Source: an uncultured Candidatus Saccharibacteria bacterium | Lineage (GTDB): Bacteria > Patescibacteriota > Minisyncoccia > Phycocordibacterales > UBA5272 | Direction: 5' to 3' | Assembly: GCA_964546555.1 (NCBI GenBank) | Contig: CAZJJX010000002.1 | Location: forward strand, 16,263-80,262 | DNA: 64,000 nucleotides | In this document: positions 1 through 64,000 of the stretch, piece by piece | How the letters are laid out: every line of letters starts with the position of its first letter | Numbering within the stretch: the first letter of the stretch is position 1 | The notes under the pieces: generated by a model | Databases searched by the model: none | Seen by the model: the letters and a program-made list of their open reading frames with translations, nothing else | Told to the model about the DNA's origin: nothing | Position numbers and translations under genes: made by a program

Positions 1-16
1 GAATAATTTTGATGCG

Positions 17-700
17 ATGAAGCATCCTAATGGGCAAGTTGCATCTGTCTCAGTATCTGGGGATGGTGAAGTAACTGCAAAGCCAGATATTGCAACGGTA
101 ACATTTACTGTTCGTGAAAGTGCAAAGTCTGTACCAGAAGCGCAAAAGCTAGTTGAAACAAAAATTGCTACCGGTATCAAAGAATTAAAGTCGCTTGGTG
201 TTGATGATAAAGATACAAAGACATTATCATACAATGTGTCTCCAAAGTATGAATATCAAAATGGTGCGTGTACTCAGTATGGATGTGGTCCTTCTAAATC
301 AACAATTGTTGGTTATGAGGTTACACAATCTGTTACGGTAAAGGTACGTAAGGTTGAGCAAGCAGGGGATGTATTTGGAATGCTTGGAAAGGCTAACATC
401 ACTGAAATCTCAGGCCCTGATTTTACGGTAGATGATATGGATAAGTTGCAAGCAGAAGCTAAGGCTCTTGCTATCAAGAAGGCCCAAGCAAAAGCAGAAG
501 CAACTGCAAAGTCTCTTGGGGTGTCGCTTGGATCTATCATTCAGTTCTCTGAGGATAATGGTGGGTACTATCCAGTGATGTACAGAGCGACAGCTGGTAT
601 GGCAGCTATGTCAGCAGATGTTAAGACTGAACAAGTGTCACTTCCACAGGGTGAAAATGTTATCAAATCACGAGTAACAATTACCTATACACTTAAATAA
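17..700 (+). CDS. SIMPL-domain (DUF541/YggE/BP26-like) periplasmic protein; N-terminus may lie upstream of window
   Basis: Translation resembles the SIMPL/26-kDa periplasmic immunogenic protein family (alternating beta-rich pattern, '...VTITYTLK' end); no signal peptide visible, so start is probably upstream of base 1. Confidence 0.55.
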   Translation: MKHPNGQVASVSVSGDGEVTAKPDIATVTFTVRESAKSVPEAQKLVETKIATGIKELKSLGVDDKDTKTLSYNVSPKYEYQNGACTQYGCGPSKSTIVGYEVTQSVTVKVRKVEQAGDVFGMLGKANITEISGPDFTVDDMDKLQAEAKALAIKKAQAKAEATAKSLGVSLGSIIQFSEDNGGYYPVMYRATAGMAAMSADVKTEQVSLPQGENVIKSRVTITYTLK

Positions 701-869
701 GTTCTGTACGCACAACGTGTTCTCTTCAAAAAAGCGCTTACATAAGCGCTTTTTTGTATTCTCGAGTATTCTTGCGTAGAGTTTAAAGATATGGTATTAT
801 TACTATATGAAATGCCCACGGGGGCGTTTTTTAGAATAAGAACAGTCCTTCTGTTCACACCTTACCTCT

Positions 870-1055
870 ATGAATAAACTTATACAATATCTAAAAGAAA
901 CAAAAGCGGAACTTAAAGAAGTTGTTTTTCCTACGACATCTCAAACTATTACGTTTACTGTTTTAGTCATTGTTATCTCAACGATCGTCGCTGTGTCACT
1001 TGGGGGTATTGATATTGGACTTCGTGCACTTCTAGAAAAAGTTATTAACCGTTAA
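870..1055 (+). CDS. secE: preprotein translocase subunit SecE
   Basis: 61-aa single-TM protein immediately upstream of nusG; conserved secE-nusG-rplK order. Confidence 0.8.
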   Translation: MNKLIQYLKETKAELKEVVFPTTSQTITFTVLVIVISTIVAVSLGGIDIGLRALLEKVINR

Positions 1056-1069
1056 ACTATCCTATTTCT

Positions 1070-1615
1070 ATGGCTAAACAAGAATTTACAGGGGAGCGTC
1101 ATTGGTATGCAATTCACACCTATAGTGGTTACGAAAATGCTGTTTTGCGTAACTTAAAGCAGCGTATTGAGTCACTTGGTATGCAGGATAAGATTTTTGC
1201 AGTGGTTGTTCCACTTGAAAAAAAGATTAAGGTAAAAGGAACAAAGCGTGTCGAGGTAGAGGAAAAGATCTACCCAGGATATGTTCTTGTGGACATGATT
1301 GTGGATGATAATAGTTGGTATGTTGTTCGTAATACTCCTCGTGTTACAGGGTTCGTAGGAGCAGGGACAACACCAGTACCACTTTCTCAAAAAGAAATTG
1401 ATTTCCTCTTTAGTCGTATGAACACAGGAGAAGTTGAGCACGATATTTCTGTTGATGTTGGGGAACTTGTTGGAATTGTTGATGGTCCGTTTAAGGATTT
1501 TGAAGGAAAGGTTTCTGAAGTTGACAAGGCTCGTGGAAAACTCAAGGTGCTTGTGAATATGTTCGGGCGAGAGACTCCGGTAGAGCTCGACTTCCTCCAG
1601 ATTAAGAAAATTTAA
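1070..1615 (+). CDS. nusG: transcription termination/antitermination factor NusG
   Basis: NGN domain ('HWYAIHTYSGYENAV') plus C-terminal KOW motif; synteny with secE and rplK. Confidence 0.9.
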   Translation: MAKQEFTGERHWYAIHTYSGYENAVLRNLKQRIESLGMQDKIFAVVVPLEKKIKVKGTKRVEVEEKIYPGYVLVDMIVDDNSWYVVRNTPRVTGFVGAGTTPVPLSQKEIDFLFSRMNTGEVEHDISVDVGELVGIVDGPFKDFEGKVSEVDKARGKLKVLVNMFGRETPVELDFLQIKKI

Positions 1616-1630
1616 AAAGTCATAAATTAC

Positions 1631-1732
1631 TTCATCTACTTTGTCGCTAGGAGATTTTTATCAGTCGCCGTACAAATAAGTACGTCTTCTTCCAAAAATC
1701 GCTAGACTCCTCGTAGCTAAAGCAATTTCTAA
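1631..1732 (+). ncRNA. conserved structured intergenic RNA element, copy A (unnamed family; 3 copies in window)
   Basis: Shares 5' 'TTCATCTACT' and 3' 'GTAGCTAAAGCAATTTC' blocks and an internal GTAC hairpin with copies at 2245-2343 and 21973-22072. Confidence 0.45.
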
Positions 1733-1820
1733 CTTTTTAAAGAATATTTAAAGAACAAAGAAATAGTCTTGAAATCAAGACAAAAACGTGTTAGAATAAC
1801 CAAACTTTAAAGAAAATACT

Positions 1821-2234
1821 ATGGCAGCAAAGAAAATTACAAAATATGTGAAAGTTCAAATTGAAGCAGGGAAAGCTACCTCTGCTCCACCACTTGGTCC
1901 AGCGCTTGGTCAGGCGGGTGTTCAGATTGGTGATTTCGTGAACAAGTTCAACGCAGCGACACAAGGAAAGCAGGGAAGAATGTCAGTAAAGATCTATGTA
2001 TACGAAGATCGTACGTATGATTTTGTTATCAAGACTCCTACAGCAACTTCACTTGTTATGAAGGCTGCAAACGTTGCAAAAGGTAACTCAAAAGGAAAGG
2101 CTGGAACAATCTCTAAGGATAAGATTCGTGAAATTGCTGAGCTTAAGCTTGCAGATCTTACTGCGCACACTGTTGAACAGGGGATGAAGATAATCGAGGG
2201 TACTGCACGTTCTGCCGGTATCAAGGTTGTTTAA
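1821..2234 (+). CDS. rplK: 50S ribosomal protein L11
   Basis: 'PPLGPALGQAGVQIGDFVNKFN' L11 signature; follows nusG. Confidence 0.95.
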   Translation: MAAKKITKYVKVQIEAGKATSAPPLGPALGQAGVQIGDFVNKFNAATQGKQGRMSVKIYVYEDRTYDFVIKTPTATSLVMKAANVAKGNSKGKAGTISKDKIREIAELKLADLTAHTVEQGMKIIEGTARSAGIKVV

Positions 2235-2244
2235 GTAAAATCAC

Positions 2245-2343
2245 TTCATCTACTGCGTTGCACGGAATTTTTGCTCCACGCGTCGTACAATAGTACGCCT
2301 TGGTTGCAAAAACTCCGTGCGCCTTGTAGCTAAAGCAATTTTC
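2245..2343 (+). ncRNA. conserved structured intergenic RNA element, copy B
   Basis: 'TTCATCTACTGCGTT...CCACGCGTCGTAC...CTTGG...GCCTTGTAGCTAAAGCAATTTTC'. Long helix GCACGGAATTTTTGC/GCAAAAACTCCGTGC flanks a GTAC hairpin. Confidence 0.45.
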
Positions 2344-2494
2344 CATAAACAAGAATACAAAAGCAACCTCTAACGAGGTTGCTTTTGTATTTGCTAAAGG
2401 CTGCTAGATAAAAGCTAATGGCTGCATATTTGCGGTTTTTTGTTTTGCAATGTAGGATTGGCGCAGGCCCCGAAAGGGAATATGGTCATTATCG

Positions 2495-3118
2495 GTGAGG
2501 TTACAAATGAACAACGAAGAAGGGGTTCCTCTACAGTGGGTAGCAGGAACGAATCGTGTTGTACTGGGAAAGATGTTGAGTCATAAGCTTGAGCCAACCT
2601 TTGAACGCCCGTCTCGATTGGATGTTGAAGCACAACAAGTAATCATCATCTCCAAGCGATCAACGTGCATGTTTTACGAAGTTGGTGCCAGGATTTGGTA
2701 TGTTCACGGGAAGAATCACTACTTCGTATCAGATGGGTACAACGGTGCCTCAGCTGGTGATGTTGATCCTCGCATGGTTGGATGCGCGCGTGTTGTTGAT
2801 GGCCAGCTTCAGGAAGGGAAAGGGTTGTGCCGAGGCTCCCACGCAGAACTAAATGCAGTAGGTAATTGCCAAGTTGATACAAGACTCTATCCTGATGTAC
2901 GTATGATGATCACGCTCCATCCTTGTTTTGGTTGTGCCAAGCAAATCGTGAATGCTGGGATCAAATACGTCTACTACATCTGGGAGTATGGACGTGAAGA
3001 GTTTGTGACACAGTACTTGAGGGATAGAGGTATTGGTATTGAGCGATATACTTCACCATTTCTGGAGAAGTGGATTGCTCATAACAATTATGATCCGAAG
3101 AACCTTAAGCTCGGATAG
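2495..3118 (+). CDS. deoxycytidylate (dCMP) deaminase, zinc-dependent CDA fold; true start probably internal (~2573)
   Basis: 'HAELNA' (H-A-E zinc/catalytic motif) and 'PCFGCAKQI' (PCxxC) motifs; 'KRSTC' N-terminal block typical of ComEB/dCMP deaminases. Confidence 0.8.
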   Translation: MRLQMNNEEGVPLQWVAGTNRVVLGKMLSHKLEPTFERPSRLDVEAQQVIIISKRSTCMFYEVGARIWYVHGKNHYFVSDGYNGASAGDVDPRMVGCARVVDGQLQEGKGLCRGSHAELNAVGNCQVDTRLYPDVRMMITLHPCFGCAKQIVNAGIKYVYYIWEYGREEFVTQYLRDRGIGIERYTSPFLEKWIAHNNYDPKNLKLG

Positions 3119-3175
3119 GGGTTACCTCTTGGCGGTCGCATGGACCGCCTTTTCTTTTTATGTTACTTTTATACT

Positions 3176-3595
3176 ATGAATATACAAGTAAAAAAATTAT
3201 ACAAGGATGCTGTTATGCCCTCTCGTGCACATCATGATGATGCTGGCATAGACCTCTTTGCATACGGTGATTATACTCTACACCCACAGGAAATGGTTAC
3301 AATAAAAACCGGATGCGCCTTTGAAATAGATAAGGGGTATGTTGGCCTTATTTGGGATAAGTCATCGATTGGTGCAAAAGGGATAAAAACACTAGGTGGG
3401 GTAGTTGATGCTGGGTATCGAGGTGAAGTACTTGTCATGCTTCACAATCTTTCAAATGAATTACACACATTTAAACATGGTCATAAAGTCGCCCAGCTCC
3501 TTATTCAAAAAGTTGAGTTTCCTGAAATTGTAGAAGTAGGTGAATTATCTGATTCTATTCGTGGGCAAGGGGGATTTGGGAGTACGGGGAAGTAA
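3176..3595 (+). CDS. dut: dUTP diphosphatase (dUTPase)
   Basis: 'AGIDL', 'GVVDAGYRGEV', 'RGQGGFGSTG' dUTPase motifs; ORF begins at 3140 but the conserved N-terminus starts at M(3176). Confidence 0.85.
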   Translation: MNIQVKKLYKDAVMPSRAHHDDAGIDLFAYGDYTLHPQEMVTIKTGCAFEIDKGYVGLIWDKSSIGAKGIKTLGGVVDAGYRGEVLVMLHNLSNELHTFKHGHKVAQLLIQKVEFPEIVEVGELSDSIRGQGGFGSTGK

Positions 3596-3658
3596 TTTGC
3601 TATTTAGTCTTGGTTCATTTAGTATTGATGTGGGCACTTTTGGTTAATTTTTAGGAGC

Positions 3659-4186
3659 ATGATTATGAGTCAGACAATTAGTGTTATCGGTGCTTTTTCA
3701 ATAAACGGTGTTTATGGTGAAGGTAATGAAATGGTGTGGAAAATTCTTGAAGACTTTAAACACTTTAAGAAATTAACCATTGAGTGGACGGTAATTATGG
3801 GAAGACTTACACGGGAGTCATTGCCACGTAAGCCGCTCCCACATCGTGAAAATATTGTAGTATCATCAAACGCATCCTATAAAGCAGATGGTGCAATTGT
3901 ATGCACTTCTTTTGAACAAGCACTAGCTAAAGCAAGCACCAATAAAATTTTCTGCATTGGTGGCAAAGAGGTTTGGTACAAAGGGATGGATATTGCTGAC
4001 GAGGCATGGATTACTGTTGTGAAAAACGAGTATCCAATAACTCCAGGCGTGACTCGTACTGCACCAGATCTTATTAATCCACCAGCCCGCTGGCCAGGAT
4101 TTTCATTTAACGAAATGGTCGTGAATAGAGATGCTGAAGGGGATACGCCAGGTTTTAGTATTGTTCATTGGGTGAGAAAAAAATAG
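3659..4186 (+). CDS. folA: dihydrofolate reductase
   Basis: 'ISVIGA...NGV.G..N.MVW' and 'VIMGRLTRESLP.KPLP.R.NIVVS' DHFR signature blocks. Confidence 0.8.
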   Translation: MIMSQTISVIGAFSINGVYGEGNEMVWKILEDFKHFKKLTIEWTVIMGRLTRESLPRKPLPHRENIVVSSNASYKADGAIVCTSFEQALAKASTNKIFCIGGKEVWYKGMDIADEAWITVVKNEYPITPGVTRTAPDLINPPARWPGFSFNEMVVNRDAEGDTPGFSIVHWVRKK

Positions 4187-4189
4187 CAA

Positions 4190-4228
4190 GAAAAAAGCCA
4201 AACGCGCGTGCGCGTTTGGCTTTTGTTG
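4190..4228. terminator. bidirectional rho-independent terminator between convergent folA and thyA
   Basis: Perfect hairpin AGCCAAACGCGC-GTG-CGCGTTTGGCT flanked by A-run and T-run. Confidence 0.7.
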
Positions 4229-4241
4229 TACTAGGATTAAC

Positions 4242-5171
4242 CTAGAGAAGAACAGCTGAAATTTTTTCGTGACTTCTGTAACCAATAAGCTTGATATCGT
4301 CCACTGTGAAATCATCAATATTTTTTACAAGTGGGTTCAGCCAAAGCTTTGGACCTTTTAAAGGTTTTCTTGCAAGTTGTTTATTCACTTGCCGAATATG
4401 ACCTTTATTCCACTGCGGTTTTTCTTCCACATCAAGACCTGCCATATAAATATGGCAGTCCTCAAGTGTAATCACGAGTTCACCTGGCACCATATCAACA
4501 CACTGGGCTACCATGTGGCACAGAAGTGCGTAACTTGCGATATTAAAAGGAACCCCCAGGAACATATCGCACGACCTCTGATCCATTGAAATATCAAGGT
4601 ACATTTTTTTATCTCGACGCCTGCTTGGGCGCACGAAGAATTGCATCTTCATGTGACAAGGTGGAAGACACATATCATTAAGTTCTCCCGGATTCCAGGC
4701 AGTGACAATATGATATCTACTGAAAGGATCTTCTTTGATTTGCTTCATTACCTTGGCGATTTGGTCAACAGTCGAGCCATCTGGTGCACGCCAATTTCTC
4801 CATTGTGCACCATAGATGCGTCCGCAGTCTCCTTCAAACTTTGCCTTACCTTGTGAAGCAAAACGAGTTTGATCCATTGTCCAGATATTTTTTGCAGTTG
4901 CAGGCTTTTCAAGAAGTTCATTGAGACGTGCAATGGAAAGTCTCCAATCTGTTGCTTTACCTGCCTCCAGAAACCAAATAAGTTCCGCTACAACGACATT
5001 AAATGCAAGGTACTTTGTGGTTGTTGCAGGGAAACTGTGTTGCAAGTTAAACCTCATTTGTCGTGCAAATACTGCATCTGTAATGCCATTCCTTGTCTTG
5101 CGTCGCGATCCATTCTGTTTCGTGAATCGCAATGCGCGCAGATACGCCTCTTCGTTTGGGTTTAAGTTCAT
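4242..5171 (-). CDS. thyA: thymidylate synthase (ThyA, folate-dependent)
   Basis: 'QMRFNLQ', 'ELIWFL', 'LPPCHMKMQFFV' (catalytic Cys), 'DMFLGVPFNIASYALL' motifs. Confidence 0.9.
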   Translation of the reverse strand: MNLNPNEEAYLRALRFTKQNGSRRKTRNGITDAVFARQMRFNLQHSFPATTTKYLAFNVVVAELIWFLEAGKATDWRLSIARLNELLEKPATAKNIWTMDQTRFASQGKAKFEGDCGRIYGAQWRNWRAPDGSTVDQIAKVMKQIKEDPFSRYHIVTAWNPGELNDMCLPPCHMKMQFFVRPSRRRDKKMYLDISMDQRSCDMFLGVPFNIASYALLCHMVAQCVDMVPGELVITLEDCHIYMAGLDVEEKPQWNKGHIRQVNKQLARKPLKGPKLWLNPLVKNIDDFTVDDIKLIGYRSHEKISAVLL

Positions 5172-5404
5172 CTCTTTCTCCTTTGTTGAGATTAAAAAGA
5201 TTGTTAAAGAGCTGTGTGAACTTTACAGTTTTATTGTGTTTCTTACAAGATTGACAAATTTAAGTATTTCTTTGTTTGTGAGAAGGGTTTAGTTGCTGTA
5301 CTATTGCATCAGATGTGTTGTTTTTTTGTTTCGATACAATACTTTGCAAGAAGTCGAAACGTTTTTATCCGAACAACTTTTTCTTTTTCGAAAGGGGAGA
5401 TGAG

Positions 5405-6103
5405 ATGACCGCACGACTAATTGTGATTGAAGGTTCCGATGGAGCGGGTAAAGAAACCCAAACAGGTTTGCTTTTTAAACATCTAGAAAATACAGGTGTT
5501 AAAGTTGCACGGGTTTCATTTCCTCGTTATAATCAAACGCTCGGTGGATCTCTACTGTTTGAGGTTCTTAAGAGTGAGCGTGCTTTGCGTTATAACTTTT
5601 CAAAAGTCGACCCGAAGATTGCTAGTAGGCTTTATACCATGGATAGAGAAGAGTCATTGCCATACCTCCAGGATTTGCTCTACACCAATGAAGTGGTAAT
5701 CTCTGACAGGTATGTCGAATCGAATCTTCTTCATCAAGGTGGCAAGTTTGCAACAGATGATGAGAAGATTGATTTTGCAAAATGGTTGTACGAAGAAGAG
5801 TACATACGTGCAAAGTTACCAAAGCCAAATGAGGTTATCTATCTATCTCTTCCGTTTTGGCTTTCAAGAAAGCGTGCAGAACAGCGTGCCCAAAAAGGTG
5901 GACCAAAACTAGATGCTGTTGAAAGTGATATAGAGTATGTTAAGCAAGGGCATGAAGCAGGGCTCTTCTACGCAAAACATTTTGAATGGCAAGTGGTTGA
6001 AGGTGTTCGAGATAGTCACGAGCGTACGCCTGAGCAGATTCACAAGGAAGTAGTTGTGGTTGCAGGGTATGCGGGAAAAGAATATTTCGATAGTATTCCG
6101 TGA
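5405..6103 (+). CDS. tmk: thymidylate kinase
   Basis: 'RLIVIEGSDGAGKETQ' P-loop typical of Tmk; AGGGGAG RBS 8 nt upstream of ATG 5405 (ORF track starts at 5315). Confidence 0.85.
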   Translation: MTARLIVIEGSDGAGKETQTGLLFKHLENTGVKVARVSFPRYNQTLGGSLLFEVLKSERALRYNFSKVDPKIASRLYTMDREESLPYLQDLLYTNEVVISDRYVESNLLHQGGKFATDDEKIDFAKWLYEEEYIRAKLPKPNEVIYLSLPFWLSRKRAEQRAQKGGPKLDAVESDIEYVKQGHEAGLFYAKHFEWQVVEGVRDSHERTPEQIHKEVVVVAGYAGKEYFDSIP

Positions 6104-6120
6104 ATATTGCATAAATAATG

Positions 6121-6150
6121 ACTGACCCAAGTTTTGGGTCAGTTTTTTCT
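6121..6150 (+). terminator. rho-independent terminator after tmk
   Basis: TGACCCAA-GTT-TTGGGTCA hairpin followed by TTTTTTCTTTTTTT. Confidence 0.7.
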
Positions 6151-6192
6151 TTTTTTCTTTTTATTATTTCCTAAATAAGGTAGTATAGAGAG

Positions 6193-7893
6193 ATGAATTC
6201 GTACGAGACAATTAAACAGGCGCTCTATACCCTTGCGGGGAGCGGTGTTGCGTTTTCTCTTCTGCAGCCAGAAGATGTGGCGCATGGCGATTATGCGACC
6301 AACATTGCATTTCCACTTTCAAAAGCAAAAGGTGTTTCTCCTAAGGAGTGTGCTTTAGAAATCATTATTCTACTTACTCAGTCACTGTCTGATGTCATAG
6401 AAAAAATAGAAGTCGCAGGTCCTGGTTTTATTAACTTTTACCTTAAAGATGACGTGCGAACTGACGCTGTGGAAGAGATCGCACTACATGGGATCTTAAG
6501 ACCACTCTTAGAAGAGAAAGCACTTGTTGAATACACTGATCCGAACTGTTTTAAGGTTTTTCATATTGGCCACTTGATGGCAAATGCTATAGGGGAATCA
6601 CTTTCTCGAATCTACGAAATGAAAGGCTATGATGTGACTCGAGTGTGCTATCCGTCAGATATCGGTAGGAATGTCGCCATGGGTGTGTGGGGTGTAATGC
6701 AAAAAACTTCTGAGAAACCAGATGAAGAAGCTTCACTTAAGGATAAAGTTGCGTTCCTTGGGATGTGCTATGCGTACGCTCACTCACAGTTTGAAAGCAA
6801 TGAAGCCGCAAAGCATGAGATAGCCGAAGTTAATCGCGCTATTTATGAAGGTACAAATCCTGAAGTTATGGAAGTGTATACTGAAGGACGAGCGCTCTCA
6901 CTCGCGTACTTCGATAGTCTGTATGAAAAGTTAGGCACTACGTTTGATGCTTTTATTTATGAATCTGAAGTTGCAGATCCAGGACTTGCGATTGTGCGTG
7001 AGCATCTTGCAAAAGGTGTCTTTGAAGAGTCAGATGGTGCAATTGTATACAAAGGTGAGCAAGATGGACTCCATACACGAGTGTTTGTTAACGCCCAAGG
7101 GCTTCCAACATACGAAGCAAAGGATCTTGGTAACTATGTTAAGAAAATGGAACTTGTTCCTGATGCGTCATACTATGTTGTTGTAACAGCGAGTGAACAG
7201 AATGAATATTTTAAGGTACTAAATACAGTAACTAAGAAAATTTTCCCACAACTAGAGAACAAACTTGTACACATAAACCACGGCATGATGCGCCTCCCAG
7301 AAGGGAAAATGTCATCTCGTACAGGTAATGTGATAGGGGGTGAAGATATGTTATGTATGATTGAAGAGCGTCTTAAGGAAAAGGTAATTGATATGCGTGT
7401 ACCTGAAGGTGAAATACAAAAGCTTGTGAATGATATTGCAGTTGGTGCAATAAAGTTTTCTATCCTTAAGATCGCACCAGGGAAAGACATTGCATTTGAT
7501 TTTGAGAAGTCACTTTCCTTCGAAGGGGACTCTGGACCGTATCTTCAGTATACGCATGCGAGATTGTGTGCGCTTTTGGATAAAGCAGAAGTAAGTGGTA
7601 TAGATTTTGAACATGGGTATGTTGTAGAAGCACCTGAGGTTGAAGTTGAACGAACTCTCGCGGCATATTCTCAAGTCTTAGAAAAAGCATTTAACGATCT
7701 TGGCCCACATCATATCGTTCAGTACTTACTTGTAGTTACTCGAGTGTTTAATAGTATGTATGCACGCCATCAGATAGTTGATGAGAATAACAAGGATGTA
7801 AGTCGCTACTATGTCATGCTCGCTCAAGCAACAAAAAATATCTTGGCTCACGGACTCAATGTTTTAGGAATTAAGGCACCTGAGAGAATGTAG
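6193..7893 (+). CDS. argS: arginine--tRNA ligase
   Basis: 'HGDYATNIAF', HIGH motif 'FHIGHLMANAIGESLSR', C-terminal DALR anticodon-binding region ending '...ERM'. Confidence 0.9.
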   Translation: MNSYETIKQALYTLAGSGVAFSLLQPEDVAHGDYATNIAFPLSKAKGVSPKECALEIIILLTQSLSDVIEKIEVAGPGFINFYLKDDVRTDAVEEIALHGILRPLLEEKALVEYTDPNCFKVFHIGHLMANAIGESLSRIYEMKGYDVTRVCYPSDIGRNVAMGVWGVMQKTSEKPDEEASLKDKVAFLGMCYAYAHSQFESNEAAKHEIAEVNRAIYEGTNPEVMEVYTEGRALSLAYFDSLYEKLGTTFDAFIYESEVADPGLAIVREHLAKGVFEESDGAIVYKGEQDGLHTRVFVNAQGLPTYEAKDLGNYVKKMELVPDASYYVVVTASEQNEYFKVLNTVTKKIFPQLENKLVHINHGMMRLPEGKMSSRTGNVIGGEDMLCMIEERLKEKVIDMRVPEGEIQKLVNDIAVGAIKFSILKIAPGKDIAFDFEKSLSFEGDSGPYLQYTHARLCALLDKAEVSGIDFEHGYVVEAPEVEVERTLAAYSQVLEKAFNDLGPHHIVQYLLVVTRVFNSMYARHQIVDENNKDVSRYYVMLAQATKNILAHGLNVLGIKAPERM

Positions 7894-7953
7894 ACATTTT
7901 ATAATAAATGTGTTATAATATAAATTGGTTCAACGGTAAATGAGGAGTTCCTT

Positions 7954-8286
7954 ATGAACAAATTGTCTAATGATATGGTCAAGGGTATCATCTTGGGTAT
8001 TCTTGATTCTGGCCCAAAGACTTTGGATGACTTGAATGCTGCTTATGGAGAGATCTTGAGAACTTTTGTGGAGAGGGGTGTCAATATTGATGAACTTAAA
8101 AATGTTGAGTTCCTTCCTCAAAAGAGACTTCTCAACACACTTCAGGTACTGAAACATGAAGGTTTGATTAAGGTAGAAGAAGTGATTGTTGATTCTTCGG
8201 TCACGTTCAAAGATGGTTGCAACGTTTCTGATTTAAATTTTGTAGTTACTTTCTATAGGCCTAGCCTGGGAGTCGATTCTTTCTGA
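7954..8286 (+). CDS. hypothetical protein (110 aa)
   Basis: ORF with upstream GAGG; no recognisable motif. Confidence 0.4.
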   Translation: MNKLSNDMVKGIILGILDSGPKTLDDLNAAYGEILRTFVERGVNIDELKNVEFLPQKRLLNTLQVLKHEGLIKVEEVIVDSSVTFKDGCNVSDLNFVVTFYRPSLGVDSF

Positions 8287-8332
8287 TGTATTAATTCTTT
8301 TATATTCAACTTTCTAATTGGGTATAAAAAGC

Positions 8333-8370
8333 AAAACACCAAGAACAGCTTGTTCTTGGTGTTTTTATAA
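8333..8370. terminator. bidirectional terminator between convergent genes
   Basis: AACACCAAGAACA-GCT-TGTTCTTGGTGTT hairpin with flanking A/T runs. Confidence 0.65.
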
Positions 8371-8390
8371 ATATATGTTTTTTCTGAAAG

Positions 8391-9245
8391 CTAGTATTCT
8401 CGTAAATTATAATCGAATCGATGTTGGTAGAGTGCTGCCCAAAGACGAATATACATAATGCGATACCCTTCACTACTTGGGTGTAATCCATCGTGTGAGA
8501 AAAAATTAGATGGACACGTTTCACCAGGAAGAAAAACAGGGACTGCCTGTATGCCATAAATCTCAGCGGTTCTTAGATAGATTTCGTTAATGATTCTAGT
8601 TCTTCTTGTGATAAGCCATCGAATAAAAAACGGGAACACAGGTGCGGAGATGTCATTATTATAAATAATAAGTACAATGTTTTTACCGCTTAATGTCATA
8701 GTACGAGAAATCACTTCACGAAGATTTTGTTCAACAGAAGCAAGGGGAGTCATTTTCCACGTATCATTTCCACCTGAACTTATAATTGTTAAATTGTAAT
8801 GCTTGCCTTCTGCGCGCTTTAGCTGTGTAAGCATATTTGATGTTGTTGATCCATTAACGGCATAGTTATGAATTGCAACATCAGGGAAGTCGTGTGCAAA
8901 TCTTCCTGCAAGGGTATCCTCTATTGTTCGGGCACCTGTACCGTATCCGGTACTATCTCCTAGGATAAGAACATTACGACTGCTACTAGAGTTTATATCT
9001 CTAGGTCTTTCTCCTTGTTGTTTAGCGATTTTTCTATTTGTGATGCCATTTATGATGATCATTCTCATTTGACTTGCAAACAAAAGCACAAGAATTGCAA
9101 GACCAAAATAAAGATACAATGTATGGGTGTGTGTAGTTTGGTAATATAAAATGCTTTCTACAAGATTATCTTTATCTAAAGAAGATGTAGAGAGAAAAAG
9201 TTGTGAGCCAAGAGAGGTTATGTTGTTTACGTTTGCAGTATCCAT
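8391..9245 (-). CDS. SGNH/GDSL-family hydrolase with N-terminal TM anchor (ORF extends to 9365; start at M 9245 more plausible)
   Basis: 'ILGDSTGYG' (GDS block I), 'SGGNDTW' (GxND block III), 'DGLHPSSEGY' (DxxH block V). Confidence 0.65.
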   Translation of the reverse strand: MDTANVNNITSLGSQLFLSTSSLDKDNLVESILYYQTTHTHTLYLYFGLAILVLLFASQMRMIIINGITNRKIAKQQGERPRDINSSSSRNVLILGDSTGYGTGARTIEDTLAGRFAHDFPDVAIHNYAVNGSTTSNMLTQLKRAEGKHYNLTIISSGGNDTWKMTPLASVEQNLREVISRTMTLSGKNIVLIIYNNDISAPVFPFFIRWLITRRTRIINEIYLRTAEIYGIQAVPVFLPGETCPSNFFSHDGLHPSSEGYRIMYIRLWAALYQHRFDYNLREY

Positions 9246-9379
9246 AGTGGTCTTGTTAGTATAGCGACAAATCTTCTTCTTCCATAGGGAGTATTTACGA
9301 TTGTAAGGGGTGTATGATAGTATAGAAGTGTAAGCGTTGATTGGACTAATCACCCAGGAGCTCAAGGAAGAACGTTGTC

Positions 9380-9512
9380 GAGATATTCTAGATAACTAGT
9401 AGAACCTTAATAATTAAGGGAGTCATTGCACTCTAAAGCAAGGTGGTACCACGGTTTATAAAAATCGTCCTTGAGAAAACAAGCACATTGTTTTCTTAGG
9501 GGCGATTTTTGC
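9380..9512 (+). promoter_or_regulatory. compact T-box riboswitch leader of ileS
   Basis: T-box motif 'AGCAAGGUGGUACCACGG' (9435-9454). Antiterminator: CAAGG / 7-nt bulge UGGUACC / ACGG ... UCGU-CCUUG. Mutually exclusive terminator hairpin AATCGTCCTTGAGAAAACAA...TTGTTTTCTTAGGGGCGATT + TTTTT (9462-9510). Short stem-loop with AUAA in loop (9386-9404). Confidence 0.6.
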
Positions 9513-9553
9513 TTTATATTACTACTAACGCGTTATCAATTACATTTATTACT

Positions 9554-12500
9554 ATGCCTCCAAAATCAATTTCAGAAAAAGAACAAGAAGTGCTCAAATT
9601 CTGGGAAGATAATCACATCTTTGAAAAGTCAGTCAATATGCCTGCAGGCGAACAAGCGCGGGGTAACTTTTCATTTTATGACGGACCACCGTTTGCAACG
9701 GGCCTACCACACTACGGACATATCTTAGCTGGAACTATTAAGGATGCAGTTCCACGTTATCAGACGATGAAAGGAAACTCTGTTCGTCGTGTGTGGGGGT
9801 GGGATTGTCATGGGCTTCCCATTGAAAATTTGATTGAAAAGAAACTTGGGCTTGCAAGTAAAAAGGATATAGAAGATTTTGGAATTGATAAGTTTAATAA
9901 TGATGCGTACCAAAGTGTGCTTCAGTATGAAGAAGAGTGGAAGGGTATTGTTCCGCGTCTTGGAAGATGGATCGATATGGAAAAACCGTATAAGACAATG
10001 GATGCATCATATACGGAAAGTATTTGGTGGGCATGGAAGTCACTCTATGAAAAAAAACTTGCATACGAAGGCAACAAGATGATGCACATTTGTCCTCGTT
10101 GTGAAACAACACTTGCCCAGAGTGAGGTAGGTATGGAGTATCACGATGTTACAGATATTTCCGTCACCGCAAAATTTGAGCTTAAAGATGAGCCGGAAAC
10201 ATTTGTTCTTGCGTGGACAACAACACCATGGACTCTCCCTGGCAATACCGCGCTTGCTATTAATATAGCAATTCCTTATGTAAAAGTGCGAGCTACAAAA
10301 AATGACGGAGTGATAGAATTTTATATTTTAGCAGAAGCAAAGTTTGCAGATTATAAGGTCTATGCAGAAAAAGATTTTAGTAATTTTGAAATAGTGGAGC
10401 AATTACAAGGAAGTGAGCTTGTTGGTAAAACATACAAACCGGTGTTTCCGTATTTTGAAAATGCTGATATAGAAAACAAAGAACATATTTGGAAAGTTTG
10501 GCATGCAGATTTTATTACAGCAGACACTGGAACTGGTATTGCTCACGAAGCTCCAGCATTTGGTGCTGAGGACATGGAACTTGCCAAGGCGCATAAGATT
10601 CCTATTATCAAGCATGTGAAAATGGATGGAACATTTACTTCATCTGTAACAGATTTTGCTGGGATGAAAGTAAAAGTAAAAGACGACACCCAGTCTGCAG
10701 ACATTGAGATTATTAAGTGGCTTGCTCATAATGGTAAGCTCTTTGAGAAGCATAAAATTATTCACTCGTATCCACTTTGTTGGCGATGTAAAACACCGCT
10801 TCTTAACTATGCAACATCGTCGTGGTTTGTGGATGTTCCGAAAATAAAGGAGAAGCTTCTTAGTGAGAACAAGCAGATTGGATGGACGCCATCTCATACC
10901 CGTGACGGACGTTTCGGTAAATGGCTTGAAGGTGCTCGTGAGTGGGCTGTGTCACGTTCAAGATACTGGGGTGCACCACTTCCTGTATGGAAGAATAGTG
11001 ATGGTAGTGAAGTAAAAGTAATTGGCTCACTCAAAGAGCTTGCAGAAGCTAATATGGTAAAGCCAAAGAATACATATTTTGCTATGCGTCATGGGGAATC
11101 TGTTTTTAATACACTTAATAAATTAGATTCACTAGGAAATAAAGATAATGTTCTTACCAAAAAAGGTGTTGGTCAAATAAAGGAAGCAATTAGTAAGCTT
11201 AAGGATCTTAAGGTTGATGTTATTATCTCTTCACCATTACCTCGTACAATAGAGAGTGCGGAGATTCTGTCAGAGGCACTTGGTATCAAGTATGAGGTTG
11301 ATGAAAACTTGCGAGAATTTAATTTTGGGGAGTACGAAAATGTCTCAGCATCAGAGTTTCATGAGATGAAAGATATTCACGAGAATCCATATAAGCGAGT
11401 TCCAGGTGGAGAGTCGTTTAAGGATGGTGCGTACAGATTCATGAAAGTTGTTGGTGCATGCGAAGAGAATTATACAAATAAAAAGATCCTCCTTGTTACT
11501 CATGGATCACATGTCTATATGGGTACTCGTGAAGCAGAATTAGTAACAGATGAGATGATGATACATGGAGGAAAAGACGGACATACAATCAATGTTAAAA
11601 ATGGAGACGTTGTTTCTTTTACTCCACACTGTGTTCCTCGAGATGAGACTGGTGCAGTTAATCTCCATCGTCCATACATTGACCAGATTGAGATGATTGA
11701 CAGTAAAGGAAATCCTATGAAGCGTATAGGGGATGTGTTTGACTGTTGGTTTGAGTCTGGGTCTATGCCGTTTGCGTCTATTCATTATCCATTTGAGAAT
11801 AAAGAAGTTTTTGATAAAAATTATCCAGCGCAGTTTATTGCGGAGGGGATGGATCAGACCAGAGGTTGGTTCTACTCGCTCATTAACCTTGGTGTTGGAT
11901 TATTTGATAAGGCACCCTATGAACATGTGATAGTAAATGGGTTAGTGCTTGCGTCTTCAGGAGTAAAGCTCTCTAAGAGTGAAAAGAATTACACTGACCC
12001 GATGGAGCTTGTAGAGAAGTATGGAGCTGATGCAATGCGTTATGCGCTTCTGTCTTCTCCTGTCGTAAAAGGTGAGAACTTACAATTTGATGATGAGAAT
12101 ATTTCTGATGTGTATAAGAAATGCATTAGTCGACTCGAAAACGTTGTAACACTCTATGAGATGAATAAGGAAGATGAGGTGCAAGCATCAACAAGTTCAA
12201 CAAACATACTCGATAGATGGATGGTTGCACGTATGCACGAGCTTGTAGAAAGCTCTACTCGTGGTTATGATCAATACTTACTCGATGACGCTACTCGAGG
12301 AATAGGAGATATCATAGATGATATATCAGTTTGGTATACACGTAGAAGTCGCGAGCGTCTTAAGGGTGATGAAGGAGAGGACGCAAAGCGCGAAGCATAC
12401 CAAACACTTACTTACACGTTACTTACACTTGCAAAAATCATGGCACCAGTGATGCCATTTATCGCCGAGCGAGTCTATAAAGCAGTTGGCGGAGAAAAGG

Positions 12501-13009
12501 AGTCGGTACATCTTGATAGTTGGCCTACAGAAAGTGCTATCGACACTGATCTCATTACTGATATGAAATTAGTTCGTGAGCTTGTATCACTTGGTCTTAT
12601 GAAGCGCACAGAGTCAAAGATAAACGTGAAGCAACCATTACTTTCAGTAACTTTTAATAGAGCTCTTGATGAAAAGTATTTCGGTCTGATAATCGATGAG
12701 CTCAATGTTAAAGAAGTAAAGATTGACGAAACCTCAATAGTCGACGTGATACTTAATACAACCATTACAGAAGAATTACAAAAAGAAGGAGATATGCGTA
12801 AGCTCATGCGTGCTATTCAGGATGCCCGAAAAGAAAAAGGACTATCTCCAAGTGATAGTGTTACTCTTATCGTTTCCTCTCTTACGCTTCTTTCAGACGA
12901 TACCCAACTTCGTGCAACCTGTAAAATATCTTCAATCAAAGAAGATGTGTCTATTGTGTCTAATCCAACAGATTTTTCTCAACACACTTTGTATTTTGGT
13001 ATTGAATAA
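9554..13009 (+). CDS. ileS: isoleucine--tRNA ligase, type 2 (eukaryote-like) with an inserted histidine-phosphatase domain
   Basis: 'FYDGPPFATGLPHYGHIL' (HIGH), CP1 editing region, 'RVGDVFDCWFESGSMP' and 'NLHRPYID' type-2 blocks, 'KLSKS' (KMSKS). Start taken at MPPKSI (ORF track 9509). Confidence 0.9.
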   Translation: MPPKSISEKEQEVLKFWEDNHIFEKSVNMPAGEQARGNFSFYDGPPFATGLPHYGHILAGTIKDAVPRYQTMKGNSVRRVWGWDCHGLPIENLIEKKLGLASKKDIEDFGIDKFNNDAYQSVLQYEEEWKGIVPRLGRWIDMEKPYKTMDASYTESIWWAWKSLYEKKLAYEGNKMMHICPRCETTLAQSEVGMEYHDVTDISVTAKFELKDEPETFVLAWTTTPWTLPGNTALAINIAIPYVKVRATKNDGVIEFYILAEAKFADYKVYAEKDFSNFEIVEQLQGSELVGKTYKPVFPYFENADIENKEHIWKVWHADFITADTGTGIAHEAPAFGAEDMELAKAHKIPIIKHVKMDGTFTSSVTDFAGMKVKVKDDTQSADIEIIKWLAHNGKLFEKHKIIHSYPLCWRCKTPLLNYATSSWFVDVPKIKEKLLSENKQIGWTPSHTRDGRFGKWLEGAREWAVSRSRYWGAPLPVWKNSDGSEVKVIGSLKELAEANMVKPKNTYFAMRHGESVFNTLNKLDSLGNKDNVLTKKGVGQIKEAISKLKDLKVDVIISSPLPRTIESAEILSEALGIKYEVDENLREFNFGEYENVSASEFHEMKDIHENPYKRVPGGESFKDGAYRFMKVVGACEENYTNKKILLVTHGSHVYMGTREAELVTDEMMIHGGKDGHTINVKNGDVVSFTPHCVPRDETGAVNLHRPYIDQIEMIDSKGNPMKRIGDVFDCWFESGSMPFASIHYPFENKEVFDKNYPAQFIAEGMDQTRGWFYSLINLGVGLFDKAPYEHVIVNGLVLASSGVKLSKSEKNYTDPMELVEKYGADAMRYALLSSPVVKGENLQFDDENISDVYKKCISRLENVVTLYEMNKEDEVQASTSSTNILDRWMVARMHELVESSTRGYDQYLLDDATRGIGDIIDDISVWYTRRSRERLKGDEGEDAKREAYQTLTYTLLTLAKIMAPVMPFIAERVYKAVGGEKESVHLDSWPTESAIDTDLITDMKLVRELVSLGLMKRTESKINVKQPLLSVTFNRALDEKYFGLIIDELNVKEVKIDETSIVDVILNTTITEELQKEGDMRKLMRAIQDARKEKGLSPSDSVTLIVSSLTLLSDDTQLRATCKISSIKEDVSIVSNPTDFSQHTLYFGIE
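11066..11560 (+). other. in-frame inserted histidine phosphatase (PGAM/branch-1) domain within IleRS
   Basis: 'YFAMRHGESVFN' (RHGE catalytic His motif), 'VIISSPLPRTIESAEIL', 'ILLVTHGSHV' (C-terminal HG). Lies between the 'WGAPLPVW...VIGSLKELAEA' and 'NLHRPYID' blocks that are ~40 aa apart in ordinary type-2 IleRS. Confidence 0.7.
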
Positions 13010-13041
13010 TAACTAAAAACTGACAACTACTAACTGTCCTG

Positions 13042-13596
13042 ATGGCCATCGAAAAGTATACAACCAAAGCAATAGTTCTTGAATGGTACGATCAAGGGGA
13101 GCACGATCGTGTCTTTAAAGTTTTTACACGAGAGTTCGGTCTTCTTATGTGTCACGCAAAGAGTGTTCGTAAACTAGAGAGTAAATTACGTGCGCATCTT
13201 CTACCTCGCTCGGTTAGTCTTATTACCCTTGTTCAAGGGAAGGAAGTTTGGCGACTTGTTGGTGCAGAACATGAGCATGTTGCTTCACCTTATATTCATG
13301 ATGTGGTGCAACTCCTTAAACGGTTTGTAAGAGGTGAAGGTGAACATACTTTTCTTTATGACAGGCTGACAGAGTTTCTTACGTGTAATCATGTATATGA
13401 TGAGCAAACAACGAGATTGCTGCTTTATTTTATGATGCTTACTGAGCTCGGGTATGCGGATGCAAAAGTTCTCGGAGTTACTTCTCATAAGGACTACTCT
13501 GAACTTCAAATTGAAGATCTGTATACTCATCTTCTTCTTACAAAACAGCAAGTCAGAAAGCATATTCAAGAAGTTCTGCTAGAAATGCACCTTTAG
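13042..13596 (+). CDS. recO: DNA repair protein RecO (short form)
   Basis: N-terminal OB-fold pattern 'KAIVLEWYDQGEHDRVFKVFTREFG...KSVRK..SK'; length 184 aa is short for RecO. Confidence 0.55.
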   Translation: MAIEKYTTKAIVLEWYDQGEHDRVFKVFTREFGLLMCHAKSVRKLESKLRAHLLPRSVSLITLVQGKEVWRLVGAEHEHVASPYIHDVVQLLKRFVRGEGEHTFLYDRLTEFLTCNHVYDEQTTRLLLYFMMLTELGYADAKVLGVTSHKDYSELQIEDLYTHLLLTKQQVRKHIQEVLLEMHL

Positions 13597-13634
13597 GTAC
13601 ACGAAGAGATTTTTCTTCTGATATACTTGGTGGT

Positions 13635-15515
13635 ATGGATCAACTGCCAAAACCTAGCACCACAGATGACAATCTTCATGCAATAGATTCGATAGAGCAC
13701 GAGCTCTACAATCCAAATGTGCACGCACATCAAGCAGAGACACATCGTGTAAAAACTCACAGATCACTTAACCTCCCTCAGTCGTGGGGAGAAGAGGCTC
13801 CTCTTGTTGTTAAAATAAAAGAAGAAGGCGGGTCAACCTTTGGAACAAAATTGCTTCTTATTGCGACGTTGTTTTTTTTGGTAATGCTTGGATTCTCTGC
13901 GTGGAGAGTAATGTCTGCACGTAATGTTGTATCTGCAAACAATATAGACATGACCGCAGATATGGAAGCCTTTGTTGAAGGAGGGGAACGTGCACCTCTT
14001 ACACTTCGTCTTAGAAATCGTAATCGTGCACCCCTTGAGTCTACAAACATTACACTTTCCTATAAGCAAGGAAGCGGATCGCAGGATGAACAAGAGAAAA
14101 AAATAGAAAAGAAGGACCTCGGGACTCTTGCACCAGATGCAGCACTAGCGCTTGACTACGGGGTTGTGCTTTATGGAAGTGAAGGTGAGACGCGTGACAT
14201 TACACTTAAGCTTGAATATAAGGTTGCGGGGTCTAATTCGTATTTTACAAAAACAGTACAGAAGCAAGTTATTTTGCGCTCCCCACCAATCTCTGTTGGA
14301 ATTGACGGTCCAGAAAAACTATCTCTTGGACAAAGCGGGGTATATGTTTTTACTGTTCGTAATAACTCCGCAACCTCCTCTGTTGCAAGTGTTTTACGTC
14401 TTCAGTTTCCAGAAAATTTTAAGCTAGAAAAGACTGATAGTAAACCAATAGGTCGCAGCACATCATGGAATGTCCCTAGGCTTTCAAAAGGGGATTCGTT
14501 CTCGGTGACTGTTACGGGGTCATTCAGTACAAAAGAAGGTGAGAAGAGTGCGCTCTTGGCACAGGTTGGTTTGGCTGGAGATTCACCTTCTGAAATTGGC
14601 CTTGTGTTTTCTTCTGCAAGTTATGATGTAGCAATGAGAACATCACCACTCCTTGTTGTGCAAGATTTGTCATCAGAAAGTTCTCTTAATGAATTTATAA
14701 AGTACGGTGATCGTGCGCGTGTAAAAATTACCTACACAAATAGTAGCAATGAGCCACTAGAAGATGTTTCTATAGTTCTGAAACTCTCAGGGGATGCACC
14801 TATATATGCTTCTGTTGAACCGGGGGATGGGTATTATAATTCTGTAGATAAAACCATAACATGGAATAAAGCAAATAGTCCTGATCTTGCAATCCTTGCA
14901 CCAAATGCAAATGGAACATTAAATCTTTCAATTCCAATTGTTGCAAAAGGTATAAATTCTCCCGTGCTTACACTTACAACAACGGGAGTTGCTACTGCAA
15001 AATTAACTGACGATGTAGTTACAAATGTTACAAAAACATACGGAGTCTCGGGTAGTGCGACACTTCAAGCAGGCACACAGTATAAGACTTCTTCGTTTAC
15101 AAATACTGGCCCTATTCCTCCTCGTCCGAATCAAGAAACAACCTATACAGCAAATTTAAAAGTTGTTGCACAAAATGCCATTGTTAATACTAAGGTCTCA
15201 TTTACATTACCTATCTATGTTACATGGCGTGGCGTAACTTCAGACCCTGCTGTTACCTATGATGCAAAACGAAGAACAGTCACCTGGAATATTGGTAGTC
15301 TAGATCAAGGAAAAACTGCAAGCGTAGACGTTGGACTTCTTGTGAAACCTTCACAAAGTCACGTCGGTCAATCTCCTCCGATTACTTCTGGTATTGTACT
15401 TGATGCTGACGAGGCGGTATCGAGAACTCATATAAAGAGCACGCTCTCTGCACTCACGACAGCTCTTCGTAATGAGTTGTGGCCAACTAATCCATCTATT
15501 GTTGTTGATAAGTAG
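13635..15515 (+). CDS. membrane-anchored extracellular protein with repeated beta-sandwich (CARDB/DUF11-like) modules
   Basis: Cytoplasmic N-term, TM 'LLLIATLFFLVMLGF', then repeated 'TLRLRNRNRAPLE', 'VFTVRNNSATSS', 'KITYTNSSNEPLEDVSI' modules. Confidence 0.5.
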   Translation: MDQLPKPSTTDDNLHAIDSIEHELYNPNVHAHQAETHRVKTHRSLNLPQSWGEEAPLVVKIKEEGGSTFGTKLLLIATLFFLVMLGFSAWRVMSARNVVSANNIDMTADMEAFVEGGERAPLTLRLRNRNRAPLESTNITLSYKQGSGSQDEQEKKIEKKDLGTLAPDAALALDYGVVLYGSEGETRDITLKLEYKVAGSNSYFTKTVQKQVILRSPPISVGIDGPEKLSLGQSGVYVFTVRNNSATSSVASVLRLQFPENFKLEKTDSKPIGRSTSWNVPRLSKGDSFSVTVTGSFSTKEGEKSALLAQVGLAGDSPSEIGLVFSSASYDVAMRTSPLLVVQDLSSESSLNEFIKYGDRARVKITYTNSSNEPLEDVSIVLKLSGDAPIYASVEPGDGYYNSVDKTITWNKANSPDLAILAPNANGTLNLSIPIVAKGINSPVLTLTTTGVATAKLTDDVVTNVTKTYGVSGSATLQAGTQYKTSSFTNTGPIPPRPNQETTYTANLKVVAQNAIVNTKVSFTLPIYVTWRGVTSDPAVTYDAKRRTVTWNIGSLDQGKTASVDVGLLVKPSQSHVGQSPPITSGIVLDADEAVSRTHIKSTLSALTTALRNELWPTNPSIVVDK

Positions 15516-15615
15516 AGGGTGAAGGGGAGGTGGGTTAAGGGGTTAGTGGTAGGTACATACAAATACAATGAGGTACCAATACCCGCTAGTTTCTAACTTG
15601 TGCTAGAATACGCTC

Positions 15616-16659
15616 ATGAAGGAAAATCTTACTATTTCAATCTCATCGGGCACCATTATTAAGGTTCTAGCTTGGATTACTGTGTTTGCTGCACTTTTAT
15701 ACATAAATGATTTTGTTATTGCACTTTTAGTTGCTGTCGTCCTTGCATCTTCTGTTGAAATGCCTGTACGAAAACTTGTGAAATGGGGAGCCCCACGAGC
15801 CCTTGCGGTGACTGGACTGTTTCTTTTCTTACTCATTCTTGTCGCAGCTATTATGCTTTTGTTTCTTCCGCCGATTGCGGATGACATTGCAAGGTTTATT
15901 AAGACGCTTCCTACGCTCCTTGAATCACTTAGAATTTTCGGTAAAGATCTCGGTCTTAAGGACCTCTCGCTTATGGTTGCGCAGCTGTCTCAAGATATTT
16001 CTAAAGGGCAGATACTCACGATTCTCAAGAATATTTTTATAGGATCCGGTAGTTTCTTTGCAACAACATCAGTTGTTATTGGAAGTCTTCTTAATCTTTT
16101 GCTTACTTTTGTTCTTGCGTTCTATCTTGCGCTTGAAGAAGATGGAGTTCATAAATTTTTACGATTGATTGTTCCAAAGCACCAAGAAGAATACATTGAT
16201 AACCTATGGAGTCGAGCCCAAAGAAAAATTGGTCTATGGATGCAAGGACAATTACTTCTTTCTCTTCTTGTTGCACTGCTTGTATATATACCGATGCTTA
16301 TCCTTGATATGCCGTATGCGTCGCTTCTTGCAATCATTGCATTCTTTGGAGAACTTATTCCAATGGTTGGTTTGACAATTGCAACAGTTCCAGCGCTTTT
16401 TATTGCGTGGGCACACGGTGGACTTTCACTCCTTGGAATTGTTGGACTTATTTATTTTGTAATCGGGCAACTTGAAGGTAATGTTCTTTATCCAAAAGTA
16501 ATGAATAAGATGGTAGGTGTACCGTCTATCATTGTGCTCATTGCTCTTGTTGTTGGTGCTAAGTTTGCGGGAATCTGGGGGATGATACTTGCAGTACCAC
16601 TTGCAGCAATTGTGATGGAACTTATTAATGATATAGATAAACGAAAATCAAATGCCTAA
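15616..16659 (+). CDS. AI-2E family transporter (PerM/YhhT-like, UPF0118)
   Basis: 8-TM topology and conserved 'P..LV.WG.PR.LAV' block of the AI-2E family. Confidence 0.65.
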   Translation: MKENLTISISSGTIIKVLAWITVFAALLYINDFVIALLVAVVLASSVEMPVRKLVKWGAPRALAVTGLFLFLLILVAAIMLLFLPPIADDIARFIKTLPTLLESLRIFGKDLGLKDLSLMVAQLSQDISKGQILTILKNIFIGSGSFFATTSVVIGSLLNLLLTFVLAFYLALEEDGVHKFLRLIVPKHQEEYIDNLWSRAQRKIGLWMQGQLLLSLLVALLVYIPMLILDMPYASLLAIIAFFGELIPMVGLTIATVPALFIAWAHGGLSLLGIVGLIYFVIGQLEGNVLYPKVMNKMVGVPSIIVLIALVVGAKFAGIWGMILAVPLAAIVMELINDIDKRKSNA

Positions 16660-18097
16660 AGAATCAAAACGAACACTGCTCTCAACTGCAATCGCCTATG
16701 CAAATGGTGTCCCACATATTGGACATGCTTTTGAATGTGTTATGGCAGATTCGCTTGCGCGTTATTATAAGACAAAGTACGACACATATTTTATTACAGG
16801 TATGGATGAGCATGGGCAGAAGATAGAAGAGAAAGCGAATGAGAAAAATATCCCTGCGCAAAAGTTTGTTGATAGTTATGCTGAGGCATTTAAGTCGCTT
16901 GATAATGAGTTAAGTGTTGCGTATGATTTTTTTGTTCGTACAAGCGATAAAGAAAAACATTACATAGGTGCGCAGTATCTATGGAATAAACTTCTGGAAA
17001 GAGGTGACCTAGAAAAGCGTACGTATAAGGCTCTCTATTGTGTTGGTTGTGAAGAATTCAAAACAGAGAAGGACTTAAATGAAGAAGGTCTATGTCCGGC
17101 ACATCTTAAGAAGCCAGAAATTGTAGAAGAAGAAAATTATTTCTTTACTCTCCACAAATACACTGCCGCCATAAAGGACGCAATAGAAAAAGGTGAAATG
17201 GAAATTGTTCCACAAACTCGTAAGAATGAAATCCTTGCTTTTCTTGACCGTGGACTTGAAGATGTTTCATTCTCTCGACCTAAGAGTAAAGTGTCGTGGG
17301 GGATACCAGTGCCAGGCGATGATACTCAGGTGATGTATGTGTGGTGTGATGCGCTCTCAAATTACATTACAGCAATCGGATATGGAACTGATGGTTTTGA
17401 TGAAGAAAGATGGAATGATGCAACTCATATTATTGGTAAAGATATTTTGCGTTTTCATGCTGCCATTTGGCCGGGTATGCTTTTGTCTGCAGGACTCCCA
17501 CTACCAAAGAGGATCCTTGTTCATGGTCATATTACAAGTGGTGGACAGAAAATGAGTAAATCACTAGGTAACGTTATTGATCCACGTGAAATAATCGACC
17601 TCTTTCAACCCGTATGTCATGATCTCGCAGGGGAAGCTCTTAGATTTATCGTGCTTCATGAAGTGCCTTCATTTGAAGATGGAGATATCACTCTTGATTC
17701 AATTAAGTCACTCTATACTGCGCATCTTGCAAATGGAATTGGTAATCTTACGAATCGTATAATGAAAATGGCAATTACTCACAGTGTATTATCAAGTGGT
17801 GCAATAGATATTCCTCCTGTGTATCAATCACTTGACGAATTTAATGTAAAAGGTGCGCTTAATAATTTGGTCACGGCCATAACATCACTTGATCGTAAGA
17901 TACAAGAAGAAGAAGCATTTAAGGTGATAAAAGTTGATCAAGAAAAAGGAAAGGAATATATTGCTAAGTATGTATGTGAATTAAGAGGTATAGCAAATGT
18001 GCTTGCATTCTTTATGCCACGAACATCTTCTAAAATTCTTGAATGTATTATCGAAAATAAGATGCCTGAAAAGCCACTATTTGGTCGTCTCTCATAA
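16652..18097 (+). CDS. metG: methionine--tRNA ligase (minimal form, no C-terminal tRNA-binding extension)
   Basis: 'YANGVPHIGHAFECVMAD' (HIGH), zinc knuckle 'CVGCEEF...CPAH', 'KMSKSLGNVIDP' (KMSKS); overlaps upstream gene by 8 nt. Confidence 0.9.
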   Translation: MPKESKRTLLSTAIAYANGVPHIGHAFECVMADSLARYYKTKYDTYFITGMDEHGQKIEEKANEKNIPAQKFVDSYAEAFKSLDNELSVAYDFFVRTSDKEKHYIGAQYLWNKLLERGDLEKRTYKALYCVGCEEFKTEKDLNEEGLCPAHLKKPEIVEEENYFFTLHKYTAAIKDAIEKGEMEIVPQTRKNEILAFLDRGLEDVSFSRPKSKVSWGIPVPGDDTQVMYVWCDALSNYITAIGYGTDGFDEERWNDATHIIGKDILRFHAAIWPGMLLSAGLPLPKRILVHGHITSGGQKMSKSLGNVIDPREIIDLFQPVCHDLAGEALRFIVLHEVPSFEDGDITLDSIKSLYTAHLANGIGNLTNRIMKMAITHSVLSSGAIDIPPVYQSLDEFNVKGALNNLVTAITSLDRKIQEEEAFKVIKVDQEKGKEYIAKYVCELRGIANVLAFFMPRTSSKILECIIENKMPEKPLFGRLS

Positions 18098-18459
18098 TGA
18101 AAAAGATATACAACAAGTTAGTGAGAGATAAGATGGTTGATATCTATCAGCATGATGTTGAGAACAAAATTAGTGCGAGTGGCTATAGTGTGCGATACAT
18201 GGAAAAGACCGAGACACTTGAGAGATTGAAAGATAAACTTCTCGAGGAAGCACAAGAAGTGTTTGAGGCATATAACAATGAGGACAAATCGCATCTCAAA
18301 GAAGAGATTGCGGACGTGATAGAAGTTATCGATGCAATTTTGTATCACAATACTATTACACTTGAAGAAGTGCTTGCAATTCGTGATGCAAAAAAAGAAA
18401 AGAAGGGTGGTTTTGAAAAAGGTATTTATTTAGAAAGTATAGATTATTTTGAAAAGTAA
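18097..18459 (+). CDS. MazG-like all-alpha nucleoside triphosphate pyrophosphohydrolase
   Basis: 'KLVRDK', 'EEAQEVFEA', 'EEIADVIEVIDAIL' EExxE/ExxAD metal-binding helices of MazG/HisE-like NTP-PPases; start overlaps metG stop (ATAATG). Confidence 0.6.
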   Translation: MKKIYNKLVRDKMVDIYQHDVENKISASGYSVRYMEKTETLERLKDKLLEEAQEVFEAYNNEDKSHLKEEIADVIEVIDAILYHNTITLEEVLAIRDAKKEKKGGFEKGIYLESIDYFEK

Positions 18460-18465
18460 ACGTAT

Positions 18466-19077
18466 ATGACCCCACACGCACAAGGCCTTGTTGATATCGG
18501 TAGATTGGTTTTACAATTTGCAAAAGTAAATCGCGTGACACTTCATGAGGATGGCAAACGTCTTGAATCTGACACAGATCACACAGTAATGTTGTCTGTA
18601 GCTTCGCTTGCTCTTGGTGAACGGTTATATCATGGAGAACTTGATCTTGGGATGGTTGCACAATTTGCAATTGTTCATGATTTGGTAGAGGTGTATGCTA
18701 TGGACACGGATAGTTTTGGTATTAGCGATGCAAAGCGTAAAGAAAAAGAAGAGCGAGAACATAAAGCCTATCTTCGCATCGAGGGTGAATTTAAAGATGT
18801 CTACCCATGGATACCTAACACAATCAAAAAATATGAAGCACTCGACACCAAGGAGGCTCGTTTTGTAAAGACGCTTGATAAAGCAATGTCGAAGATAACA
18901 CATATTTTAAATAACGGGCAGTATTTTAAGAATAGAGGATTATCTGAAGAAGTAATGTGGCGCGATTATACTGAAGTGGTGAAGACGGCAGAGAGTAAAT
19001 ATGGCGCTGAATTTCCAGAAATAATAAGCATTATGGAAGAAATGATGGAGGAAGCAAGAAAGAAGACGTATAGCTAA
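18466..19077 (+). CDS. HD-domain hydrolase, YfbR-like 5'-deoxynucleotidase family
   Basis: 'ESDTDHTVMLS' (H...H) and 'AIVHDLVEVYAMDTD' (HD...D) motifs. Confidence 0.65.
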   Translation: MTPHAQGLVDIGRLVLQFAKVNRVTLHEDGKRLESDTDHTVMLSVASLALGERLYHGELDLGMVAQFAIVHDLVEVYAMDTDSFGISDAKRKEKEEREHKAYLRIEGEFKDVYPWIPNTIKKYEALDTKEARFVKTLDKAMSKITHILNNGQYFKNRGLSEEVMWRDYTEVVKTAESKYGAEFPEIISIMEEMMEEARKKTYS

Positions 19078-19136
19078 CAGCACGGTATGTTTCGCATTTT
19101 AGCTCCTCGTATGTAATACTAATTACAATATATTCT

Positions 19137-19979
19137 ATGAATTACGCACTATTTGATGCACATGCACACGTTCACGATGTTGCCTACAAAGATGATATGA
19201 AGGAAATCTTAGACGAGATGAAGGCATATGGGGTTGGGGCGATTACTGTTGGGACAGATCTTACACGTAGTAAGGAGGCTGTTACTGTTGCAGATGCTTA
19301 CGATCACATTTATGCGACAATCGGACTCCACCCAGCAGATAACGTGACCGAAGAATTTGATGAAGATGCTTTTGAGAAATTATTACAGAGTTCACAAAAA
19401 ATTGTAGCAATTGGGGAATGTGGACTAGACTACCACTATATAGAAAATTTTTTTGAAAGAGACAAAAAAGAGAAGGGGGTATCGCACAATAAAGATGCTG
19501 AAGCAGATAGACAGCAAGCAATTTTTGAAAAACAAGTGCACTTTGCAGCAAAGCATAATCTCCCACTTATGCTTCATGGTAGACCAAGTAAAGGCAGTAT
19601 GGATGCATATGAAGATATGCTTTACATTCTTGAGAATGCAAAAAAGAAGTACGGCACGCTTCTTCGTGGGAACGCTCACTTCTTTGTTGGCACTATTGAT
19701 ATTGCAGAGAGATTTGTGCAACTTGGTTTTACGATGAGTTTTTCTGGTGTTATCACTTTTGCGAAAGAGTACGATGACGTTGTGCGATATCTTCCGTCTA
19801 CTATGATTCTTGCAGAGACAGATAGTCCTTATGCAACACCTCATCCGTTCCGCGGTAAGCGTAATAGCCCAATGTATGTACAAGAAGTTGCTGCACGTAT
19901 TGCAGTACTCCGTAACGAACCATTTGAAGAGACTCGGGTACAGTTGCTTGAAAATGTGCGAAGAATTTTTGGAATCTAA
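19137..19979 (+). CDS. tatD: TatD-family metal-dependent DNase/hydrolase
   Basis: 'FDAHAHV', 'IGLHP', 'AIGECGLDYHY', 'HGR' TatD motifs; classic metG-tatD linkage. Confidence 0.85.
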   Translation: MNYALFDAHAHVHDVAYKDDMKEILDEMKAYGVGAITVGTDLTRSKEAVTVADAYDHIYATIGLHPADNVTEEFDEDAFEKLLQSSQKIVAIGECGLDYHYIENFFERDKKEKGVSHNKDAEADRQQAIFEKQVHFAAKHNLPLMLHGRPSKGSMDAYEDMLYILENAKKKYGTLLRGNAHFFVGTIDIAERFVQLGFTMSFSGVITFAKEYDDVVRYLPSTMILAETDSPYATPHPFRGKRNSPMYVQEVAARIAVLRNEPFEETRVQLLENVRRIFGI

Positions 19980-20052
19980 TTTGCAATCTTTCTTAAAGTA
20001 AAGTAGAGTCTGATAGTTGTTCTTTATTAATGTCCTTAAAAAAGGTGGTTTT

Positions 20053-20430
20053 ATGATATTTGGGGTCTCTTTATTGTGTGCATTAGTGGGATGGGTTATT
20101 AACATGGTTGCATCGTCATGTGTATTTGTATTTCTAGATAAGAACATTGCAGGCGGTGCAGTGCTTAACAACATCAAGGTGATTACAAGTAATGATCTGT
20201 CTGCAATTAGTATGGGTTATTTTCTTAAAGGTGTTGCCAACATCTCTCAACGAACCGTACTCTTTTGTCTTCTTTTTAATCTCACTGTAAATACAGACAA
20301 CTTGTTTGTGCTTCTTTTTGTGCCAGTTTTTGTGAGTTTGGTAAGTATCGTGAGTCTACTTATTCTTGCAAAATTTTCAAAAACATTTTTTGGAAATCTT
20401 CTAGAACGTGGTAAAAAACAGCCACAATGA
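20053..20430 (+). CDS. hypothetical membrane protein
   Basis: AAGGTGG RBS before ATG 20053; 3-4 predicted TM helices. Confidence 0.4.
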   Translation: MIFGVSLLCALVGWVINMVASSCVFVFLDKNIAGGAVLNNIKVITSNDLSAISMGYFLKGVANISQRTVLFCLLFNLTVNTDNLFVLLFVPVFVSLVSIVSLLILAKFSKTFFGNLLERGKKQPQ

Positions 20431-20510
20431 CAGTATTGACTTTTCTTCCTAAAAAGCGCAGGATGTCAGGAGGTGCCCTCAGTTAACCCATACCAAAGAA
20501 GGAGGAACGT

Positions 20511-20852
20511 ATGGAATCAAGCCAAGAGTATTCCTCCTACTGGGGGAAACTAAAAGATAGGAAACGGATTAGCGATGACATAGTCATGATCGTTATCGCT
20601 AGCCATTCATTGTATCTTTTTGCAGATGATCCGCTGCTTCCTGTGCTACGACCACGAAACATAAAAAGAAAAGTATTTGTGGCCATTTGTAACAACAGTG
20701 TAGTACATGTAGAGTTATCCAAAGGTAGCGGTAAGGATGTTCAGGTGTCGCTCTTGCTTGATGTCCAAGTGACTGATAGCTACTCCCATGTTTCTCGTTT
20801 GCGAGACTTTTGGGATTCTGAGTCCAAAAATATGCTTCCTATTGGTGCCTAG
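20511..20852 (+). CDS. hypothetical protein
   Basis: Strong AAGGAGG RBS 7 nt upstream; followed by terminator. Confidence 0.45.
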   Translation: MESSQEYSSYWGKLKDRKRISDDIVMIVIASHSLYLFADDPLLPVLRPRNIKRKVFVAICNNSVVHVELSKGSGKDVQVSLLLDVQVTDSYSHVSRLRDFWDSESKNMLPIGA

Positions 20853-20857
20853 AGTGT

Positions 20858-20890
20858 CAAGGCCTTGCAGTTTGCAAGGCCTTTTCTTTT
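20858..20890 (+). terminator. rho-independent terminator
   Basis: AAGGCCTTGCA-GTT-TGCAAGGCCTT then TTCTTTT. Confidence 0.7.
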
Positions 20891-20918
20891 GCATAAAATT
20901 ATGGTATAATGCGCTCCT

Positions 20919-21431
20919 ATGACTAATGAAAATGAAACCACAGTAGATAGTCGCGTGTATGAAATTTCTTTCATCTTTGATAACAAACTAGATGAAAGCG
21001 CGGCGCTTGAAAAGAGTAACGCACTCAAGCAATCTATTGCTACCTTAGGTGGTAGCTTCATTTCAGAAGAAGCTCCGTATATGCGTGAGCTCGCTTATGA
21101 AATGATTCGCGTTGTTAATAATGTGAACGTTCGTTTTAATGAAGGATACTTCGGATGGATCAAGTTCAATCTTACTCCTCTAAAAGTTGTTGAGTTTGAA
21201 AAGGCTCTCAAGCTTGATGAGCAAATTGTCCGTTACCTTGTGGTGTCTACTGTTGCTGAGAACACTGTATACACAAAGCGTGCACCAGTTATCAAGGCTG
21301 AAACACTCGTTGACAATGAGACAGATGAGGTAGAAGTGATTGCTGATACTGTAAATATCGACACAACAAAAGATGCTGATATAGTCGAGCCAACAATCGA
21401 AACAGTTGCTGTTTCTGAGGAGACAAAGTAA
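20919..21431 (+). CDS. rpsF: 30S ribosomal protein S6 with acidic C-terminal extension
   Basis: 'YEISFIFD...GG.F...........RELAYEM......GYFGWIKF' S6 fold; rpsF-ssb-rpsR synteny. Confidence 0.85.
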   Translation: MTNENETTVDSRVYEISFIFDNKLDESAALEKSNALKQSIATLGGSFISEEAPYMRELAYEMIRVVNNVNVRFNEGYFGWIKFNLTPLKVVEFEKALKLDEQIVRYLVVSTVAENTVYTKRAPVIKAETLVDNETDEVEVIADTVNIDTTKDADIVEPTIETVAVSEETK

Positions 21432-21496
21432 AAGAGGAGATTTTGCTACTAGTGTTATACTATTAACTATCCACTAATAACTAATCACTATTTACT

Positions 21497-21958
21497 ATGT
21501 ATCTTAACAAAGTATTTCTATTCGGTAACTTAACTCGTGACCCAGAGCAAAAGTCACTTCCAAACGGAACTGCAGTCACGAACTTCTCGCTTGCAACTAA
21601 TCGTACCTATAAAGATGCAAATGGCGCACGTCAAGAGCAGGTAGAGTATCACAACATTGTTGTCTTTGGTCGCCAAGCAGAAACAAGTGCCCAGTATCTA
21701 AAGAAGGGTCAGGGTGTTATGATCGAAGGAAGAATATCAACTCGTTCATGGGATGACAAAACAACTGGAGAAAAAAAGTACCGAACAGAGATTATTGCTG
21801 ATGCTGTACAGTTCGGGCCAAAGTCAGGAGGGGCTCCTTCTGCTGAAGGGTTCACAGGTAATCCTGGGCCAACAAGTCAAAAGGCAACACCAGCAACTGA
21901 TCTCGATACGATTGATTATGGAGATGCTAATGTTAACCTCGACGACATCCCATTTTAA
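21497..21958 (+). CDS. ssb: single-stranded DNA-binding protein
   Basis: OB fold 'NKVFLFGNLTRDPE', C-terminal acidic tail ending 'DDIPF'. Confidence 0.9.
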   Translation: MYLNKVFLFGNLTRDPEQKSLPNGTAVTNFSLATNRTYKDANGARQEQVEYHNIVVFGRQAETSAQYLKKGQGVMIEGRISTRSWDDKTTGEKKYRTEIIADAVQFGPKSGGAPSAEGFTGNPGPTSQKATPATDLDTIDYGDANVNLDDIPF

Positions 21959-21972
21959 ACAGACAAAATTAT

Positions 21973-22072
21973 TTCATTTACTGCGTTACTTGAAATTTTT
22001 CTTCCACGCGTCGTACTAGGTGTACGACTTGGTCAGAAAAATTTCAAGTGCCTTGTATCTAAAACAATTTTC
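21973..22072 (+). ncRNA. conserved structured intergenic RNA element, copy C
   Basis: 'TTCATTTACTGCGTT...CCACGCGTCGTAC...CTTGG...GCCTTGTATCTAAAACAATTTTC'. Helix ACTTGAAATTTTT/AAAAATTTCAAGT covaries with copy B. Confidence 0.45.
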
Positions 22073-22186
22073 TCAGTTTAAAACCGTTTCACTTGCTTAA
22101 GAAATAAAATTATTAAATTATTAATATGAAGATAAAGAAAAAAGAATTCTAACTACATTCTATTCTCTACCTTCCACACTCCACAT

Positions 22187-22390
22187 ATGAAAAAACAAGA
22201 TCACTTTAATGCTAACAACATAAAGTTCATTGACTACAAGGACACAGAAATCCTCGTTAAGTTTTTGAACCCACACGCTCGTATTCTTAATCGCCGTAAG
22301 ACCGGTCTTACAGCAAAGAATCAGCGAGCACTTGCTAACGCTGTAAAGCGTGCACGTTTTATGGGGCTTCTTCCCTATGTTGCACATTAG
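22187..22390 (+). CDS. rpsR: 30S ribosomal protein S18
   Basis: '[10 protein letters not shown].....[26 protein letters not shown]'. Confidence 0.9.
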
Positions 22391-22469
22391 TGCAACCGGG
22401 CGAACTTTGTAAACTAAGTTTTAGCCATACGTAGCGCACTAAGATACTTCTGATTATTCAGAAAAGACT

Positions 22470-22500
22470 AAAAACAATCTACACCTAGATTGTTTTTTGC
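22470..22500 (+). terminator. rho-independent terminator after rpsR
   Basis: AACAATCTA-CACC-TAGATTGTT + TTTTGC. Confidence 0.7.
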
Positions 22501-22546
22501 TTTTGAAGGGGATACACTTAATTTATTATTTAACTAGCTAAATTAT

Positions 22547-22959
22547 ATGAAAACGTTATTTTCATTTGAGGGGAGGATTACTGCACATGATTATAGGAAA
22601 AGTTGTTCTATTGCTACTAGAGTAGGCATAGCTGCCATCCTTGTTCCTCTAGTGGTTTTGGCTCTTGCGTTTCCAGGTGTATCTATTTTTAGAGATATTG
22701 GAAATTTATTCCCTAAAGGTCAGTCAGTATTGATTTTTTTATAATTATCTTTTTTGTACTATTGTCCATATCTTTTTTGATTTTTTTAACAGGAACAGCG
22801 AGAAGGTTCCATGATCTAGATAAGAGTGGGTGGTGGACTTTGGTGACATTCATTCCAGTTGTTGGTTGGTATTGGGTTAATGCAGAACTTTCTTTTACGA
22901 GAGGAACTACCGGTCAAAATCGTTTTGGGGATGATCCGCTTTCTGGTTCTACGGTATAG
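22547..22959 (+). pseudogene. DUF805 (YhaH-like) membrane protein split in two ORFs (frameshift or sequencing error at a T-homopolymer)
   Basis: ORF1 'FSFEGRITAHDY' = DUF805 N-terminal block; ORF2 'RRFHDLDKSGWWTL...GQNRFGDDP' = DUF805 core; they are separated by a stop plus a T8 run at ~22733-22745. Confidence 0.55.
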
Positions 22960-23080
22960 TTGCAGGTAACTAATAGTAACTAACGATCTTCTTTTTTGAC
23001 ATCTTTGTGAAGATGGTGCACTCTATGCTCGTAGTTTAAAAGGTCTTTTATTTGTGTAATCTTTATGAGATACTTCTAGT

Positions 23081-23572
23081 ATGGAAAATTTCAATAATCA
23101 AAATAGTATTATTTCTCCACAACAGCGATTAAAAAATGCTGAAGACGAGATGCTGTTAGCAAAGAAAGAAATGACAAACACTGTTGCAGGTGGAGGTCAT
23201 GCGATAACAGAAGATGGAAATACTTACACAAAATTAGCAGGCATTAATTTACCTGAAGTGTATGTTGTGCTTCGAGAAGATCTAGCAAACACAATAGATC
23301 TTGCTATGCAAGACCGCGATGTTGCGGCATTAAATATACAAGATTCTGAAAAGTCGCTCCTTATTGATGCGTGTGTGAAGTCTTTACATGAGGGAGAAAA
23401 TAGTGACTACCAGCTAGCATATAAGCCACTTCTAGAGAGTGGGTACTTCGACGACGATAAAATGTCAAAACGTTACGTACGGTATTATCAAGAAAATTAT
23501 CATGGTACGTTTAGAGATTACTTTAAAGCAATGGTGCAAGGTGAGTTGGAAAAGATTCGGATGAAAAAATAA
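23081..23572 (+). CDS. hypothetical protein (163 aa)
   Basis: ORF only. Confidence 0.35.
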   Translation: MENFNNQNSIISPQQRLKNAEDEMLLAKKEMTNTVAGGGHAITEDGNTYTKLAGINLPEVYVVLREDLANTIDLAMQDRDVAALNIQDSEKSLLIDACVKSLHEGENSDYQLAYKPLLESGYFDDDKMSKRYVRYYQENYHGTFRDYFKAMVQGELEKIRMKK

Positions 23573-23640
23573 AAAACAGAGGAGTGTGCTGTGTGACTGT
23601 TTTGTTTTAAATAGTGTAAAAAATTATTGTACAGGTGGAG

Positions 23641-23715
23641 TACGTTGACCTTTGGCAAAATCAAATTTTTTGGTGGTATGGATATATTATACGTGAAAGT
23701 AATTACTCGTTAAGC
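23641..23715 (+). promoter_or_regulatory. ~75-bp conserved upstream element, copy 1 (candidate promoter/operator)
   Basis: 'TTGACCTTTGGCAAAATCAAATTTTTTGGTGGTATGGATATATTATACG...AGTAATTACTCGTTA' ~90% identical to 24588-24665. Confidence 0.4.
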
Positions 23716-23818
23716 GCACTAGTTTTTATAAACAAAAAAAGACCTCTTAAGGGGTTTTTGTTGATATAAATTAGGTACAAATTGCTTTTTTTAAAATTTT
23801 GTATGATACACTGTTGCT

Positions 23819-24574
23819 ATGAGTATCCAATTTTCTTGGAGCGGTAATCTTACAAAGACTGAATATATTGAGTCCATTCTCAAACTCAGAAAGTATCTTA
23901 AGTATTTATTTTTAGTGTTCGTTATAAGTATATTTTGCATACCTTCGTTCTATCACCCGACTCTAGGTTCTGTAGTAACCCCCGACGAGCAGAGTGATAT
24001 GATGACGAGAAACATGGTTCTTATCATGTTAGTTCCGGCAAGTTTATATACATTATTGCGTATTTCTTTGCTTGTTAGGCGTTTAAATAATCTTGGGAAA
24101 AATGGAACAATGTATGGTGTTGTTCAAATAATTACAATCTCAGTACTCCTTTTCCTTTCCTTAAAGTATTTTTATGTAATCTTAGACGATAATACATTAA
24201 TTGTTTTTACGCTTATTGTTATAGGTATAGTTAGTTATTTTCAGTCTCATCTTGAAAAATTATGCGAACAGGGTGCCACTGTTGATACTATTACTATGCA
24301 AAATTCTGAAGGTATCCAGATGACTGATCAAGAAAAAGAGGCAGAGAATACAGCTATTGAAAAGTTAGATCAATACAACAGAAGAAATAGATTAATAGGC
24401 GCGATCTTATTATTTATTATGGTTGAGGGTTTTATTGGCTTACTTGGTTTAATTGCCGGAGCCACTAGTGGTAAGTGGCACCTTTCCATTACAGTTTTAT
24501 TACTTACCCCGATCATTTTATTTGCACTCTATTTAAAAAGATTTATTGGAAATAAAAGTATCAAGAATTCTTAA
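23819..24574 (+). CDS. hypothetical polytopic membrane protein
   Basis: 6+ hydrophobic helices, no motif recognised. Confidence 0.4.
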   Translation: MSIQFSWSGNLTKTEYIESILKLRKYLKYLFLVFVISIFCIPSFYHPTLGSVVTPDEQSDMMTRNMVLIMLVPASLYTLLRISLLVRRLNNLGKNGTMYGVVQIITISVLLFLSLKYFYVILDDNTLIVFTLIVIGIVSYFQSHLEKLCEQGATVDTITMQNSEGIQMTDQEKEAENTAIEKLDQYNRRNRLIGAILLFIMVEGFIGLLGLIAGATSGKWHLSITVLLLTPIILFALYLKRFIGNKSIKNS

Positions 24575-24587
24575 TAGATTTGAAAGA

Positions 24588-24665
24588 AGTTTGCCTTTGG
24601 CAAAATCAAAGTTTTTTGGTAGTATGGATATATTATACGTAAACAGTAATTACTCGTTAGTTGTC
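24588..24665 (+). promoter_or_regulatory. ~75-bp conserved upstream element, copy 2 (immediately upstream of ndk)
   Basis: 'TTTGCCTTTGGCAAAATCAAAGTTTTTTGGTAGTATGGATATATTATACG...AGTAATTACTCGTTA'. Confidence 0.4.
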
Positions 24666-24674
24666 AACAAAACC

Positions 24675-25298
24675 ATGTCAAAACCACATCATCCAAAAAA
24701 AGAAAGAACATTTGTAATCCTTAAGCCAGACGCTGTACAGCGTGGTCTAGTCGGGGAAATCATTAAGCGTTTCGAGCGTATAGGTCTTAAGATTGTTGGT
24801 ATGAAGATGCACATGGTTAACGAAGAAACGCTCTGGGCGCACTACAACAAGGATGATGCTTGGTATATCAAGAAAGGGACAAATATTGTTGCTAACAAGA
24901 AGTCCCTAGGTATGACCATCGACAAAGAGCCAATTGAATATGGAAAAGACATTATTAGGGCAATGGTTCACTATATGTGTGCTGGTCCTGTGGTGTCACT
25001 TGTGATTGAAGGTAATAACGCACAAGCAGTTGTTAAACGTCTTGTTGGAGGTACTGAGCCTGCAACTGCAGATACGGGTACAATCCGAGGTGATTATGCA
25101 ATCGACTCCTATCTTCTTTGTGATACTGATGGTTCACGCGGTATGCGTAATCTTATTCATTGTACAGATCCTGCAGACGGTGAAGGCGCATATGATCGTG
25201 AAGTTAATCTGTGGTTTACACAAGAGGAGCTTATGAAGTACAAGCTCGTTACTGAAGTCATGCTCTATGATATTAATCTAGACGGAATTACAGAGTAA
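24675..25298 (+). CDS. ndk: nucleoside diphosphate kinase with two insertions (207 aa)
   Basis: 'ERTFVILKPDAVQRGLVGEIIKRFE..GLKIVGMKM', 'AGPVVSLVIEGNNA', 'TIRGDYA', 'NLIHCTD' (active-site His). The ORF-track start at 24546 would read through the repeated upstream element, so start is taken at MSKPHH. Confidence 0.8.
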   Translation: MSKPHHPKKERTFVILKPDAVQRGLVGEIIKRFERIGLKIVGMKMHMVNEETLWAHYNKDDAWYIKKGTNIVANKKSLGMTIDKEPIEYGKDIIRAMVHYMCAGPVVSLVIEGNNAQAVVKRLVGGTEPATADTGTIRGDYAIDSYLLCDTDGSRGMRNLIHCTDPADGEGAYDREVNLWFTQEELMKYKLVTEVMLYDINLDGITE

Positions 25299-25446
25299 TT
25301 CTAGAGGCGCAACATAAAAACACAGCACCGTAGTGCTGTGTTTTTATGTTGAAGGGGATAGTGCTGTAGACTAATGAGGTATTAGCGCATATACTTGACG
25401 TACATATACGTTTATATTTTTATTTACCTTTGTATAACTTTTTTGT

Positions 25447-27510
25447 ATGGACCCACAATCAGATATCGCACAACCTAATGGCAAGCAGACACCAAGTACA
25501 GGTGTGCCACAAGTCCCGCAAACTTCTCCATTACCACAAGAGGGGCAAGTCTATACACAATCTCCAATGGGTGCAGCTTCTGAGGTTACACCTATACAAC
25601 AACAAGCTAATATGCCTGTGTACCCTCAGTCGGCGACTCATCAATATCCTCCGATGAACCCAGGTGTACCAGCACAAGTGTTCGCAAATGTTCCACCGAT
25701 GCAAGGAAGTGGGTACCCTAATCAAATGCCACCATATCAGCCGATGAGTATGCCTGGCCAAGGAATTCCGCAAGCACAACCTATGACGCAAGGAATGCCT
25801 CCATACGGAGGTGTGCAGCAAGGTGTGCCAATAAATGGACAACCGTTTCCTGTGCAAGGTCAAATGATGCCACCACAAGTACAGGTGCCACCTAGATCTT
25901 CTAAGAAAGTACTCGTTACAATTCTTGTGCTTTTGCTTACTTCTGGTGCCGCATACGGTATGTATGTTTATAAAGATACAATCAAGGCGCGTCTTCCATA
26001 TTTTGGAAGTGCAGTGGTCTTTACAGAAGACAATTTTACAACATCAATGATTGATAAGTTTAAAACGGTAAATTCAGCAGAGTATACCGTAAGTGGAAAT
26101 ATCTATGTTCGTGACCGTGAAAGTGGTGTCGTGAGCATGGATTCAAAAGCAGCGCCAACGCCGGAAAGAGTTGCTGCATATGCTCTTGATTATCAGAAGC
26201 TTCAAGTTATGAATGGTCTTATGTCTATTTTGCGCTACTCTTCTAAATCGACATACGTTAATGGTAAATACGTAACCACAAAAACATATCCTAAAAATCT
26301 TCTCGAGTTAAAGCAAGCTCAAACAAGTAGATATTCAGGCTCAGGATACTATGGTTCAAAAAGCAGTAGTGTCACAATGACTGACGACCAGATCATAGAT
26401 GCATATATTACGTACCTACCAAGTATAGATGGACAAGGATATACACTTTCTGTTCTTCTTGAAAACCAAGATGCAATTGCTGTTGCAAAAGAAGCTGCAG
26501 AAAAAAACATCTCTTACTATGTTCGTACAGATGAACAGAAATATAAAAATTCTGTTTCAGTTGATGGGGGACGTATTACCGTAAATCAGGATTATCCGAG
26601 TTCTATCTTTATCACAAGTGAGATACCAAAACCACTCTTAGCACAACTTGGTTTCTATCTCAAGGAGCTTCCTCAAGACTTTAAGCTTGCTGCTACCACA
26701 ACAATACTTTCCAAACTAGAAGAAGGTAAAAAGCCAGAACTTTCATCAAGTGTGACTGCAGAAGGGGATTTTTCTGATCTCTCATATAAGCTTGGACTTG
26801 ATGTGATCCTCAAAGAAGATATGCTTTATTATCATATTGCGAATTTCCCAGCACTCGGACTCTTTAGTGGACTTACTTCGCTTAAAGGTAAGTGGATAAA
26901 AGTTGATATGTCTCCACAAGCATCGTCAACAAAAGATATGTTTGGGTCTATGTCATTTGAAGTCCAAAAAGATCTTGAAAAAAATAAAGAGCTATCCAAA
27001 AAAACTTTAGGTATCCTTGCTCGTAGTGCTGATGCGTCCAAGCTTATATCGTTTGTGACTCCTCCTATTCATGAAAAGTTAGAAGGAAAAAATGTTACCA
27101 AGTATCAGCTTACGGTTAAAAAAGAATCACTCCGGTCGTTCCTTGATGCTCTGGAAAAAGAAGCAAGTGCTGACCCAGAGCTTGCAAAAAGTAGTAAAGG
27201 TATAGCTGAGTACAAAAAGGAGATCGAGAAGATGCTCGACTCGCCAGATTTTAATGAAGTTTACGATTATACAAAATCAAATATCTTCTTAACGGTATGG
27301 ACACGTGAAGACGGAGTACCTGTACGTATGGAGGTGCGGTTCCGTGTTGTTCCATCGTTAGAGTCAAAGAACCTTGCTGACAAGCAGATTGAAATAGTTC
27401 TTACTATGATGCTCAATAAAATTAATGAGACCATTATGATAGAAGAACCAAAAGACGCAAAGACATATAGAGAGGTTGTGGGCACAAGTACACGTGGATT
27501 CCTTTGGTAA
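25447..27510 (+). CDS. hypothetical bitopic membrane protein with Pro/Gln/Met-rich low-complexity cytoplasmic N-terminus
   Basis: ~150 aa of PQ-rich repeats (QPMxxGxP) then TM 'VLVTILVLLLTSGAAYGMYVY' then ~500-aa extracellular region. Confidence 0.5.
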   Translation: MDPQSDIAQPNGKQTPSTGVPQVPQTSPLPQEGQVYTQSPMGAASEVTPIQQQANMPVYPQSATHQYPPMNPGVPAQVFANVPPMQGSGYPNQMPPYQPMSMPGQGIPQAQPMTQGMPPYGGVQQGVPINGQPFPVQGQMMPPQVQVPPRSSKKVLVTILVLLLTSGAAYGMYVYKDTIKARLPYFGSAVVFTEDNFTTSMIDKFKTVNSAEYTVSGNIYVRDRESGVVSMDSKAAPTPERVAAYALDYQKLQVMNGLMSILRYSSKSTYVNGKYVTTKTYPKNLLELKQAQTSRYSGSGYYGSKSSSVTMTDDQIIDAYITYLPSIDGQGYTLSVLLENQDAIAVAKEAAEKNISYYVRTDEQKYKNSVSVDGGRITVNQDYPSSIFITSEIPKPLLAQLGFYLKELPQDFKLAATTTILSKLEEGKKPELSSSVTAEGDFSDLSYKLGLDVILKEDMLYYHIANFPALGLFSGLTSLKGKWIKVDMSPQASSTKDMFGSMSFEVQKDLEKNKELSKKTLGILARSADASKLISFVTPPIHEKLEGKNVTKYQLTVKKESLRSFLDALEKEASADPELAKSSKGIAEYKKEIEKMLDSPDFNEVYDYTKSNIFLTVWTREDGVPVRMEVRFRVVPSLESKNLADKQIEIVLTMMLNKINETIMIEEPKDAKTYREVVGTSTRGFLW

Positions 27511-27561
27511 AACGTTTCTTGTATGTTTGGAAATAAATTATTGATGCTACACTAACTGAGT

Positions 27562-30500
27562 ATGAAATCCAATAAAATCCTTCTAGTTCTACCATTATTC
27601 TTTGCGATATATGGTGCAGCTTTTGCAACAATTCCTCCATTTAATCTTGTTTCATCACAAACCTCCACCTCAACCTTAGGTACATCTTCATCAACCTCTT
27701 TGTCAAAAGTAGGGGCAGTTTGTACAGATATTACTCGAACGCTTGTACTTTTTTCTGCGGATACAAAAAAGAACCGTGATGTTAGCGCTCTGCAAACGTA
27801 CCTTCGCTCTATTGGTTTGTATACAGGTAAAATAAGTGGAAGCTATAACCTTGAAACCGAAAAAGCGGTCAAAGTTTTTCAAAAGCAAAATAATATCACA
27901 TCATCTGGGATGGTGATGAAGCAAACACGAGGGGCCATAAAAAATAAAACATGTACTACAAAGACAGCGGAAAATCTTCTGCCTCCTGTTTTTGATTTAG
28001 AAAAAGGCAGACCATTACCGGGTGCTACAACTTCTTTAACATATCATCAAGACATTCAACTAGATGAGCCGCTTCCTCCTGCTGGTTTCCTTGTGCCTAC
28101 TAAAGAATCTATTCCTAAAGGGTATAGTAGAAACAAAAAAACCGGAGGTACATTTTTGGTTGCCACAGGTACGGTAGGTTATGATTGGGAATACGAAAGA
28201 TTAGATTACGTAAATGGAGAATATAATAAAAATACAATTACGTTTAGTCAGTTCCACTATGCTGAGAATAATGCTGCCAACCAAGAAGCGATACGTAAAA
28301 CAATAGAACTAAATGTTGAAAAAGGAAACTGGAAAGGTAGATATTTTATGTATAACAATTCCAAAGGCTATCTCAAGAATAGTATTGGAAATAACTTCGA
28401 AACTTTTGAACTCTACTGGGACGATAGGGGTACTTTCCTACAAATAAAACTTAACGTGCCAGTGAACAAGTTTACCGATCAACAAGTTGTTAATATTTTA
28501 AGAACAATGAGATATACCGACGGGAAAGGTCTTATTGATACAGAGGTTGGTGATTCTCAGCCAACTTTTTATGGCACCTCAACGATAGAGGTTGAAAGAA
28601 AGCTTAAGATGGCTTCTTCCTTAAAGAACGAGTACACCATGAAGCAGGTACATGTACCGGACGGGTTACTTGGGCCTACGAGTAAATCGTTACCAGCTAT
28701 GTCTCCTTACGTCGGAGAGTCAATAAGTGGAAGTGAAGATTATTTCTACAATATTTCGCCAAAAGAAAAAGGTTACCGGATAACCTTCATGGGAATTTTG
28801 ATACCAGAAGATCCACAAGGGTCGACGTCGTATTTTTCTTATGTGCGGTTCTCAGAAACTTTAGCTACAAGCACAGAGAGCTCGTATGAGGCACGAAGTC
28901 AAAACGATCTCAAAGAAATTAAACGTCTTGCGTCAATAGATGGGGCAACAGTTAAAGATATACAAGTAAAAAAGTTTACGTATCAAGGTCGTGAAGGTGT
29001 TCTTTATTCATACAAGGATATGTATCAAGTTTACAATCTTCATTATAATGATAACGGAAACGACCTCCAGATTATTATTAATAATCCACCAAAAAATGTA
29101 TACACCGAAGAAAAAGTTATTGATATTTTAAGTACGCTTGTTCGTGCTCCATCTGATCTTATATATGACTCTCCAGAGATATCAGTTGTTGTACCTCCAA
29201 AAGGACTTCTTGGTATCAGTCAAAAATCTTTACTAAAGGGTTTTAGTCTGACACCGGAGAGTAAAGCGATGTCTGATAAAAACTCTACTCTTACTAAGTG
29301 GTATTCAGTAAGTTATGGTTTTGAAGATGTAGATAGACGGGATAATCGTTCATTTCCAGCAAGACAAGGACCAAGAATTGCACAGATTGTATTTAGTGAG
29401 CATGAGGTCGCTCCTTACCTAGATGGGAATGATACACAAGGTTTGACAATGTCATATCAATATATTGTGAGCGCCTTTCTCGACAACATTGCACAGGGGT
29501 ATGGTTCAGCTAGGTTCTTCACCTATAACGGTCGTCAGGGATTCCTTTGGTACTCAACAACGAGTCCTGACGTAGAAAATGTGCAGTATAGTATGGTATG
29601 GGATGATTCGGGTAAAGTATTCCAGATTAACGTATCCGCGCCGTTTTCTATGTACACACAACAAGATGTAATAAATATTCTTACTACATTAAGACGGTCA
29701 GACGGAAAAAAACTTGATGAAGTTGGGTTATCTTCTGCAAAACCAGTTTTCTTTGGAAAAGAAATTAAGATCGATCAAGACTTATCTAGATTACGCGCTA
29801 TTGAGCTTAAGTGGCCAATCTTACCTTCTGTTATTCCTGATGTTGGAAGAAAAGGATTGCTTATTCCTACTAATAGCACCGTACGGTTTGCCACCTCGTC
29901 ATACCTTTACGTATATCTAAATAATAAAGAAAATAGTAGTAATTTTCACCAGTACTACTTCTATATGAATGAAGATGCTCCTTACTGGCTCTATGTTAGA
30001 GAAAGTGATCAAAAATCTTATCAGAGTATTACATCAGCTAAAAATAATCTAGCATTAGCTGGTAATTCTGGATCATGGTTTAATCTTAAGAAGTTTACAT
30101 ATCAAGGCAATGAGGGCGTGCTATATACTCACAAAAGGCAAGGTAGGGTTACGTATGATCTGCACTACAATGATGAAGGGAGAGATTTAACTATTAATCT
30201 TTCTGAGATTCCAGAAGACGATGCTCCGTCAAAAGATACTGTGATCGGTCTTTTAAAAACACTTAAACGATCTGATGGACACTTCGCTGAGATGATAGCT
30301 AACGCATCCTCGTCAGACAGAGGTGAGATTGTTCTTCGGTTAGGACATGTTCAAAATATGGACGATGTTGCAAAAAAGGTACAAAAAGGGTTACTTATTC
30401 CAACACAAAGTTCTATTTGTAAACATTGTGTGAGTACATCGTTTGGATCATCTCAAGACCCAGATGGTGGAGGGAGTTATGAGGGGGTATTTGTGCCACT

Positions 30501-30825
30501 TACCCCAAATTGGAGCAAAGATGCATTCAGTGTTACTTTTAAAGAGGATAAAAGTAACTATAAAAAAGGTACATATGCTTCATTGAGTAAAGAAGATTAT
30601 CAAAATATTCTTAAAACTACAAAAGAAGTATCACAAAAAACTTTTACTCATAACGGAAGCGAGGGTGTTATTTATAGTTACGGAGATGGTGATACTAGGA
30701 ATTTTAGTTTGCACTATAATGATGGGGGAGATGATCTGCAGATTGTGATTAAGAACGCACCAAAGGATATGTATTCAGAAGATTCGGTAATAGCATTACT
30801 AAAAACTTTCAAGCGTAAAACCTAA
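27562..30825 (+). CDS. secreted 1087-aa protein: signal peptide, peptidoglycan-binding (PGBD1-like) domain, five copies of a novel ~90-aa repeat
   Basis: SP 'ILLVLPLFFAIYGAAFA'; 'ALQTYLRSIGLYTGKISGSYNLETEKAVKVFQKQNNITSSGMV' PG_binding_1-like; repeats 'FTYQG.EGVLY...Y.LHYND.G.DLQI.I.N.P...Y.E..VI..L.TL.R' at ~28340, 28969, 29515, 30092, 30640. Confidence 0.6.
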   Translation: MKSNKILLVLPLFFAIYGAAFATIPPFNLVSSQTSTSTLGTSSSTSLSKVGAVCTDITRTLVLFSADTKKNRDVSALQTYLRSIGLYTGKISGSYNLETEKAVKVFQKQNNITSSGMVMKQTRGAIKNKTCTTKTAENLLPPVFDLEKGRPLPGATTSLTYHQDIQLDEPLPPAGFLVPTKESIPKGYSRNKKTGGTFLVATGTVGYDWEYERLDYVNGEYNKNTITFSQFHYAENNAANQEAIRKTIELNVEKGNWKGRYFMYNNSKGYLKNSIGNNFETFELYWDDRGTFLQIKLNVPVNKFTDQQVVNILRTMRYTDGKGLIDTEVGDSQPTFYGTSTIEVERKLKMASSLKNEYTMKQVHVPDGLLGPTSKSLPAMSPYVGESISGSEDYFYNISPKEKGYRITFMGILIPEDPQGSTSYFSYVRFSETLATSTESSYEARSQNDLKEIKRLASIDGATVKDIQVKKFTYQGREGVLYSYKDMYQVYNLHYNDNGNDLQIIINNPPKNVYTEEKVIDILSTLVRAPSDLIYDSPEISVVVPPKGLLGISQKSLLKGFSLTPESKAMSDKNSTLTKWYSVSYGFEDVDRRDNRSFPARQGPRIAQIVFSEHEVAPYLDGNDTQGLTMSYQYIVSAFLDNIAQGYGSARFFTYNGRQGFLWYSTTSPDVENVQYSMVWDDSGKVFQINVSAPFSMYTQQDVINILTTLRRSDGKKLDEVGLSSAKPVFFGKEIKIDQDLSRLRAIELKWPILPSVIPDVGRKGLLIPTNSTVRFATSSYLYVYLNNKENSSNFHQYYFYMNEDAPYWLYVRESDQKSYQSITSAKNNLALAGNSGSWFNLKKFTYQGNEGVLYTHKRQGRVTYDLHYNDEGRDLTINLSEIPEDDAPSKDTVIGLLKTLKRSDGHFAEMIANASSSDRGEIVLRLGHVQNMDDVAKKVQKGLLIPTQSSICKHCVSTSFGSSQDPDGGGSYEGVFVPLTPNWSKDAFSVTFKEDKSNYKKGTYASLSKEDYQNILKTTKEVSQKTFTHNGSEGVIYSYGDGDTRNFSLHYNDGGDDLQIVIKNAPKDMYSEDSVIALLKTFKRKT

Positions 30826-31103
30826 GAACTATAAGCTTGATTTTATAAAATTTGCTTTTTAAAAACAGGAGCTTATACTACAGGAAGGTGCTTAGGTATT
30901 TTTCTGGATAAAACATCTTTGGGTTATAGAATATTGCGAAAAGGCCGAGGCCTCTCCGTTTTCTTACCCACCTGAATTAAAACATCAGGAAGATGTCCTA
31001 GGCACCTTATACTACAATCCCCGTAAGGGGATTTTAGTATTTCAATAGCTCAGGTCATTTTTTTGGTGTCTGTGATACACTAAAATTAGATAATATATAA
31101 AAC

Positions 31104-31682
31104 ATGGACCAAAATACAGTTACAGAGTTAGAACAAGCATCGGAGATACAAAAAGCGTACAATAAAAAAATACAGTACGGTTACGGTGTTGGAATACGTT
31201 GGTTTTTTATGTCTGTTGTACCTTGTGTTTTCATCGCGTCATTTCTATACGGTGTAACATTATGGTTTTTTGTTATAGTTCTTCTTCCTGTTATACCAAT
31301 TATTTTTGCTGTAATTGATGGTTCTCGATTGAGAAAGAAAGCAAAACAAGATCAGGATCTTGTGATAACTGATCACGCTAATTCAGGAATTATTATACAT
31401 GACGCAAAAAGTTCAGGTTTTTCAAAGTATAATTTAGCTGTGCTATGGGTTATTGCAGTTGTGGTTTCTGCAGCAGGTATTATTGGGATGTTCTTTGGTA
31501 TTAATCTTTATATTTCTTTTAAGACTGCGCTTGGGTTTAAGGATACGCATGACATTTTTGATACTCTTTTTTTGATTTTTATTGGACTGTGGCCAATTTT
31601 CTTAGTAATTCAAGTTACAATTGAAAAGATACAAAGAAAAAAATTGTTAGACTCCCAAAATTCCTCCACAGGACCTGAATAG
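31104..31682 (+). CDS. hypothetical membrane protein (4 TM)
   Basis: ORF, hydrophobic helices. Confidence 0.4.
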   Translation: MDQNTVTELEQASEIQKAYNKKIQYGYGVGIRWFFMSVVPCVFIASFLYGVTLWFFVIVLLPVIPIIFAVIDGSRLRKKAKQDQDLVITDHANSGIIIHDAKSSGFSKYNLAVLWVIAVVVSAAGIIGMFFGINLYISFKTALGFKDTHDIFDTLFLIFIGLWPIFLVIQVTIEKIQRKKLLDSQNSSTGPE

Positions 31683-31799
31683 ATTAGTTGCTTACTTTAG
31701 AGCTTAGTATCTTATACTACAATACCCTAAAAAAGGTTGGATGTAGTAATCTTTTCTAGATACCTAGAAGTGTTTACTTCATACTGCTATACTAGAACA

Positions 31800-32156
31800 A
31801 TGAAACGAATTATAGTAACAGGACTTCTCTTGCTGGGTGTCTACTTAGTGTCAACATTTATTTTTGACCCAGCAAATTTATATTATGAATTACCATGGCT
31901 TGATATACCGATGCATTTTATTGGAGGCTTTTGTGTAACACTATTTGTTCTTGCTGTAGCATCTCACGGGCATCAAAAACTTTCTTTGACACAGGTCTTT
32001 ATGGTATACCTCATGGTTGCAATCACGTGGGAGCTTTATGAAGTGTTCAGAGATCTACTTGTTCGACATACAGAGTGGAATGGTTGGCAAGATACACTTG
32101 CGGATGTTTTTAATGGTGCTGTAGGAACATGGGTAGCATTTTCTCTACGAAAGTGA
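31800..32156 (+). CDS. hypothetical small membrane protein
   Basis: Start at MKRIIV (ORF track begins at a TTG at 31737). Confidence 0.4.
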   Translation: MKRIIVTGLLLLGVYLVSTFIFDPANLYYELPWLDIPMHFIGGFCVTLFVLAVASHGHQKLSLTQVFMVYLMVAITWELYEVFRDLLVRHTEWNGWQDTLADVFNGAVGTWVAFSLRK

Positions 32157-32198
32157 CAGTGCTTAGTGTTATGTGCGCTCTTTCGTGTATACTGTTTT

Positions 32199-32228
32199 CT
32201 AAAGTCTAAAGTCTAAAGTCTAAAGTCT
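32199..32228. repeat. heptanucleotide tandem repeat (CTAAAGT)x4.3 in 5' region of beta-CASP RNase gene
   Basis: 'TCTAAAGTCTAAAGTCTAAAGTCTAAAGTCTG' directly read; 12 nt upstream of ATG 32240. Confidence 0.85.
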
Positions 32229-32239
32229 GTCTCATTACT

Positions 32240-33613
32240 ATGTCTACATTTAAAGTTACGTTTGCAGGAGGGGCTCAGATGCCAACAGGATCTAACTTCT
32301 TGGTGGAGTTTGGTGGTAAAAAAATCTTAATTGATTGCGGTCTTGTTCAGGGTGAAAAATACTCACTTCCAATTAACAGTGAGCCATTTTCATATGACCC
32401 TACAGCAATTGAGTATCTATTTGTGACTCATGCTCACCTCGACCATGTCGGGCGCATCCCACAACTAGTTCGTGCAGGTTTTAGGGGGTCTATTATAAGT
32501 ACAGCTCCTACCCGAGAGATGGGGGAGCTAATTATGCTCGACTCACTTGGTATTCTAGGAAAGGAAGCAGCACAAGCGGGGGTGCCAGTACTCTATGAAG
32601 AAAAAGATGTTTTTGAAAGTATGCATCTATGGAAGGATACGCTCTCTTATGAAGAGGTTTTTACTATTAAAACTGATGACGGGGATGCTACGGTTACTCT
32701 TCATGACGCGGGACATATATTAGGTAGTTCAATTGTAGAGATTACGTATAAGGGTAAGAAAATTGCTTTTACCGGGGATCTAGGTAACACGCCGTCACCG
32801 CTTATGAAAGATACAACGCTTCTTAAAGATATTGATTATCTCGTTATAGAAAGTGTGTACGGCGATAGAAATCATAAAGATAAAGATCAGCGTATTGAAA
32901 TATTTAAAGAAGCCGTTACCTCAACAATTATAAAAGGGGGGACTGTACTTATTCCTGCATTTTCTATTGAGCGTACGCAGGAGCTCTTAATGGCTTTTAA
33001 TGAACTTGTAGAATCACATCAAATTCCAGAAATTCCTGTATACCTTAATTCACCGCTTGGTATCAATATTACAAAGGTGTACAAAAAATATGAAAGTTGG
33101 TTCAATGAAAATGCTGAATCAATCATAAAAAGTGGAGACGACATTTTTGCTTTTAAAGGTCTTATTCAGACACCGACACCAGAAGAGAGTAAAGCAATCA
33201 ACGGAGACCACAGACCAAAAGTTATTATTGCAGGAAGTGGCATGAGTAACGGTGGAAGAATTCTTCATCATGAAGCGCAATACTTACCTGACCCAAACAG
33301 CACAATTATTATTGTCGGATATCAATCAGTGGGCACTGTCGGACGTCACATTGTCGATGAAGAAAAAGAAATTTTTATTCATGGTAATCGTGTGCCACTG
33401 CGTGCACGTGTGGTTAATATTCATGGATTTTCTGCACATAAAGATTCTGAGCATCTTGTGGAGTTTGTTGCATCAACTGCAGAGACACTTAAAAAAGTTA
33501 TTGTAGTACTTGGAGAACCAAAGAGTACCTATTTCTTAGGACAACGCATCCACGAAACATATGATGTGCCTGTTGTGGTACCAGAGAAAGGGGATGTATT
33601 GGAGCTTGAGTAA
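32240..33613 (+). CDS. MBL-fold beta-CASP family ribonuclease (RNase J/CPSF73-like)
   Basis: 'FVTHAHLDHVGRIP' (HxHxDH), 'DAGHILGSS', beta-CASP 'ESVYGDR', C-terminal His 'HGFSAHKD'. Confidence 0.75.
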   Translation: MSTFKVTFAGGAQMPTGSNFLVEFGGKKILIDCGLVQGEKYSLPINSEPFSYDPTAIEYLFVTHAHLDHVGRIPQLVRAGFRGSIISTAPTREMGELIMLDSLGILGKEAAQAGVPVLYEEKDVFESMHLWKDTLSYEEVFTIKTDDGDATVTLHDAGHILGSSIVEITYKGKKIAFTGDLGNTPSPLMKDTTLLKDIDYLVIESVYGDRNHKDKDQRIEIFKEAVTSTIIKGGTVLIPAFSIERTQELLMAFNELVESHQIPEIPVYLNSPLGINITKVYKKYESWFNENAESIIKSGDDIFAFKGLIQTPTPEESKAINGDHRPKVIIAGSGMSNGGRILHHEAQYLPDPNSTIIIVGYQSVGTVGRHIVDEEKEIFIHGNRVPLRARVVNIHGFSAHKDSEHLVEFVASTAETLKKVIVVLGEPKSTYFLGQRIHETYDVPVVVPEKGDVLELE

Positions 33614-33640
33614 ACGTTGATAGCTAATAGCAGATAGCTT

Positions 33641-33991
33641 ATGGCAGATTACAAAACACTCAGAGTTTGGCAAAGATCAACAAGTTTTTGTATTTCAATT
33701 TATAAAATCACTAAAAAATTTCCTTCTGAGGAACAGTTTGGAATAATTTCTCAATTACGTCGAGCTTCTTTGTCAATTCCTTCAAACATTGCAGAGGGAA
33801 GTAAAAGGTCAACTGATAAAAGTTACGCATCTTTTTTAAGAATTTCCTTAGGATCTGGAGCAGAGATCGAAACACAATTATACATTGCAAAAGAATTGGA
33901 ATATATTTCGAACGAAGAATATAAAGAATTAATTTTTGAGCTTAGTGAAATAATGAAAATGCTAATGATGTTTATTAAAAAAGTTGTGTAA
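33641..33991 (+). CDS. four-helix-bundle protein (TIGR02436 / '23S rRNA intervening-sequence protein', Avd-like)
   Basis: 'SQLRRASLSIPSNIAEGSKR', 'SLGSGAEIETQLYIAKEL' signatures. Confidence 0.8.
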   Translation: MADYKTLRVWQRSTSFCISIYKITKKFPSEEQFGIISQLRRASLSIPSNIAEGSKRSTDKSYASFLRISLGSGAEIETQLYIAKELEYISNEEYKELIFELSEIMKMLMMFIKKVV

Positions 33992-34092
33992 GTGCAGTAT
34001 TGAATTGAGTTACTATAAGCTACTGTCTATTAGCCATAAGCAACTTACACTATACACTACCAACTATTAACCATTAACTATATACTGTTTAC

Positions 34093-34668
34093 ATGAAATC
34101 AGAACGAATTACAATCAGTGTGTCAGGTGCAGCAGAGATAGCACATTGCGGCCCATCAGTTATTCCAATTGCTAAAGAATTAGGGCGAGAGATTGCACGA
34201 CAAGGTGCACAGATTGCAACAGGGGCAACAAGTGGTTTCCCTCTTTATGCTGCAGAGGGCGCAAAAGAAGTTGGGGGATTTTCTTTCGGGCTTTCGCCAG
34301 CCGCTAGTAAAAAAGAGCATCTAGAAGTCTATCGTTTACCTACAAAGGCAATGGACGCAATTATTTATACTGGGTTTGGTTTCCCGGGCCGAGATTTGAT
34401 GCTTATCCGGTCATCAGATGCGGTTGTTATAGGTTGTGGGCGTATTGGTACCATTCATGAGTTTACCGTTGCCTGGGAGGCAAATATGCCTCTTGGGGTG
34501 CTTGAGGGTGAGTGGGCAACAGACGAGGTTATTAAAAATATTATTGCCAACAGCAATCGCTCAAACCCAAACGTAGTCTTTGAAAAAGATCCAAAAATCA
34601 TGATTGAAAAATTGATCAAGATGGTGCGTGACAAGGAGGGGAACGGTGAGCGAGAGATGAGATTGTAG
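34093..34668 (+). CDS. LOG/TIGR00725-family Rossmann-fold protein (SLOG-like)
   Basis: 'TGATSGFPLYAAEGA', 'VIGCGRIGTIHEFTVAWE' (PGGxGTxxE-like motif). Confidence 0.55.
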   Translation: MKSERITISVSGAAEIAHCGPSVIPIAKELGREIARQGAQIATGATSGFPLYAAEGAKEVGGFSFGLSPAASKKEHLEVYRLPTKAMDAIIYTGFGFPGRDLMLIRSSDAVVIGCGRIGTIHEFTVAWEANMPLGVLEGEWATDEVIKNIIANSNRSNPNVVFEKDPKIMIEKLIKMVRDKEGNGEREMRL

Positions 34669-34669
34669 C

Positions 34670-34790
34670 AGAGATAACAGATAACAGACTTTAAGACCAT
34701 TACGCATTCAGAAAATACAGAGTTGTAACCGAAGGTCACAACTCTGTATTTTTGTAGTCTGATGTCTGAAAGCGTAGCGGTCTGATTGTC
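34670..34790. repeat. MITE-like repeat element copy a (terminal 'CAGATAACAGAC'/'AGCGTAGCGGTCTGAT' ends, central CGAAGG hairpin terminator 34712-34754)
   Basis: 'AATACAGAGTTGT-AACCGAAGGTC-ACAACTCTGTATT' + TTTTT, followed by 'TCTGAAAGCGTAGCGGTCTGAT' motif shared with 35583, 35669 and 52035. Confidence 0.5.
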
Positions 34791-34827
34791 TACAGGTCGC
34801 ACCAAGTTCTCCTGCTATACTATTTCC

Positions 34828-35556
34828 ATGTCCAAAAAACTTCAATTCTCACTTCTTGGCCTAGGTATTATTTTCTTTTTCTATAACGGATTTTTTGATT
34901 TCTCGGAGTATGGTCTTGATAAAGTATATTTAACCGTAAGTACATTTCTTTTTTCTGTTTTTAACGGGTTCTTTATATCGCGTCAATCGACCCGCTATAG
35001 CGATATTCGAAATGGTCTAAGCCGCTTTGATGCTGATATGACGATTGTCTTTCGTGAGAGTACTCATTTACGTAAAGAAGAGCATGAACATATTGCACAT
35101 CTCATACGAGAGCACTATGCGATCTTACTTAAGAAAAAAGACTGGGCTTATTATTTTACGCACAAGTCTCATCTCATTAGTGATATTCATGCGTCACTCC
35201 AAAAGTATGGTGATATTGATATGGATAAAGTTCGAGGCGAGTGTATTCGTAAGATGATGGGGACTCTTGATGATGCACAGATTGTTCGTAAGATGCTTGT
35301 ATCCCTTAAGGAAGAAACAATTCCAAAGCTTCAGCAGGTTTTTATTTATGTTCTTGCGGTTATTTTATTCTTGGCTGTGCTTACACTTCCTTCTAAAGAT
35401 CTTGTTTTTGCGTCACTTCTTAAGAGTGTGTATATGATGACAATTGTGATCGTCGTTATCTTGCTTAAGCGTTTCGATAATCTCACACTTTTTGAAAGTA
35501 CTATCGGTGAACATAGTGCAAAGGATGTGATTAGTATTATTGATGGAGAAAAATAG
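34828..35556 (+). CDS. hypothetical membrane protein
   Basis: Start at MSKKLQF; TM helices at both ends. Confidence 0.4.
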   Translation: MSKKLQFSLLGLGIIFFFYNGFFDFSEYGLDKVYLTVSTFLFSVFNGFFISRQSTRYSDIRNGLSRFDADMTIVFRESTHLRKEEHEHIAHLIREHYAILLKKKDWAYYFTHKSHLISDIHASLQKYGDIDMDKVRGECIRKMMGTLDDAQIVRKMLVSLKEETIPKLQQVFIYVLAVILFLAVLTLPSKDLVFASLLKSVYMMTIVIVVILLKRFDNLTLFESTIGEHSAKDVISIIDGEK

Positions 35557-35580
35557 GGGTAGATGTCATACTTTATGACA

Positions 35581-35695
35581 ACAGACCGCTACGCTAACAG
35601 ATAGTAGACTAATTTAAAGCGCGACCTTCGGTCGCGCTTTAAATGTGTAGTAAGTTGTATTGTCCGACTATCTGTTAGCGTAGCGGTCTGATAGT
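35581..35695. repeat. MITE-like repeat element copy b/c: 25-bp inverted repeats around a UUCG-tetraloop GC hairpin, between convergent genes
   Basis: 'ACAGACCGCTACGCTAACAGATAGT' ... 'TTAAAGCGCGACC-TTCG-GGTCGCGCTTTAA' ... 'ACTATCTGTTAGCGTAGCGGTCTGAT'. Confidence 0.55.
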
Positions 35696-35708
35696 CAGGT
35701 GTCTGTAT

Positions 35709-36056
35709 CTACCCTTTAACGTGTGTCACGATACGTGAAAATGTCTCAGGGTTATCTTGTGCAATTTCTGCGAGCATCTTACGGTTAATGATAATGTTAT
35801 TTTTCGTAAGTTTGTCGATGAATACTGAGTAGGTGATACCTAGAGCACGAAGTCCTGCGTTAAGACGTACAGTAAAGAGACGGCGCATGTCAGTCTTCTT
35901 GTCCTTACGGTGTGCAAATGCATGTGCACCTGCATGGCGAAGTGCAACTTTTGCTTCAACTTCTTTCTTACTGCGACCGAAGCGATAACCTTTTGCTCGT
36001 TTAAGAACATTGCGGCGGTGCTTCATTGCGATGATACTGCGTTTTACTCGTGACAT
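35709..36056 (-). CDS. rplT: 50S ribosomal protein L20
   Basis: 'MSRVKRSIIAMKHRRNVLKRAKGYRFGRSK' canonical L20 N-terminus. Confidence 0.9.
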   Translation of the reverse strand: MSRVKRSIIAMKHRRNVLKRAKGYRFGRSKKEVEAKVALRHAGAHAFAHRKDKKTDMRRLFTVRLNAGLRALGITYSVFIDKLTKNNIIINRKMLAEIAQDNPETFSRIVTHVKG

Positions 36057-36093
36057 AGTAGTTAAATTAGATAATTAAAAGACGGGTAGGTAA

Positions 36094-36282
36094 TTATAGA
36101 AGACCTGGAAGAAAACGAGACTTTTCTTTACTTGTCATCGCGAAATCCTGTCCACGCTTACCAGCAAGCTGCTTTCGGCGAGATGTTTTTGCATTGAAGT
36201 GGTTAAGACCTGGCTTACGAGCAATGATCTTACCATTTTTGGTGACCTTAAGTCGCTTAAGAAATGATTTGTTTGTTTTCAT
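36094..36282 (-). CDS. rpmI: 50S ribosomal protein L35
   Basis: 'MKTNKSFLKRLKVTKNGKIIARKPG..H' L35 pattern; ORF track extends to 36366 but the conserved start is MKTNKS. Confidence 0.75.
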   Translation of the reverse strand: MKTNKSFLKRLKVTKNGKIIARKPGLNHFNAKTSRRKQLAGKRGQDFAMTSKEKSRFLPGLL

Positions 36283-36476
36283 AAAGGTTTCCCAGTAGGG
36301 CTTATAACTATATACTGTCTTTTTGGATAGTTGGGGTATTATATCACGTTTATTCAATAATATCAAGTATTTTTTTCGGAAGACTACTTGCTGTTTTTCC
36401 CATTATTTTTGCTATTTTGAGCAAGTTTCTGCTTTTTACACAACAGAAGCATTTTACCAATTACGATATAGGTACG

Positions 36477-36752
36477 TCACTTTGTTTTTTTAAAATTTTC
36501 TTTAATTGTGCTTGCTGTGTCTATTAGCATGGATATAAACAAAATTATACAACCAACAGGAAATGCAATAGACCCAAAAACAATAGTTACAAGGACATAC
36601 TCACCACGTACATTAAACAGTAAAATACATATTCCGATTATAACTGGCGCCAACATAAGGATGGAGCCGATAATAGCTAAATAACCAGCAAGAGTTGTCT
36701 TTTTAACAGGGGCTGGATTATTTTGAAAAGTATCATTATTGTCACTATTCAT
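36477..36752 (-). CDS. hypothetical small membrane protein inserted between infC and rpmI
   Basis: Two TM helices; no homolog recognised. Confidence 0.4.
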   Translation of the reverse strand: MNSDNNDTFQNNPAPVKKTTLAGYLAIIGSILMLAPVIIGICILLFNVRGEYVLVTIVFGSIAFPVGCIILFISMLIDTASTIKENFKKTK

Positions 36753-36767
36753 ACAAGGCTTATGTTA

Positions 36768-37349
36768 TTATTTCGCCTTCTCAATAACAATCATCATAGA
36801 CTTCGGTATTTTCTTGAAAGGTTCTGCAACTTTGTAGTCAGCAGGGATGATAGCAAGAATTCTGTCCATGCGATCTTTGAGGAACTTCTCGTCCATGTAC
36901 TTTGTACGGCCTTTAAGTTGGAGTTCGATCTTGACTCGGTGACCTTCATTGATCCATTCTGCGGCCTTCTTGGCTTTGATCATGATGTCGTTTTCACTAA
37001 TTGCCACACTTATCTGAACAGTTTTTGTTTCTGTGATGTGAGCTTTTGCCTTAACTTCTTTGAGTTTCTTGGATGTTTCGTAGGTGTATTTTCCATAATC
37101 AGCGATACGGGCAACAGGTGGGTCTGCTTGAGGGGAAACTTCGATAAGGTCTAAGCCTACAGCTTTTGCTTTTTGGAGCGCTTCTTCTTTTGTGAGGACA
37201 CCTAAATTCTCTCCTGTGCTGCCGATAACGCGAAGTTTGAGTGAGCGAATATTATTATTGATGTTTACTTTTTCTGCCAAGGGATTAATTGTAAGGGTAA
37301 TAATACCATATTTTTTTCGATTGCGCCACCAAGAGGATGTGTGGCACAC
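36768..37349 (-). CDS. infC: translation initiation factor IF-3 (N-terminus uncertain; IF-3 genes often use non-ATG starts)
   Basis: 'IR..KLRVIGSTGENLGVLTKEEALQKAKAVGLDLIEVSPQADPPVARIADYGKY' N-domain and C-domain 'KGRTKYMDE'. Confidence 0.8.
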   Translation of the reverse strand: MCHTSSWWRNRKKYGIITLTINPLAEKVNINNNIRSLKLRVIGSTGENLGVLTKEEALQKAKAVGLDLIEVSPQADPPVARIADYGKYTYETSKKLKEVKAKAHITETKTVQISVAISENDIMIKAKKAAEWINEGHRVKIELQLKGRTKYMDEKFLKDRMDRILAIIPADYKVAEPFKKIPKSMMIVIEKAK

Positions 37350-37381
37350 TGAATGTGGTTCTTTACACTAAGGAGAGATTT

Positions 37382-38209
37382 ATGGGATTTAGTTGTGCGC
37401 TGGCAATTGTGCTCCCGACACCTACAACAGAGTTGAAAGATTTTCATCCTACAGAAAGTGAAGCTTCGGTATCTGATGATATTTTTTTTAGTAATCACAC
37501 TGTAAAAAATATTCCAGGTCGTGCATGGGAGGTTATGCGGTTCATTGATTTTGGACGAGTAAGGACTCTCATTAAACCAAGCAGTAGCCTCTCTGTTTCG
37601 CAAAGAGCGGGGGATGATTTCATTTCTCGTGCGGCAATTTGTGCGGCATCATTTCTTTTGGACCATCTCTATGAGCTTGAGAGGAAGGTCCAGTTGGGTT
37701 CCGTTGAGTACTCTGTTCCATTTATTGCTGACCATCTTCTTTTTTGTAGTTACTCACACAGTCATGATGATTTTTTGACTAAGAATCATTATGAGGATGT
37801 GTTTGCATATCTTGGCACATCAGATGTCGTGACAGGGTTGTGGAGTTATCAAGAGAATCTCTACTCTCGTTATCCAGATGGAGAACAACTAGCAGTTGTA
37901 AATAGTGTTTTCTGGAACTATAACCAAGCACTACTAAATACTGGATCGATGGCAGCATTTTTCCAAGAGCATTACTCGTTACTGTGGGACTCTGCTTATT
38001 CGCTAAGTGGTGTCCTTACAGAGCTGCTTGAAGATGGTGCGATTTCTGGGGAAGAACTTAGAAAGGATGCTCGATCAGTTGCAATCGTGACAACGTGGAG
38101 AGACACCTTACAGGTTCTTTCAAAAGAAGGTGCACGATGTATCTTTTTGACTGATGCGTATCATTCAGAAGCAACTACAAGCATAAGGTCAATGCGGAGA
38201 TATCTGTAA
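37382..38209 (+). CDS. hypothetical protein (275 aa)
   Basis: AGGAGAG RBS before ATG 37382. Confidence 0.4.
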   Translation: MGFSCALAIVLPTPTTELKDFHPTESEASVSDDIFFSNHTVKNIPGRAWEVMRFIDFGRVRTLIKPSSSLSVSQRAGDDFISRAAICAASFLLDHLYELERKVQLGSVEYSVPFIADHLLFCSYSHSHDDFLTKNHYEDVFAYLGTSDVVTGLWSYQENLYSRYPDGEQLAVVNSVFWNYNQALLNTGSMAAFFQEHYSLLWDSAYSLSGVLTELLEDGAISGEELRKDARSVAIVTTWRDTLQVLSKEGARCIFLTDAYHSEATTSIRSMRRYL

Positions 38210-38300
38210 GTATTGATATGTGGTCTAAAAGACGATTATCGTATATGGTGATCGTCTTTATTTTTATATACCAAGCTGTACTCGTATGTAGAGTAGTGAA

Positions 38301-39323
38301 TTAATTATTTATAAGGGGTAGAATGAATTTACTAAAGGCGCTGATCGCTAATACGATCAGGACAATGATGAGGCTGATTCCATTTTTGCTAAATATAAAC
38401 GCAAACACCTTGGCATCATCATTAAAAAAACTATACCCGTCTTTTTTAAGGAGGGTGGATACGTCACCAATATGAGCAAAACTAAATGTAGACATTTTTT
38501 GTGTAAGTGATGGAGAAAGTGCGTCGTAGATCTCAAATAGTTTCTTTGTTTCACCAACCTCATCGTACCCGCCGTATTCATTTTGTTTTCGTTCTCCGTA
38601 GATGAACATCGTCGTATTAAAAAATTCTACATCGTATGTGTTTACGGTTTTTGATAGTAGATCGACAAAGGTGCTATCAAGGATTTGGAGTGCTTCAATC
38701 TCATACTCCTTGGGCGCATAGGTGACGTGGTTCTTTTCGTAGTCGCTGTTTACGTTAAGAGCAAGGCGTTGCTCTTCAGTAAAGGGTTCGCGTATGTAGT
38801 CATTTTTTATATTATGAATATAGATATTCGGTATTTCTTTGCGTAATTCAAAAGCTGCAATAATAAAAGGGTGCCACGTGATTTTAGTTTTATTATCTCC
38901 AGTTTTGTAAGTTTCACCATATTCAAATCTAAAAAAAGAAAATGGTACAGTGTAATTTTGCGCCTCGATACAGTATGAAAATTTTCTCTTGTCTCCGTAG
39001 TGCAAAAAGTGAGCGTGACGTAGGGTGTCTCTTGGCTTTTCATAAAAAGTGAATCCGTTATCAAGAGCAAATTGTTGGTATTCTTTTTTCTTAATAGTTT
39101 CTCCAAGAAAGTGATACACAATTGCAAAAGGTAGAGAAAAAAGGAAAATCCATAAAAGGAAGTACCCAAATAGTTGATCTACAATATCAGTGGAACCGTG
39201 CGTGGTCGTAAAAAGCGCAACACTCAAAAGCACGATAGATATAACAATACTGATAATAAGACTCCGTTTCAAGATCTTGTTGGCGTTTTTGTCTATCTCC
39301 TCAAGTGCTGTAAAATTAATCAT
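38301..39323 (-). CDS. hypothetical membrane-anchored protein
   Basis: N-terminal TM pair, ~250-aa extracytoplasmic domain. Confidence 0.4.
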   Translation of the reverse strand: MINFTALEEIDKNANKILKRSLIISIVISIVLLSVALFTTTHGSTDIVDQLFGYFLLWIFLFSLPFAIVYHFLGETIKKKEYQQFALDNGFTFYEKPRDTLRHAHFLHYGDKRKFSYCIEAQNYTVPFSFFRFEYGETYKTGDNKTKITWHPFIIAAFELRKEIPNIYIHNIKNDYIREPFTEEQRLALNVNSDYEKNHVTYAPKEYEIEALQILDSTFVDLLSKTVNTYDVEFFNTTMFIYGERKQNEYGGYDEVGETKKLFEIYDALSPSLTQKMSTFSFAHIGDVSTLLKKDGYSFFNDDAKVFAFIFSKNGISLIIVLIVLAISAFSKFILPLINN

Positions 39324-39335
39324 AGATAGAACAAT

Positions 39336-40130
39336 TTACTTTTTTGGGAACCAGGGAATAAATGCACTTGTTTTTGCTTTGTAGACTTCCCATTCAGGAA
39401 TTCCTTCCCATTTTTTCTCAAGCATCGGTATGCCTGATACTTTAAGAAGAAGGAACGTGATGAGAATAGGAGATGCAAAGACTATGCTAAATGATGTTAC
39501 AGAATACGAGATACATGCTATTCCAAACCACATCATCGACTCACCAAAATAGTTTGGGTGGCGTGTATATTTCCAGAGACCTGTCTTCATGATCTGGCCT
39601 TTATGTATAGACTTACTTTTAATAAATCGATCAAGCTGTCTATCTCCAAGTACTTCAAAGAAGAATCCGAGCCCCCAAAGGCTAAGCCCAAAAAGAAGTG
39701 GCAAACTAGGGGTCGATACACGGACAAGGGAGAGTGTAAAAGGAAGAAGGACGATACTTATGACAACTCCTTGAAGTACAAAAATCTGAAGGTACGCACG
39801 TGCAAGATAGTATCGCGCTCCATGACGTAGCCACGTCTTACGCCACGAGAGGTATCTGAAATCTTCTCCCTTGCCACGGTTTTTCATATATATTCTGTAT
39901 GATAGTCGCAGTCCCCATAGTGTAATGAGTGTGAGTATAATGATACTTGCAGGGTTAAGAGCTTCTGATTGCATGGACATAAGTTCGTACGCAACAGCAA
40001 TAAATGTAAGACCATATGCGATATCAATGATGCTGTTATCTTTTTTAAACTGAGCGACAAAAAAGAGAACGCTTGTAATGCCTAATGTGATAATGAGTGA
40101 GGTGATGTAGAGCGCAATTGCTTGTTCCAT
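39336..40130 (-). CDS. DUF1295 / steroid-5alpha-reductase-like (ICMT-fold) membrane protein
   Basis: 'TGLWKYTRHPNYFGESMMWFG' hallmark motif. Confidence 0.65.
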   Translation of the reverse strand: MEQAIALYITSLIITLGITSVLFFVAQFKKDNSIIDIAYGLTFIAVAYELMSMQSEALNPASIIILTLITLWGLRLSYRIYMKNRGKGEDFRYLSWRKTWLRHGARYYLARAYLQIFVLQGVVISIVLLPFTLSLVRVSTPSLPLLFGLSLWGLGFFFEVLGDRQLDRFIKSKSIHKGQIMKTGLWKYTRHPNYFGESMMWFGIACISYSVTSFSIVFASPILITFLLLKVSGIPMLEKKWEGIPEWEVYKAKTSAFIPWFPKK

Positions 40131-40256
40131 AATGTGATTAAGTATAGCAAGTAATATTGAATAGGGTGGGGATGTTGTCAGGTGGTATATAAGGAAGAAA
40201 GAATTCAAGAAATGAAAAGGGCCACGCAAAGCGTAGCCCTTAGAAAGACAACCAGA

Positions 40257-41030
40257 TTACTTTGTAGTAATTGTTATTGTACTTGTAACAAGATTACCTC
40301 TTGAGTTCAATGTCTGAACGGTGATAACTTTTTCACCTGTAGTCCAGCCTTCTGTCAGTGCGTCAAGATGTTTTATCAGTGATTTTGCATGTTCGTCTGT
40401 CGTGGCAACTTCAGGCAAAGTTGCTTGATGAGGCGTTTCTGCTTCAACTGCATGTTGATTGTCCGCTGCAGTACTGACACTAACACTTTCGATGTTAGGG
40501 ATAAGTTCCTTAGCAAGAATGAGTGCATCATCATAAACAGGTCCGATGCCACGAGTAAGTTCATTGATGCGACTGAAGGTTGCTTTTGTGTTGTTCCTGT
40601 CCTTCCTCTTTTTGTACAATTCAAGAAGTTTAAGAAGGTACTTCCCTTGACGAATAGGGTCAGTTTCTTCTGCAAGACCTTCATTGAGTATCGCTTCTGC
40701 TTGGACATCTCTTCCGTAGGCCAGATAGACGTCGGCTTCTGCAATAGGGTCAACTTCGTGATACGTACCATGTTGCATCGTCTTGTCTGTGGTGTCAGGT
40801 GTTCCAAAGAAACTATCCGGTGACAAACGTGACTCCAGAAAAACAGATTCTGTGTTCATGTTCCGCCGGGTAGGCCGCCTGTAAATAGAGAGACCCATTA
40901 CCATCGCTGCCAGAACAAGAAATGCAACTACTATTGCTTCCACATTTGCACTACCATCCGCTTCTACTTGAGCATAGACAGGGGAACAAGCAATTAAAGT
41001 CGCTAGCAAAAAGAAGAGTGAACGAACCAT
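40257..41030 (-). CDS. membrane protein with FimV/HubP C-terminal-type motif
   Basis: SP/TM N-terminus; 'DPIAEADVYLAYGRDVQAEAILNEGL' matches the FimV C-terminal TPR-like peptide motif. Confidence 0.5.
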   Translation of the reverse strand: MVRSLFFLLATLIACSPVYAQVEADGSANVEAIVVAFLVLAAMVMGLSIYRRPTRRNMNTESVFLESRLSPDSFFGTPDTTDKTMQHGTYHEVDPIAEADVYLAYGRDVQAEAILNEGLAEETDPIRQGKYLLKLLELYKKRKDRNNTKATFSRINELTRGIGPVYDDALILAKELIPNIESVSVSTAADNQHAVEAETPHQATLPEVATTDEHAKSLIKHLDALTEGWTTGEKVITVQTLNSRGNLVTSTITITTK

Positions 41031-41205
41031 TTCGATATCCTTTCAGGATTAGGTTTCTAGGAATATCCGTAAACATCATACAATATAATTTACAAAAAGC
41101 AAGAAATCGTACCTGAATTCGCATTCTAATCGCACAAAGGTTTCAGACTAATTGCACAGGTGTTTTCGGTATATAGCTCATGTATATATCTCATACACAA
41201 ATTGG

Positions 41206-41250
41206 AAAAGAAAAAAGCCCCGAAACGATTAAACGTTTGACGGGGCTACT
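41206..41250 (-). terminator. rho-independent terminator of SPFH operon (minus strand)
   Basis: GCCCCG-tcaaacgtttaatcgttt-CGGGGC then TTTTTTCTTTTCC on minus strand. Confidence 0.65.
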
Positions 41251-41271
41251 TCATCGGCATTGCGCCGATGG

Positions 41272-42480
41272 TTACTTCTTGGTGCCTTGCATGCTCATGT
41301 CGAGCGAAAGGTCCTTTGCCGTCCTCACGGAGAGCATGTCGAGGAGGCCTTGCACACTACTGTGCTGACCGGTGCCCGACTGGCCCATGACGACGCCCGG
41401 AACGAGCGGCTGCTTGGAGTTGGCGAGTGCGTCGGCGTAGAACTTCTGCGCTGCCGTCCATGCTTCCAGCTTCTTTTCGAGCGCGCCGTCGGCTTGCATG
41501 ACCAGACGCTTGCGTTCGGCTTCGCCTTCACCTAGGAGCACTTGCTCGCGCTTGCGCTGCTCGGCGGTCTTGGCTGCCAGCGAAGCGACTTCGAACTCTT
41601 GTTGAGCCTTGGTCACTTCCTTGGCCTTGACCGTCTCTTGCTCCCACTTCGCTTTCGCTGCGGTCGCTTGACCTTCCTTCTCGGCGGTGATCGCCGCTTG
41701 GATGGCCTTCTGAGCATTGGCTTGCGAAACCTGGACTTGCGTCATGGCTGCTTGCCGTTGCTTGATCTGCTCTTGCACGATCGTCGAGTAGTCGAGCTTC
41801 TCGATCGACATGGGTTGCAGCGTGATGCCGAACTGGTCGAGGATCGACCCGTGTTGACGTGAGGCCTTGCCGGTCTTCGGGTCGCGCACGATCTCGGCGG
41901 CCAACACCTTCTCGGGTTGGTTCGTGATCGGGTTCGTGCGTTCGACCTGGTGTGTCACCATCTGGAAGGCGCCATTCTGCGCTTGGTCGTTGATGATGTC
42001 GATCAGCTCGGCCTTGCGTTCGGCAAACGATTCGATTGACGTCATGGTGTTGCCCGACAACTGAATGGCGGTGTTCACCATGCGTGCGACGCCTCGTTCT
42101 TCGATTCCGGACGGCGAACCGAACTGCTTGTGGATCATGACGATCTGCTTGCAGTCGGTTGGCATTTGCCAGTTGACGCTGCCGTACAGCCTTGCTGTGC
42201 CGCCATCGTTGAACTGGAGCGCCTTGCCGGTGTCCATCTTCTCGGTGTGCACGTCGAACAGGTACGAGCCTTGCCGCGGGTACGTCGTCACGGTACCGAG
42301 CCATTGCATCTTGGGGCCAGGTTCGGTGTAGCAGTCGAGGGTGCCGTCGAGCTTCTGGATCACCATCAACTGCTTGGCATCCAGGTTTTCGACAAGCTGT
42401 GGCGTGAGGATCAGGGTGACGAGTGCTGTGATGGCAGCGCAAGCCATCATGACGAGGTTGCGCATCGTGAGTTTTTCCAT
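41272..42480 (-). CDS. SPFH/band-7 (flotillin/YqiK-like) protein, encoded in a GC-rich island
   Basis: N-terminal TM, SPFH core, long Ala/Gln/Glu-rich coiled coil 'QAAMTQVQVSQANAQKAIQAAITAEKEGQ'; local GC ~60-65% vs ~40% background. Confidence 0.75.
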   Translation of the reverse strand: MEKLTMRNLVMMACAAITALVTLILTPQLVENLDAKQLMVIQKLDGTLDCYTEPGPKMQWLGTVTTYPRQGSYLFDVHTEKMDTGKALQFNDGGTARLYGSVNWQMPTDCKQIVMIHKQFGSPSGIEERGVARMVNTAIQLSGNTMTSIESFAERKAELIDIINDQAQNGAFQMVTHQVERTNPITNQPEKVLAAEIVRDPKTGKASRQHGSILDQFGITLQPMSIEKLDYSTIVQEQIKQRQAAMTQVQVSQANAQKAIQAAITAEKEGQATAAKAKWEQETVKAKEVTKAQQEFEVASLAAKTAEQRKREQVLLGEGEAERKRLVMQADGALEKKLEAWTAAQKFYADALANSKQPLVPGVVMGQSGTGQHSSVQGLLDMLSVRTAKDLSLDMSMQGTKK

Positions 42481-42492
42481 TGCGGGATCTCC

Positions 42493-42720
42493 TTAGTTGT
42501 TGCCGTCGTTGCGGCGAGGTTGGTGCTTCTTCACTTGCTTTTCCAGGCCGGCTTCAAGGCTGGCTTGGTTGGCATCGGCGAGTTCCTTCTCCAGCTTCCG
42601 TTGTTTGCGGAAGAAGGGGAAAGTGGGACGCCCCTTGTAGAGCGGCCAGGCGACCTGGGTGATGAACACCAGCAGGACGATGGCCACAAACAGGTACTCC
42701 ATGAGACGATAGAACAGCAT
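42493..42720 (-). CDS. small membrane protein upstream of SPFH gene (NfeD/YqiJ-like position)
   Basis: Single TM 'LFVAIVLLVFITQVAWPLY' + charged tail; same GC-rich island. Confidence 0.45.
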   Translation of the reverse strand: MLFYRLMEYLFVAIVLLVFITQVAWPLYKGRPTFPFFRKQRKLEKELADANQASLEAGLEKQVKKHQPRRNDGNN

Positions 42721-43015
42721 GTCTGGCTCCTCTTAAAAAGGTTGAGTTTGGAAAGGGCTTCTGCTCTTATTGGTTACCCAATTTTGAGACAATTATTATT
42801 ATATAATATAATATATTTGTTTGTCAATAGTGACAAAATAGAAATTTATTGCCTAAAATTAGTAACATTCTTATAAACAACAAGATGTAGTTCTAAAGGA
42901 TTTCTCTAAAATATTATTTGTAAGTCTTTAGCTAGTAACATGGTTTTTGACTTATCAATTTATAAACGATAGGATGATTTTAGGTAGTTTTTTAAAATCG
43001 TAAGGAAAGGTAATT

Positions 43016-43705
43016 ATGAACACAAAAAGGTTTTTTCCAGTAATTCACTGTATTGACCCATTTGAAGAGCAGGGTATTGGTCATGCAATTCATAATACTA
43101 AGATTGCAATGACACATGGTGCTGACGGAGTGTTCCTTATTGGTCATGCGATGAAGTATGGGCCACTATGTGAAATCTATGAACATGTAAGAAAACAGTT
43201 TCCTGAAATATGGATTGGTATCAACTTTCTCGATATTACAGGTTATGATACATGGCACCTGCTAGGCAGTGTTGTTAGACATCAGCGAGGGATCAACGGT
43301 CTCTGGGTAGACATGTTGCCTGATGAGCGAATTGATGTCCCGTCATCAGTTGAGGTGTTTGGCGGTGTTGCCTTCAAATACATAGATCCAAATATTCGAG
43401 GACAAGAACTCAAGGAAGCATGCAACAAGGCTCTAAAGGTGGTTGATGTCGTTACAACAAGTGGAATAAAAACTGGCTCAGCTCCTGATACAGAGAAACT
43501 AGAAGAGATACGAAGAAACATTGGTAACGAAACACAGCTAGCACTTGCAAGTGGGGTTACCGAAGAAAATGTCTCCTTGTTCTTGCCGACTGTGGATACA
43601 TTTTTGGTTGCTTCAAGTATCATTGAACGAAAAAAGAGCCTAGGTAATCATGAGTATCTTATTCCAGAAAAAGTAGCATCACTCGCGCAAAAAATTCATG
43701 CATGA
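43016..43705 (+). CDS. TIM-barrel protein, BtpA/SgcQ-like (tentative)
   Basis: Alternating beta/alpha pattern, 'PVIHCIDP' N-terminal strand; weak. Confidence 0.35.
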   Translation: MNTKRFFPVIHCIDPFEEQGIGHAIHNTKIAMTHGADGVFLIGHAMKYGPLCEIYEHVRKQFPEIWIGINFLDITGYDTWHLLGSVVRHQRGINGLWVDMLPDERIDVPSSVEVFGGVAFKYIDPNIRGQELKEACNKALKVVDVVTTSGIKTGSAPDTEKLEEIRRNIGNETQLALASGVTEENVSLFLPTVDTFLVASSIIERKKSLGNHEYLIPEKVASLAQKIHA

Positions 43706-43716
43706 GTAAGACTTAA

Positions 43717-43760
43717 CTTCACGTAACTATAGAGCATATGGTTACGTGATTTTATTTTTG
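43717..43760 (+). terminator. rho-independent terminator
   Basis: TCACGTAAC-13nt-GTTACGTGA + TTTTATTTTT. Confidence 0.65.
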
Positions 43761-43868
43761 TGACGCCACGGGGTACCGCGGCATCCTACAAAAACATAGT
43801 CGTGAGTACACTTTTTTTATGTAAGGAGTGATACGTCACAAAATGATTACATTTAGAGTATTTTTACT

Positions 43869-44105
43869 TCATAGTAAGTGTTTATATGAAAAAGGATATC
43901 CAGAACTTGACTTAAGATATTTTTCAAATTCGTATGCACGATCTTTGTTAGTAAAAGAGCAGTACCAGACTATTTTATAAACACCATTATTTCTTGTTGT
44001 TTTTGTTTCGCCGTTATTATGTTCTTGTAATCTCTTTTTAAGATCAAATGTGCACCCTATATACTTTTCTTGCCTTTCATTTTTTAAAATGTAGACATAG
44101 TGCAT
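43869..44105 (-). CDS. GIY-YIG nuclease-family small protein (YhbQ/UPF0213-like)
   Basis: 'YVYILKNERQEKYIGCTFDLKKRLQEHNNG' GIY-(x10)-YIG + R...E..N. Confidence 0.65.
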   Translation of the reverse strand: MHYVYILKNERQEKYIGCTFDLKKRLQEHNNGETKTTRNNGVYKIVWYCSFTNKDRAYEFEKYLKSSSGYPFSYKHLL

Positions 44106-44267
44106 ATGATTTAAGTATATTCCACGACGCAAGATTACTTGCTATGAGGGGCACGACCCCACTTCGCGATTACGTTACACGGGGTCCTACCACTTCTTTT
44201 CAATTTTTTATTCATATCTTAAGATATCTAATGAGATTTTCTATACTATGGTGCGCGCACCGCGAAG

Positions 44268-44308
44268 CTCCAAAAAACCACCAAGCATTTCTTGGTGGTT
44301 TTTTTGGA
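44268..44308. terminator. bidirectional terminator downstream of ssrA
   Basis: CCAAAAAA-CCACCAAG-cattt-CTTGGTGG-TTTTTTGG. Confidence 0.6.
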
Positions 44309-44314
44309 GCGAAG

Positions 44315-44711
44315 TGGTGGAGATGGCGAGAATCGAACTCGCGTGTACTAAGGTATGAGGTATGGGTCTACTGTACGTAGTTTGCTTCATGTGTTCGCAT
44401 TCATTATTAAAAGCAAACTAAAGCAATGAATGTATAGCATGAATTATTTCAAGTATAGTGTTATGCAACACTGTGCTCTACATCTACTGTTATATTGCCA
44501 GCAGTCATCCCGTAGATGCGAACGAAAGTGACACCAGATCGGCCAGTAATTTAGGCGAATGCTGGAACTAGTCCGTTTGCCATGTATGGTGAACGGATAG
44601 CCTTACCAGTTGAGTTTGCAACATGGTCTCTCCGGTCTTTTACGAGTTGCGGAGAATTCTCGGTACAGCACATACAACATATTCTTAGTATCGATGCCAA
44701 AGATCATCCCC
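44315..44711 (-). ncRNA. ssrA: tmRNA (SsrA), ~397 nt; predicted tag (A)ANGLVPAFA
   Basis: 3' tRNA-like end 'GCGAG-TTCGATT-CTCGC-CATCTCC-A-CCA' (44315-44343); 5' 'GGGGGATGATCTTTGGCATCGATAC' pairs to give a G3:U70 acceptor stem; internal 'GCA AAC GGA CTA GTT CCA GCA TTC GCC TAA' (44551-44580); smpB 400 bp away. Confidence 0.75.
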
Positions 44712-44842
44712 CTAAAACATCGGTAAACTGATGTTTGGGCGTCCGTTTGCCATGGGCCCTGCAAACGGATTAGCCATAAAACACCAGTAACCAAATGTTC
44801 GGGCGAATTAACCGCCCAAATAATTTTTCAATTTATAAAAAA

Positions 44843-45109
44843 TTATTTGGATTGTTTATTCTTTAGATATTCTTTTTTAATTTTATTTTTGAAATTAGCA
44901 GACCAAAGAGTTTTTAGAAATCTTTCCCTATTAAACACATCTTCTTTTGAAGTAAATTCCTCAGTGTGTATACAAACAAGCGGCTGTCTATTTTTTGTTG
45001 CTGGAACGTGTCCAGAGTTATGCCTCCTTAATCGCTCTACTACATTAGATGTGCATCCTACATATAGCTTTGTATCTTTTTCACTATATAAAATATAAAT
45101 GAAATACAT
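44843..45109 (-). CDS. GIY-YIG nuclease-family small protein (second copy)
   Basis: 'MYFIYILYSEKDTKLYVGCTSNVVERLRRHNSG'. Confidence 0.65.
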   Translation of the reverse strand: MYFIYILYSEKDTKLYVGCTSNVVERLRRHNSGHVPATKNRQPLVCIHTEEFTSKEDVFNRERFLKTLWSANFKNKIKKEYLKNKQSK

Positions 45110-45113
45110 ACCT

Positions 45114-45548
45114 TTAATTACTTTCTCGCAGTTCTCTGCGAGTGATATTTTTTTTGATATCTTCTCGCTTGTCGCGTGCATCTTTCTTTTTACACACCGC
45201 GACCTCAACTTTAATGAGGTTATTTTTACTATACAACGAGTTAGGATGAAGTGTCAATACTTTTGTTTGTTCGAGTCCGTAGAGCTCAGCAATCTCTTTT
45301 TTTTGTAACAATAGTTTGCGGGTGCGGTAGGGGTCATAGTCTTTTGGGGTATTTGCAGCTTGATATGGTGCAATATAGACACCAACAAGAAACGCTTCAC
45401 CTCCACGGATGAGAATTTTCCCACCTTCAAGGTTTGCAAGCTTAGCTCGCACAGCTTTTACTTCAAAACCAAAAAGCTCGATTCCTGCATCATAGGTGTC
45501 GTTTATCACGTAGGTGAGATGGAGTTTTTTGTGTTCAGCTTGTCTCAT
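45114..45548 (-). CDS. smpB: SsrA-binding protein SmpB
   Basis: 'NDTYDAGIELFGFEVKAVRA', 'DPYRTRKLLLQKKEI', C-terminal basic tail. Confidence 0.85.
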   Translation of the reverse strand: MRQAEHKKLHLTYVINDTYDAGIELFGFEVKAVRAKLANLEGGKILIRGGEAFLVGVYIAPYQAANTPKDYDPYRTRKLLLQKKEIAELYGLEQTKVLTLHPNSLYSKNNLIKVEVAVCKKKDARDKREDIKKNITRRELRESN

Positions 45549-45662
45549 AGATATCTAGATGGTTATAGATAAACGTATTCTATCTATTCTAACATACCCA
45601 TTTCCTATGGTCGGTCATTTTTGGTATACTACATATCTTGCGGTTCTTTATGGAGGTTTACC

Positions 45663-45902
45663 ATGTCTTCTGATAATGCTTCCCCAAAAAACAGGGAACA
45701 TGTCGTTCCTTTGACTTCAGAAGAAAAATTGTGGTATTCAGCTTTGTTTGTTGGGAAGTACACGTGTCCAACATGTCGTGTGCTTATTCCGGTTATGAAT
45801 AATCATGGGATAGAAGGTGACACAAAAAGTGATTATTTTACTCGCCACAAAAAGATAGGTACATCACTTCTGTGTGATTACTCCTTACAGCCTATTGCGT
45901 AA
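45663..45902 (+). CDS. hypothetical small protein with CPTC motif
   Basis: GGAGG RBS before ATG 45663. Confidence 0.35.
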   Translation: MSSDNASPKNREHVVPLTSEEKLWYSALFVGKYTCPTCRVLIPVMNNHGIEGDTKSDYFTRHKKIGTSLLCDYSLQPIA

Positions 45903-46027
45903 CCTCATCTGTGCTAGGAGACTCCACCAAAAAGGTTTTTGTGTACGGACCAATCACGCTTATCTGTGATTGGTTTTTTTTTATGCTTTGCTGTAATCTG
46001 CTATAATGTCTTCACTATAATCTAATT

Positions 46028-47923
46028 ATGCAAAAGATGAAATTCCCAAAACTTACTAAGCAGTCCAAACAACAAAAGGAAGATCAGTCTTCCCAGGCAA
46101 AACCAACAAGCTTTGCTCAACAACTTTTTGGAGTTTTTATTATCTTCATGTTTTTGTCATGGGGGTACTCAATTATTAGCGAAAAGAAGGCGACACCAGT
46201 TGTGCCTATTTCAGAGTTCGCACAAAAGGTTGCAACACGAGAAATCGTGGCTATTGATGTAGAAGGGAGCTCTCTTACTGGGAAAAAAGCAGACGATACA
46301 AAAATAGTGACTAAGAAAGAAGATGGAGCGTCTGTATTTTCAACACTCTCTGCATATGGGGTTAGTACAAGCACCCTTGCAACAACGACAATAACTATTT
46401 CTTCTGATAGGGGTGCATCTTTTTGGGTTTCACTTATTCCAATTATCCTCCCGATCCTTTTCCTTGCGTTTATGATTTGGTGGTTAGCTCGTGGCATCAA
46501 AGGTGCGAATGTACAAGCGCTTTCATTTGGTCAGTCTCGTGCAAAAGTTATTTATCCAGATGACACAAAAGAAAAAATTCTTTTCAAGGACGTGGCTGGT
46601 GCAAAAGAAGCAAAAGAAGAACTGGAAGAAATCGTAGAGTTTTTGCGTGCGCCAAAGAAGTTTACTGATATTGGTGCAGAGATTCCAAAAGGTGTCCTTC
46701 TTATGGGTGCACCAGGAACAGGTAAGACTATGCTTGCTCGTGCTGTGGCTGGGGAGGCAGGAGTGCCGTTCTTCCATTTATCTGGATCGGAGTTCGAAGA
46801 GATGTTTGTTGGTGTCGGGGCATCACGCGTGCGTGATCTTTTCGATATGGCAAAGAAAGCCGCACCTGCAATCATCTTCATTGATGAAATAGATGCGGTT
46901 GGACGAAGTAGATCTACAACAATAGGTGGGCAAGGAGAAGCTCGCGAACAGACACTCAATCAGATACTTGTAGAGATGGATGGATTCGAGCCAACAATGA
47001 ATCTCATTGTTATGGCGGCAACGAACCGTCCTGACGTGCTCGATAAAGCACTACTTCGTCCTGGACGTTTTGATCGTCGAGTGACACTTGATCTTCCTGA
47101 TCGTAATGATCGTGAAGAGATTCTTTCTGTTCATATAAAGTCTAAGCCACTTGCAGAAGACGTGAATCTTAAGGTAATCGCAGAAAGAACACCAGGGTTT
47201 TCTGGTGCAGATCTGTATTCTCTTATGAACGAAAGTGCGATCTTAGCTGCGCGAGAAGGTCGCAAGTCTGTTGCGCAGTATGATCTTATTCGCTCTATCG
47301 AAAAGGTGATGCTTGGTCCAGAGCGAAAGAGTCATGTTCTTTCTGATAAAGAAAAGAAGTTAACGGCATATCACGAAGCAGGACATGCTCTTGTCGCATC
47401 AGTATTGCCTGATGCTGATCCTGTGCATAAGATATCTATTATTGCTCGCGGTAATGCCGGAGGATACACACTTAAGCTCCCACTTGATGACAGGCGACTC
47501 ATGAGTCGTGCGACGTTTTTGGATGATATTGCAATGTCACTTGGTGGATATGTAGCAGAAAAAGAAATCTTTGGAGACATTACTACGGGACCATCAAATG
47601 ATCTAGAGGTTGCGTCCAAGATGGCTCGTCAGATGGTGATGCGATACGGTATGAGTACACTTGGGCCGATTGCTTTTGATGCGCGCAATGAGACACTTTT
47701 AGGAACTAAGGAATACAGCGAAGAATATGCACAGAAGATTGACGATGAAGTAAAGCGCATCATGGATGAGGCGTGGAATAGAGCACGGCTTATCATTACC
47801 GACAAACGGCATGTGCTCACAGCGATAGCAGAGGAGCTTATGCGTGTTGAGAATATCGAGCGTGAAGAGTTTGAGAAGCTTCTTGTTTTACACGGTATCG
47901 CACCAAAGAAGAAAGAGATGTAA
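46028..47923 (+). CDS. ftsH: ATP-dependent zinc metalloprotease FtsH
   Basis: Walker A 'GAPGTGKT', SRH region, 'HEAGHAL' zinc-binding motif, two N-terminal TMs. Confidence 0.9.
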
Positions 47924-48055
47924 GAAAGGGGGGTGATGGGGAAGAAATAAGGGTGGAGGCGAAGCCTCCACCCTTATTTCTTCCCCATAGAAACATTTGC
48001 TATTTTTTGCTATAGTACAGTAACAAAATAGTAAGTAACGTCGTATCAGCAAAGT

Positions 48056-48128
48056 GCATCCATAGCTCAGTTGGTAGAGCCGTCGTCTTATACACGACTG
48101 GTCCCTGGTTCGAGTCCAGGTGGATGCA
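48056..48128 (+). tRNA. tRNA-Ile, anticodon UAU (reads AUA); CCA not encoded
   Basis: Cloverleaf by hand: acceptor GCATCCA/TGGATGC, D GCTC/GAGC, anticodon stem GTCGT/ACGAC with loop CTTATAC (U33, anticodon TAT, A37), T arm CCTGG-TTCGAGT-CCAGG, discriminator A. Confidence 0.75.
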
Positions 48129-48173
48129 CTTTGGGGATAAGGTGCGAATGAAATCAAAATACGATGTAGTATA
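48117..48173 (+). repeat. 57-bp direct repeat, copy 1 (includes tRNA 3' end)
   Basis: 'CAGGTGGATGCACTTTGGGGATAAGGTGCGAATGAAATCAAAATACGATGTAGTATA'. Confidence 0.8.
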
Positions 48174-48226
48174 CACGACTGATTCTTTGTTCTCGTTTTT
48201 ATGGCCAAGCCATGAATCTGCTGATT

Positions 48227-48283
48227 CAGGTGGATGCACTTTGGGGATAAGGTACGAATGAAATCAATTTACGATGAAGTATA
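48227..48283 (+). repeat. 57-bp direct repeat, copy 2 (degenerate copy of tRNA 3' half + flank)
   Basis: 'CAGGTGGATGCACTTTGGGGATAAGGTACGAATGAAATCAATTTACGATGAAGTATA'; preceded by 'TATACACGACTG' echoing the tRNA anticodon arm. Confidence 0.8.
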
Positions 48284-48446
48284 AATGACCAACTTGAGTC
48301 ATCTGTTGATTTTGTAATACGTAATGGTATTTGTGTTGTAATTTTTTATATCCGCTTTACAAGCATGCTTTCAAGGAGTAGCATAGAGAGAGTGCTTCTT
48401 AAAAAGAGAAGTGCTGATCTCTAATCTACAACTAAGGAGATTCAGG

Positions 48447-48809
48447 ATGGCAGATACAACACAAGGCAACTCTCACATCATTGAGAGCTGCTGGCAAACT
48501 GGCAAAGGAGAACAAGATCTTGGCTCACAACAAGACAAAACTTCTACAACACAGAATCCATGCAGGCGAGTGCTTCCTGGAAGTACTGACTGCCGTGGAC
48601 AAATTGAAAAGAGTAAATGTGTTTTTCAACAAGTAGGTGAACATGCTTCGTGTGCAGGTCTGATTCATTCAGCGGGGGCCAACACTGAACAAGCAAAACA
48701 TTTTTTTCGTGTGAAGCGTCTCGAAGACTATCGTTCTACAGAGCAAGGTCTTGGACATCTTTCAAACAAAAGAGCATTACATTCTTCGCCGGTCCCGCTT
48801 AGGGAGTAG
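48447..48809 (+). CDS. hypothetical Cys-rich small protein
   Basis: AAGGAGA RBS before ATG 48447; followed by terminator 48828-48853. Confidence 0.35.
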   Translation: MADTTQGNSHIIESCWQTGKGEQDLGSQQDKTSTTQNPCRRVLPGSTDCRGQIEKSKCVFQQVGEHASCAGLIHSAGANTEQAKHFFRVKRLEDYRSTEQGLGHLSNKRALHSSPVPLRE

Positions 48810-48827
48810 GTGCATATCTGGTGCCAC

Positions 48828-48853
48828 AAAGTCGCGCAAAGCGCGACTTTTTG
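48828..48853. terminator. rho-independent terminator
   Basis: GTCGCGC-AAA-GCGCGAC + TTTTTG. Confidence 0.6.
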
Positions 48854-48889
48854 TATGCATCTACATGTACAGTTTAATGAACTATGGAT

Positions 48890-51112
48890 CTACTCCATAT
48901 GTACTTTTTCCTTTGCATCGATTGTGTTCTTTAGAAGTTCGTGATGTTCCAAAGTAGGATCTTGCTCGACGAGTTTTTTTGCTTCTTGTTGAGCAATATC
49001 TACGAGCTTCGGATTTTTGATTGCTTCCATTGCCAGATCACTTACGCCCCATTGTTTACCATCAAAGAGAGTCCCTATACCGCGTGTGAGCATATCTTGT
49101 TCAGCAAGCTCAAAGCCATTCTTTGCATGTACAAGCGCTTTGAGTCGTGTGTACGTGGTCTCTCCGGTGCTTTCGGTAAAGAGATAACAATATGACTGGT
49201 GCTCTGCTCTTCCTACTCGTCCACGAAGCTGATGGAGTTGCGCAAGTCCGAACCTGTCAGCATGTTCAATAATAATAACTGTTGCGTTTGGGACATTAAC
49301 ACCAACCTCAACAACAGATGTCGCAACCAAGATGTCAGATTTTTTGTCCAAGAAATCTTGCATCACTTCTTCTTTTTCTTCTTTCTTCATTTTGCTATGT
49401 AAAATATCGACAACGAATTCAGGAAAGATCTGGTGTGCGAGTCTGTCTGCTTCTTCTTTGACGCTCTTGAGAATTCTCTTTTGACGCTCTTCCTCATCTT
49501 GCTCATCGATGCGTGGGCAAATAACGTACACTTGTCTCCCAGATTGAAGTTCTTTGCGTACATGCTCATACATCTCACTTCGCTTACTGCTTTTGATTAT
49601 CTCTGTAATAATTTTTTTACGATTCTTCGGCATCGCATCAATAACAGTAAGGTCAAGATCTCCAAACATGGTAAGTGCAAGTGTACGAGGGATAGGGGTT
49701 GCTGTCATTGATAGGAGGTGAGGGATCGTGGAAGCATCGTTTCCGCTTGCAAGTGCTTTTCTTTGCTTTACCCCAAATCTATGTTGTTCATCAATAATGA
49801 CAAGGGCTAATTGTTCGAACTTAACACTCTTTTGAATAAGAGCATGAGTTCCAATGACAATTGATATCTTCCCATCTTTTATCCATGTAAGAAGCTGAGC
49901 GCGTGAGATTGAGGTTGAGTCATCATTTGTTTTGCTCGGGAACTTCTTACACCCATTTCCAGTAAGTAACCCGATCTCAATCCCTGTTCCTTTGAAATAA
50001 CTAACAAAGCTTTCAAAATGTTGTTTGGCAAGAATTTCAGTTGGAGCCATGTATGCAACTTGTAAGCGTTTACCATGTGTGGTTGCTCTATGACGTAGCA
50101 CAGCATGAGCAACAACCGCTGCAACAAACGTCTTACCACTACCAACATCACCCTCAAGTAGGCGTCCCATAGGCGTGCCGCTTCCCATATCTTCAAGAAT
50201 TGTCTTAATTGCCTGATTTTGAGCATCTGTTGGGGTGAAAGGGAATGTTCCAATAAACTTTTTCATTTCTTTAGTGTCTGTGGTGATAGTATAAGCATGT
50301 TCATTTTTAGCGGCTGCCTTTTCTTTGTGTTGTTTAACCTGAAGATGAAAAATTTCTTCGAATGCAAATCGTTTTCGTGCTGCAATTGTAAGATCTTCAG
50401 ATTTTGGAAAATGAATATAGAGTAGCGCCTCACGAAGTGTGGGCAAGTGTAGACGCTTACAGAGTTCTTGAGGAAGTGTGTCTTCTACAAAATCAAGAAT
50501 ATTTGTAGCGAGGGCTTTCTTAAGAAGGCTCTGGATGTAGAGCGATGTAACACCTTTTGTTTCTGGATAAATAGGGGTTAGCAGGGACATGTCTTTTTTA
50601 TTCAGTGATTTCCCTGCATCTGTTTCTCTTTGTTCTGCCATTGTTGTAAAGAGGGATTCTCCGCTTTCGGGAATGATAGATACTTTTTCAATGCTTGGGT
50701 TTGAAAGAAATATTCCTTTACTGTCTTCTTGGACGATTCCTGACACGCGAACCTTTGTGCCATCAGGGTACATCTTGCCAATATATGCTTGGTTAAACCA
50801 GATGCATCTGATGTGACCTGTGTTATCTACAACACGTGCTTCAGTCATTGGAATATGCCCTCGGAAACTTCTTCGGACTGCAACTTTTTCCATGATACCG
50901 TAGAGTACGATTGACTGACCTTTTGTAAGGTTTGTAGCACCTGTCATACCTTCCATGTTTACATAGCGTAATGGAAAATGTCTAAGAAGTTCCTCGATTG
51001 TTGTAATGTGCAGTCGAAGTAATCCAGCTTTATGATCAGAGGATAGACGGGTGAGAGACTCAAGAGATGATCTAAGGTTATAGGTATTAGGTTGTAGGTT
51101 TAAAGGGTTCAT
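48890..51112 (-). CDS. recG: ATP-dependent DNA helicase RecG
   Basis: Wedge/OB N-domain, 'GDVGSGKTFVAAV' Walker A, 'DEQHRFGV' DEQH box, helicase C motifs 'LHSKMKKEEKE', 'TSVVEVGVNVPNA', 'QLRGRVGR'. Confidence 0.85.
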   Translation of the reverse strand: MNPLNLQPNTYNLRSSLESLTRLSSDHKAGLLRLHITTIEELLRHFPLRYVNMEGMTGATNLTKGQSIVLYGIMEKVAVRRSFRGHIPMTEARVVDNTGHIRCIWFNQAYIGKMYPDGTKVRVSGIVQEDSKGIFLSNPSIEKVSIIPESGESLFTTMAEQRETDAGKSLNKKDMSLLTPIYPETKGVTSLYIQSLLKKALATNILDFVEDTLPQELCKRLHLPTLREALLYIHFPKSEDLTIAARKRFAFEEIFHLQVKQHKEKAAAKNEHAYTITTDTKEMKKFIGTFPFTPTDAQNQAIKTILEDMGSGTPMGRLLEGDVGSGKTFVAAVVAHAVLRHRATTHGKRLQVAYMAPTEILAKQHFESFVSYFKGTGIEIGLLTGNGCKKFPSKTNDDSTSISRAQLLTWIKDGKISIVIGTHALIQKSVKFEQLALVIIDEQHRFGVKQRKALASGNDASTIPHLLSMTATPIPRTLALTMFGDLDLTVIDAMPKNRKKIITEIIKSSKRSEMYEHVRKELQSGRQVYVICPRIDEQDEEERQKRILKSVKEEADRLAHQIFPEFVVDILHSKMKKEEKEEVMQDFLDKKSDILVATSVVEVGVNVPNATVIIIEHADRFGLAQLHQLRGRVGRAEHQSYCYLFTESTGETTYTRLKALVHAKNGFELAEQDMLTRGIGTLFDGKQWGVSDLAMEAIKNPKLVDIAQQEAKKLVEQDPTLEHHELLKNTIDAKEKVHME
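51073..51098. repeat. 26-bp inverted repeat, left arm (overlaps first codons of recG)
   Basis: 'AGGTTATAGGTATTAGGTTGTAGGTT' = reverse complement of 51481-51506 with 1 mismatch (G.U in plus-strand RNA). Confidence 0.8.
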
Positions 51113-51468
51113 TTTATTATGTTAATTTATGAATCATTGAATTTAGCATTTTCATTATTTCGATGAGTTTATTATTTAGTTCATCGTACTTATCTTTCCC
51201 CAGGTATCCCTAGATCTTTAGAAAAAAGTAATTGGGTTTCAATCTCTGCGCTTGAACCATATGCCATAATAATAAAAGACCGGTAATCTTTTCTCGTTCC
51301 CCGTTTACTTCCTTCCGCAATATTTGAAGGTATTGAAAGTGATGCCCTTCGTAGTTGTGATACTAGTCCATATTTTTCATCAGCTGGAAAATTTTTTGTT
51401 ACTGAATATACCTCAAGACCAAATTTGTATGATTGTTGCCAGACAGTAAGTTCTTTGTACGATGTCAT
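51112..51468 (-). pseudogene. four-helix-bundle (Avd-like/TIGR02436) gene, second copy, interrupted by +1 frameshift near 51205
   Basis: 'SQLRRASLSIPSNIAEGSKRGT...GSSAEIETQLLFSKDLG' in one frame, conserved C-terminal helix 'YLGKDKYDELNNKLIEIMKMLNSMIHKLT' in the next frame; an extra A after GGG restores it. Confidence 0.65.
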
Positions 51469-51480
51469 TTTGTATTTTAT

Positions 51481-51507
51481 AACCTACAACTTAATACCTA
51501 TAACCTT
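51481..51507. repeat. 26-bp inverted repeat, right arm
   Basis: 'AACCTACAACTTAATACCTATAACCT' followed by GCTTTTTTG. Confidence 0.8.
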
Positions 51508-51516
51508 GCTTTTTTG

Positions 51517-51888
51517 TTACCTAAACTGTGCTGCACGTCGTGTATAGATGATAAGCGCAAGGGTGACCAAGATAAGCACAAAGAGAAGCATGTTTGCGCT
51601 TGTATAGCTATGCATTGAAAAGTTAATATAGAGTTCCGTTGAGAGGATAAGGAGGACAATGATAAGTGGGAATATCGGTCGAGGCCAAATAAGAATAAGA
51701 AGACCAAGCGCGATGAAGAATGAGTGCCAAAGGGTAAAGGTGATACTTTCTGATATTTGTATAGACTGATTAATGCACTCAAAAAGAGCCATTTTAGCTT
51801 TTTTTACACCAGCGGTAAGTGCTTGTGCATGAGGGTAAATGAAGTAGAGCGCTACTGCAAGTCTAAGAAGATATGGCCAGATAAACAT
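51517..51888 (-). CDS. hypothetical 4-TM membrane protein (DoxX-like, tentative)
   Basis: Four hydrophobic helices; weak family resemblance only. Confidence 0.35.
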   Translation of the reverse strand: MFIWPYLLRLAVALYFIYPHAQALTAGVKKAKMALFECINQSIQISESITFTLWHSFFIALGLLILIWPRPIFPLIIVLLILSTELYINFSMHSYTSANMLLFVLILVTLALIIYTRRAAQFR

Positions 51889-51948
51889 AGGGTTATTATA
51901 TCATGGGTAATAAGGAAGACTACAGATCAGGGGGTATACAGATATTAA

Positions 51949-52064
51949 ATCGCTACCTGTTAGTTGTCAGTTAAATACAATACACGCTACGCGAAGGCTT
52001 TGCCTTCGCGTAATATCCTCTAGTATTTGTCTGTTATCTGTTAGCGTAGCGGTCTGTTTGTCTG
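51949..52064. repeat. MITE-like repeat element copy d (GC hairpin CGCGAAGG-CTTTG-CCTTCGCG + 'TATCTGTTAGCGTAGCGGTCTG')
   Basis: Shares 20-nt motif with copies at 34764, 35583(rc), 35669. Confidence 0.45.
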
Positions 52065-52073
52065 AAATCTTTC

Positions 52074-54248
52074 CTACTGTTCCTCGCTCTTGACTACCTG
52101 TACCCGTTTTGTTTCCTTATTGCCATTACCGCAGTCATAGACGAAGTCTGTCGTGTAATTAATCTTCAGTGTCTTTTTACCAAGCGCTCTCCAGTCTGTG
52201 CCTAGATGTCCAGGTGCTACTGTTTTTATTGCGGTTGTGAGTACACGTGATGTAGCAGGGTCATTCACGTCAGTTGTTGTTGCATTTAAGATAGCATTAA
52301 GTGAGCTTGATGCTGCAAGTTGGAGCGCACTACATGCATTGTTTGCACACACAACACGTGCGTAGAGCATACAACTAGAAGTTGGGTAGACGGTGTCCCA
52401 TGTAAGAGTCGCAGGTTCACCGATAACGATAGAAGGCGGAGTAACATTGAGTGTCACATCAGGTGTTCCTGGCGTTGCGTCGTAATATCGAGTGACTTGG
52501 TCGTAGATGTTGCCGTGCGCACATCGTATAACATAGTTCCCTTCACTTGTTATACCGCCTATCACAACTGGTCCACTATATGATGTTGTAGCAACAAAAA
52601 TTGAATCATTATAGTACACAGCGTAGCTGTCCGTATCTGTGTTGTCACATGTAAGTGTGATCGTTCCAGGAGGGTAGAGCTCACCGTCAACTACAGCACT
52701 GATTACCTGAGGATCTGCACATGCTGAGTTCATACTATCCCATCTATCTGACCCGGTACACGCAACAGTAACATCAGTCCATGGTGTTCCACAATTATTT
52801 GTTTCGTCAGATTCAGTGATTACGCCACCACCTGCTGATGAAGTTTTATCAGTACATAGCCTCACAGAGTACGTACCTGGTCCACCAGGGAACGTGTATG
52901 TTTTATTAATTACTCTACTTCCTCCCGCAGCTAATGTTGATGTGCTGGATGAAGGTAAGTCAGTAATAGTTCCTCCTCCATTTGATTGATCGGCTACCTG
53001 GAAGAAGTTGCTAAATGATCCACCAGTTGAAAATGTTCCACCATTTGTAATGGTTCCAGAGAGTATTGTATCTGTTCCAGGTACAGCAGAAGAAGGTGAT
53101 GCAACTGAAGCGGTAAGGTCTATATATCCTGTACCACATGTTACACCATCCCAAGGTGTAGAAGGGTCACAAACAACAAGTGAACGTGTTGGTGGAGGGG
53201 TTGGGCCGTAGCGTAGACCTAGTGCTGCGTTATCGTATGCGGCAGCTTGGATTGTGTAAGTGCCTGTACCGGCAGGTGTAAACACAAAGTCTAGGGTTTT
53301 ACTTGTTGTTGCAGTAAATGGGGCACGGTTCGCAACCCATCCCCCGTTACTTTGAGTTCCTCCTGTACTTGTTGCAGTGTATCCAGGTATTGCGTATGTG
53401 TTCCATGTCCAGTTACTTATAGGGGCAGGTGCTAGCCAGTCCATGACGAGATTTGTCATGTCACCGTTTGCATCGTACGCTTCCATATGAACATCAACAT
53501 TACCTCCAAGAGTTATACCTGTTTGCGAAACTGTAAAGACTGGAATGGTTGGTAAAGGGTTAACAAGGATAGAAACTGTTGAATATCCATGTCCTAATGT
53601 GTTGTAACATGAAAACATGTAGTCTGTTGATGATGAAAAAGGACTGCTCGGGTTCCAGTCAACACCGTGGGTTGCAAGATAAGTGTCTGTAGCATTAAGG
53701 AGAGTCCATGCAGATGTAAGGTCAGGGTAACGGTAGTACATCCCACACGTATCTGCCCCAACTTCAGTAAACGTTATATGCGATGTCCCTCCAGGTAAAA
53801 CAACGGTCGGCGTTGCAGTAGCTGTAACAACTGGTGGGCCAGCAACACATGTAGTGCCGTTCCAAGAAGAAGACCCAGCAAGATCCCACTTTCCGCAGCA
53901 TCGTGACTGATCAGGGTTTACATTAATTGTATCGCTTGCAGACATACCGTCACAGACAAGTGTTACGGTGCATGTTGCGGCAGGGTAAATAGTAGATGAA
54001 CTTGAAGTATTAGGGGTGATGGTAAAGTTACAAGAAGAGATGGATCCACCGCCTGGAGTTGTGTCATCTGGCGTACATGCACCCGAGGTATTACTTGATG
54101 ACCAGTAAAGTGTTTGAGGTTCTCCTGGGCAAACATCAGAAATAGCAAAAACAGGGACATATGCTAGAAGGGTGAGTGATACTAATGCGAAAGCAAGTAA
54201 CGTTTGACGAAGTGGGTTTCTGTGAGATCTGTGAGAATAGTGCAACAT
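52074..54248 (-). CDS. large secreted/surface Cys-, Thr-, Gly-rich protein (724 aa)
   Basis: N-terminal signal/anchor 'LLAFALVSLTLLAYVPVFA'; low-complexity T/S/G stretches and many Cys. Confidence 0.5.
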   Translation of the reverse strand: MLHYSHRSHRNPLRQTLLAFALVSLTLLAYVPVFAISDVCPGEPQTLYWSSSNTSGACTPDDTTPGGGSISSCNFTITPNTSSSSTIYPAATCTVTLVCDGMSASDTINVNPDQSRCCGKWDLAGSSSWNGTTCVAGPPVVTATATPTVVLPGGTSHITFTEVGADTCGMYYRYPDLTSAWTLLNATDTYLATHGVDWNPSSPFSSSTDYMFSCYNTLGHGYSTVSILVNPLPTIPVFTVSQTGITLGGNVDVHMEAYDANGDMTNLVMDWLAPAPISNWTWNTYAIPGYTATSTGGTQSNGGWVANRAPFTATTSKTLDFVFTPAGTGTYTIQAAAYDNAALGLRYGPTPPPTRSLVVCDPSTPWDGVTCGTGYIDLTASVASPSSAVPGTDTILSGTITNGGTFSTGGSFSNFFQVADQSNGGGTITDLPSSSTSTLAAGGSRVINKTYTFPGGPGTYSVRLCTDKTSSAGGGVITESDETNNCGTPWTDVTVACTGSDRWDSMNSACADPQVISAVVDGELYPPGTITLTCDNTDTDSYAVYYNDSIFVATTSYSGPVVIGGITSEGNYVIRCAHGNIYDQVTRYYDATPGTPDVTLNVTPPSIVIGEPATLTWDTVYPTSSCMLYARVVCANNACSALQLAASSSLNAILNATTTDVNDPATSRVLTTAIKTVAPGHLGTDWRALGKKTLKINYTTDFVYDCGNGNKETKRVQVVKSEEQ

Positions 54249-54567
54249 ATATTTGTAGAGCTGTTACCATTGACTACATTATTTTAGTGTAGCACTAGTT
54301 TTGTATTTGTAAGGTTTTTTTATATAAAAAATGGGGAAAACTCAAAGATTGTTAAATGTAAATGCACTCACCACCTATTGTTTTTCTTTGTGTGAGTACT
54401 TGCAGGAGATAAATAAACCAATATGTGCTTAATGCTTTAAACATAGACAAAACAGTTATATTAAAAGGGTTTTAACAAGTATTGACAAAATAATAATAAA
54501 ATGTAATAATATATAGTGGATTCTTTGTACGTTTCAATCCTCATTTCAAATTTCAGGAGATTTCACC

Positions 54568-55194
54568 ATGAAGAAAATTCTTTCGGTATTCGTTGCTGCA
54601 GTTGTTGTTGCGTTCTCGGTTTCCGTTTTCGCGCAGCAGGCAGTGGCACAAGCCCCGCAAGTTGCAGTGTCAGCAGCAGCTACATCCGACGATGGTAAGA
54701 TTGTCGGTAATGAGAAGATCGCAGCCTTCCTCAAGGAGGAGTTCAAGATTGACTACACTCCGGTGGATGATGGGATGGATTGTGATTCCAAAGCAAAAAC
54801 CCCGACCGTTGGTGCTAAAGTCCCGGAGAATATTTTCTATGTGGTTAATTGTCAGACAGGAGTAAAATCCTCAAATGGTCAGTTGCAGGTCTCGATCGGA
54901 TGGGTTCCGAAAAGTAAAAACAAACTTCATTCACAAATCTTTTTTTCCGTTAACAACGCGATAAGTAATAATGTTTCTTATCGAGTGGATGACAAAGTGG
55001 TTTGCAAGAAAGAAGAGAAAGGTATCACTGGATGTCTCTCAGAGTTTGCAACAAACAAAAATGTTCTTCATACGTACTTTTTTTATATCGGAGATAATGT
55101 ATTTCTGGCTGTTAGTGACCTTTTTTCGAATCAAAAAGAAGAGGCCTACAAAGTCGCTGTAGAGTACTCATCTCGGATTAAATCATTCAAGTGA
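54568..55194 (+). CDS. secreted protein (208 aa) with compositionally distinct 5' third
   Basis: Signal peptide 'ILSVFVAAVVVAFSVSVFAQQAVAQA'; first ~280 nt ~50% GC, remainder AT-rich. Confidence 0.45.
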   Translation: MKKILSVFVAAVVVAFSVSVFAQQAVAQAPQVAVSAAATSDDGKIVGNEKIAAFLKEEFKIDYTPVDDGMDCDSKAKTPTVGAKVPENIFYVVNCQTGVKSSNGQLQVSIGWVPKSKNKLHSQIFFSVNNAISNNVSYRVDDKVVCKKEEKGITGCLSEFATNKNVLHTYFFYIGDNVFLAVSDLFSNQKEEAYKVAVEYSSRIKSFK

Positions 55195-55206
55195 ATTGTT
55201 TTTGTT

Positions 55207-55241
55207 TCAAACCCCCTAGATACAGTCTAGGGGGTTTTGTG
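55207..55241 (+). terminator. rho-independent terminator
   Basis: AACCCCCTAG-ATACAGT-CTAGGGGGTT + TTG. Confidence 0.7.
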
Positions 55242-55269
55242 TATAACTGGTAACTATATTTGTGCATAA

Positions 55270-57234
55270 ATGGTATACACTATAAAGTATATGCAATCTT
55301 TTAATAATTTTTTAAATAACCTTAGACAAGAGCCTACTACTTTTAAGAGAGCGCTTTATCTTGGAGTTTTTATAGCTTTATGTATTGTCGTAGGTAGTAT
55401 CATCATTTTCCGTGTTTACACTATCAAGCAAAAGCCAATCACTACAATCCCACGTTCAGATATTGTGACATTTATTAAAGAAAAGTATGGAACCACTATT
55501 TCTCTTGCGTCATTTGGAAATTTTGATTTTGTTATTTGTCCTGAAGTGGAAGAGTTAACAAAGTATACAAAAATAGGTCAAAACATAGATTGTGTTGCCA
55601 GAAAAGATGGCTATGTGATGGTTGTGGGCTCAACAATGGTGTCTTCAATGACACAAGATGCAAAAGATTTTTTGAGTAACTATTTAGTTAAAAATTATCA
55701 TTTAAGTGTAGGACGAGATTATACTATTACGTGTACACTTGAGAAAGCTTTTAAGCGTCCAAATCAAAGTCTTGAACAATGTGAAATATATGCTGTGTTA
55801 AATAATGATATTGCAAAGCAAAAATCTCTTCTTGTTATGAATTTTTCGGCATATTTCTTTAACACCGATAGAGAGACTAAGAATTTTATTATTATAAGTC
55901 CATGGCTTGACCCATTTGTTTTTGAGTCAATTATTATTAATCAAGATATAAAGAAAGTATCGAGCACTAAGTATAAAATGCAAAGCGGCATACTTTTTGA
56001 AAAGGTGTACGCTACCGAAGGTCCTACCGGAGGAGAAACTTCCTCTGGCGGAGGAAAAGGAAGTGGAGAGACTACTGGTACGGGTAACTTAGGTGTAACT
56101 TTAGGTGTGCATGCTGCTTCACTCGGAGTAGCAAATCTTAGTGGCGTTAATATTGTTGGGTCTCCTGGTACTGTTGCAAATGCTGTCGCTGCAGGAATGT
56201 CAATCACAGGTCCAGGTGTTGCATGTTGCAATTCAGCAGGTGATAGTGTTTCTGACTCAGATTCGCCAGGAGTAGATGCTGGGAATGGTTCAATAACATA
56301 TGCTCAAGATGGAACACCGATTTACGTTACAACAACACCAACATCTACAAGTACAATCACATGCCCATCTGGGTACGAGGTGGATAGTTATATGCAGTAC
56401 GCATGTTATACAGCACCGAGAGCTGCAGGGTGTGTGAGCCAAGGGGATTCAGATCAATGTTGGAATGCTACAGCAGGTTCTGTAACTCCTTACCAGACAT
56501 CCATACCTAATTGTGCATATTATGGGGCTATTCAGGTGTCTCGACAAGTGATTTATTGTGCAGCAGATACGCCATCTTCTGATGTTGGTCTCTCTGTTGG
56601 ATCAGCGATTCCTCCTGCACCTGCCGTCACCTTTAAAGTTAATAATACAAAAGAAACTGCTGCTACAACAACATACGGGGGATCCGCTTCACTCACGTGG
56701 TCATCACTTGGTGCGCGTGACTGTGTTGCTTCTGGTGATTGGAGTGGCACAAAGGGAACTTCATCAGGGTCGCTCTCGGTTACTAATACAAATATTGCAT
56801 CTGGGGTAACAGCAAAAACCTATAAGCTCTCTTGTACAACAGGTAAACGTACCATTACAAAAACAATTAGAATTAATGAGGATGCGCAGCCTGCACCTAC
56901 AGTGTCATTCTATGCTACATACGATCAAGGGTCTGCTCTCGTAGGCTCAACCCTCCATCAAGGACAGTCACTTCATTTGACATGGAGTACTACTAACGCA
57001 AGTACATGTACTGCGTCAAATGCATGGTCTGGACCAAAGGCTACGTCCGGAACTCTTGAAGTATTAAGTAGTAATGCAACAGTTTCAAATTATGATGTAA
57101 CTTATACACTTACCTGTGCTAATCTAAGCGGAAGAACAACTGCCCAGTCTGTTACAGTTACTATTAGTACTGCAGTACCAGTTTGTCCTGATAATGGAAC
57201 ATGGCCAAATTGTTGGGCTTCAGGAGGAAACTAA
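55270..57234 (+). CDS. membrane-anchored surface protein with Gly/Ser/Thr-rich linker and two C-terminal ~90-aa repeats
   Basis: TM 'LYLGVFIALCIVVGSIIIF'; repeats 'LTWSS.GARDCVASGDWSGTKGTSSGSLSV...YKLSCT' and 'LTWSTTNASTCTASNAWSGPKATSGTLEV...YTLTCA'. Confidence 0.5.
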   Translation: MVYTIKYMQSFNNFLNNLRQEPTTFKRALYLGVFIALCIVVGSIIIFRVYTIKQKPITTIPRSDIVTFIKEKYGTTISLASFGNFDFVICPEVEELTKYTKIGQNIDCVARKDGYVMVVGSTMVSSMTQDAKDFLSNYLVKNYHLSVGRDYTITCTLEKAFKRPNQSLEQCEIYAVLNNDIAKQKSLLVMNFSAYFFNTDRETKNFIIISPWLDPFVFESIIINQDIKKVSSTKYKMQSGILFEKVYATEGPTGGETSSGGGKGSGETTGTGNLGVTLGVHAASLGVANLSGVNIVGSPGTVANAVAAGMSITGPGVACCNSAGDSVSDSDSPGVDAGNGSITYAQDGTPIYVTTTPTSTSTITCPSGYEVDSYMQYACYTAPRAAGCVSQGDSDQCWNATAGSVTPYQTSIPNCAYYGAIQVSRQVIYCAADTPSSDVGLSVGSAIPPAPAVTFKVNNTKETAATTTYGGSASLTWSSLGARDCVASGDWSGTKGTSSGSLSVTNTNIASGVTAKTYKLSCTTGKRTITKTIRINEDAQPAPTVSFYATYDQGSALVGSTLHQGQSLHLTWSTTNASTCTASNAWSGPKATSGTLEVLSSNATVSNYDVTYTLTCANLSGRTTAQSVTVTISTAVPVCPDNGTWPNCWASGGN

Positions 57235-57275
57235 CTGAGAAAGAGTATTCATGCTAAATAAAGACATGATACACT

Positions 57276-58646
57276 TTGCGTATCATGTCTTTATTTGTTT
57301 ATTTATACGCTTTGTGTGTAAGTGCCGCACTACTTTTTTCATTCTATGTTGTTTTAAATAACGTAGCAAAAGGTTTTTCTAAAAAAACATGCTTACACAT
57401 TATTGGTGTAGGTGTTATTTTCTATTCGATAGTATTTTCTTGGATATTGACAACATACCCTCTTGAGTATTCTGGTTTTACGGGGCTTACAAGTTTTCTA
57501 TTACTCCTTGTTTATTATAGTGCTACAGTAGTGGTCGCAGCAGTTTCTTTCGTATGGTTCTTTTTACTTGTTCTTGTAAAAAGGTTGCTTCAAAAATGTA
57601 AAGACATAGCATATGGTGCATATGGTCGCGTTATATACACCCTTTTTTGTGGGGTTCTTATGATGACATATGGTTACGTATCTTCTTTTCTACTCTATTT
57701 GCTCTACTATTCTCCTCATATTGATTTTGGTTGGTATTGGATTTTTGCAGATCCGTCAGTACTCCTTGTTTTTACTCCCGTTGGACTTTTAATTCCTTTC
57801 ATCGGTGCCTTAGGAGTGAACTTTTTATTTGGCGTCAGTGTGGAATTTCTTTCTAGGTTCTCATTTAGAAAGACTATCGTCGTGTATTTGTTTTTTGGTG
57901 TACTTTCTTGTATGTATATAGGGTATTCTTCTAAAATTATGTCTGCTACAACAAGCATAAGTGTTCCACTTGCTGGAACCAATATTTTAGACATGGATGG
58001 AAATAGAATTATTTCTACATCCATGTATGATACCAAGAAACCACAAGAAACAGTTATGCGTGTTATTGAGAAAACACAACCAAGTACAACTTTTTTTGCT
58101 CCTGAGGCAGTTGGCACAAGATATGAGCTTCTTGAGAGTGTAAGAAGGGCTAAGTCACATATTATTTACGGAGGTCCGTATTATAAGAATGGGTTGTCCT
58201 ATAATGGTCTTATGGAATATTCATTTGATGGTTCGTCATATCCGCAAAGTATTACAGAAAAGAAGTTCCTCATTCCTTTTGGTGAATATATCCCACTTGT
58301 TTTTACGTATTCTGGTGCGCTTTTTTTATCCGATGAAAACTTTACTAAGGTGATTACAAGGAAGCAAAGAGATTCTGGTCGAGGCTTGCAGGAAAAATGG
58401 ATTAATGGGGAGTTGTATGTGGTTGGGCTTTGTTCTGATTTTTGGTCACGAGAAGGTATTGCAGTTGCAAAAAAATCACAAGCAAGAAAAGCATTAGCAT
58501 TTGAGTCAAATTCTTTTTTTAGAAATAATAGATGGTTCTTGGTTAATCTTTATGCATGGCATACATATTTTGCAAAATCAACAGGGAAGACGCTCGTCTC
58601 TGTTCCAAACGATAGTCCGATATGGGTAATTAATGGAAGCTGGTGA
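57276..58646 (+). CDS. apolipoprotein N-acyltransferase (Lnt)-like: polytopic N-domain + CN-hydrolase-like C-domain
   Basis: 6-7 N-terminal TMs; 'FFAPEAVG' (catalytic Glu context), 'KKFLIPFGEYIPLVF' closely matches Lnt 'KxHLVPFGEYVP', 'VVGLCSDFWS' (Cys block). Confidence 0.5.
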   Translation: MRIMSLFVYLYALCVSAALLFSFYVVLNNVAKGFSKKTCLHIIGVGVIFYSIVFSWILTTYPLEYSGFTGLTSFLLLLVYYSATVVVAAVSFVWFFLLVLVKRLLQKCKDIAYGAYGRVIYTLFCGVLMMTYGYVSSFLLYLLYYSPHIDFGWYWIFADPSVLLVFTPVGLLIPFIGALGVNFLFGVSVEFLSRFSFRKTIVVYLFFGVLSCMYIGYSSKIMSATTSISVPLAGTNILDMDGNRIISTSMYDTKKPQETVMRVIEKTQPSTTFFAPEAVGTRYELLESVRRAKSHIIYGGPYYKNGLSYNGLMEYSFDGSSYPQSITEKKFLIPFGEYIPLVFTYSGALFLSDENFTKVITRKQRDSGRGLQEKWINGELYVVGLCSDFWSREGIAVAKKSQARKALAFESNSFFRNNRWFLVNLYAWHTYFAKSTGKTLVSVPNDSPIWVINGSW

Positions 58647-58674
58647 GGTATACTTATCAAATACTTAACACTTA

Positions 58675-59472
58675 ATGAGTTATTCAAATGTGGCAACAAT
58701 TTATTATGATTCAGATTGTGGATTTTGCTATAATGCTGCAAAGTTAGTTCTTGGTGTACTAAGATTAACTAATGTTAATCTTGTTCCAGCGCGTAATAAC
58801 AATGAGATTCATAGAATGCTGCTGAAGGAAAATTCTTGGGTTGTTGTGGACCTTGTGACTAATAAAAAATATTTACGTTTTGAAGCTCTTCTTTTTCTAA
58901 TCAGAAAATCAAGGTTTGATTTTCTTTATTATTTCAAATATTTACCAGGGATAGTGTTTGTCGGAAATACAGTCTATAACATTATTGGGTTTTTTAGATC
59001 TAATACATGCACGGATGAGGTTGAATCAAAAAAATTAAACATTATCTTGCGGAACGTTGCATCAATTTTTTTAGGGTTATTGGCTTGTTTAGTAGTTTTT
59101 GGATATGTTACCAAATCGTCAACTTTATTTAGTTTTGGTAGGTCAATTGGTTTTGCACCTCTCCCGCTCCCTTTTAGGGATATGGGTGGGGCAGAAACGA
59201 TGCAGAGGCCGAAGCTTACTCTTATCGTTGATGGTAATACTCGTGCTTCAGCAATGGATGATTTTAGAATACTACTGCACGAAGGTGAGAGGTCGCATCA
59301 TGCAATTGTTCCGTATTATGCTCTGATTAATTACGGGCCAGCTGTCCCTTCTCGGTTAAGAGAAAGCATATTGACTTACTTTTGTCGATCTTTTTTAGAT
59401 GCTCATCATATTTATTATAGTGCAAGATATTCAGCATCTTTGGCTATTACTCATGACATTGTATGCAAGTAA
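58675..59472 (+). CDS. DCC1-like thiol-disulfide oxidoreductase (DUF393) with C-terminal extension
   Basis: 'TIYYDSDCGFCYNAAKLV' N-terminal DxxCxxC block typical of DUF393. Confidence 0.6.
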   Translation: MSYSNVATIYYDSDCGFCYNAAKLVLGVLRLTNVNLVPARNNNEIHRMLLKENSWVVVDLVTNKKYLRFEALLFLIRKSRFDFLYYFKYLPGIVFVGNTVYNIIGFFRSNTCTDEVESKKLNIILRNVASIFLGLLACLVVFGYVTKSSTLFSFGRSIGFAPLPLPFRDMGGAETMQRPKLTLIVDGNTRASAMDDFRILLHEGERSHHAIVPYYALINYGPAVPSRLRESILTYFCRSFLDAHHIYYSARYSASLAITHDIVCK

Positions 59473-60380
59473 ATAAAATTTTAAAAAATATAAAAATTAC
59501 TGAAACCACTCCCTATCCGCTATATATTTTTGTTATTTTTAGGTTTTTACTAGGTATATTTTTATTATATTATTATATTACAGAGATTCCTTATATAGAT
59601 GAAATATATAGCAACCAAGGACTTATTCCATCTGCAGACCTTAATTCAACGTTTGGATATTTCCCAAGCATTTTGTATGTATTTGATTCCCCGTTTTTTG
59701 TGAAAATTATTTTTATTATAGGGGCGGTTATCTCATGTTTGTTTGCATTCGGAATCTGTCCTAGGATCGGATCATTTCTTTTGTGGTACATTCAAACATC
59801 TCTATATAATCGAAATAATTTAGTCGGCGAACCAGCAATGGCGTTTGTGGGTTTGCTTCTAGTTATGTTTGTGTTGGTGCCAAAAACTAAGCAATTAATA
59901 CAAGTAATACTTGGTAATAAAAGGGATAGCATGAGAGATACTGTTTTTGTTCCCGTGTATTTATTTTATATGCCGATATTTATTTTCTGCTTAACATTTA
60001 CACTAAGTGCAATAGATAAATTATATGCAGAGTCATGGGTAAACGGACAAGCATTAAATTTAATTCTTTCGCTTAATATCGGTAGGGATACATTTTTGGT
60101 CTCGTTCTTAAAAAACTCAGAGTACTTCGTGGTTATTTTGTCTTACCTGGCTCTTTTTGCTCAACTGATCTGTCTCCCTCTGTTTATTGTTGGGTGGTAC
60201 CGGTACGCACTAATAATTAATTTTTTTGCTTTTGCATTTGTACTTATCACTCTAGATATTAACCAGGTTTCCCTCGGAATGTTGCTCTTCTTCCTATTCT
60301 TTTTAGGTAAAGATATTCCTGAATTTTTTACAAAACTTTCTAAAGTCTTTATTTTCTTGAGGTTAAAATATTTTAGCTAA
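59463..60380 (+). CDS. HTTM-domain (vitamin-K-dependent gamma-carboxylase-like) membrane protein
   Basis: Polytopic membrane protein overlapping the DUF393 gene stop; DUF393+HTTM is a recurrent gene pair. Confidence 0.5.
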   Translation: MQVNKILKNIKITETTPYPLYIFVIFRFLLGIFLLYYYITEIPYIDEIYSNQGLIPSADLNSTFGYFPSILYVFDSPFFVKIIFIIGAVISCLFAFGICPRIGSFLLWYIQTSLYNRNNLVGEPAMAFVGLLLVMFVLVPKTKQLIQVILGNKRDSMRDTVFVPVYLFYMPIFIFCLTFTLSAIDKLYAESWVNGQALNLILSLNIGRDTFLVSFLKNSEYFVVILSYLALFAQLICLPLFIVGWYRYALIINFFAFAFVLITLDINQVSLGMLLFFLFFLGKDIPEFFTKLSKVFIFLRLKYFS

Positions 60381-60539
60381 AAGTTTTTCTCTGATTCGTG
60401 GATGGTGAAATGTAGTAATAGGTGGAAGAGAAACACAATTGAAAAATTAAGATGAATGCTGTACCACAAAAAGAAGCCCCTCCTACGGAGGCGCTTCTTT
60501 TGCACCTAAAAATATGGTAGAATCGGGCTACTTATATAT

Positions 60540-61856
60540 ATGAAAGCAAAGATTAAAGCATTTTGGTTGGTTATGGCTGTTACTGTACTTTCCTTGTGGT
60601 TATGGAAAGGAGGGGCAGTATTAAACGGTAATTTTAGAAAGGATTTCGTACTTGGGCTTGATCTTGCTGGTGGGTCAGCGCTTACCTATACGATCGACAC
60701 AAATGCACTTCCAAAAGATGTGAATGTAAACGATAGTGTCGATGCGCTTCGTGATGTTATCGAGCGACGTGTCAACCTCTTTGGTGTCCGTGAACCAACA
60801 GTGACCACATCATTTTCTCGTCTTGCTAATGAATGGAGACTCGTTGTAGAGCTTCCTGGTGTTGCAGATGTTGATCAGGCAGCGAAGCTTATCGGGGAGA
60901 CACCTGTGCTTGAGTTTAAGACACAGAAAAAAGATGCAAAGGAGCTCAATGCATCATCTACGGTATATGACATGATCGGTAATTATGAAAGTACCGGTCT
61001 TACAGGAACATACCTTAAGAAGTCATCGCTTGTCTTTGACCAGACAACGAACCGTCCAATGGTAGAGCTTACTTTTGATGAAACAGGGGCAAAGCTCTTT
61101 GCGGACATCACAAAAGCAAACATTGGTAAGCAAGTCGCGATCTTTCTAGATGGTGTACCAATTTCTTCACCTACCGTTAACGAAGAAATCACACTCGGTA
61201 AGGCGGTTATCTCAGGTAATTTCACAACACAAGAAGCAAAAACTATGGTTGGACGCTTGAACTCAGGAGCGCTTCCCGTGCCTATCTCACTTGCAGGAAA
61301 AAGTGTTGTTGAGCCTTCTCTTGGAGTAAAAGCAATCGATGCTGGTAAGAAGTCAGCGATTGCAGGGTTCTTGTTTATTGTCATCTTCATGATCCTTTGG
61401 TATCGTCTCCCTGGTGTTATGGCATCTCTTGCGCTTGTATCATATCTTGCTTTTATGCTTGCGCTCTTTAAGCTTATTCCTGTTACGCTTACATCTGCAG
61501 GTATCGCAGGTCTCATTATCTCGCTTGGTCTTGCAGTGGATGCAAACGTGCTTACCTTTGAACGCATGAAAGAAGAAATTGCAAAAGGAAAGGGAATCAA
61601 AGAAGCGATGGAAACTGGATTTTTGCGTGCATGGACTTCTATCCGTGACTCACACATCGCAGCGATTATTGTATCTATTATTCTCTTTTGGCTTGGTACA
61701 TCGGTTGTAAAAGGCTTTGCGTTTACGTTTTTCTTAGGAGCTGTCGTGTCACTCTTCTCAGCGCAGATTGTTACACGATCACTCCTTCGTGCAATCGTGC
61801 TTGATAAAAATAGTAAATTCGCAAAGTTCTTATTCGGTAGTGGTTTTATTGGGTAG
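60540..61856 (+). CDS. secD: protein translocase subunit SecD
   Basis: 'LGLDLAGGSALTY', periplasmic domain, C-terminal 6-TM bundle. Confidence 0.85.
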   Translation: MKAKIKAFWLVMAVTVLSLWLWKGGAVLNGNFRKDFVLGLDLAGGSALTYTIDTNALPKDVNVNDSVDALRDVIERRVNLFGVREPTVTTSFSRLANEWRLVVELPGVADVDQAAKLIGETPVLEFKTQKKDAKELNASSTVYDMIGNYESTGLTGTYLKKSSLVFDQTTNRPMVELTFDETGAKLFADITKANIGKQVAIFLDGVPISSPTVNEEITLGKAVISGNFTTQEAKTMVGRLNSGALPVPISLAGKSVVEPSLGVKAIDAGKKSAIAGFLFIVIFMILWYRLPGVMASLALVSYLAFMLALFKLIPVTLTSAGIAGLIISLGLAVDANVLTFERMKEEIAKGKGIKEAMETGFLRAWTSIRDSHIAAIIVSIILFWLGTSVVKGFAFTFFLGAVVSLFSAQIVTRSLLRAIVLDKNSKFAKFLFGSGFIG

Positions 61857-61907
61857 TATGTATTGTATTAACTAATAACTAATTACTAACAACTAATAAC
61901 TAACCAT

Positions 61908-62783
61908 ATGTTTATCATCAAATACAAAACCATATTCATTGCAATTGCTATATTCATGGTGGCAGCAAGTTTCATGCTCGTGTCAAAGTTCGGCATCAAA
62001 AAAGGAATTGACTTTACTGGAGGAACTGTTATTGAGGTGAGTTATGCGACATCTTCTGTTCCTGCTATTGATGTGGCCCTTTTTGAAGAGAAGGGGGTGA
62101 AGGCTTTCAAAACAAGTGCGACATCATACAAGTTCATTTCTTCTGCATCATTTGAAGAAACTGACAAAGCTCTTCGTGGGACATTAGATACTGTGAAGAA
62201 TCCTTTTACTGTTACACAGGTCAACACTGTAGGTCCTACAATGGGTAAAGAAATGACTAAGAAGGCGATTATCGCAATTATTGTCGTGGTTATAGCGATA
62301 CTTTCATTTATTGCGTTTGCATTCCGTGAGGTGTCACGTCCGGTTGCTTCGTGGAAGTATGGAATCGTTGCGATGGTAACAATCGTACACGATATTATTA
62401 TCCCAACTGGAGTGTATGCGTATCTCTCACATTTCTATGGTGCAGAAGTAGATACACTCTTTGTGGTAGCGCTTCTTACGGTTATGGCTGTTACTATTTC
62501 TGATAAGATTGTGGTATTTGATAGAATTCGTGAGAACTTGAAAAATGAGGGCACCAAAAAGAAGTCATTTGATGAGATTGTCGGTAATTCTCTTGCGCAG
62601 ACGTTTACTCGATCTGTTAACACATCTCTTACAACAATACTCTCACTTATTGCGCTCTATTTCTTCGGGCCTGAGACGACAAAGTTCTTCGCGCTCACGC
62701 TTATGGTTGGTATCGCGGTAGGAACATATTCATCTATCTTTGTTGCGTCACCTATTCTTACGGTGTGGAACAAGGAGAAGTAG
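61908..62783 (+). CDS. secF: protein translocase subunit SecF
   Basis: 'GIDFTGGTVIEV', C-terminal TM bundle; follows secD. Confidence 0.85.
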   Translation: MFIIKYKTIFIAIAIFMVAASFMLVSKFGIKKGIDFTGGTVIEVSYATSSVPAIDVALFEEKGVKAFKTSATSYKFISSASFEETDKALRGTLDTVKNPFTVTQVNTVGPTMGKEMTKKAIIAIIVVVIAILSFIAFAFREVSRPVASWKYGIVAMVTIVHDIIIPTGVYAYLSHFYGAEVDTLFVVALLTVMAVTISDKIVVFDRIRENLKNEGTKKKSFDEIVGNSLAQTFTRSVNTSLTTILSLIALYFFGPETTKFFALTLMVGIAVGTYSSIFVASPILTVWNKEK

Positions 62784-62946
62784 GTAAGACAGAGCACAGA
62801 CTTGAAAGCCTCTCAACAGGACTGCGACTTTAACAAACTAGTTACAGTTTAAAAAGTCTGGAGCACTTCGCTAACACACTGTTAGATGAAAAGATTGCGT
62901 GAGCACAGATGGTGGATATTAGACAATAAGACTGATACATGTTAGT

Positions 62947-62981
62947 AAAACAAGCAAAGGCGAAGCCTCTGCTTGTTTTTC
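62947..62981 (+). terminator. rho-independent terminator after secF
   Basis: ACAAGCAAAGG-CGAAG-CCTCTGCTTGT + TTTTCTTTC. Confidence 0.65.
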
Positions 62982-63058
62982 TTTCTTGCTCCTATCTTGC
63001 TGCTCCCGTTCTATTGTTTTTGATAGTGTAGTTTGTCATACTGACATTATCACTATAA

Positions 63059-64000
63059 TGAAAAAAGTAATTAAAAAAGCAACAAGAAAAGAAAGTTCTG
63101 TGAAAAATGATAAGCCAATTATCTATCAGACTCCGGATGGTGCTGTGGAATTACGTGCTGATTTTAGAAATGAAACAGTATGGGCGACGCAAGCACAGAT
63201 GGCTACAGTGTTTGGTGTAAACACGCAAGCGATTACAAAACACATTAAGAATATTTATAAAGAGAAAGAGCTTGTGCAAAAAGCAACTTGTTCCAAATTG
63301 GAACAAGTTCGAATTGAAGGAAACAGAAAAGTAACAAGAACTCTCGAAACATATAACCTTGACGTGCTTATTGCAGTCGGGTACCGCACAAACTCAGTTA
63401 CAGGAACAAAATTTAGACAGTGGGCAACAAAAACACTTAAAGCTCACATTACACAAGGTTATACCATTAATAAAAAAGTTATTGGTAACAACTGGGAAGA
63501 GTTCAGTAAGGCAATAGAATCTGCCAAAAAATTGTTACCAAAACAATACCAAGCATTATCCAGTACACAGGCACTTGACCTTGCTAGTCTCTTTGCACGT
63601 ACATGGTTGTCTCTTGATTCGTACGATAAGCAAGCGCTTAAACTTATAAAACCAACCAAGAAAAATGTGAAGCTCACTGCAGATGAACTTTCACTTGCTC
63701 TTTTGGATCTTAAACAAATGTTGCTCATGAAAAGTGAAGCTACAGAGCTCTTTGCAACTGATAGACAAAGAGGAAGTCTTGAAGGAATCGTAGGGAATGT
63801 TATGCAGATTTTTGGAGATATTCATGCTTATGAAAGCGTTGAGGCAAAAGCGGCACATCTTATGTATTTCATTATCAAGAACCATCCTTTCGTTGACGGT
63901 AATAAGCGAAGCGGTGCTTTTGCTTTTCTGTGGTTCCTTGAAAAGTGTAAGAGGCTTGATGTAGATCGTATGACCCCAGAAGCGCTTACTGCGCTCACGC
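63059..64000 (+). CDS. RhuM-family virulence protein fused to Fic/DOC domain; 3' end beyond window
   Basis: 'IIYQTPDGAVELRADFRNETVWATQAQMATVFGVNTQAITKHIKNIY' RhuM N-domain; 'HPFVDGNKRSGAFAFLWFL' Fic motif HPFx[DE]GN[GK]R. No stop before window end, so it is absent from the ORF track. Confidence 0.7.

Follow-up and report, generated by a model that had tools for sequence, protein, structure and literature searches.

Why should a small gene for a four-helix-bundle protein, itself broken by a frameshift, lie between the arms of a long inverted repeat, one arm of which is read as the beginning of recG? We analyzed this locus in a 64 kb stretch of DNA (64,000 nt, hereafter the window). The host of the element in front of recG is a Patescibacteria (CPR, Paceibacteria-like) genome. 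The original prediction, made from the sequence alone, called the gene a second Avd-like gene and offered two readings: an IVS-like element had inserted at the 5′ end of recG, or a long stem serves to process or regulate that end. We find the locus best explained as an IVS-type element, i.e., two inverted arrays, each of about four heptamers, that enclose a PF05635 ORF in the loop, here in an mRNA operon. We assign this reading a probability of about 0.72.

The element in front of recG

The arms form a 27-nt inverted repeat (26/27 complementary, 96%; repeat search), separated by 380 nt, within an element of 434 nt (Table 1). The repeat was first described as 26 nt with one mismatch. The mismatch stands, but not as the G.U pair proposed for the RNA: the sense (minus-strand) RNA has A.C here, and G.U would arise only if the opposite strand were transcribed. 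The 27-mer occurs in the window at these two sites only (expected 0, 100 shuffles), and the minimum-free-energy fold of the sense transcript has the two arms paired. The heptamer make-up of each arm had gone unnoticed earlier; TRF reports a period of 7 and 3.7 copies at 51075-51100. The 5′ arm starts 9 nt past the stop codon of the upstream gene, ends 12 nt before the cassette ATG, and has stop codons in all three frames. The 3′ arm is open in the recG frame. Besides the arms, the region 50000-52500 holds only short two-copy matches (direct matches of 14-20 nt and weaker inverted pairs of 74-92% complementarity). Rfam, at gathering and permissive thresholds, found no known RNA family in the element and nothing in 50900-52150. 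It also found no rRNA anywhere in the window, the flanks of the element being the putative membrane-protein gene and recG.

Table 1. Features of the recG locus and of the other cassette in the window.
Feature	Position	Strand	Remarks
recG	48890..51112	-	740 aa
3′ arm	51074..51100	-	AACCTAC AACCTAA TACCTAT AACCTT = recG codons 5-13 (NLQPNTYNL)
Four-helix-bundle gene, frameshifted	51114..51468	-	PF05635 23S_rRNA_IVP / TIGR02436
Most likely frameshift site	51208..51210	-	sense GGG; intact orthologues have a GG(A/T) codon
5′ arm (sense)	51481..51507	-	AAGGTTA TAGGTAT TAAGTTG TAGGTT, ~3.9 tandem heptamers, TAG core
Putative membrane-protein gene	51517..51888	-	123 aa, hydrophobic, conserved
Terminator-like hairpin (52013-51987), then promoter-like site (51970-51942)	51942..52013	-	consensus matches only
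Second cassette	33619..34034	+	5′ arm 33619-33643, gene 33641-33991, 3′ arm 34013-34034

The first frame of the cassette gene opens with the ATG at 51468 and encodes 92 aa before a stop at 51190. The conserved C-terminal helix (29 residues, YLGKDKY...MIHKLT) lies in the next frame and ends in TAA TAA at 51119-51114. When the frame is repaired, the protein matches PF05635 (E 4e-40, more exactly 4.4e-40; 136.6 bits, cut-off 33.8) and TIGR02436 (E 7e-38; 129 bits, cut-off 24). Matches to the Avd families fall below their cut-offs, with 36.9 bits against 40 for PF22296 (bAvd) and 29.1 bits against 80 for NF033474 (DivGenRetAVD). The frame can be restored by deleting any one base within 51193-51210. 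At the shift point the ten intact orthologues all show KD(L/F)-x-Y or KEL-x-Y, and the closest four show KDLGY(I/L). Removal of one G from the sense GGG gives KDLGYLGKDKY. The orthologue readings thus place the extra base in this GGG. The +1 frameshift of the original prediction holds, but the inserted base is most likely a G rather than an A near 51205.

The frameshift is reproducible. Three contigs from other samples (JGI 3300045388, JGI 3300045345, and SRR23702466), found by a look-up of the putative membrane protein, are 100% identical to the window over 51043-51530, and the 92-aa product is called on each. An exact look-up of the RecG protein in public assemblies returned no match. Since the same sequence stands in three other assemblies, the frameshift is not an error of a single one. 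Programmed frameshifting was rejected because reading the shift site by eye revealed no recognized slippery motif and the shift is not conserved in relatives. The cassette protein is under purifying selection in relatives (dN/dS 0.07-0.17, with dS above 1, i.e., with saturated synonymous sites), and the +1 frameshift is real and recent in this lineage. PADLOC found no defense-system match for either cassette protein of the window or for the putative membrane protein.

The ATG of recG is the sole ATG, GTG, or TTG before codon 53. It was predicted to abut the four-helix-bundle stop, and it follows the repaired stop by 1 nt. It was also thought to lie inside the repeat; it sits in the loop instead, 9 nt upstream of the arm. 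The arm does fall within the first codons of recG, as first noted, and supplies 9 of the roughly 8-10 extra residues at the RecG N-terminus. Judged from its reading frame, RecG now begins at the loop ATG and reads through the 3′ arm. No Shine-Dalgarno-like motif precedes this ATG.

The 123-aa hydrophobic product of the upstream gene has no family match and is probably a membrane protein. Its gene is the upstream neighbor of the insertion site in all close relatives. Our promoter and terminator scan gave weak consensus matches, no commoner than in shuffles. There is a single promoter-like site upstream of this gene, and a consensus scan found none on the minus strand inside the cassette. Membrane-protein gene, cassette, and recG therefore probably form one transcript, as judged from consensus matches only.

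Empty, filled, and exchanged sites

A scan of genome contigs returned 80 loci, only 11 of them with close RecG relatives (65-76% identity). The other 69 (distant Paceibacteria, RecG about 50% identical) have no cassette upstream of recG. Ten loci are filled (L001-L004, L081-L084, L087, and L172), all with intact ORFs of 116-120 aa. The empty site is seen in L088, which has the same gene order. Here the membrane-gene stop is followed by 10 nt and by a recG starting MKISLDSPISS, with no repeat and no N-terminal extension, and so the 26-mer is not ordinary recG sequence. L085 has an ORF-less version, in which heptamer arms lie on either side of the recG ATG. This hairpin folds no better than shuffles (z -0.4), nor does the spacer of L086. 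The comparison of gene order shows that the membrane-gene stop ancestrally stood some 10 nt before the recG ATG; this junction is where the element now lies, and it has displaced the original recG start. The predicted insertion with a new start is thus supported. The alternative offered with it, in which the stem would act in processing or regulating the recG 5′ end, is compatible with the insertion.

In eight of the ten filled loci the 3′ arm lies inside the recG N-terminus, and in L004 and L084 the cassette's own 3′ arm is upstream of the recG ATG. An N-terminal extension, reported as encoded by the cassette's own 3′ arm, is present in all ten cassette-bearing relatives. Among 120 RecG homologues, long N-termini spell translated heptamers (NLQPTTYNL, KLQSTVYSLQS, KANSQKLTA). 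The cassette stop and the recG ATG overlap (ATGA) or are 1-6 nt apart in eight loci, or nine with the window. In L084, a tight-armed cassette stands beside an older (GCTACAA)x4 array in recG that no longer has a pairing partner, as if one cassette had been nested in another or had replaced it. An in-frame PF13366 insert in the RecG of L172 was considered as a cassette of the same kind and rejected; its inverted repeat is weak and imperfect and it has no clear heptamers.

Closely related genomes carry different cassettes at this site. RecG is 96% identical between L001 and L002, but their cassette proteins are only 51% identical and their arms are of different types. Likewise, L172 and L083 share 97% of RecG and 66% of the cassette protein. 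Over all pairs, RecG and cassette identity are uncorrelated (Spearman 0.14, p 0.3), and DNA divergence is limited to the segment between the outer arm ends. Different cassettes and arms beside RecG proteins that are 96-97% identical show that, as far as these genomes tell, ORF and arms have been replaced together, as one unit at a fixed site.

The arms also match one another within each cassette. For every 5′ arm the most stable pairing is with a 3′ arm of the same type, and the 5′ arm of the window reaches -39.2 kcal/mol with its own partner versus -27 to -31 with the other AACCTAC-type loci. Between L001 and L172 there is a fully compensatory 2-bp change (GCUGUUAGC/GCUAACAGC to GCAAUUAGC/GCUAAUUGC). 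Arm type is kept even though synonymous sites are saturated. Arms of different types cannot be aligned in register. A preference for wobble pairs on the sense strand, which we took as the sign of RNA-level selection, is absent: stem mismatches number 24 G.U versus 33 A.C in 49 metagenome loci among the matches listed, and 2 G.U versus 11 A.C in seven recG-linked loci. Such a pattern would be unusual for selection on a sense-RNA helix and fits a DNA-level process that equalizes the arms at least as well.

A family of cassettes and its known relatives

The other cassette of the window (Table 1) is intact and encodes a PF05635 protein of 116 aa that is 56% identical to the one in front of recG. 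Its 5′ arm reads GATAGCT AATAGCA GATAGCT..., a heptamer type unlike that of the recG arms, and its inverted repeat is imperfect, bulged, and unrelated in sequence to the recG pair. The original prediction that the two cassettes share an architecture but not their repeats is borne out, and proves to be the rule across the family. Further solo heptamer arrays lie at 21459-21498, 32198-32228, and 61869-61903, and solo and ORF-less arrays are scattered across intergenic regions of the same genome.

We scanned metagenomes with an alignment of the cassette proteins, which retrieved diverse rather than close relatives, with 73 unrelated PF05635 genes among the matches listed. A flanking inverted repeat above shuffled controls was found at 49 of these 73, and at 46 of the 73 the cognate flank outdid 12 random non-cognate partners. 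About a third of the 73 have no clear inverted repeat. Family-wide among these matches, the self-identity of the arms is 0.71 at lag 7 versus 0.19-0.33 at other lags, and the median element and arm measure 464 and 26 nt. Different cassettes share only the 7-nt period and a YAG/CTR core in their arms. Loci in finished Nostoc punctiforme and Riemerella plasmids are built in the same way. In Azospirillum lipoferum (L177), the same ORF and the same kind of arms form a true 23S IVS (Rfam LSU rRNA, 491 bits). Another locus (L175) lies between cas6 and cas4 and has direct, not inverted, arrays. These neighborhoods (recG, sufB, an RpiB-like gene, cas) suggest that the cassette lodges at gene junctions whatever the function of the operon. 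In the literature we searched, which included few subscription journals, heptamer inverted repeats are not linked to PF05635 genes outside rRNA; an earlier description may exist.

The closest known elements are the 23S IVSs with an S23p ORF of Coxiella burnetii and Leptospira (PMC4990558). The IVS of C. burnetii is 428-444 nt long, with a 28-bp stem that has one mismatch and a bulge; GACAGAT heptamers precede its S23p ORF, which is decaying, and RNase III cleaves the stem in the middle (PMC4990558). The recG element resembles these IVSs in size (434 nt), in a terminal stem of 27-28 bp with one mismatch, in YAG-core tandem heptamers in the arm upstream of the ORF, and in the PF05635 ORF in the loop. 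In both, the ORF tends to decay while the arms persist, and the distribution is patchy, suggesting horizontal movement. The recG element differs in that it lies at a gene junction of an mRNA, where excision without ligation would part recG from its start codon, and in that one arm is translated as part of RecG. Being outside rRNA, the element is without the feature that named the IVSs, which counts against the assignment.

Three other comparisons are instructive. The Avd proteins of DGRs have a homologous four-helix-bundle fold (weak match to bAvd, E 5e-9). Unlike in DGRs, there is no reverse transcriptase and no template/variable repeat pair beside the gene, the neighbors being the putative membrane-protein gene and recG. 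Cyanobacterial STRR sequences are tandem heptamer repeats in intergenic regions. Arrays of TAACTGA heptamers occur in Beggiatoaceae, Cyanobacteria, and Bacteroidetes (PMC4679880). Such arrays consist of two to six or more heptamers directly ahead of start codons; read one way they contain stops in every frame, and read the other way they are translatable. The 5′ arm fits this description in its tandem heptamers and its stops in all three frames. They occur in phyla rich in PF05635 paralogues, and the solo arrays of the window are similar. In contrast, they have been reported as direct arrays with no link to PF05635 genes or inverted pairs (literature searched, not systematically). Lastly, 23S_rRNA_IVP genes have been described inside cas operons, e.g., between cmr3 and cmr2 in Pleurocapsa (Zhang and Ye, 2013, PMC3936711). 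They too are small same-strand PF05635 genes wedged in an operon and ending a few nt before the next start. Their position was read as a functional association with Cas nucleases; flanking repeats were not described (PMC3936711).

Possible mechanism and significance

How could recG be expressed through such an element? In the model we favor, the operon transcript would fold the arms into a 27-bp duplex, which RNase III would cut as in the rRNA IVSs. A regex search found no RNase III signature motif in the 64 kb window, and the presence of the enzyme in this organism is thus an assumption. The cut would leave the recG start codon with the loop, and RecG could not be made from a cleaved transcript. 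RecG would therefore come from transcripts that are translated through the cassette ORF, the ribosomes melting the stem as they arrive at the stop codon and starting anew at the recG ATG next to it. In the window, the frameshift halts these ribosomes 77 nt early and should weaken the coupling. We infer both cleavage of the stem and translational coupling. A cut by RNase III would decapitate the recG mRNA, which is an odd arrangement for a repair gene kept in many lineages.

The arms may instead act in DNA, as recombination or transposition substrates of a mobile cassette (terminal inverted repeats or folded attC-like sites), with the RNA stem as a by-product. This possibility, which we hold only tentatively, concerns the mechanism; it accepts the cassette as of IVS type and has a copying mechanism keep the arms complementary. 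Joint replacement of ORF and arms with boundaries at the outer arm ends would follow naturally, as would the nested or replaced look of L084, the lack of G.U enrichment over A.C, and the solo and ORF-less arrays. Like MITEs and integron cassettes, the element is short, has inverted repeats at its ends, is exchanged whole at a fixed site, and contains a single small ORF. Unlike them, it has no conserved terminal sequence, and its ORF is flanked by tandem-heptamer repeats on both sides. No transposase, integrase, or other recombinase lies in or beside it. No target-site duplication is visible at the arm ends (window and L001/L002), and the relatives with empty sites are too diverged for a base-exact junction. 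The arms are almost wholly different between cassettes, which is hard to square with one sequence-specific recombinase, and ordinary homologous recombination between the conserved flanks would produce this pattern even if the element encoded no mobility of its own.

Could the heptamers instead be putative binding sites of the four-helix-bundle protein, in an autoregulated module of protein plus site? We consider this quite improbable. Homologues assemble into rings of five, and Avd binds both nucleic acid and a reverse transcriptase. Arm type follows protein subfamily: proteins of the MTSYKELTVWQ type have AACCTAC arms, those of L001 and L172 (84% identical) have AGCTAAC/AGCTAAT arms, and GCTACAA and GTCTACA arms go with L003 and L083, the remaining proteins of the MRDYKK type. 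This match would follow equally well from common descent of each cassette. The most similar solved structure, 2GSC, has five chains of identical sequence in its deposition, and PMC4990558 describes it as a homopentamer, which may be set beside the roughly four heptamers of each arm. Strong purifying selection on the protein is also in keeping with such a module. Against it, the ORF of the window is frameshifted while its arms are still near-perfect, and the Coxiella protein was not detected in vivo (PMC4990558).

That the host evolved the stem as a regulatory hairpin for recG translation or stability, with the gene in its loop by chance, is very unlikely. The stem does start at +13 of recG, near enough to hinder 30S binding, in the ORF-less L085 a short heptamer hairpin has the recG ATG in its loop, and the arrangement is kept in many lineages. 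The same architecture, however, surrounds PF05635 genes beside unrelated genes, in rRNA, and in other phyla, and is thus a property of the cassette and not of recG. Arm sequence changes with the cassette rather than with recG, and travel of the arms with the ORF is largely demonstrated. Moreover, the RecG proteins of the 69 distant Paceibacteria loci and of many close relatives do without arm or cassette. An artefact (an erroneous frameshift, a chimeric repeat, or a shift corrected by programmed frameshifting) is scarcely credible; the shift does lie in a short G run with a well conserved region downstream, but the three other contigs are identical over the whole element, including the GGG, no slippery motif was recognized by eye, and the same architecture is found at dozens of independent loci, finished genomes included.

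The IVS-type reading has consequences beyond this locus. IVSs have so far been seen as a curiosity of rRNA, and PF05635 genes elsewhere are annotated as isolated hypotheticals. Here the whole stem-loop element, and not the protein alone, exists outside rRNA. It can overlie the start of a housekeeping gene and contribute codons to that gene, it is swapped whole between near-identical genomes, and inverted heptamer arrays are its general signature. For annotation, this means that gene callers extend or misplace starts through stop-free 3′ arms, and that a PF05635 gene lying within a cas or other operon does not have to share a function with it.

A broader view, which we regard as doubtful, is that PF05635 cassettes with inverted heptamer arrays are one widespread class of exchangeable elements, of which the 23S IVSs were the subset noticed first. 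If so, the cassettes would lodge at gene junctions and 5′ ends across CPR bacteria, Cyanobacteria, Bacteroidota, and Proteobacteria and be swapped as units. Solo heptamer arrays, i.e., the long-unexplained repeats of the STRR/TAACTGA type, and arm-encoded N-terminal extensions would be their footprints. Each subunit of the oligomeric four-helix-bundle protein would recognize about one heptamer of the protein's own array. The element of the recG operon gives a handle on what S23p/Avd-like proteins do when no reverse transcriptase is present, on the nature of bacterial heptamer repeat arrays, and on how an mRNA tolerates a long double-stranded stem.

The cassette at the start of recG

The inverted repeat that the original prediction placed around the second four-helix-bundle gene was borne out by a repeat search. 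The arms (Table) are 27 nt long, 96% complementary and made up of tandem heptamers, and the minimum-free-energy fold of the sense RNA pairs them with each other. Allowing up to 3 mismatches, the 27-mer matches nothing else in the window, and by chance no match would be expected either. A lone arm mismatch was also predicted correctly, but only an antisense transcript would have it as G.U; in the sense RNA it is A.C. All three frames of the 5′ arm contain stop codons, and the 3′ arm, which does lie within the early codons of recG, is open in the recG frame. The recG ATG, which had been described as abutting the cassette stop, is 1 nt past it. Codon 1 of the window's recG is the sole ATG, GTG or TTG ahead of codon 53. 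The RecG wedge-domain match starts at residue 31, equivalent to position 16 of the Pfam profile, so that the domain itself should begin near residue 16. On both counts the ATG in the loop is the only plausible recG start, and the 3′ arm is predicted to be translated.

Table. Features of the recG-linked cassette, in sense order.
Feature	Position or length	Strand	Remark
Gene for hydrophobic 123-aa protein (probably membrane)	51888-51517	minus	First gene in sense order
Spacer, membrane gene to 5′ arm	9 nt	minus	
5′ arm, 27 nt	51507-51481	minus	AAGGTTA TAGGTAT TAAGTTG TAGGTT
Spacer, 5′ arm to cassette ATG	12 nt	minus	
Four-helix-bundle gene	Start ATG at 51468	minus	
recG ATG	51112	minus	1 nt past cassette stop
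recG codons 2-4	9 nt	minus	Between recG ATG and 3′ arm
3′ arm, 27 nt	51100-51074	minus	Exactly recG codons 5-13; AACCTAC AACCTAA TACCTAT AACCTT

With its frame repaired, the cassette protein matches PF05635 (23S_rRNA_IVP, E 4e−40) and TIGR02436 ("four helix bundle protein"), and it scores under the curated Avd cut-offs. The nearest solved structure is XCC0516 (PDB 2GSC, E 1e−19). The element is not within rRNA. The other cassette of the window (33641-33991) is intact and 56% identical to the recG-linked one. As predicted, the two share an architecture with unrelated repeats; the arms of the other cassette are of another heptamer type (GATAGCT AATAGCA GATAGCT) and pair with a bulge. The window also includes a tRNA-Ile gene with anticodon TAT (direct AUA decoding) just downstream of recG (48056-48129) and a tmRNA gene on the minus strand (44315-44711).

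Frame 1 of the cassette gene has 92 codons and ends at 51190, and the conserved last helix carries on in the following frame as far as the double stop at 51119-51114, in agreement with the predicted frameshift. The shift is confined to 51193-51210. All intact orthologues read KD(L/F)-x-Y or KEL-x-Y at this site, with KDLGY(I/L) in the four closest, and dropping one G of the sense-strand GGG at 51208-51210 restores the latter reading. The extra base is therefore most likely a G, not an A near 51205. An exact-sequence look-up of the neighboring membrane protein led to contigs from three other samples, which are 100% identical to the window across the whole element and on each of which the 92-aa product is called. 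Thus, the frameshift is real in this population, and the suspicion of a sequencing error is set aside. It is also recent: the cassette region 3′ of the shift has diverged from relatives no more than intact copies have from one another. A Nomurabacteria genome has a further PF05635 gene located downstream of recG (L010:5689-6035, minus strand of the locus). Its tblastn alignment falls into two overlapping pieces, residues 1-65 and 64-116, which indicates a frameshift at another position than that of the window.

The recG junction in relatives

RecG homologues at 67-76% identity, labeled where named as Paceibacteria, Nomurabacteria or Parcubacteria (Patescibacteria/CPR), have either short N-termini (e.g., MKTSLDAPISSLSRISPDH) or N-termini that are 8-12 residues longer. 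The extra residues are translated heptamers (NLQPTTYNL, KLQSTVYSLQS, KLQATSYKLQA, KANSQKLTA, TRYTLHATRL). We compared the DNA of a sample of these loci, and the 27-mer is not ordinary recG sequence. L088, which has a short RecG, is an empty site, in which the same upstream membrane gene is followed by 10 nt and the recG ATG; it lacks both the repeat and the cassette. In eight loci with a long RecG (L001, L002, L003, L081, L082, L083, L087, and L172) an intact PF05635 gene of 116-120 aa separates the membrane gene from recG, with the 5′ arm before the ORF and the 3′ arm inside the recG N-terminus. L004 and L084 also carry the cassette, with both of its arms intergenic. In L084 (2074-2540) these arms are tight and the cassette's own (GATATCAGACATACAGACAATCAGACT / AGTCTGTTAGTCTGACTGTCTGATATC), and recG still opens with an unpaired (GCTACAA)x4 array, which suggests that one cassette replaced another or nested within it. 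At the same site in L085 (2455-2545) there is no ORF, and heptamer arms (AGCTTGTAGTTTCAGCTTGTAGTATGTAGC and AAAAGCTACACGCTACACGC) lie around the recG ATG about 35 nt apart; this short hairpin is no more stable than shuffles. Another heptamer array with a terminator hairpin is found upstream of the L085 membrane gene. A further 69 more distant recG loci (~50% identity) have no cassette upstream of recG.

The empty, filled and short-form relatives show that the short recG site is ancestral and that the element inserted there, displacing the original start. The IVS-like insertion at the 5′ end of recG that had been proposed is thus supported by the empty site, the filled sites and the arm-encoded N-termini. 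We put the probability that an IVS-type element inserted at the recG start, with its arm co-opted as coding sequence, at about 85%. RecG itself varies in another way. Many RecG proteins of the clade, namely the RecG of P0007 (L172:2540-2990) and about 20 of the best 120 homologues (863-915 aa), have an in-frame insert of ~150 aa, a complete PF13366 domain (PDDEXK_3, "GxxExxY") between helicase motifs II (DEQH) and III (SMTATP). Around this insert the DNA has no clear heptamers, and its inverted repeat is weak and imperfect (score 10).

The arm type goes with the cassette protein and not with RecG. Cassette proteins of the five AACCTAC-arm loci are 75-84% identical to each other and 49-64% to the rest. 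L001 and L002 have RecG proteins that are 96% identical (residues 31-440), cassette proteins that are 51% identical, and different arm types; for L172 and L083 the values are 97% and 66%. Taken over all pairs, identity in RecG does not correlate with identity in the cassette (Spearman 0.14, p 0.3). In DNA alignments of these two pairs, conserved flanks enclose a divergent block that runs from just past the membrane-gene stop (TAAC|AG...) to the outer edge of the 3′ arm. A neighbor-joining tree of 120 RecG proteins has the arm types scattered among short forms; it lacks support values, and the pairwise cases therefore carry most of the weight for joint exchange. Arm-ORF-arm is the unit of exchange, and the driver may be either the element itself or homologous recombination via the conserved flanks.

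Complementarity has been kept as the arms diverged. A matrix of duplex energies shows that the best partners of every 5′ flank are 3′ flanks of the same type. The 5′ arm of the window pairs with its own 3′ arm at −39.2 kcal/mol, vs. −27 to −31 kcal/mol with those of the four other AACCTAC-type loci, reflecting three substitutions in one arm with matching changes in the other. Within one arm family, L001 and L172 are set apart by two bases, and the change is fully compensatory (GCUGUUAGC/GCUAACAGC vs. GCAAUUAGC/GCUAAUUGC). Among cassette genes of one arm type synonymous sites are saturated (dS above 1) and dN/dS is 0.07-0.17. By these measures purifying selection acts on the cassette protein, and arm conservation exceeds what neutrality would give.

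Heptamer-armed cassettes at other loci

A metagenome scan with the cassette-protein alignment found at least 80 diverse PF05635 genes at 41-58% identity, and 73 of the 80 listed had flanks long enough to test. The 145 nt around the start were compared with the 145 nt around the stop, and an inverted repeat had to beat all shuffles by at least 3 score units. Among the matches listed, 49/73 loci had such a repeat, cognate flank pairs scored a median of 14 vs. 7 for non-cognate pairs, and the cognate flank beat 12 random non-cognate partners in 46/73 loci (~6 expected). Significant arms in these listed loci have a self-identity of 0.71 at lag 7 and 0.19-0.33 at the other lags from 3 to 12; ORF interiors have 0.25-0.27 at all lags. 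The median listed element is 464 nt (range 404-584) and the median arm 26 nt, and the heptamer core is mostly TAG or CAG in 5′ arms and its complement in 3′ arms.

In 31 of the listed metagenome loci a gene on the same strand follows closely downstream, and we examined arm placement there. In 20/31 the 3′ arm precedes the start codon of that gene, about half of these arms ending within ~6 nt of it, and placement is ambiguous in 10/31. The remaining locus (L122, cassette 1177-1539) repeats the recG case. Its downstream RpiB-like protein starts MNNSKLKTKNYQLKTDKNSERIFIASDHAG; the KLKTKNYQLKT within it is encoded by the 3′ arm, and there is no alternative start further on.

Finished genomes have similar loci. 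Arms of the type (TCAGGAG)n flank the gene on a Nostoc punctiforme plasmid. In Riemerella, a plasmid locus is found between a sufA-like gene and sufB, with a 3′ array that reaches the sufB ATG. The Azospirillum lipoferum locus is a genuine 23S rRNA IVS (Rfam LSU rRNA, 491 bits); it contains the same ORF, and its arms are heptamer-periodic. PF05635 genes are also known from CPR rRNA insertions (PMC11270868) and wedged inside cas operons, a placement taken as functional association (PMC3936711). Not every locus fits the inverted-arm pattern. On Pseudanabaena galeata plasmid pPg_01 (L175, 45868-47012), cas6 and cas4 enclose a four-helix-bundle gene whose long arrays are direct, not inverted, with ~15 copies of AAAGCTA upstream and ~10 of AAAGCCA downstream. 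The Nostoc 7120 locus has a 3′ array only.

The Coxiella burnetii 23S IVS is 428-444 nt long, its inverted repeats pair as a 28-bp stem interrupted by one mismatch and one bulge, and three tandem GACAGAT heptamers, varying in number by strain, precede the S23p ORF (Warrier et al., 2016, PMC4990558). The stem is cut mid-stem by RNase III, the ORF is decaying, and the protein is undetected in vivo (PMC4990558). The window element is alike in every anatomical point, ORF decay included, although it lies outside rRNA. Heptamer arrays before start codons have been described in Beggiatoaceae, Cyanobacteria and Bacteroidetes but were not tied to PF05635 (PMC4679880). We found no paper stating a general rule that joins PF05635 to inverted heptamer arms, which, with incomplete literature coverage, is absence of evidence only.

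Heptamers occur elsewhere in the window as well. Solo tandem arrays lie in intergenic spacers at 21459-21498 (ACTATTA x5.7), 32198-32228 (TCTAAAG x4.4, perfect), 61869-61903 (TAACTAA x5) and ~34040-34094 (ACTAT-type, before the gene at 34095). They extend to the next start codon or stop a few nt before it, at the place expected for a ribosome-binding site, and resemble partnerless 3′ arms and also the TAACTGA arrays of Beggiatoaceae. Two other intergenic regions (34668-34800 and 51958-52065) each have a strong terminator-like hairpin flanked by CAGA/TCTG-type heptamer arrays, inverted in the first (fold z −5.4) and direct in the second. They have the motif AGCGTAGCGGTCTG(A/T)TTGTCT in common, and so look like a dispersed ORF-less repeat.

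Possible effects on recG expression

Anatomy, insertion, unit replacement, kept complementarity and a tight stop/start juxtaposition are all evident in the recG-linked loci. The cassette stop and recG start overlap as ATGA in L001, L003, L083, and L172, and are 1-6 nt apart in the window, L002, L081, L082, and L087. RNase III cleaves long near-perfect double-stranded RNA with little sequence preference. Given these properties and the rRNA precedent, a transcript across both arms would fold into a 27-bp duplex and could serve as a cleavage substrate; the sole promoter-like site, which is weak evidence, lies upstream of the membrane gene. With the recG ATG on the loop side of the stem, cleavage would part recG from its start codon. 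No Shine-Dalgarno-like sequence is found ahead of this ATG. Termination-reinitiation would be the most economical model, with ribosomes that end the cassette ORF melting the stem base and restarting on recG. The frameshift in the window would halt ribosomes 77 nt short and should lower RecG synthesis. Alternatively, it may reflect relaxed selection on the ORF with the arms persisting, as in Coxiella. We regard the RNase III and coupling steps as tentative, at somewhat under even odds.

The arms could instead act at the DNA level, as recombination substrates. The spectrum of stem mismatches favors this and counts against an RNA-only reading, as G.U is not enriched on the sense strand in the 49 metagenome loci (24 G.U vs. 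33 A.C) or in seven recG-linked loci (2 G.U vs. 11 A.C). We consider a DNA-level role less likely than not.

The recG locus matters mainly for what it reveals more widely. Across the loci compared here, the "rRNA intervening sequence" is best described as a general cassette type with inverted heptamer arms that lodges at gene junctions, can donate N-terminal codons and is swapped between near-identical genomes.
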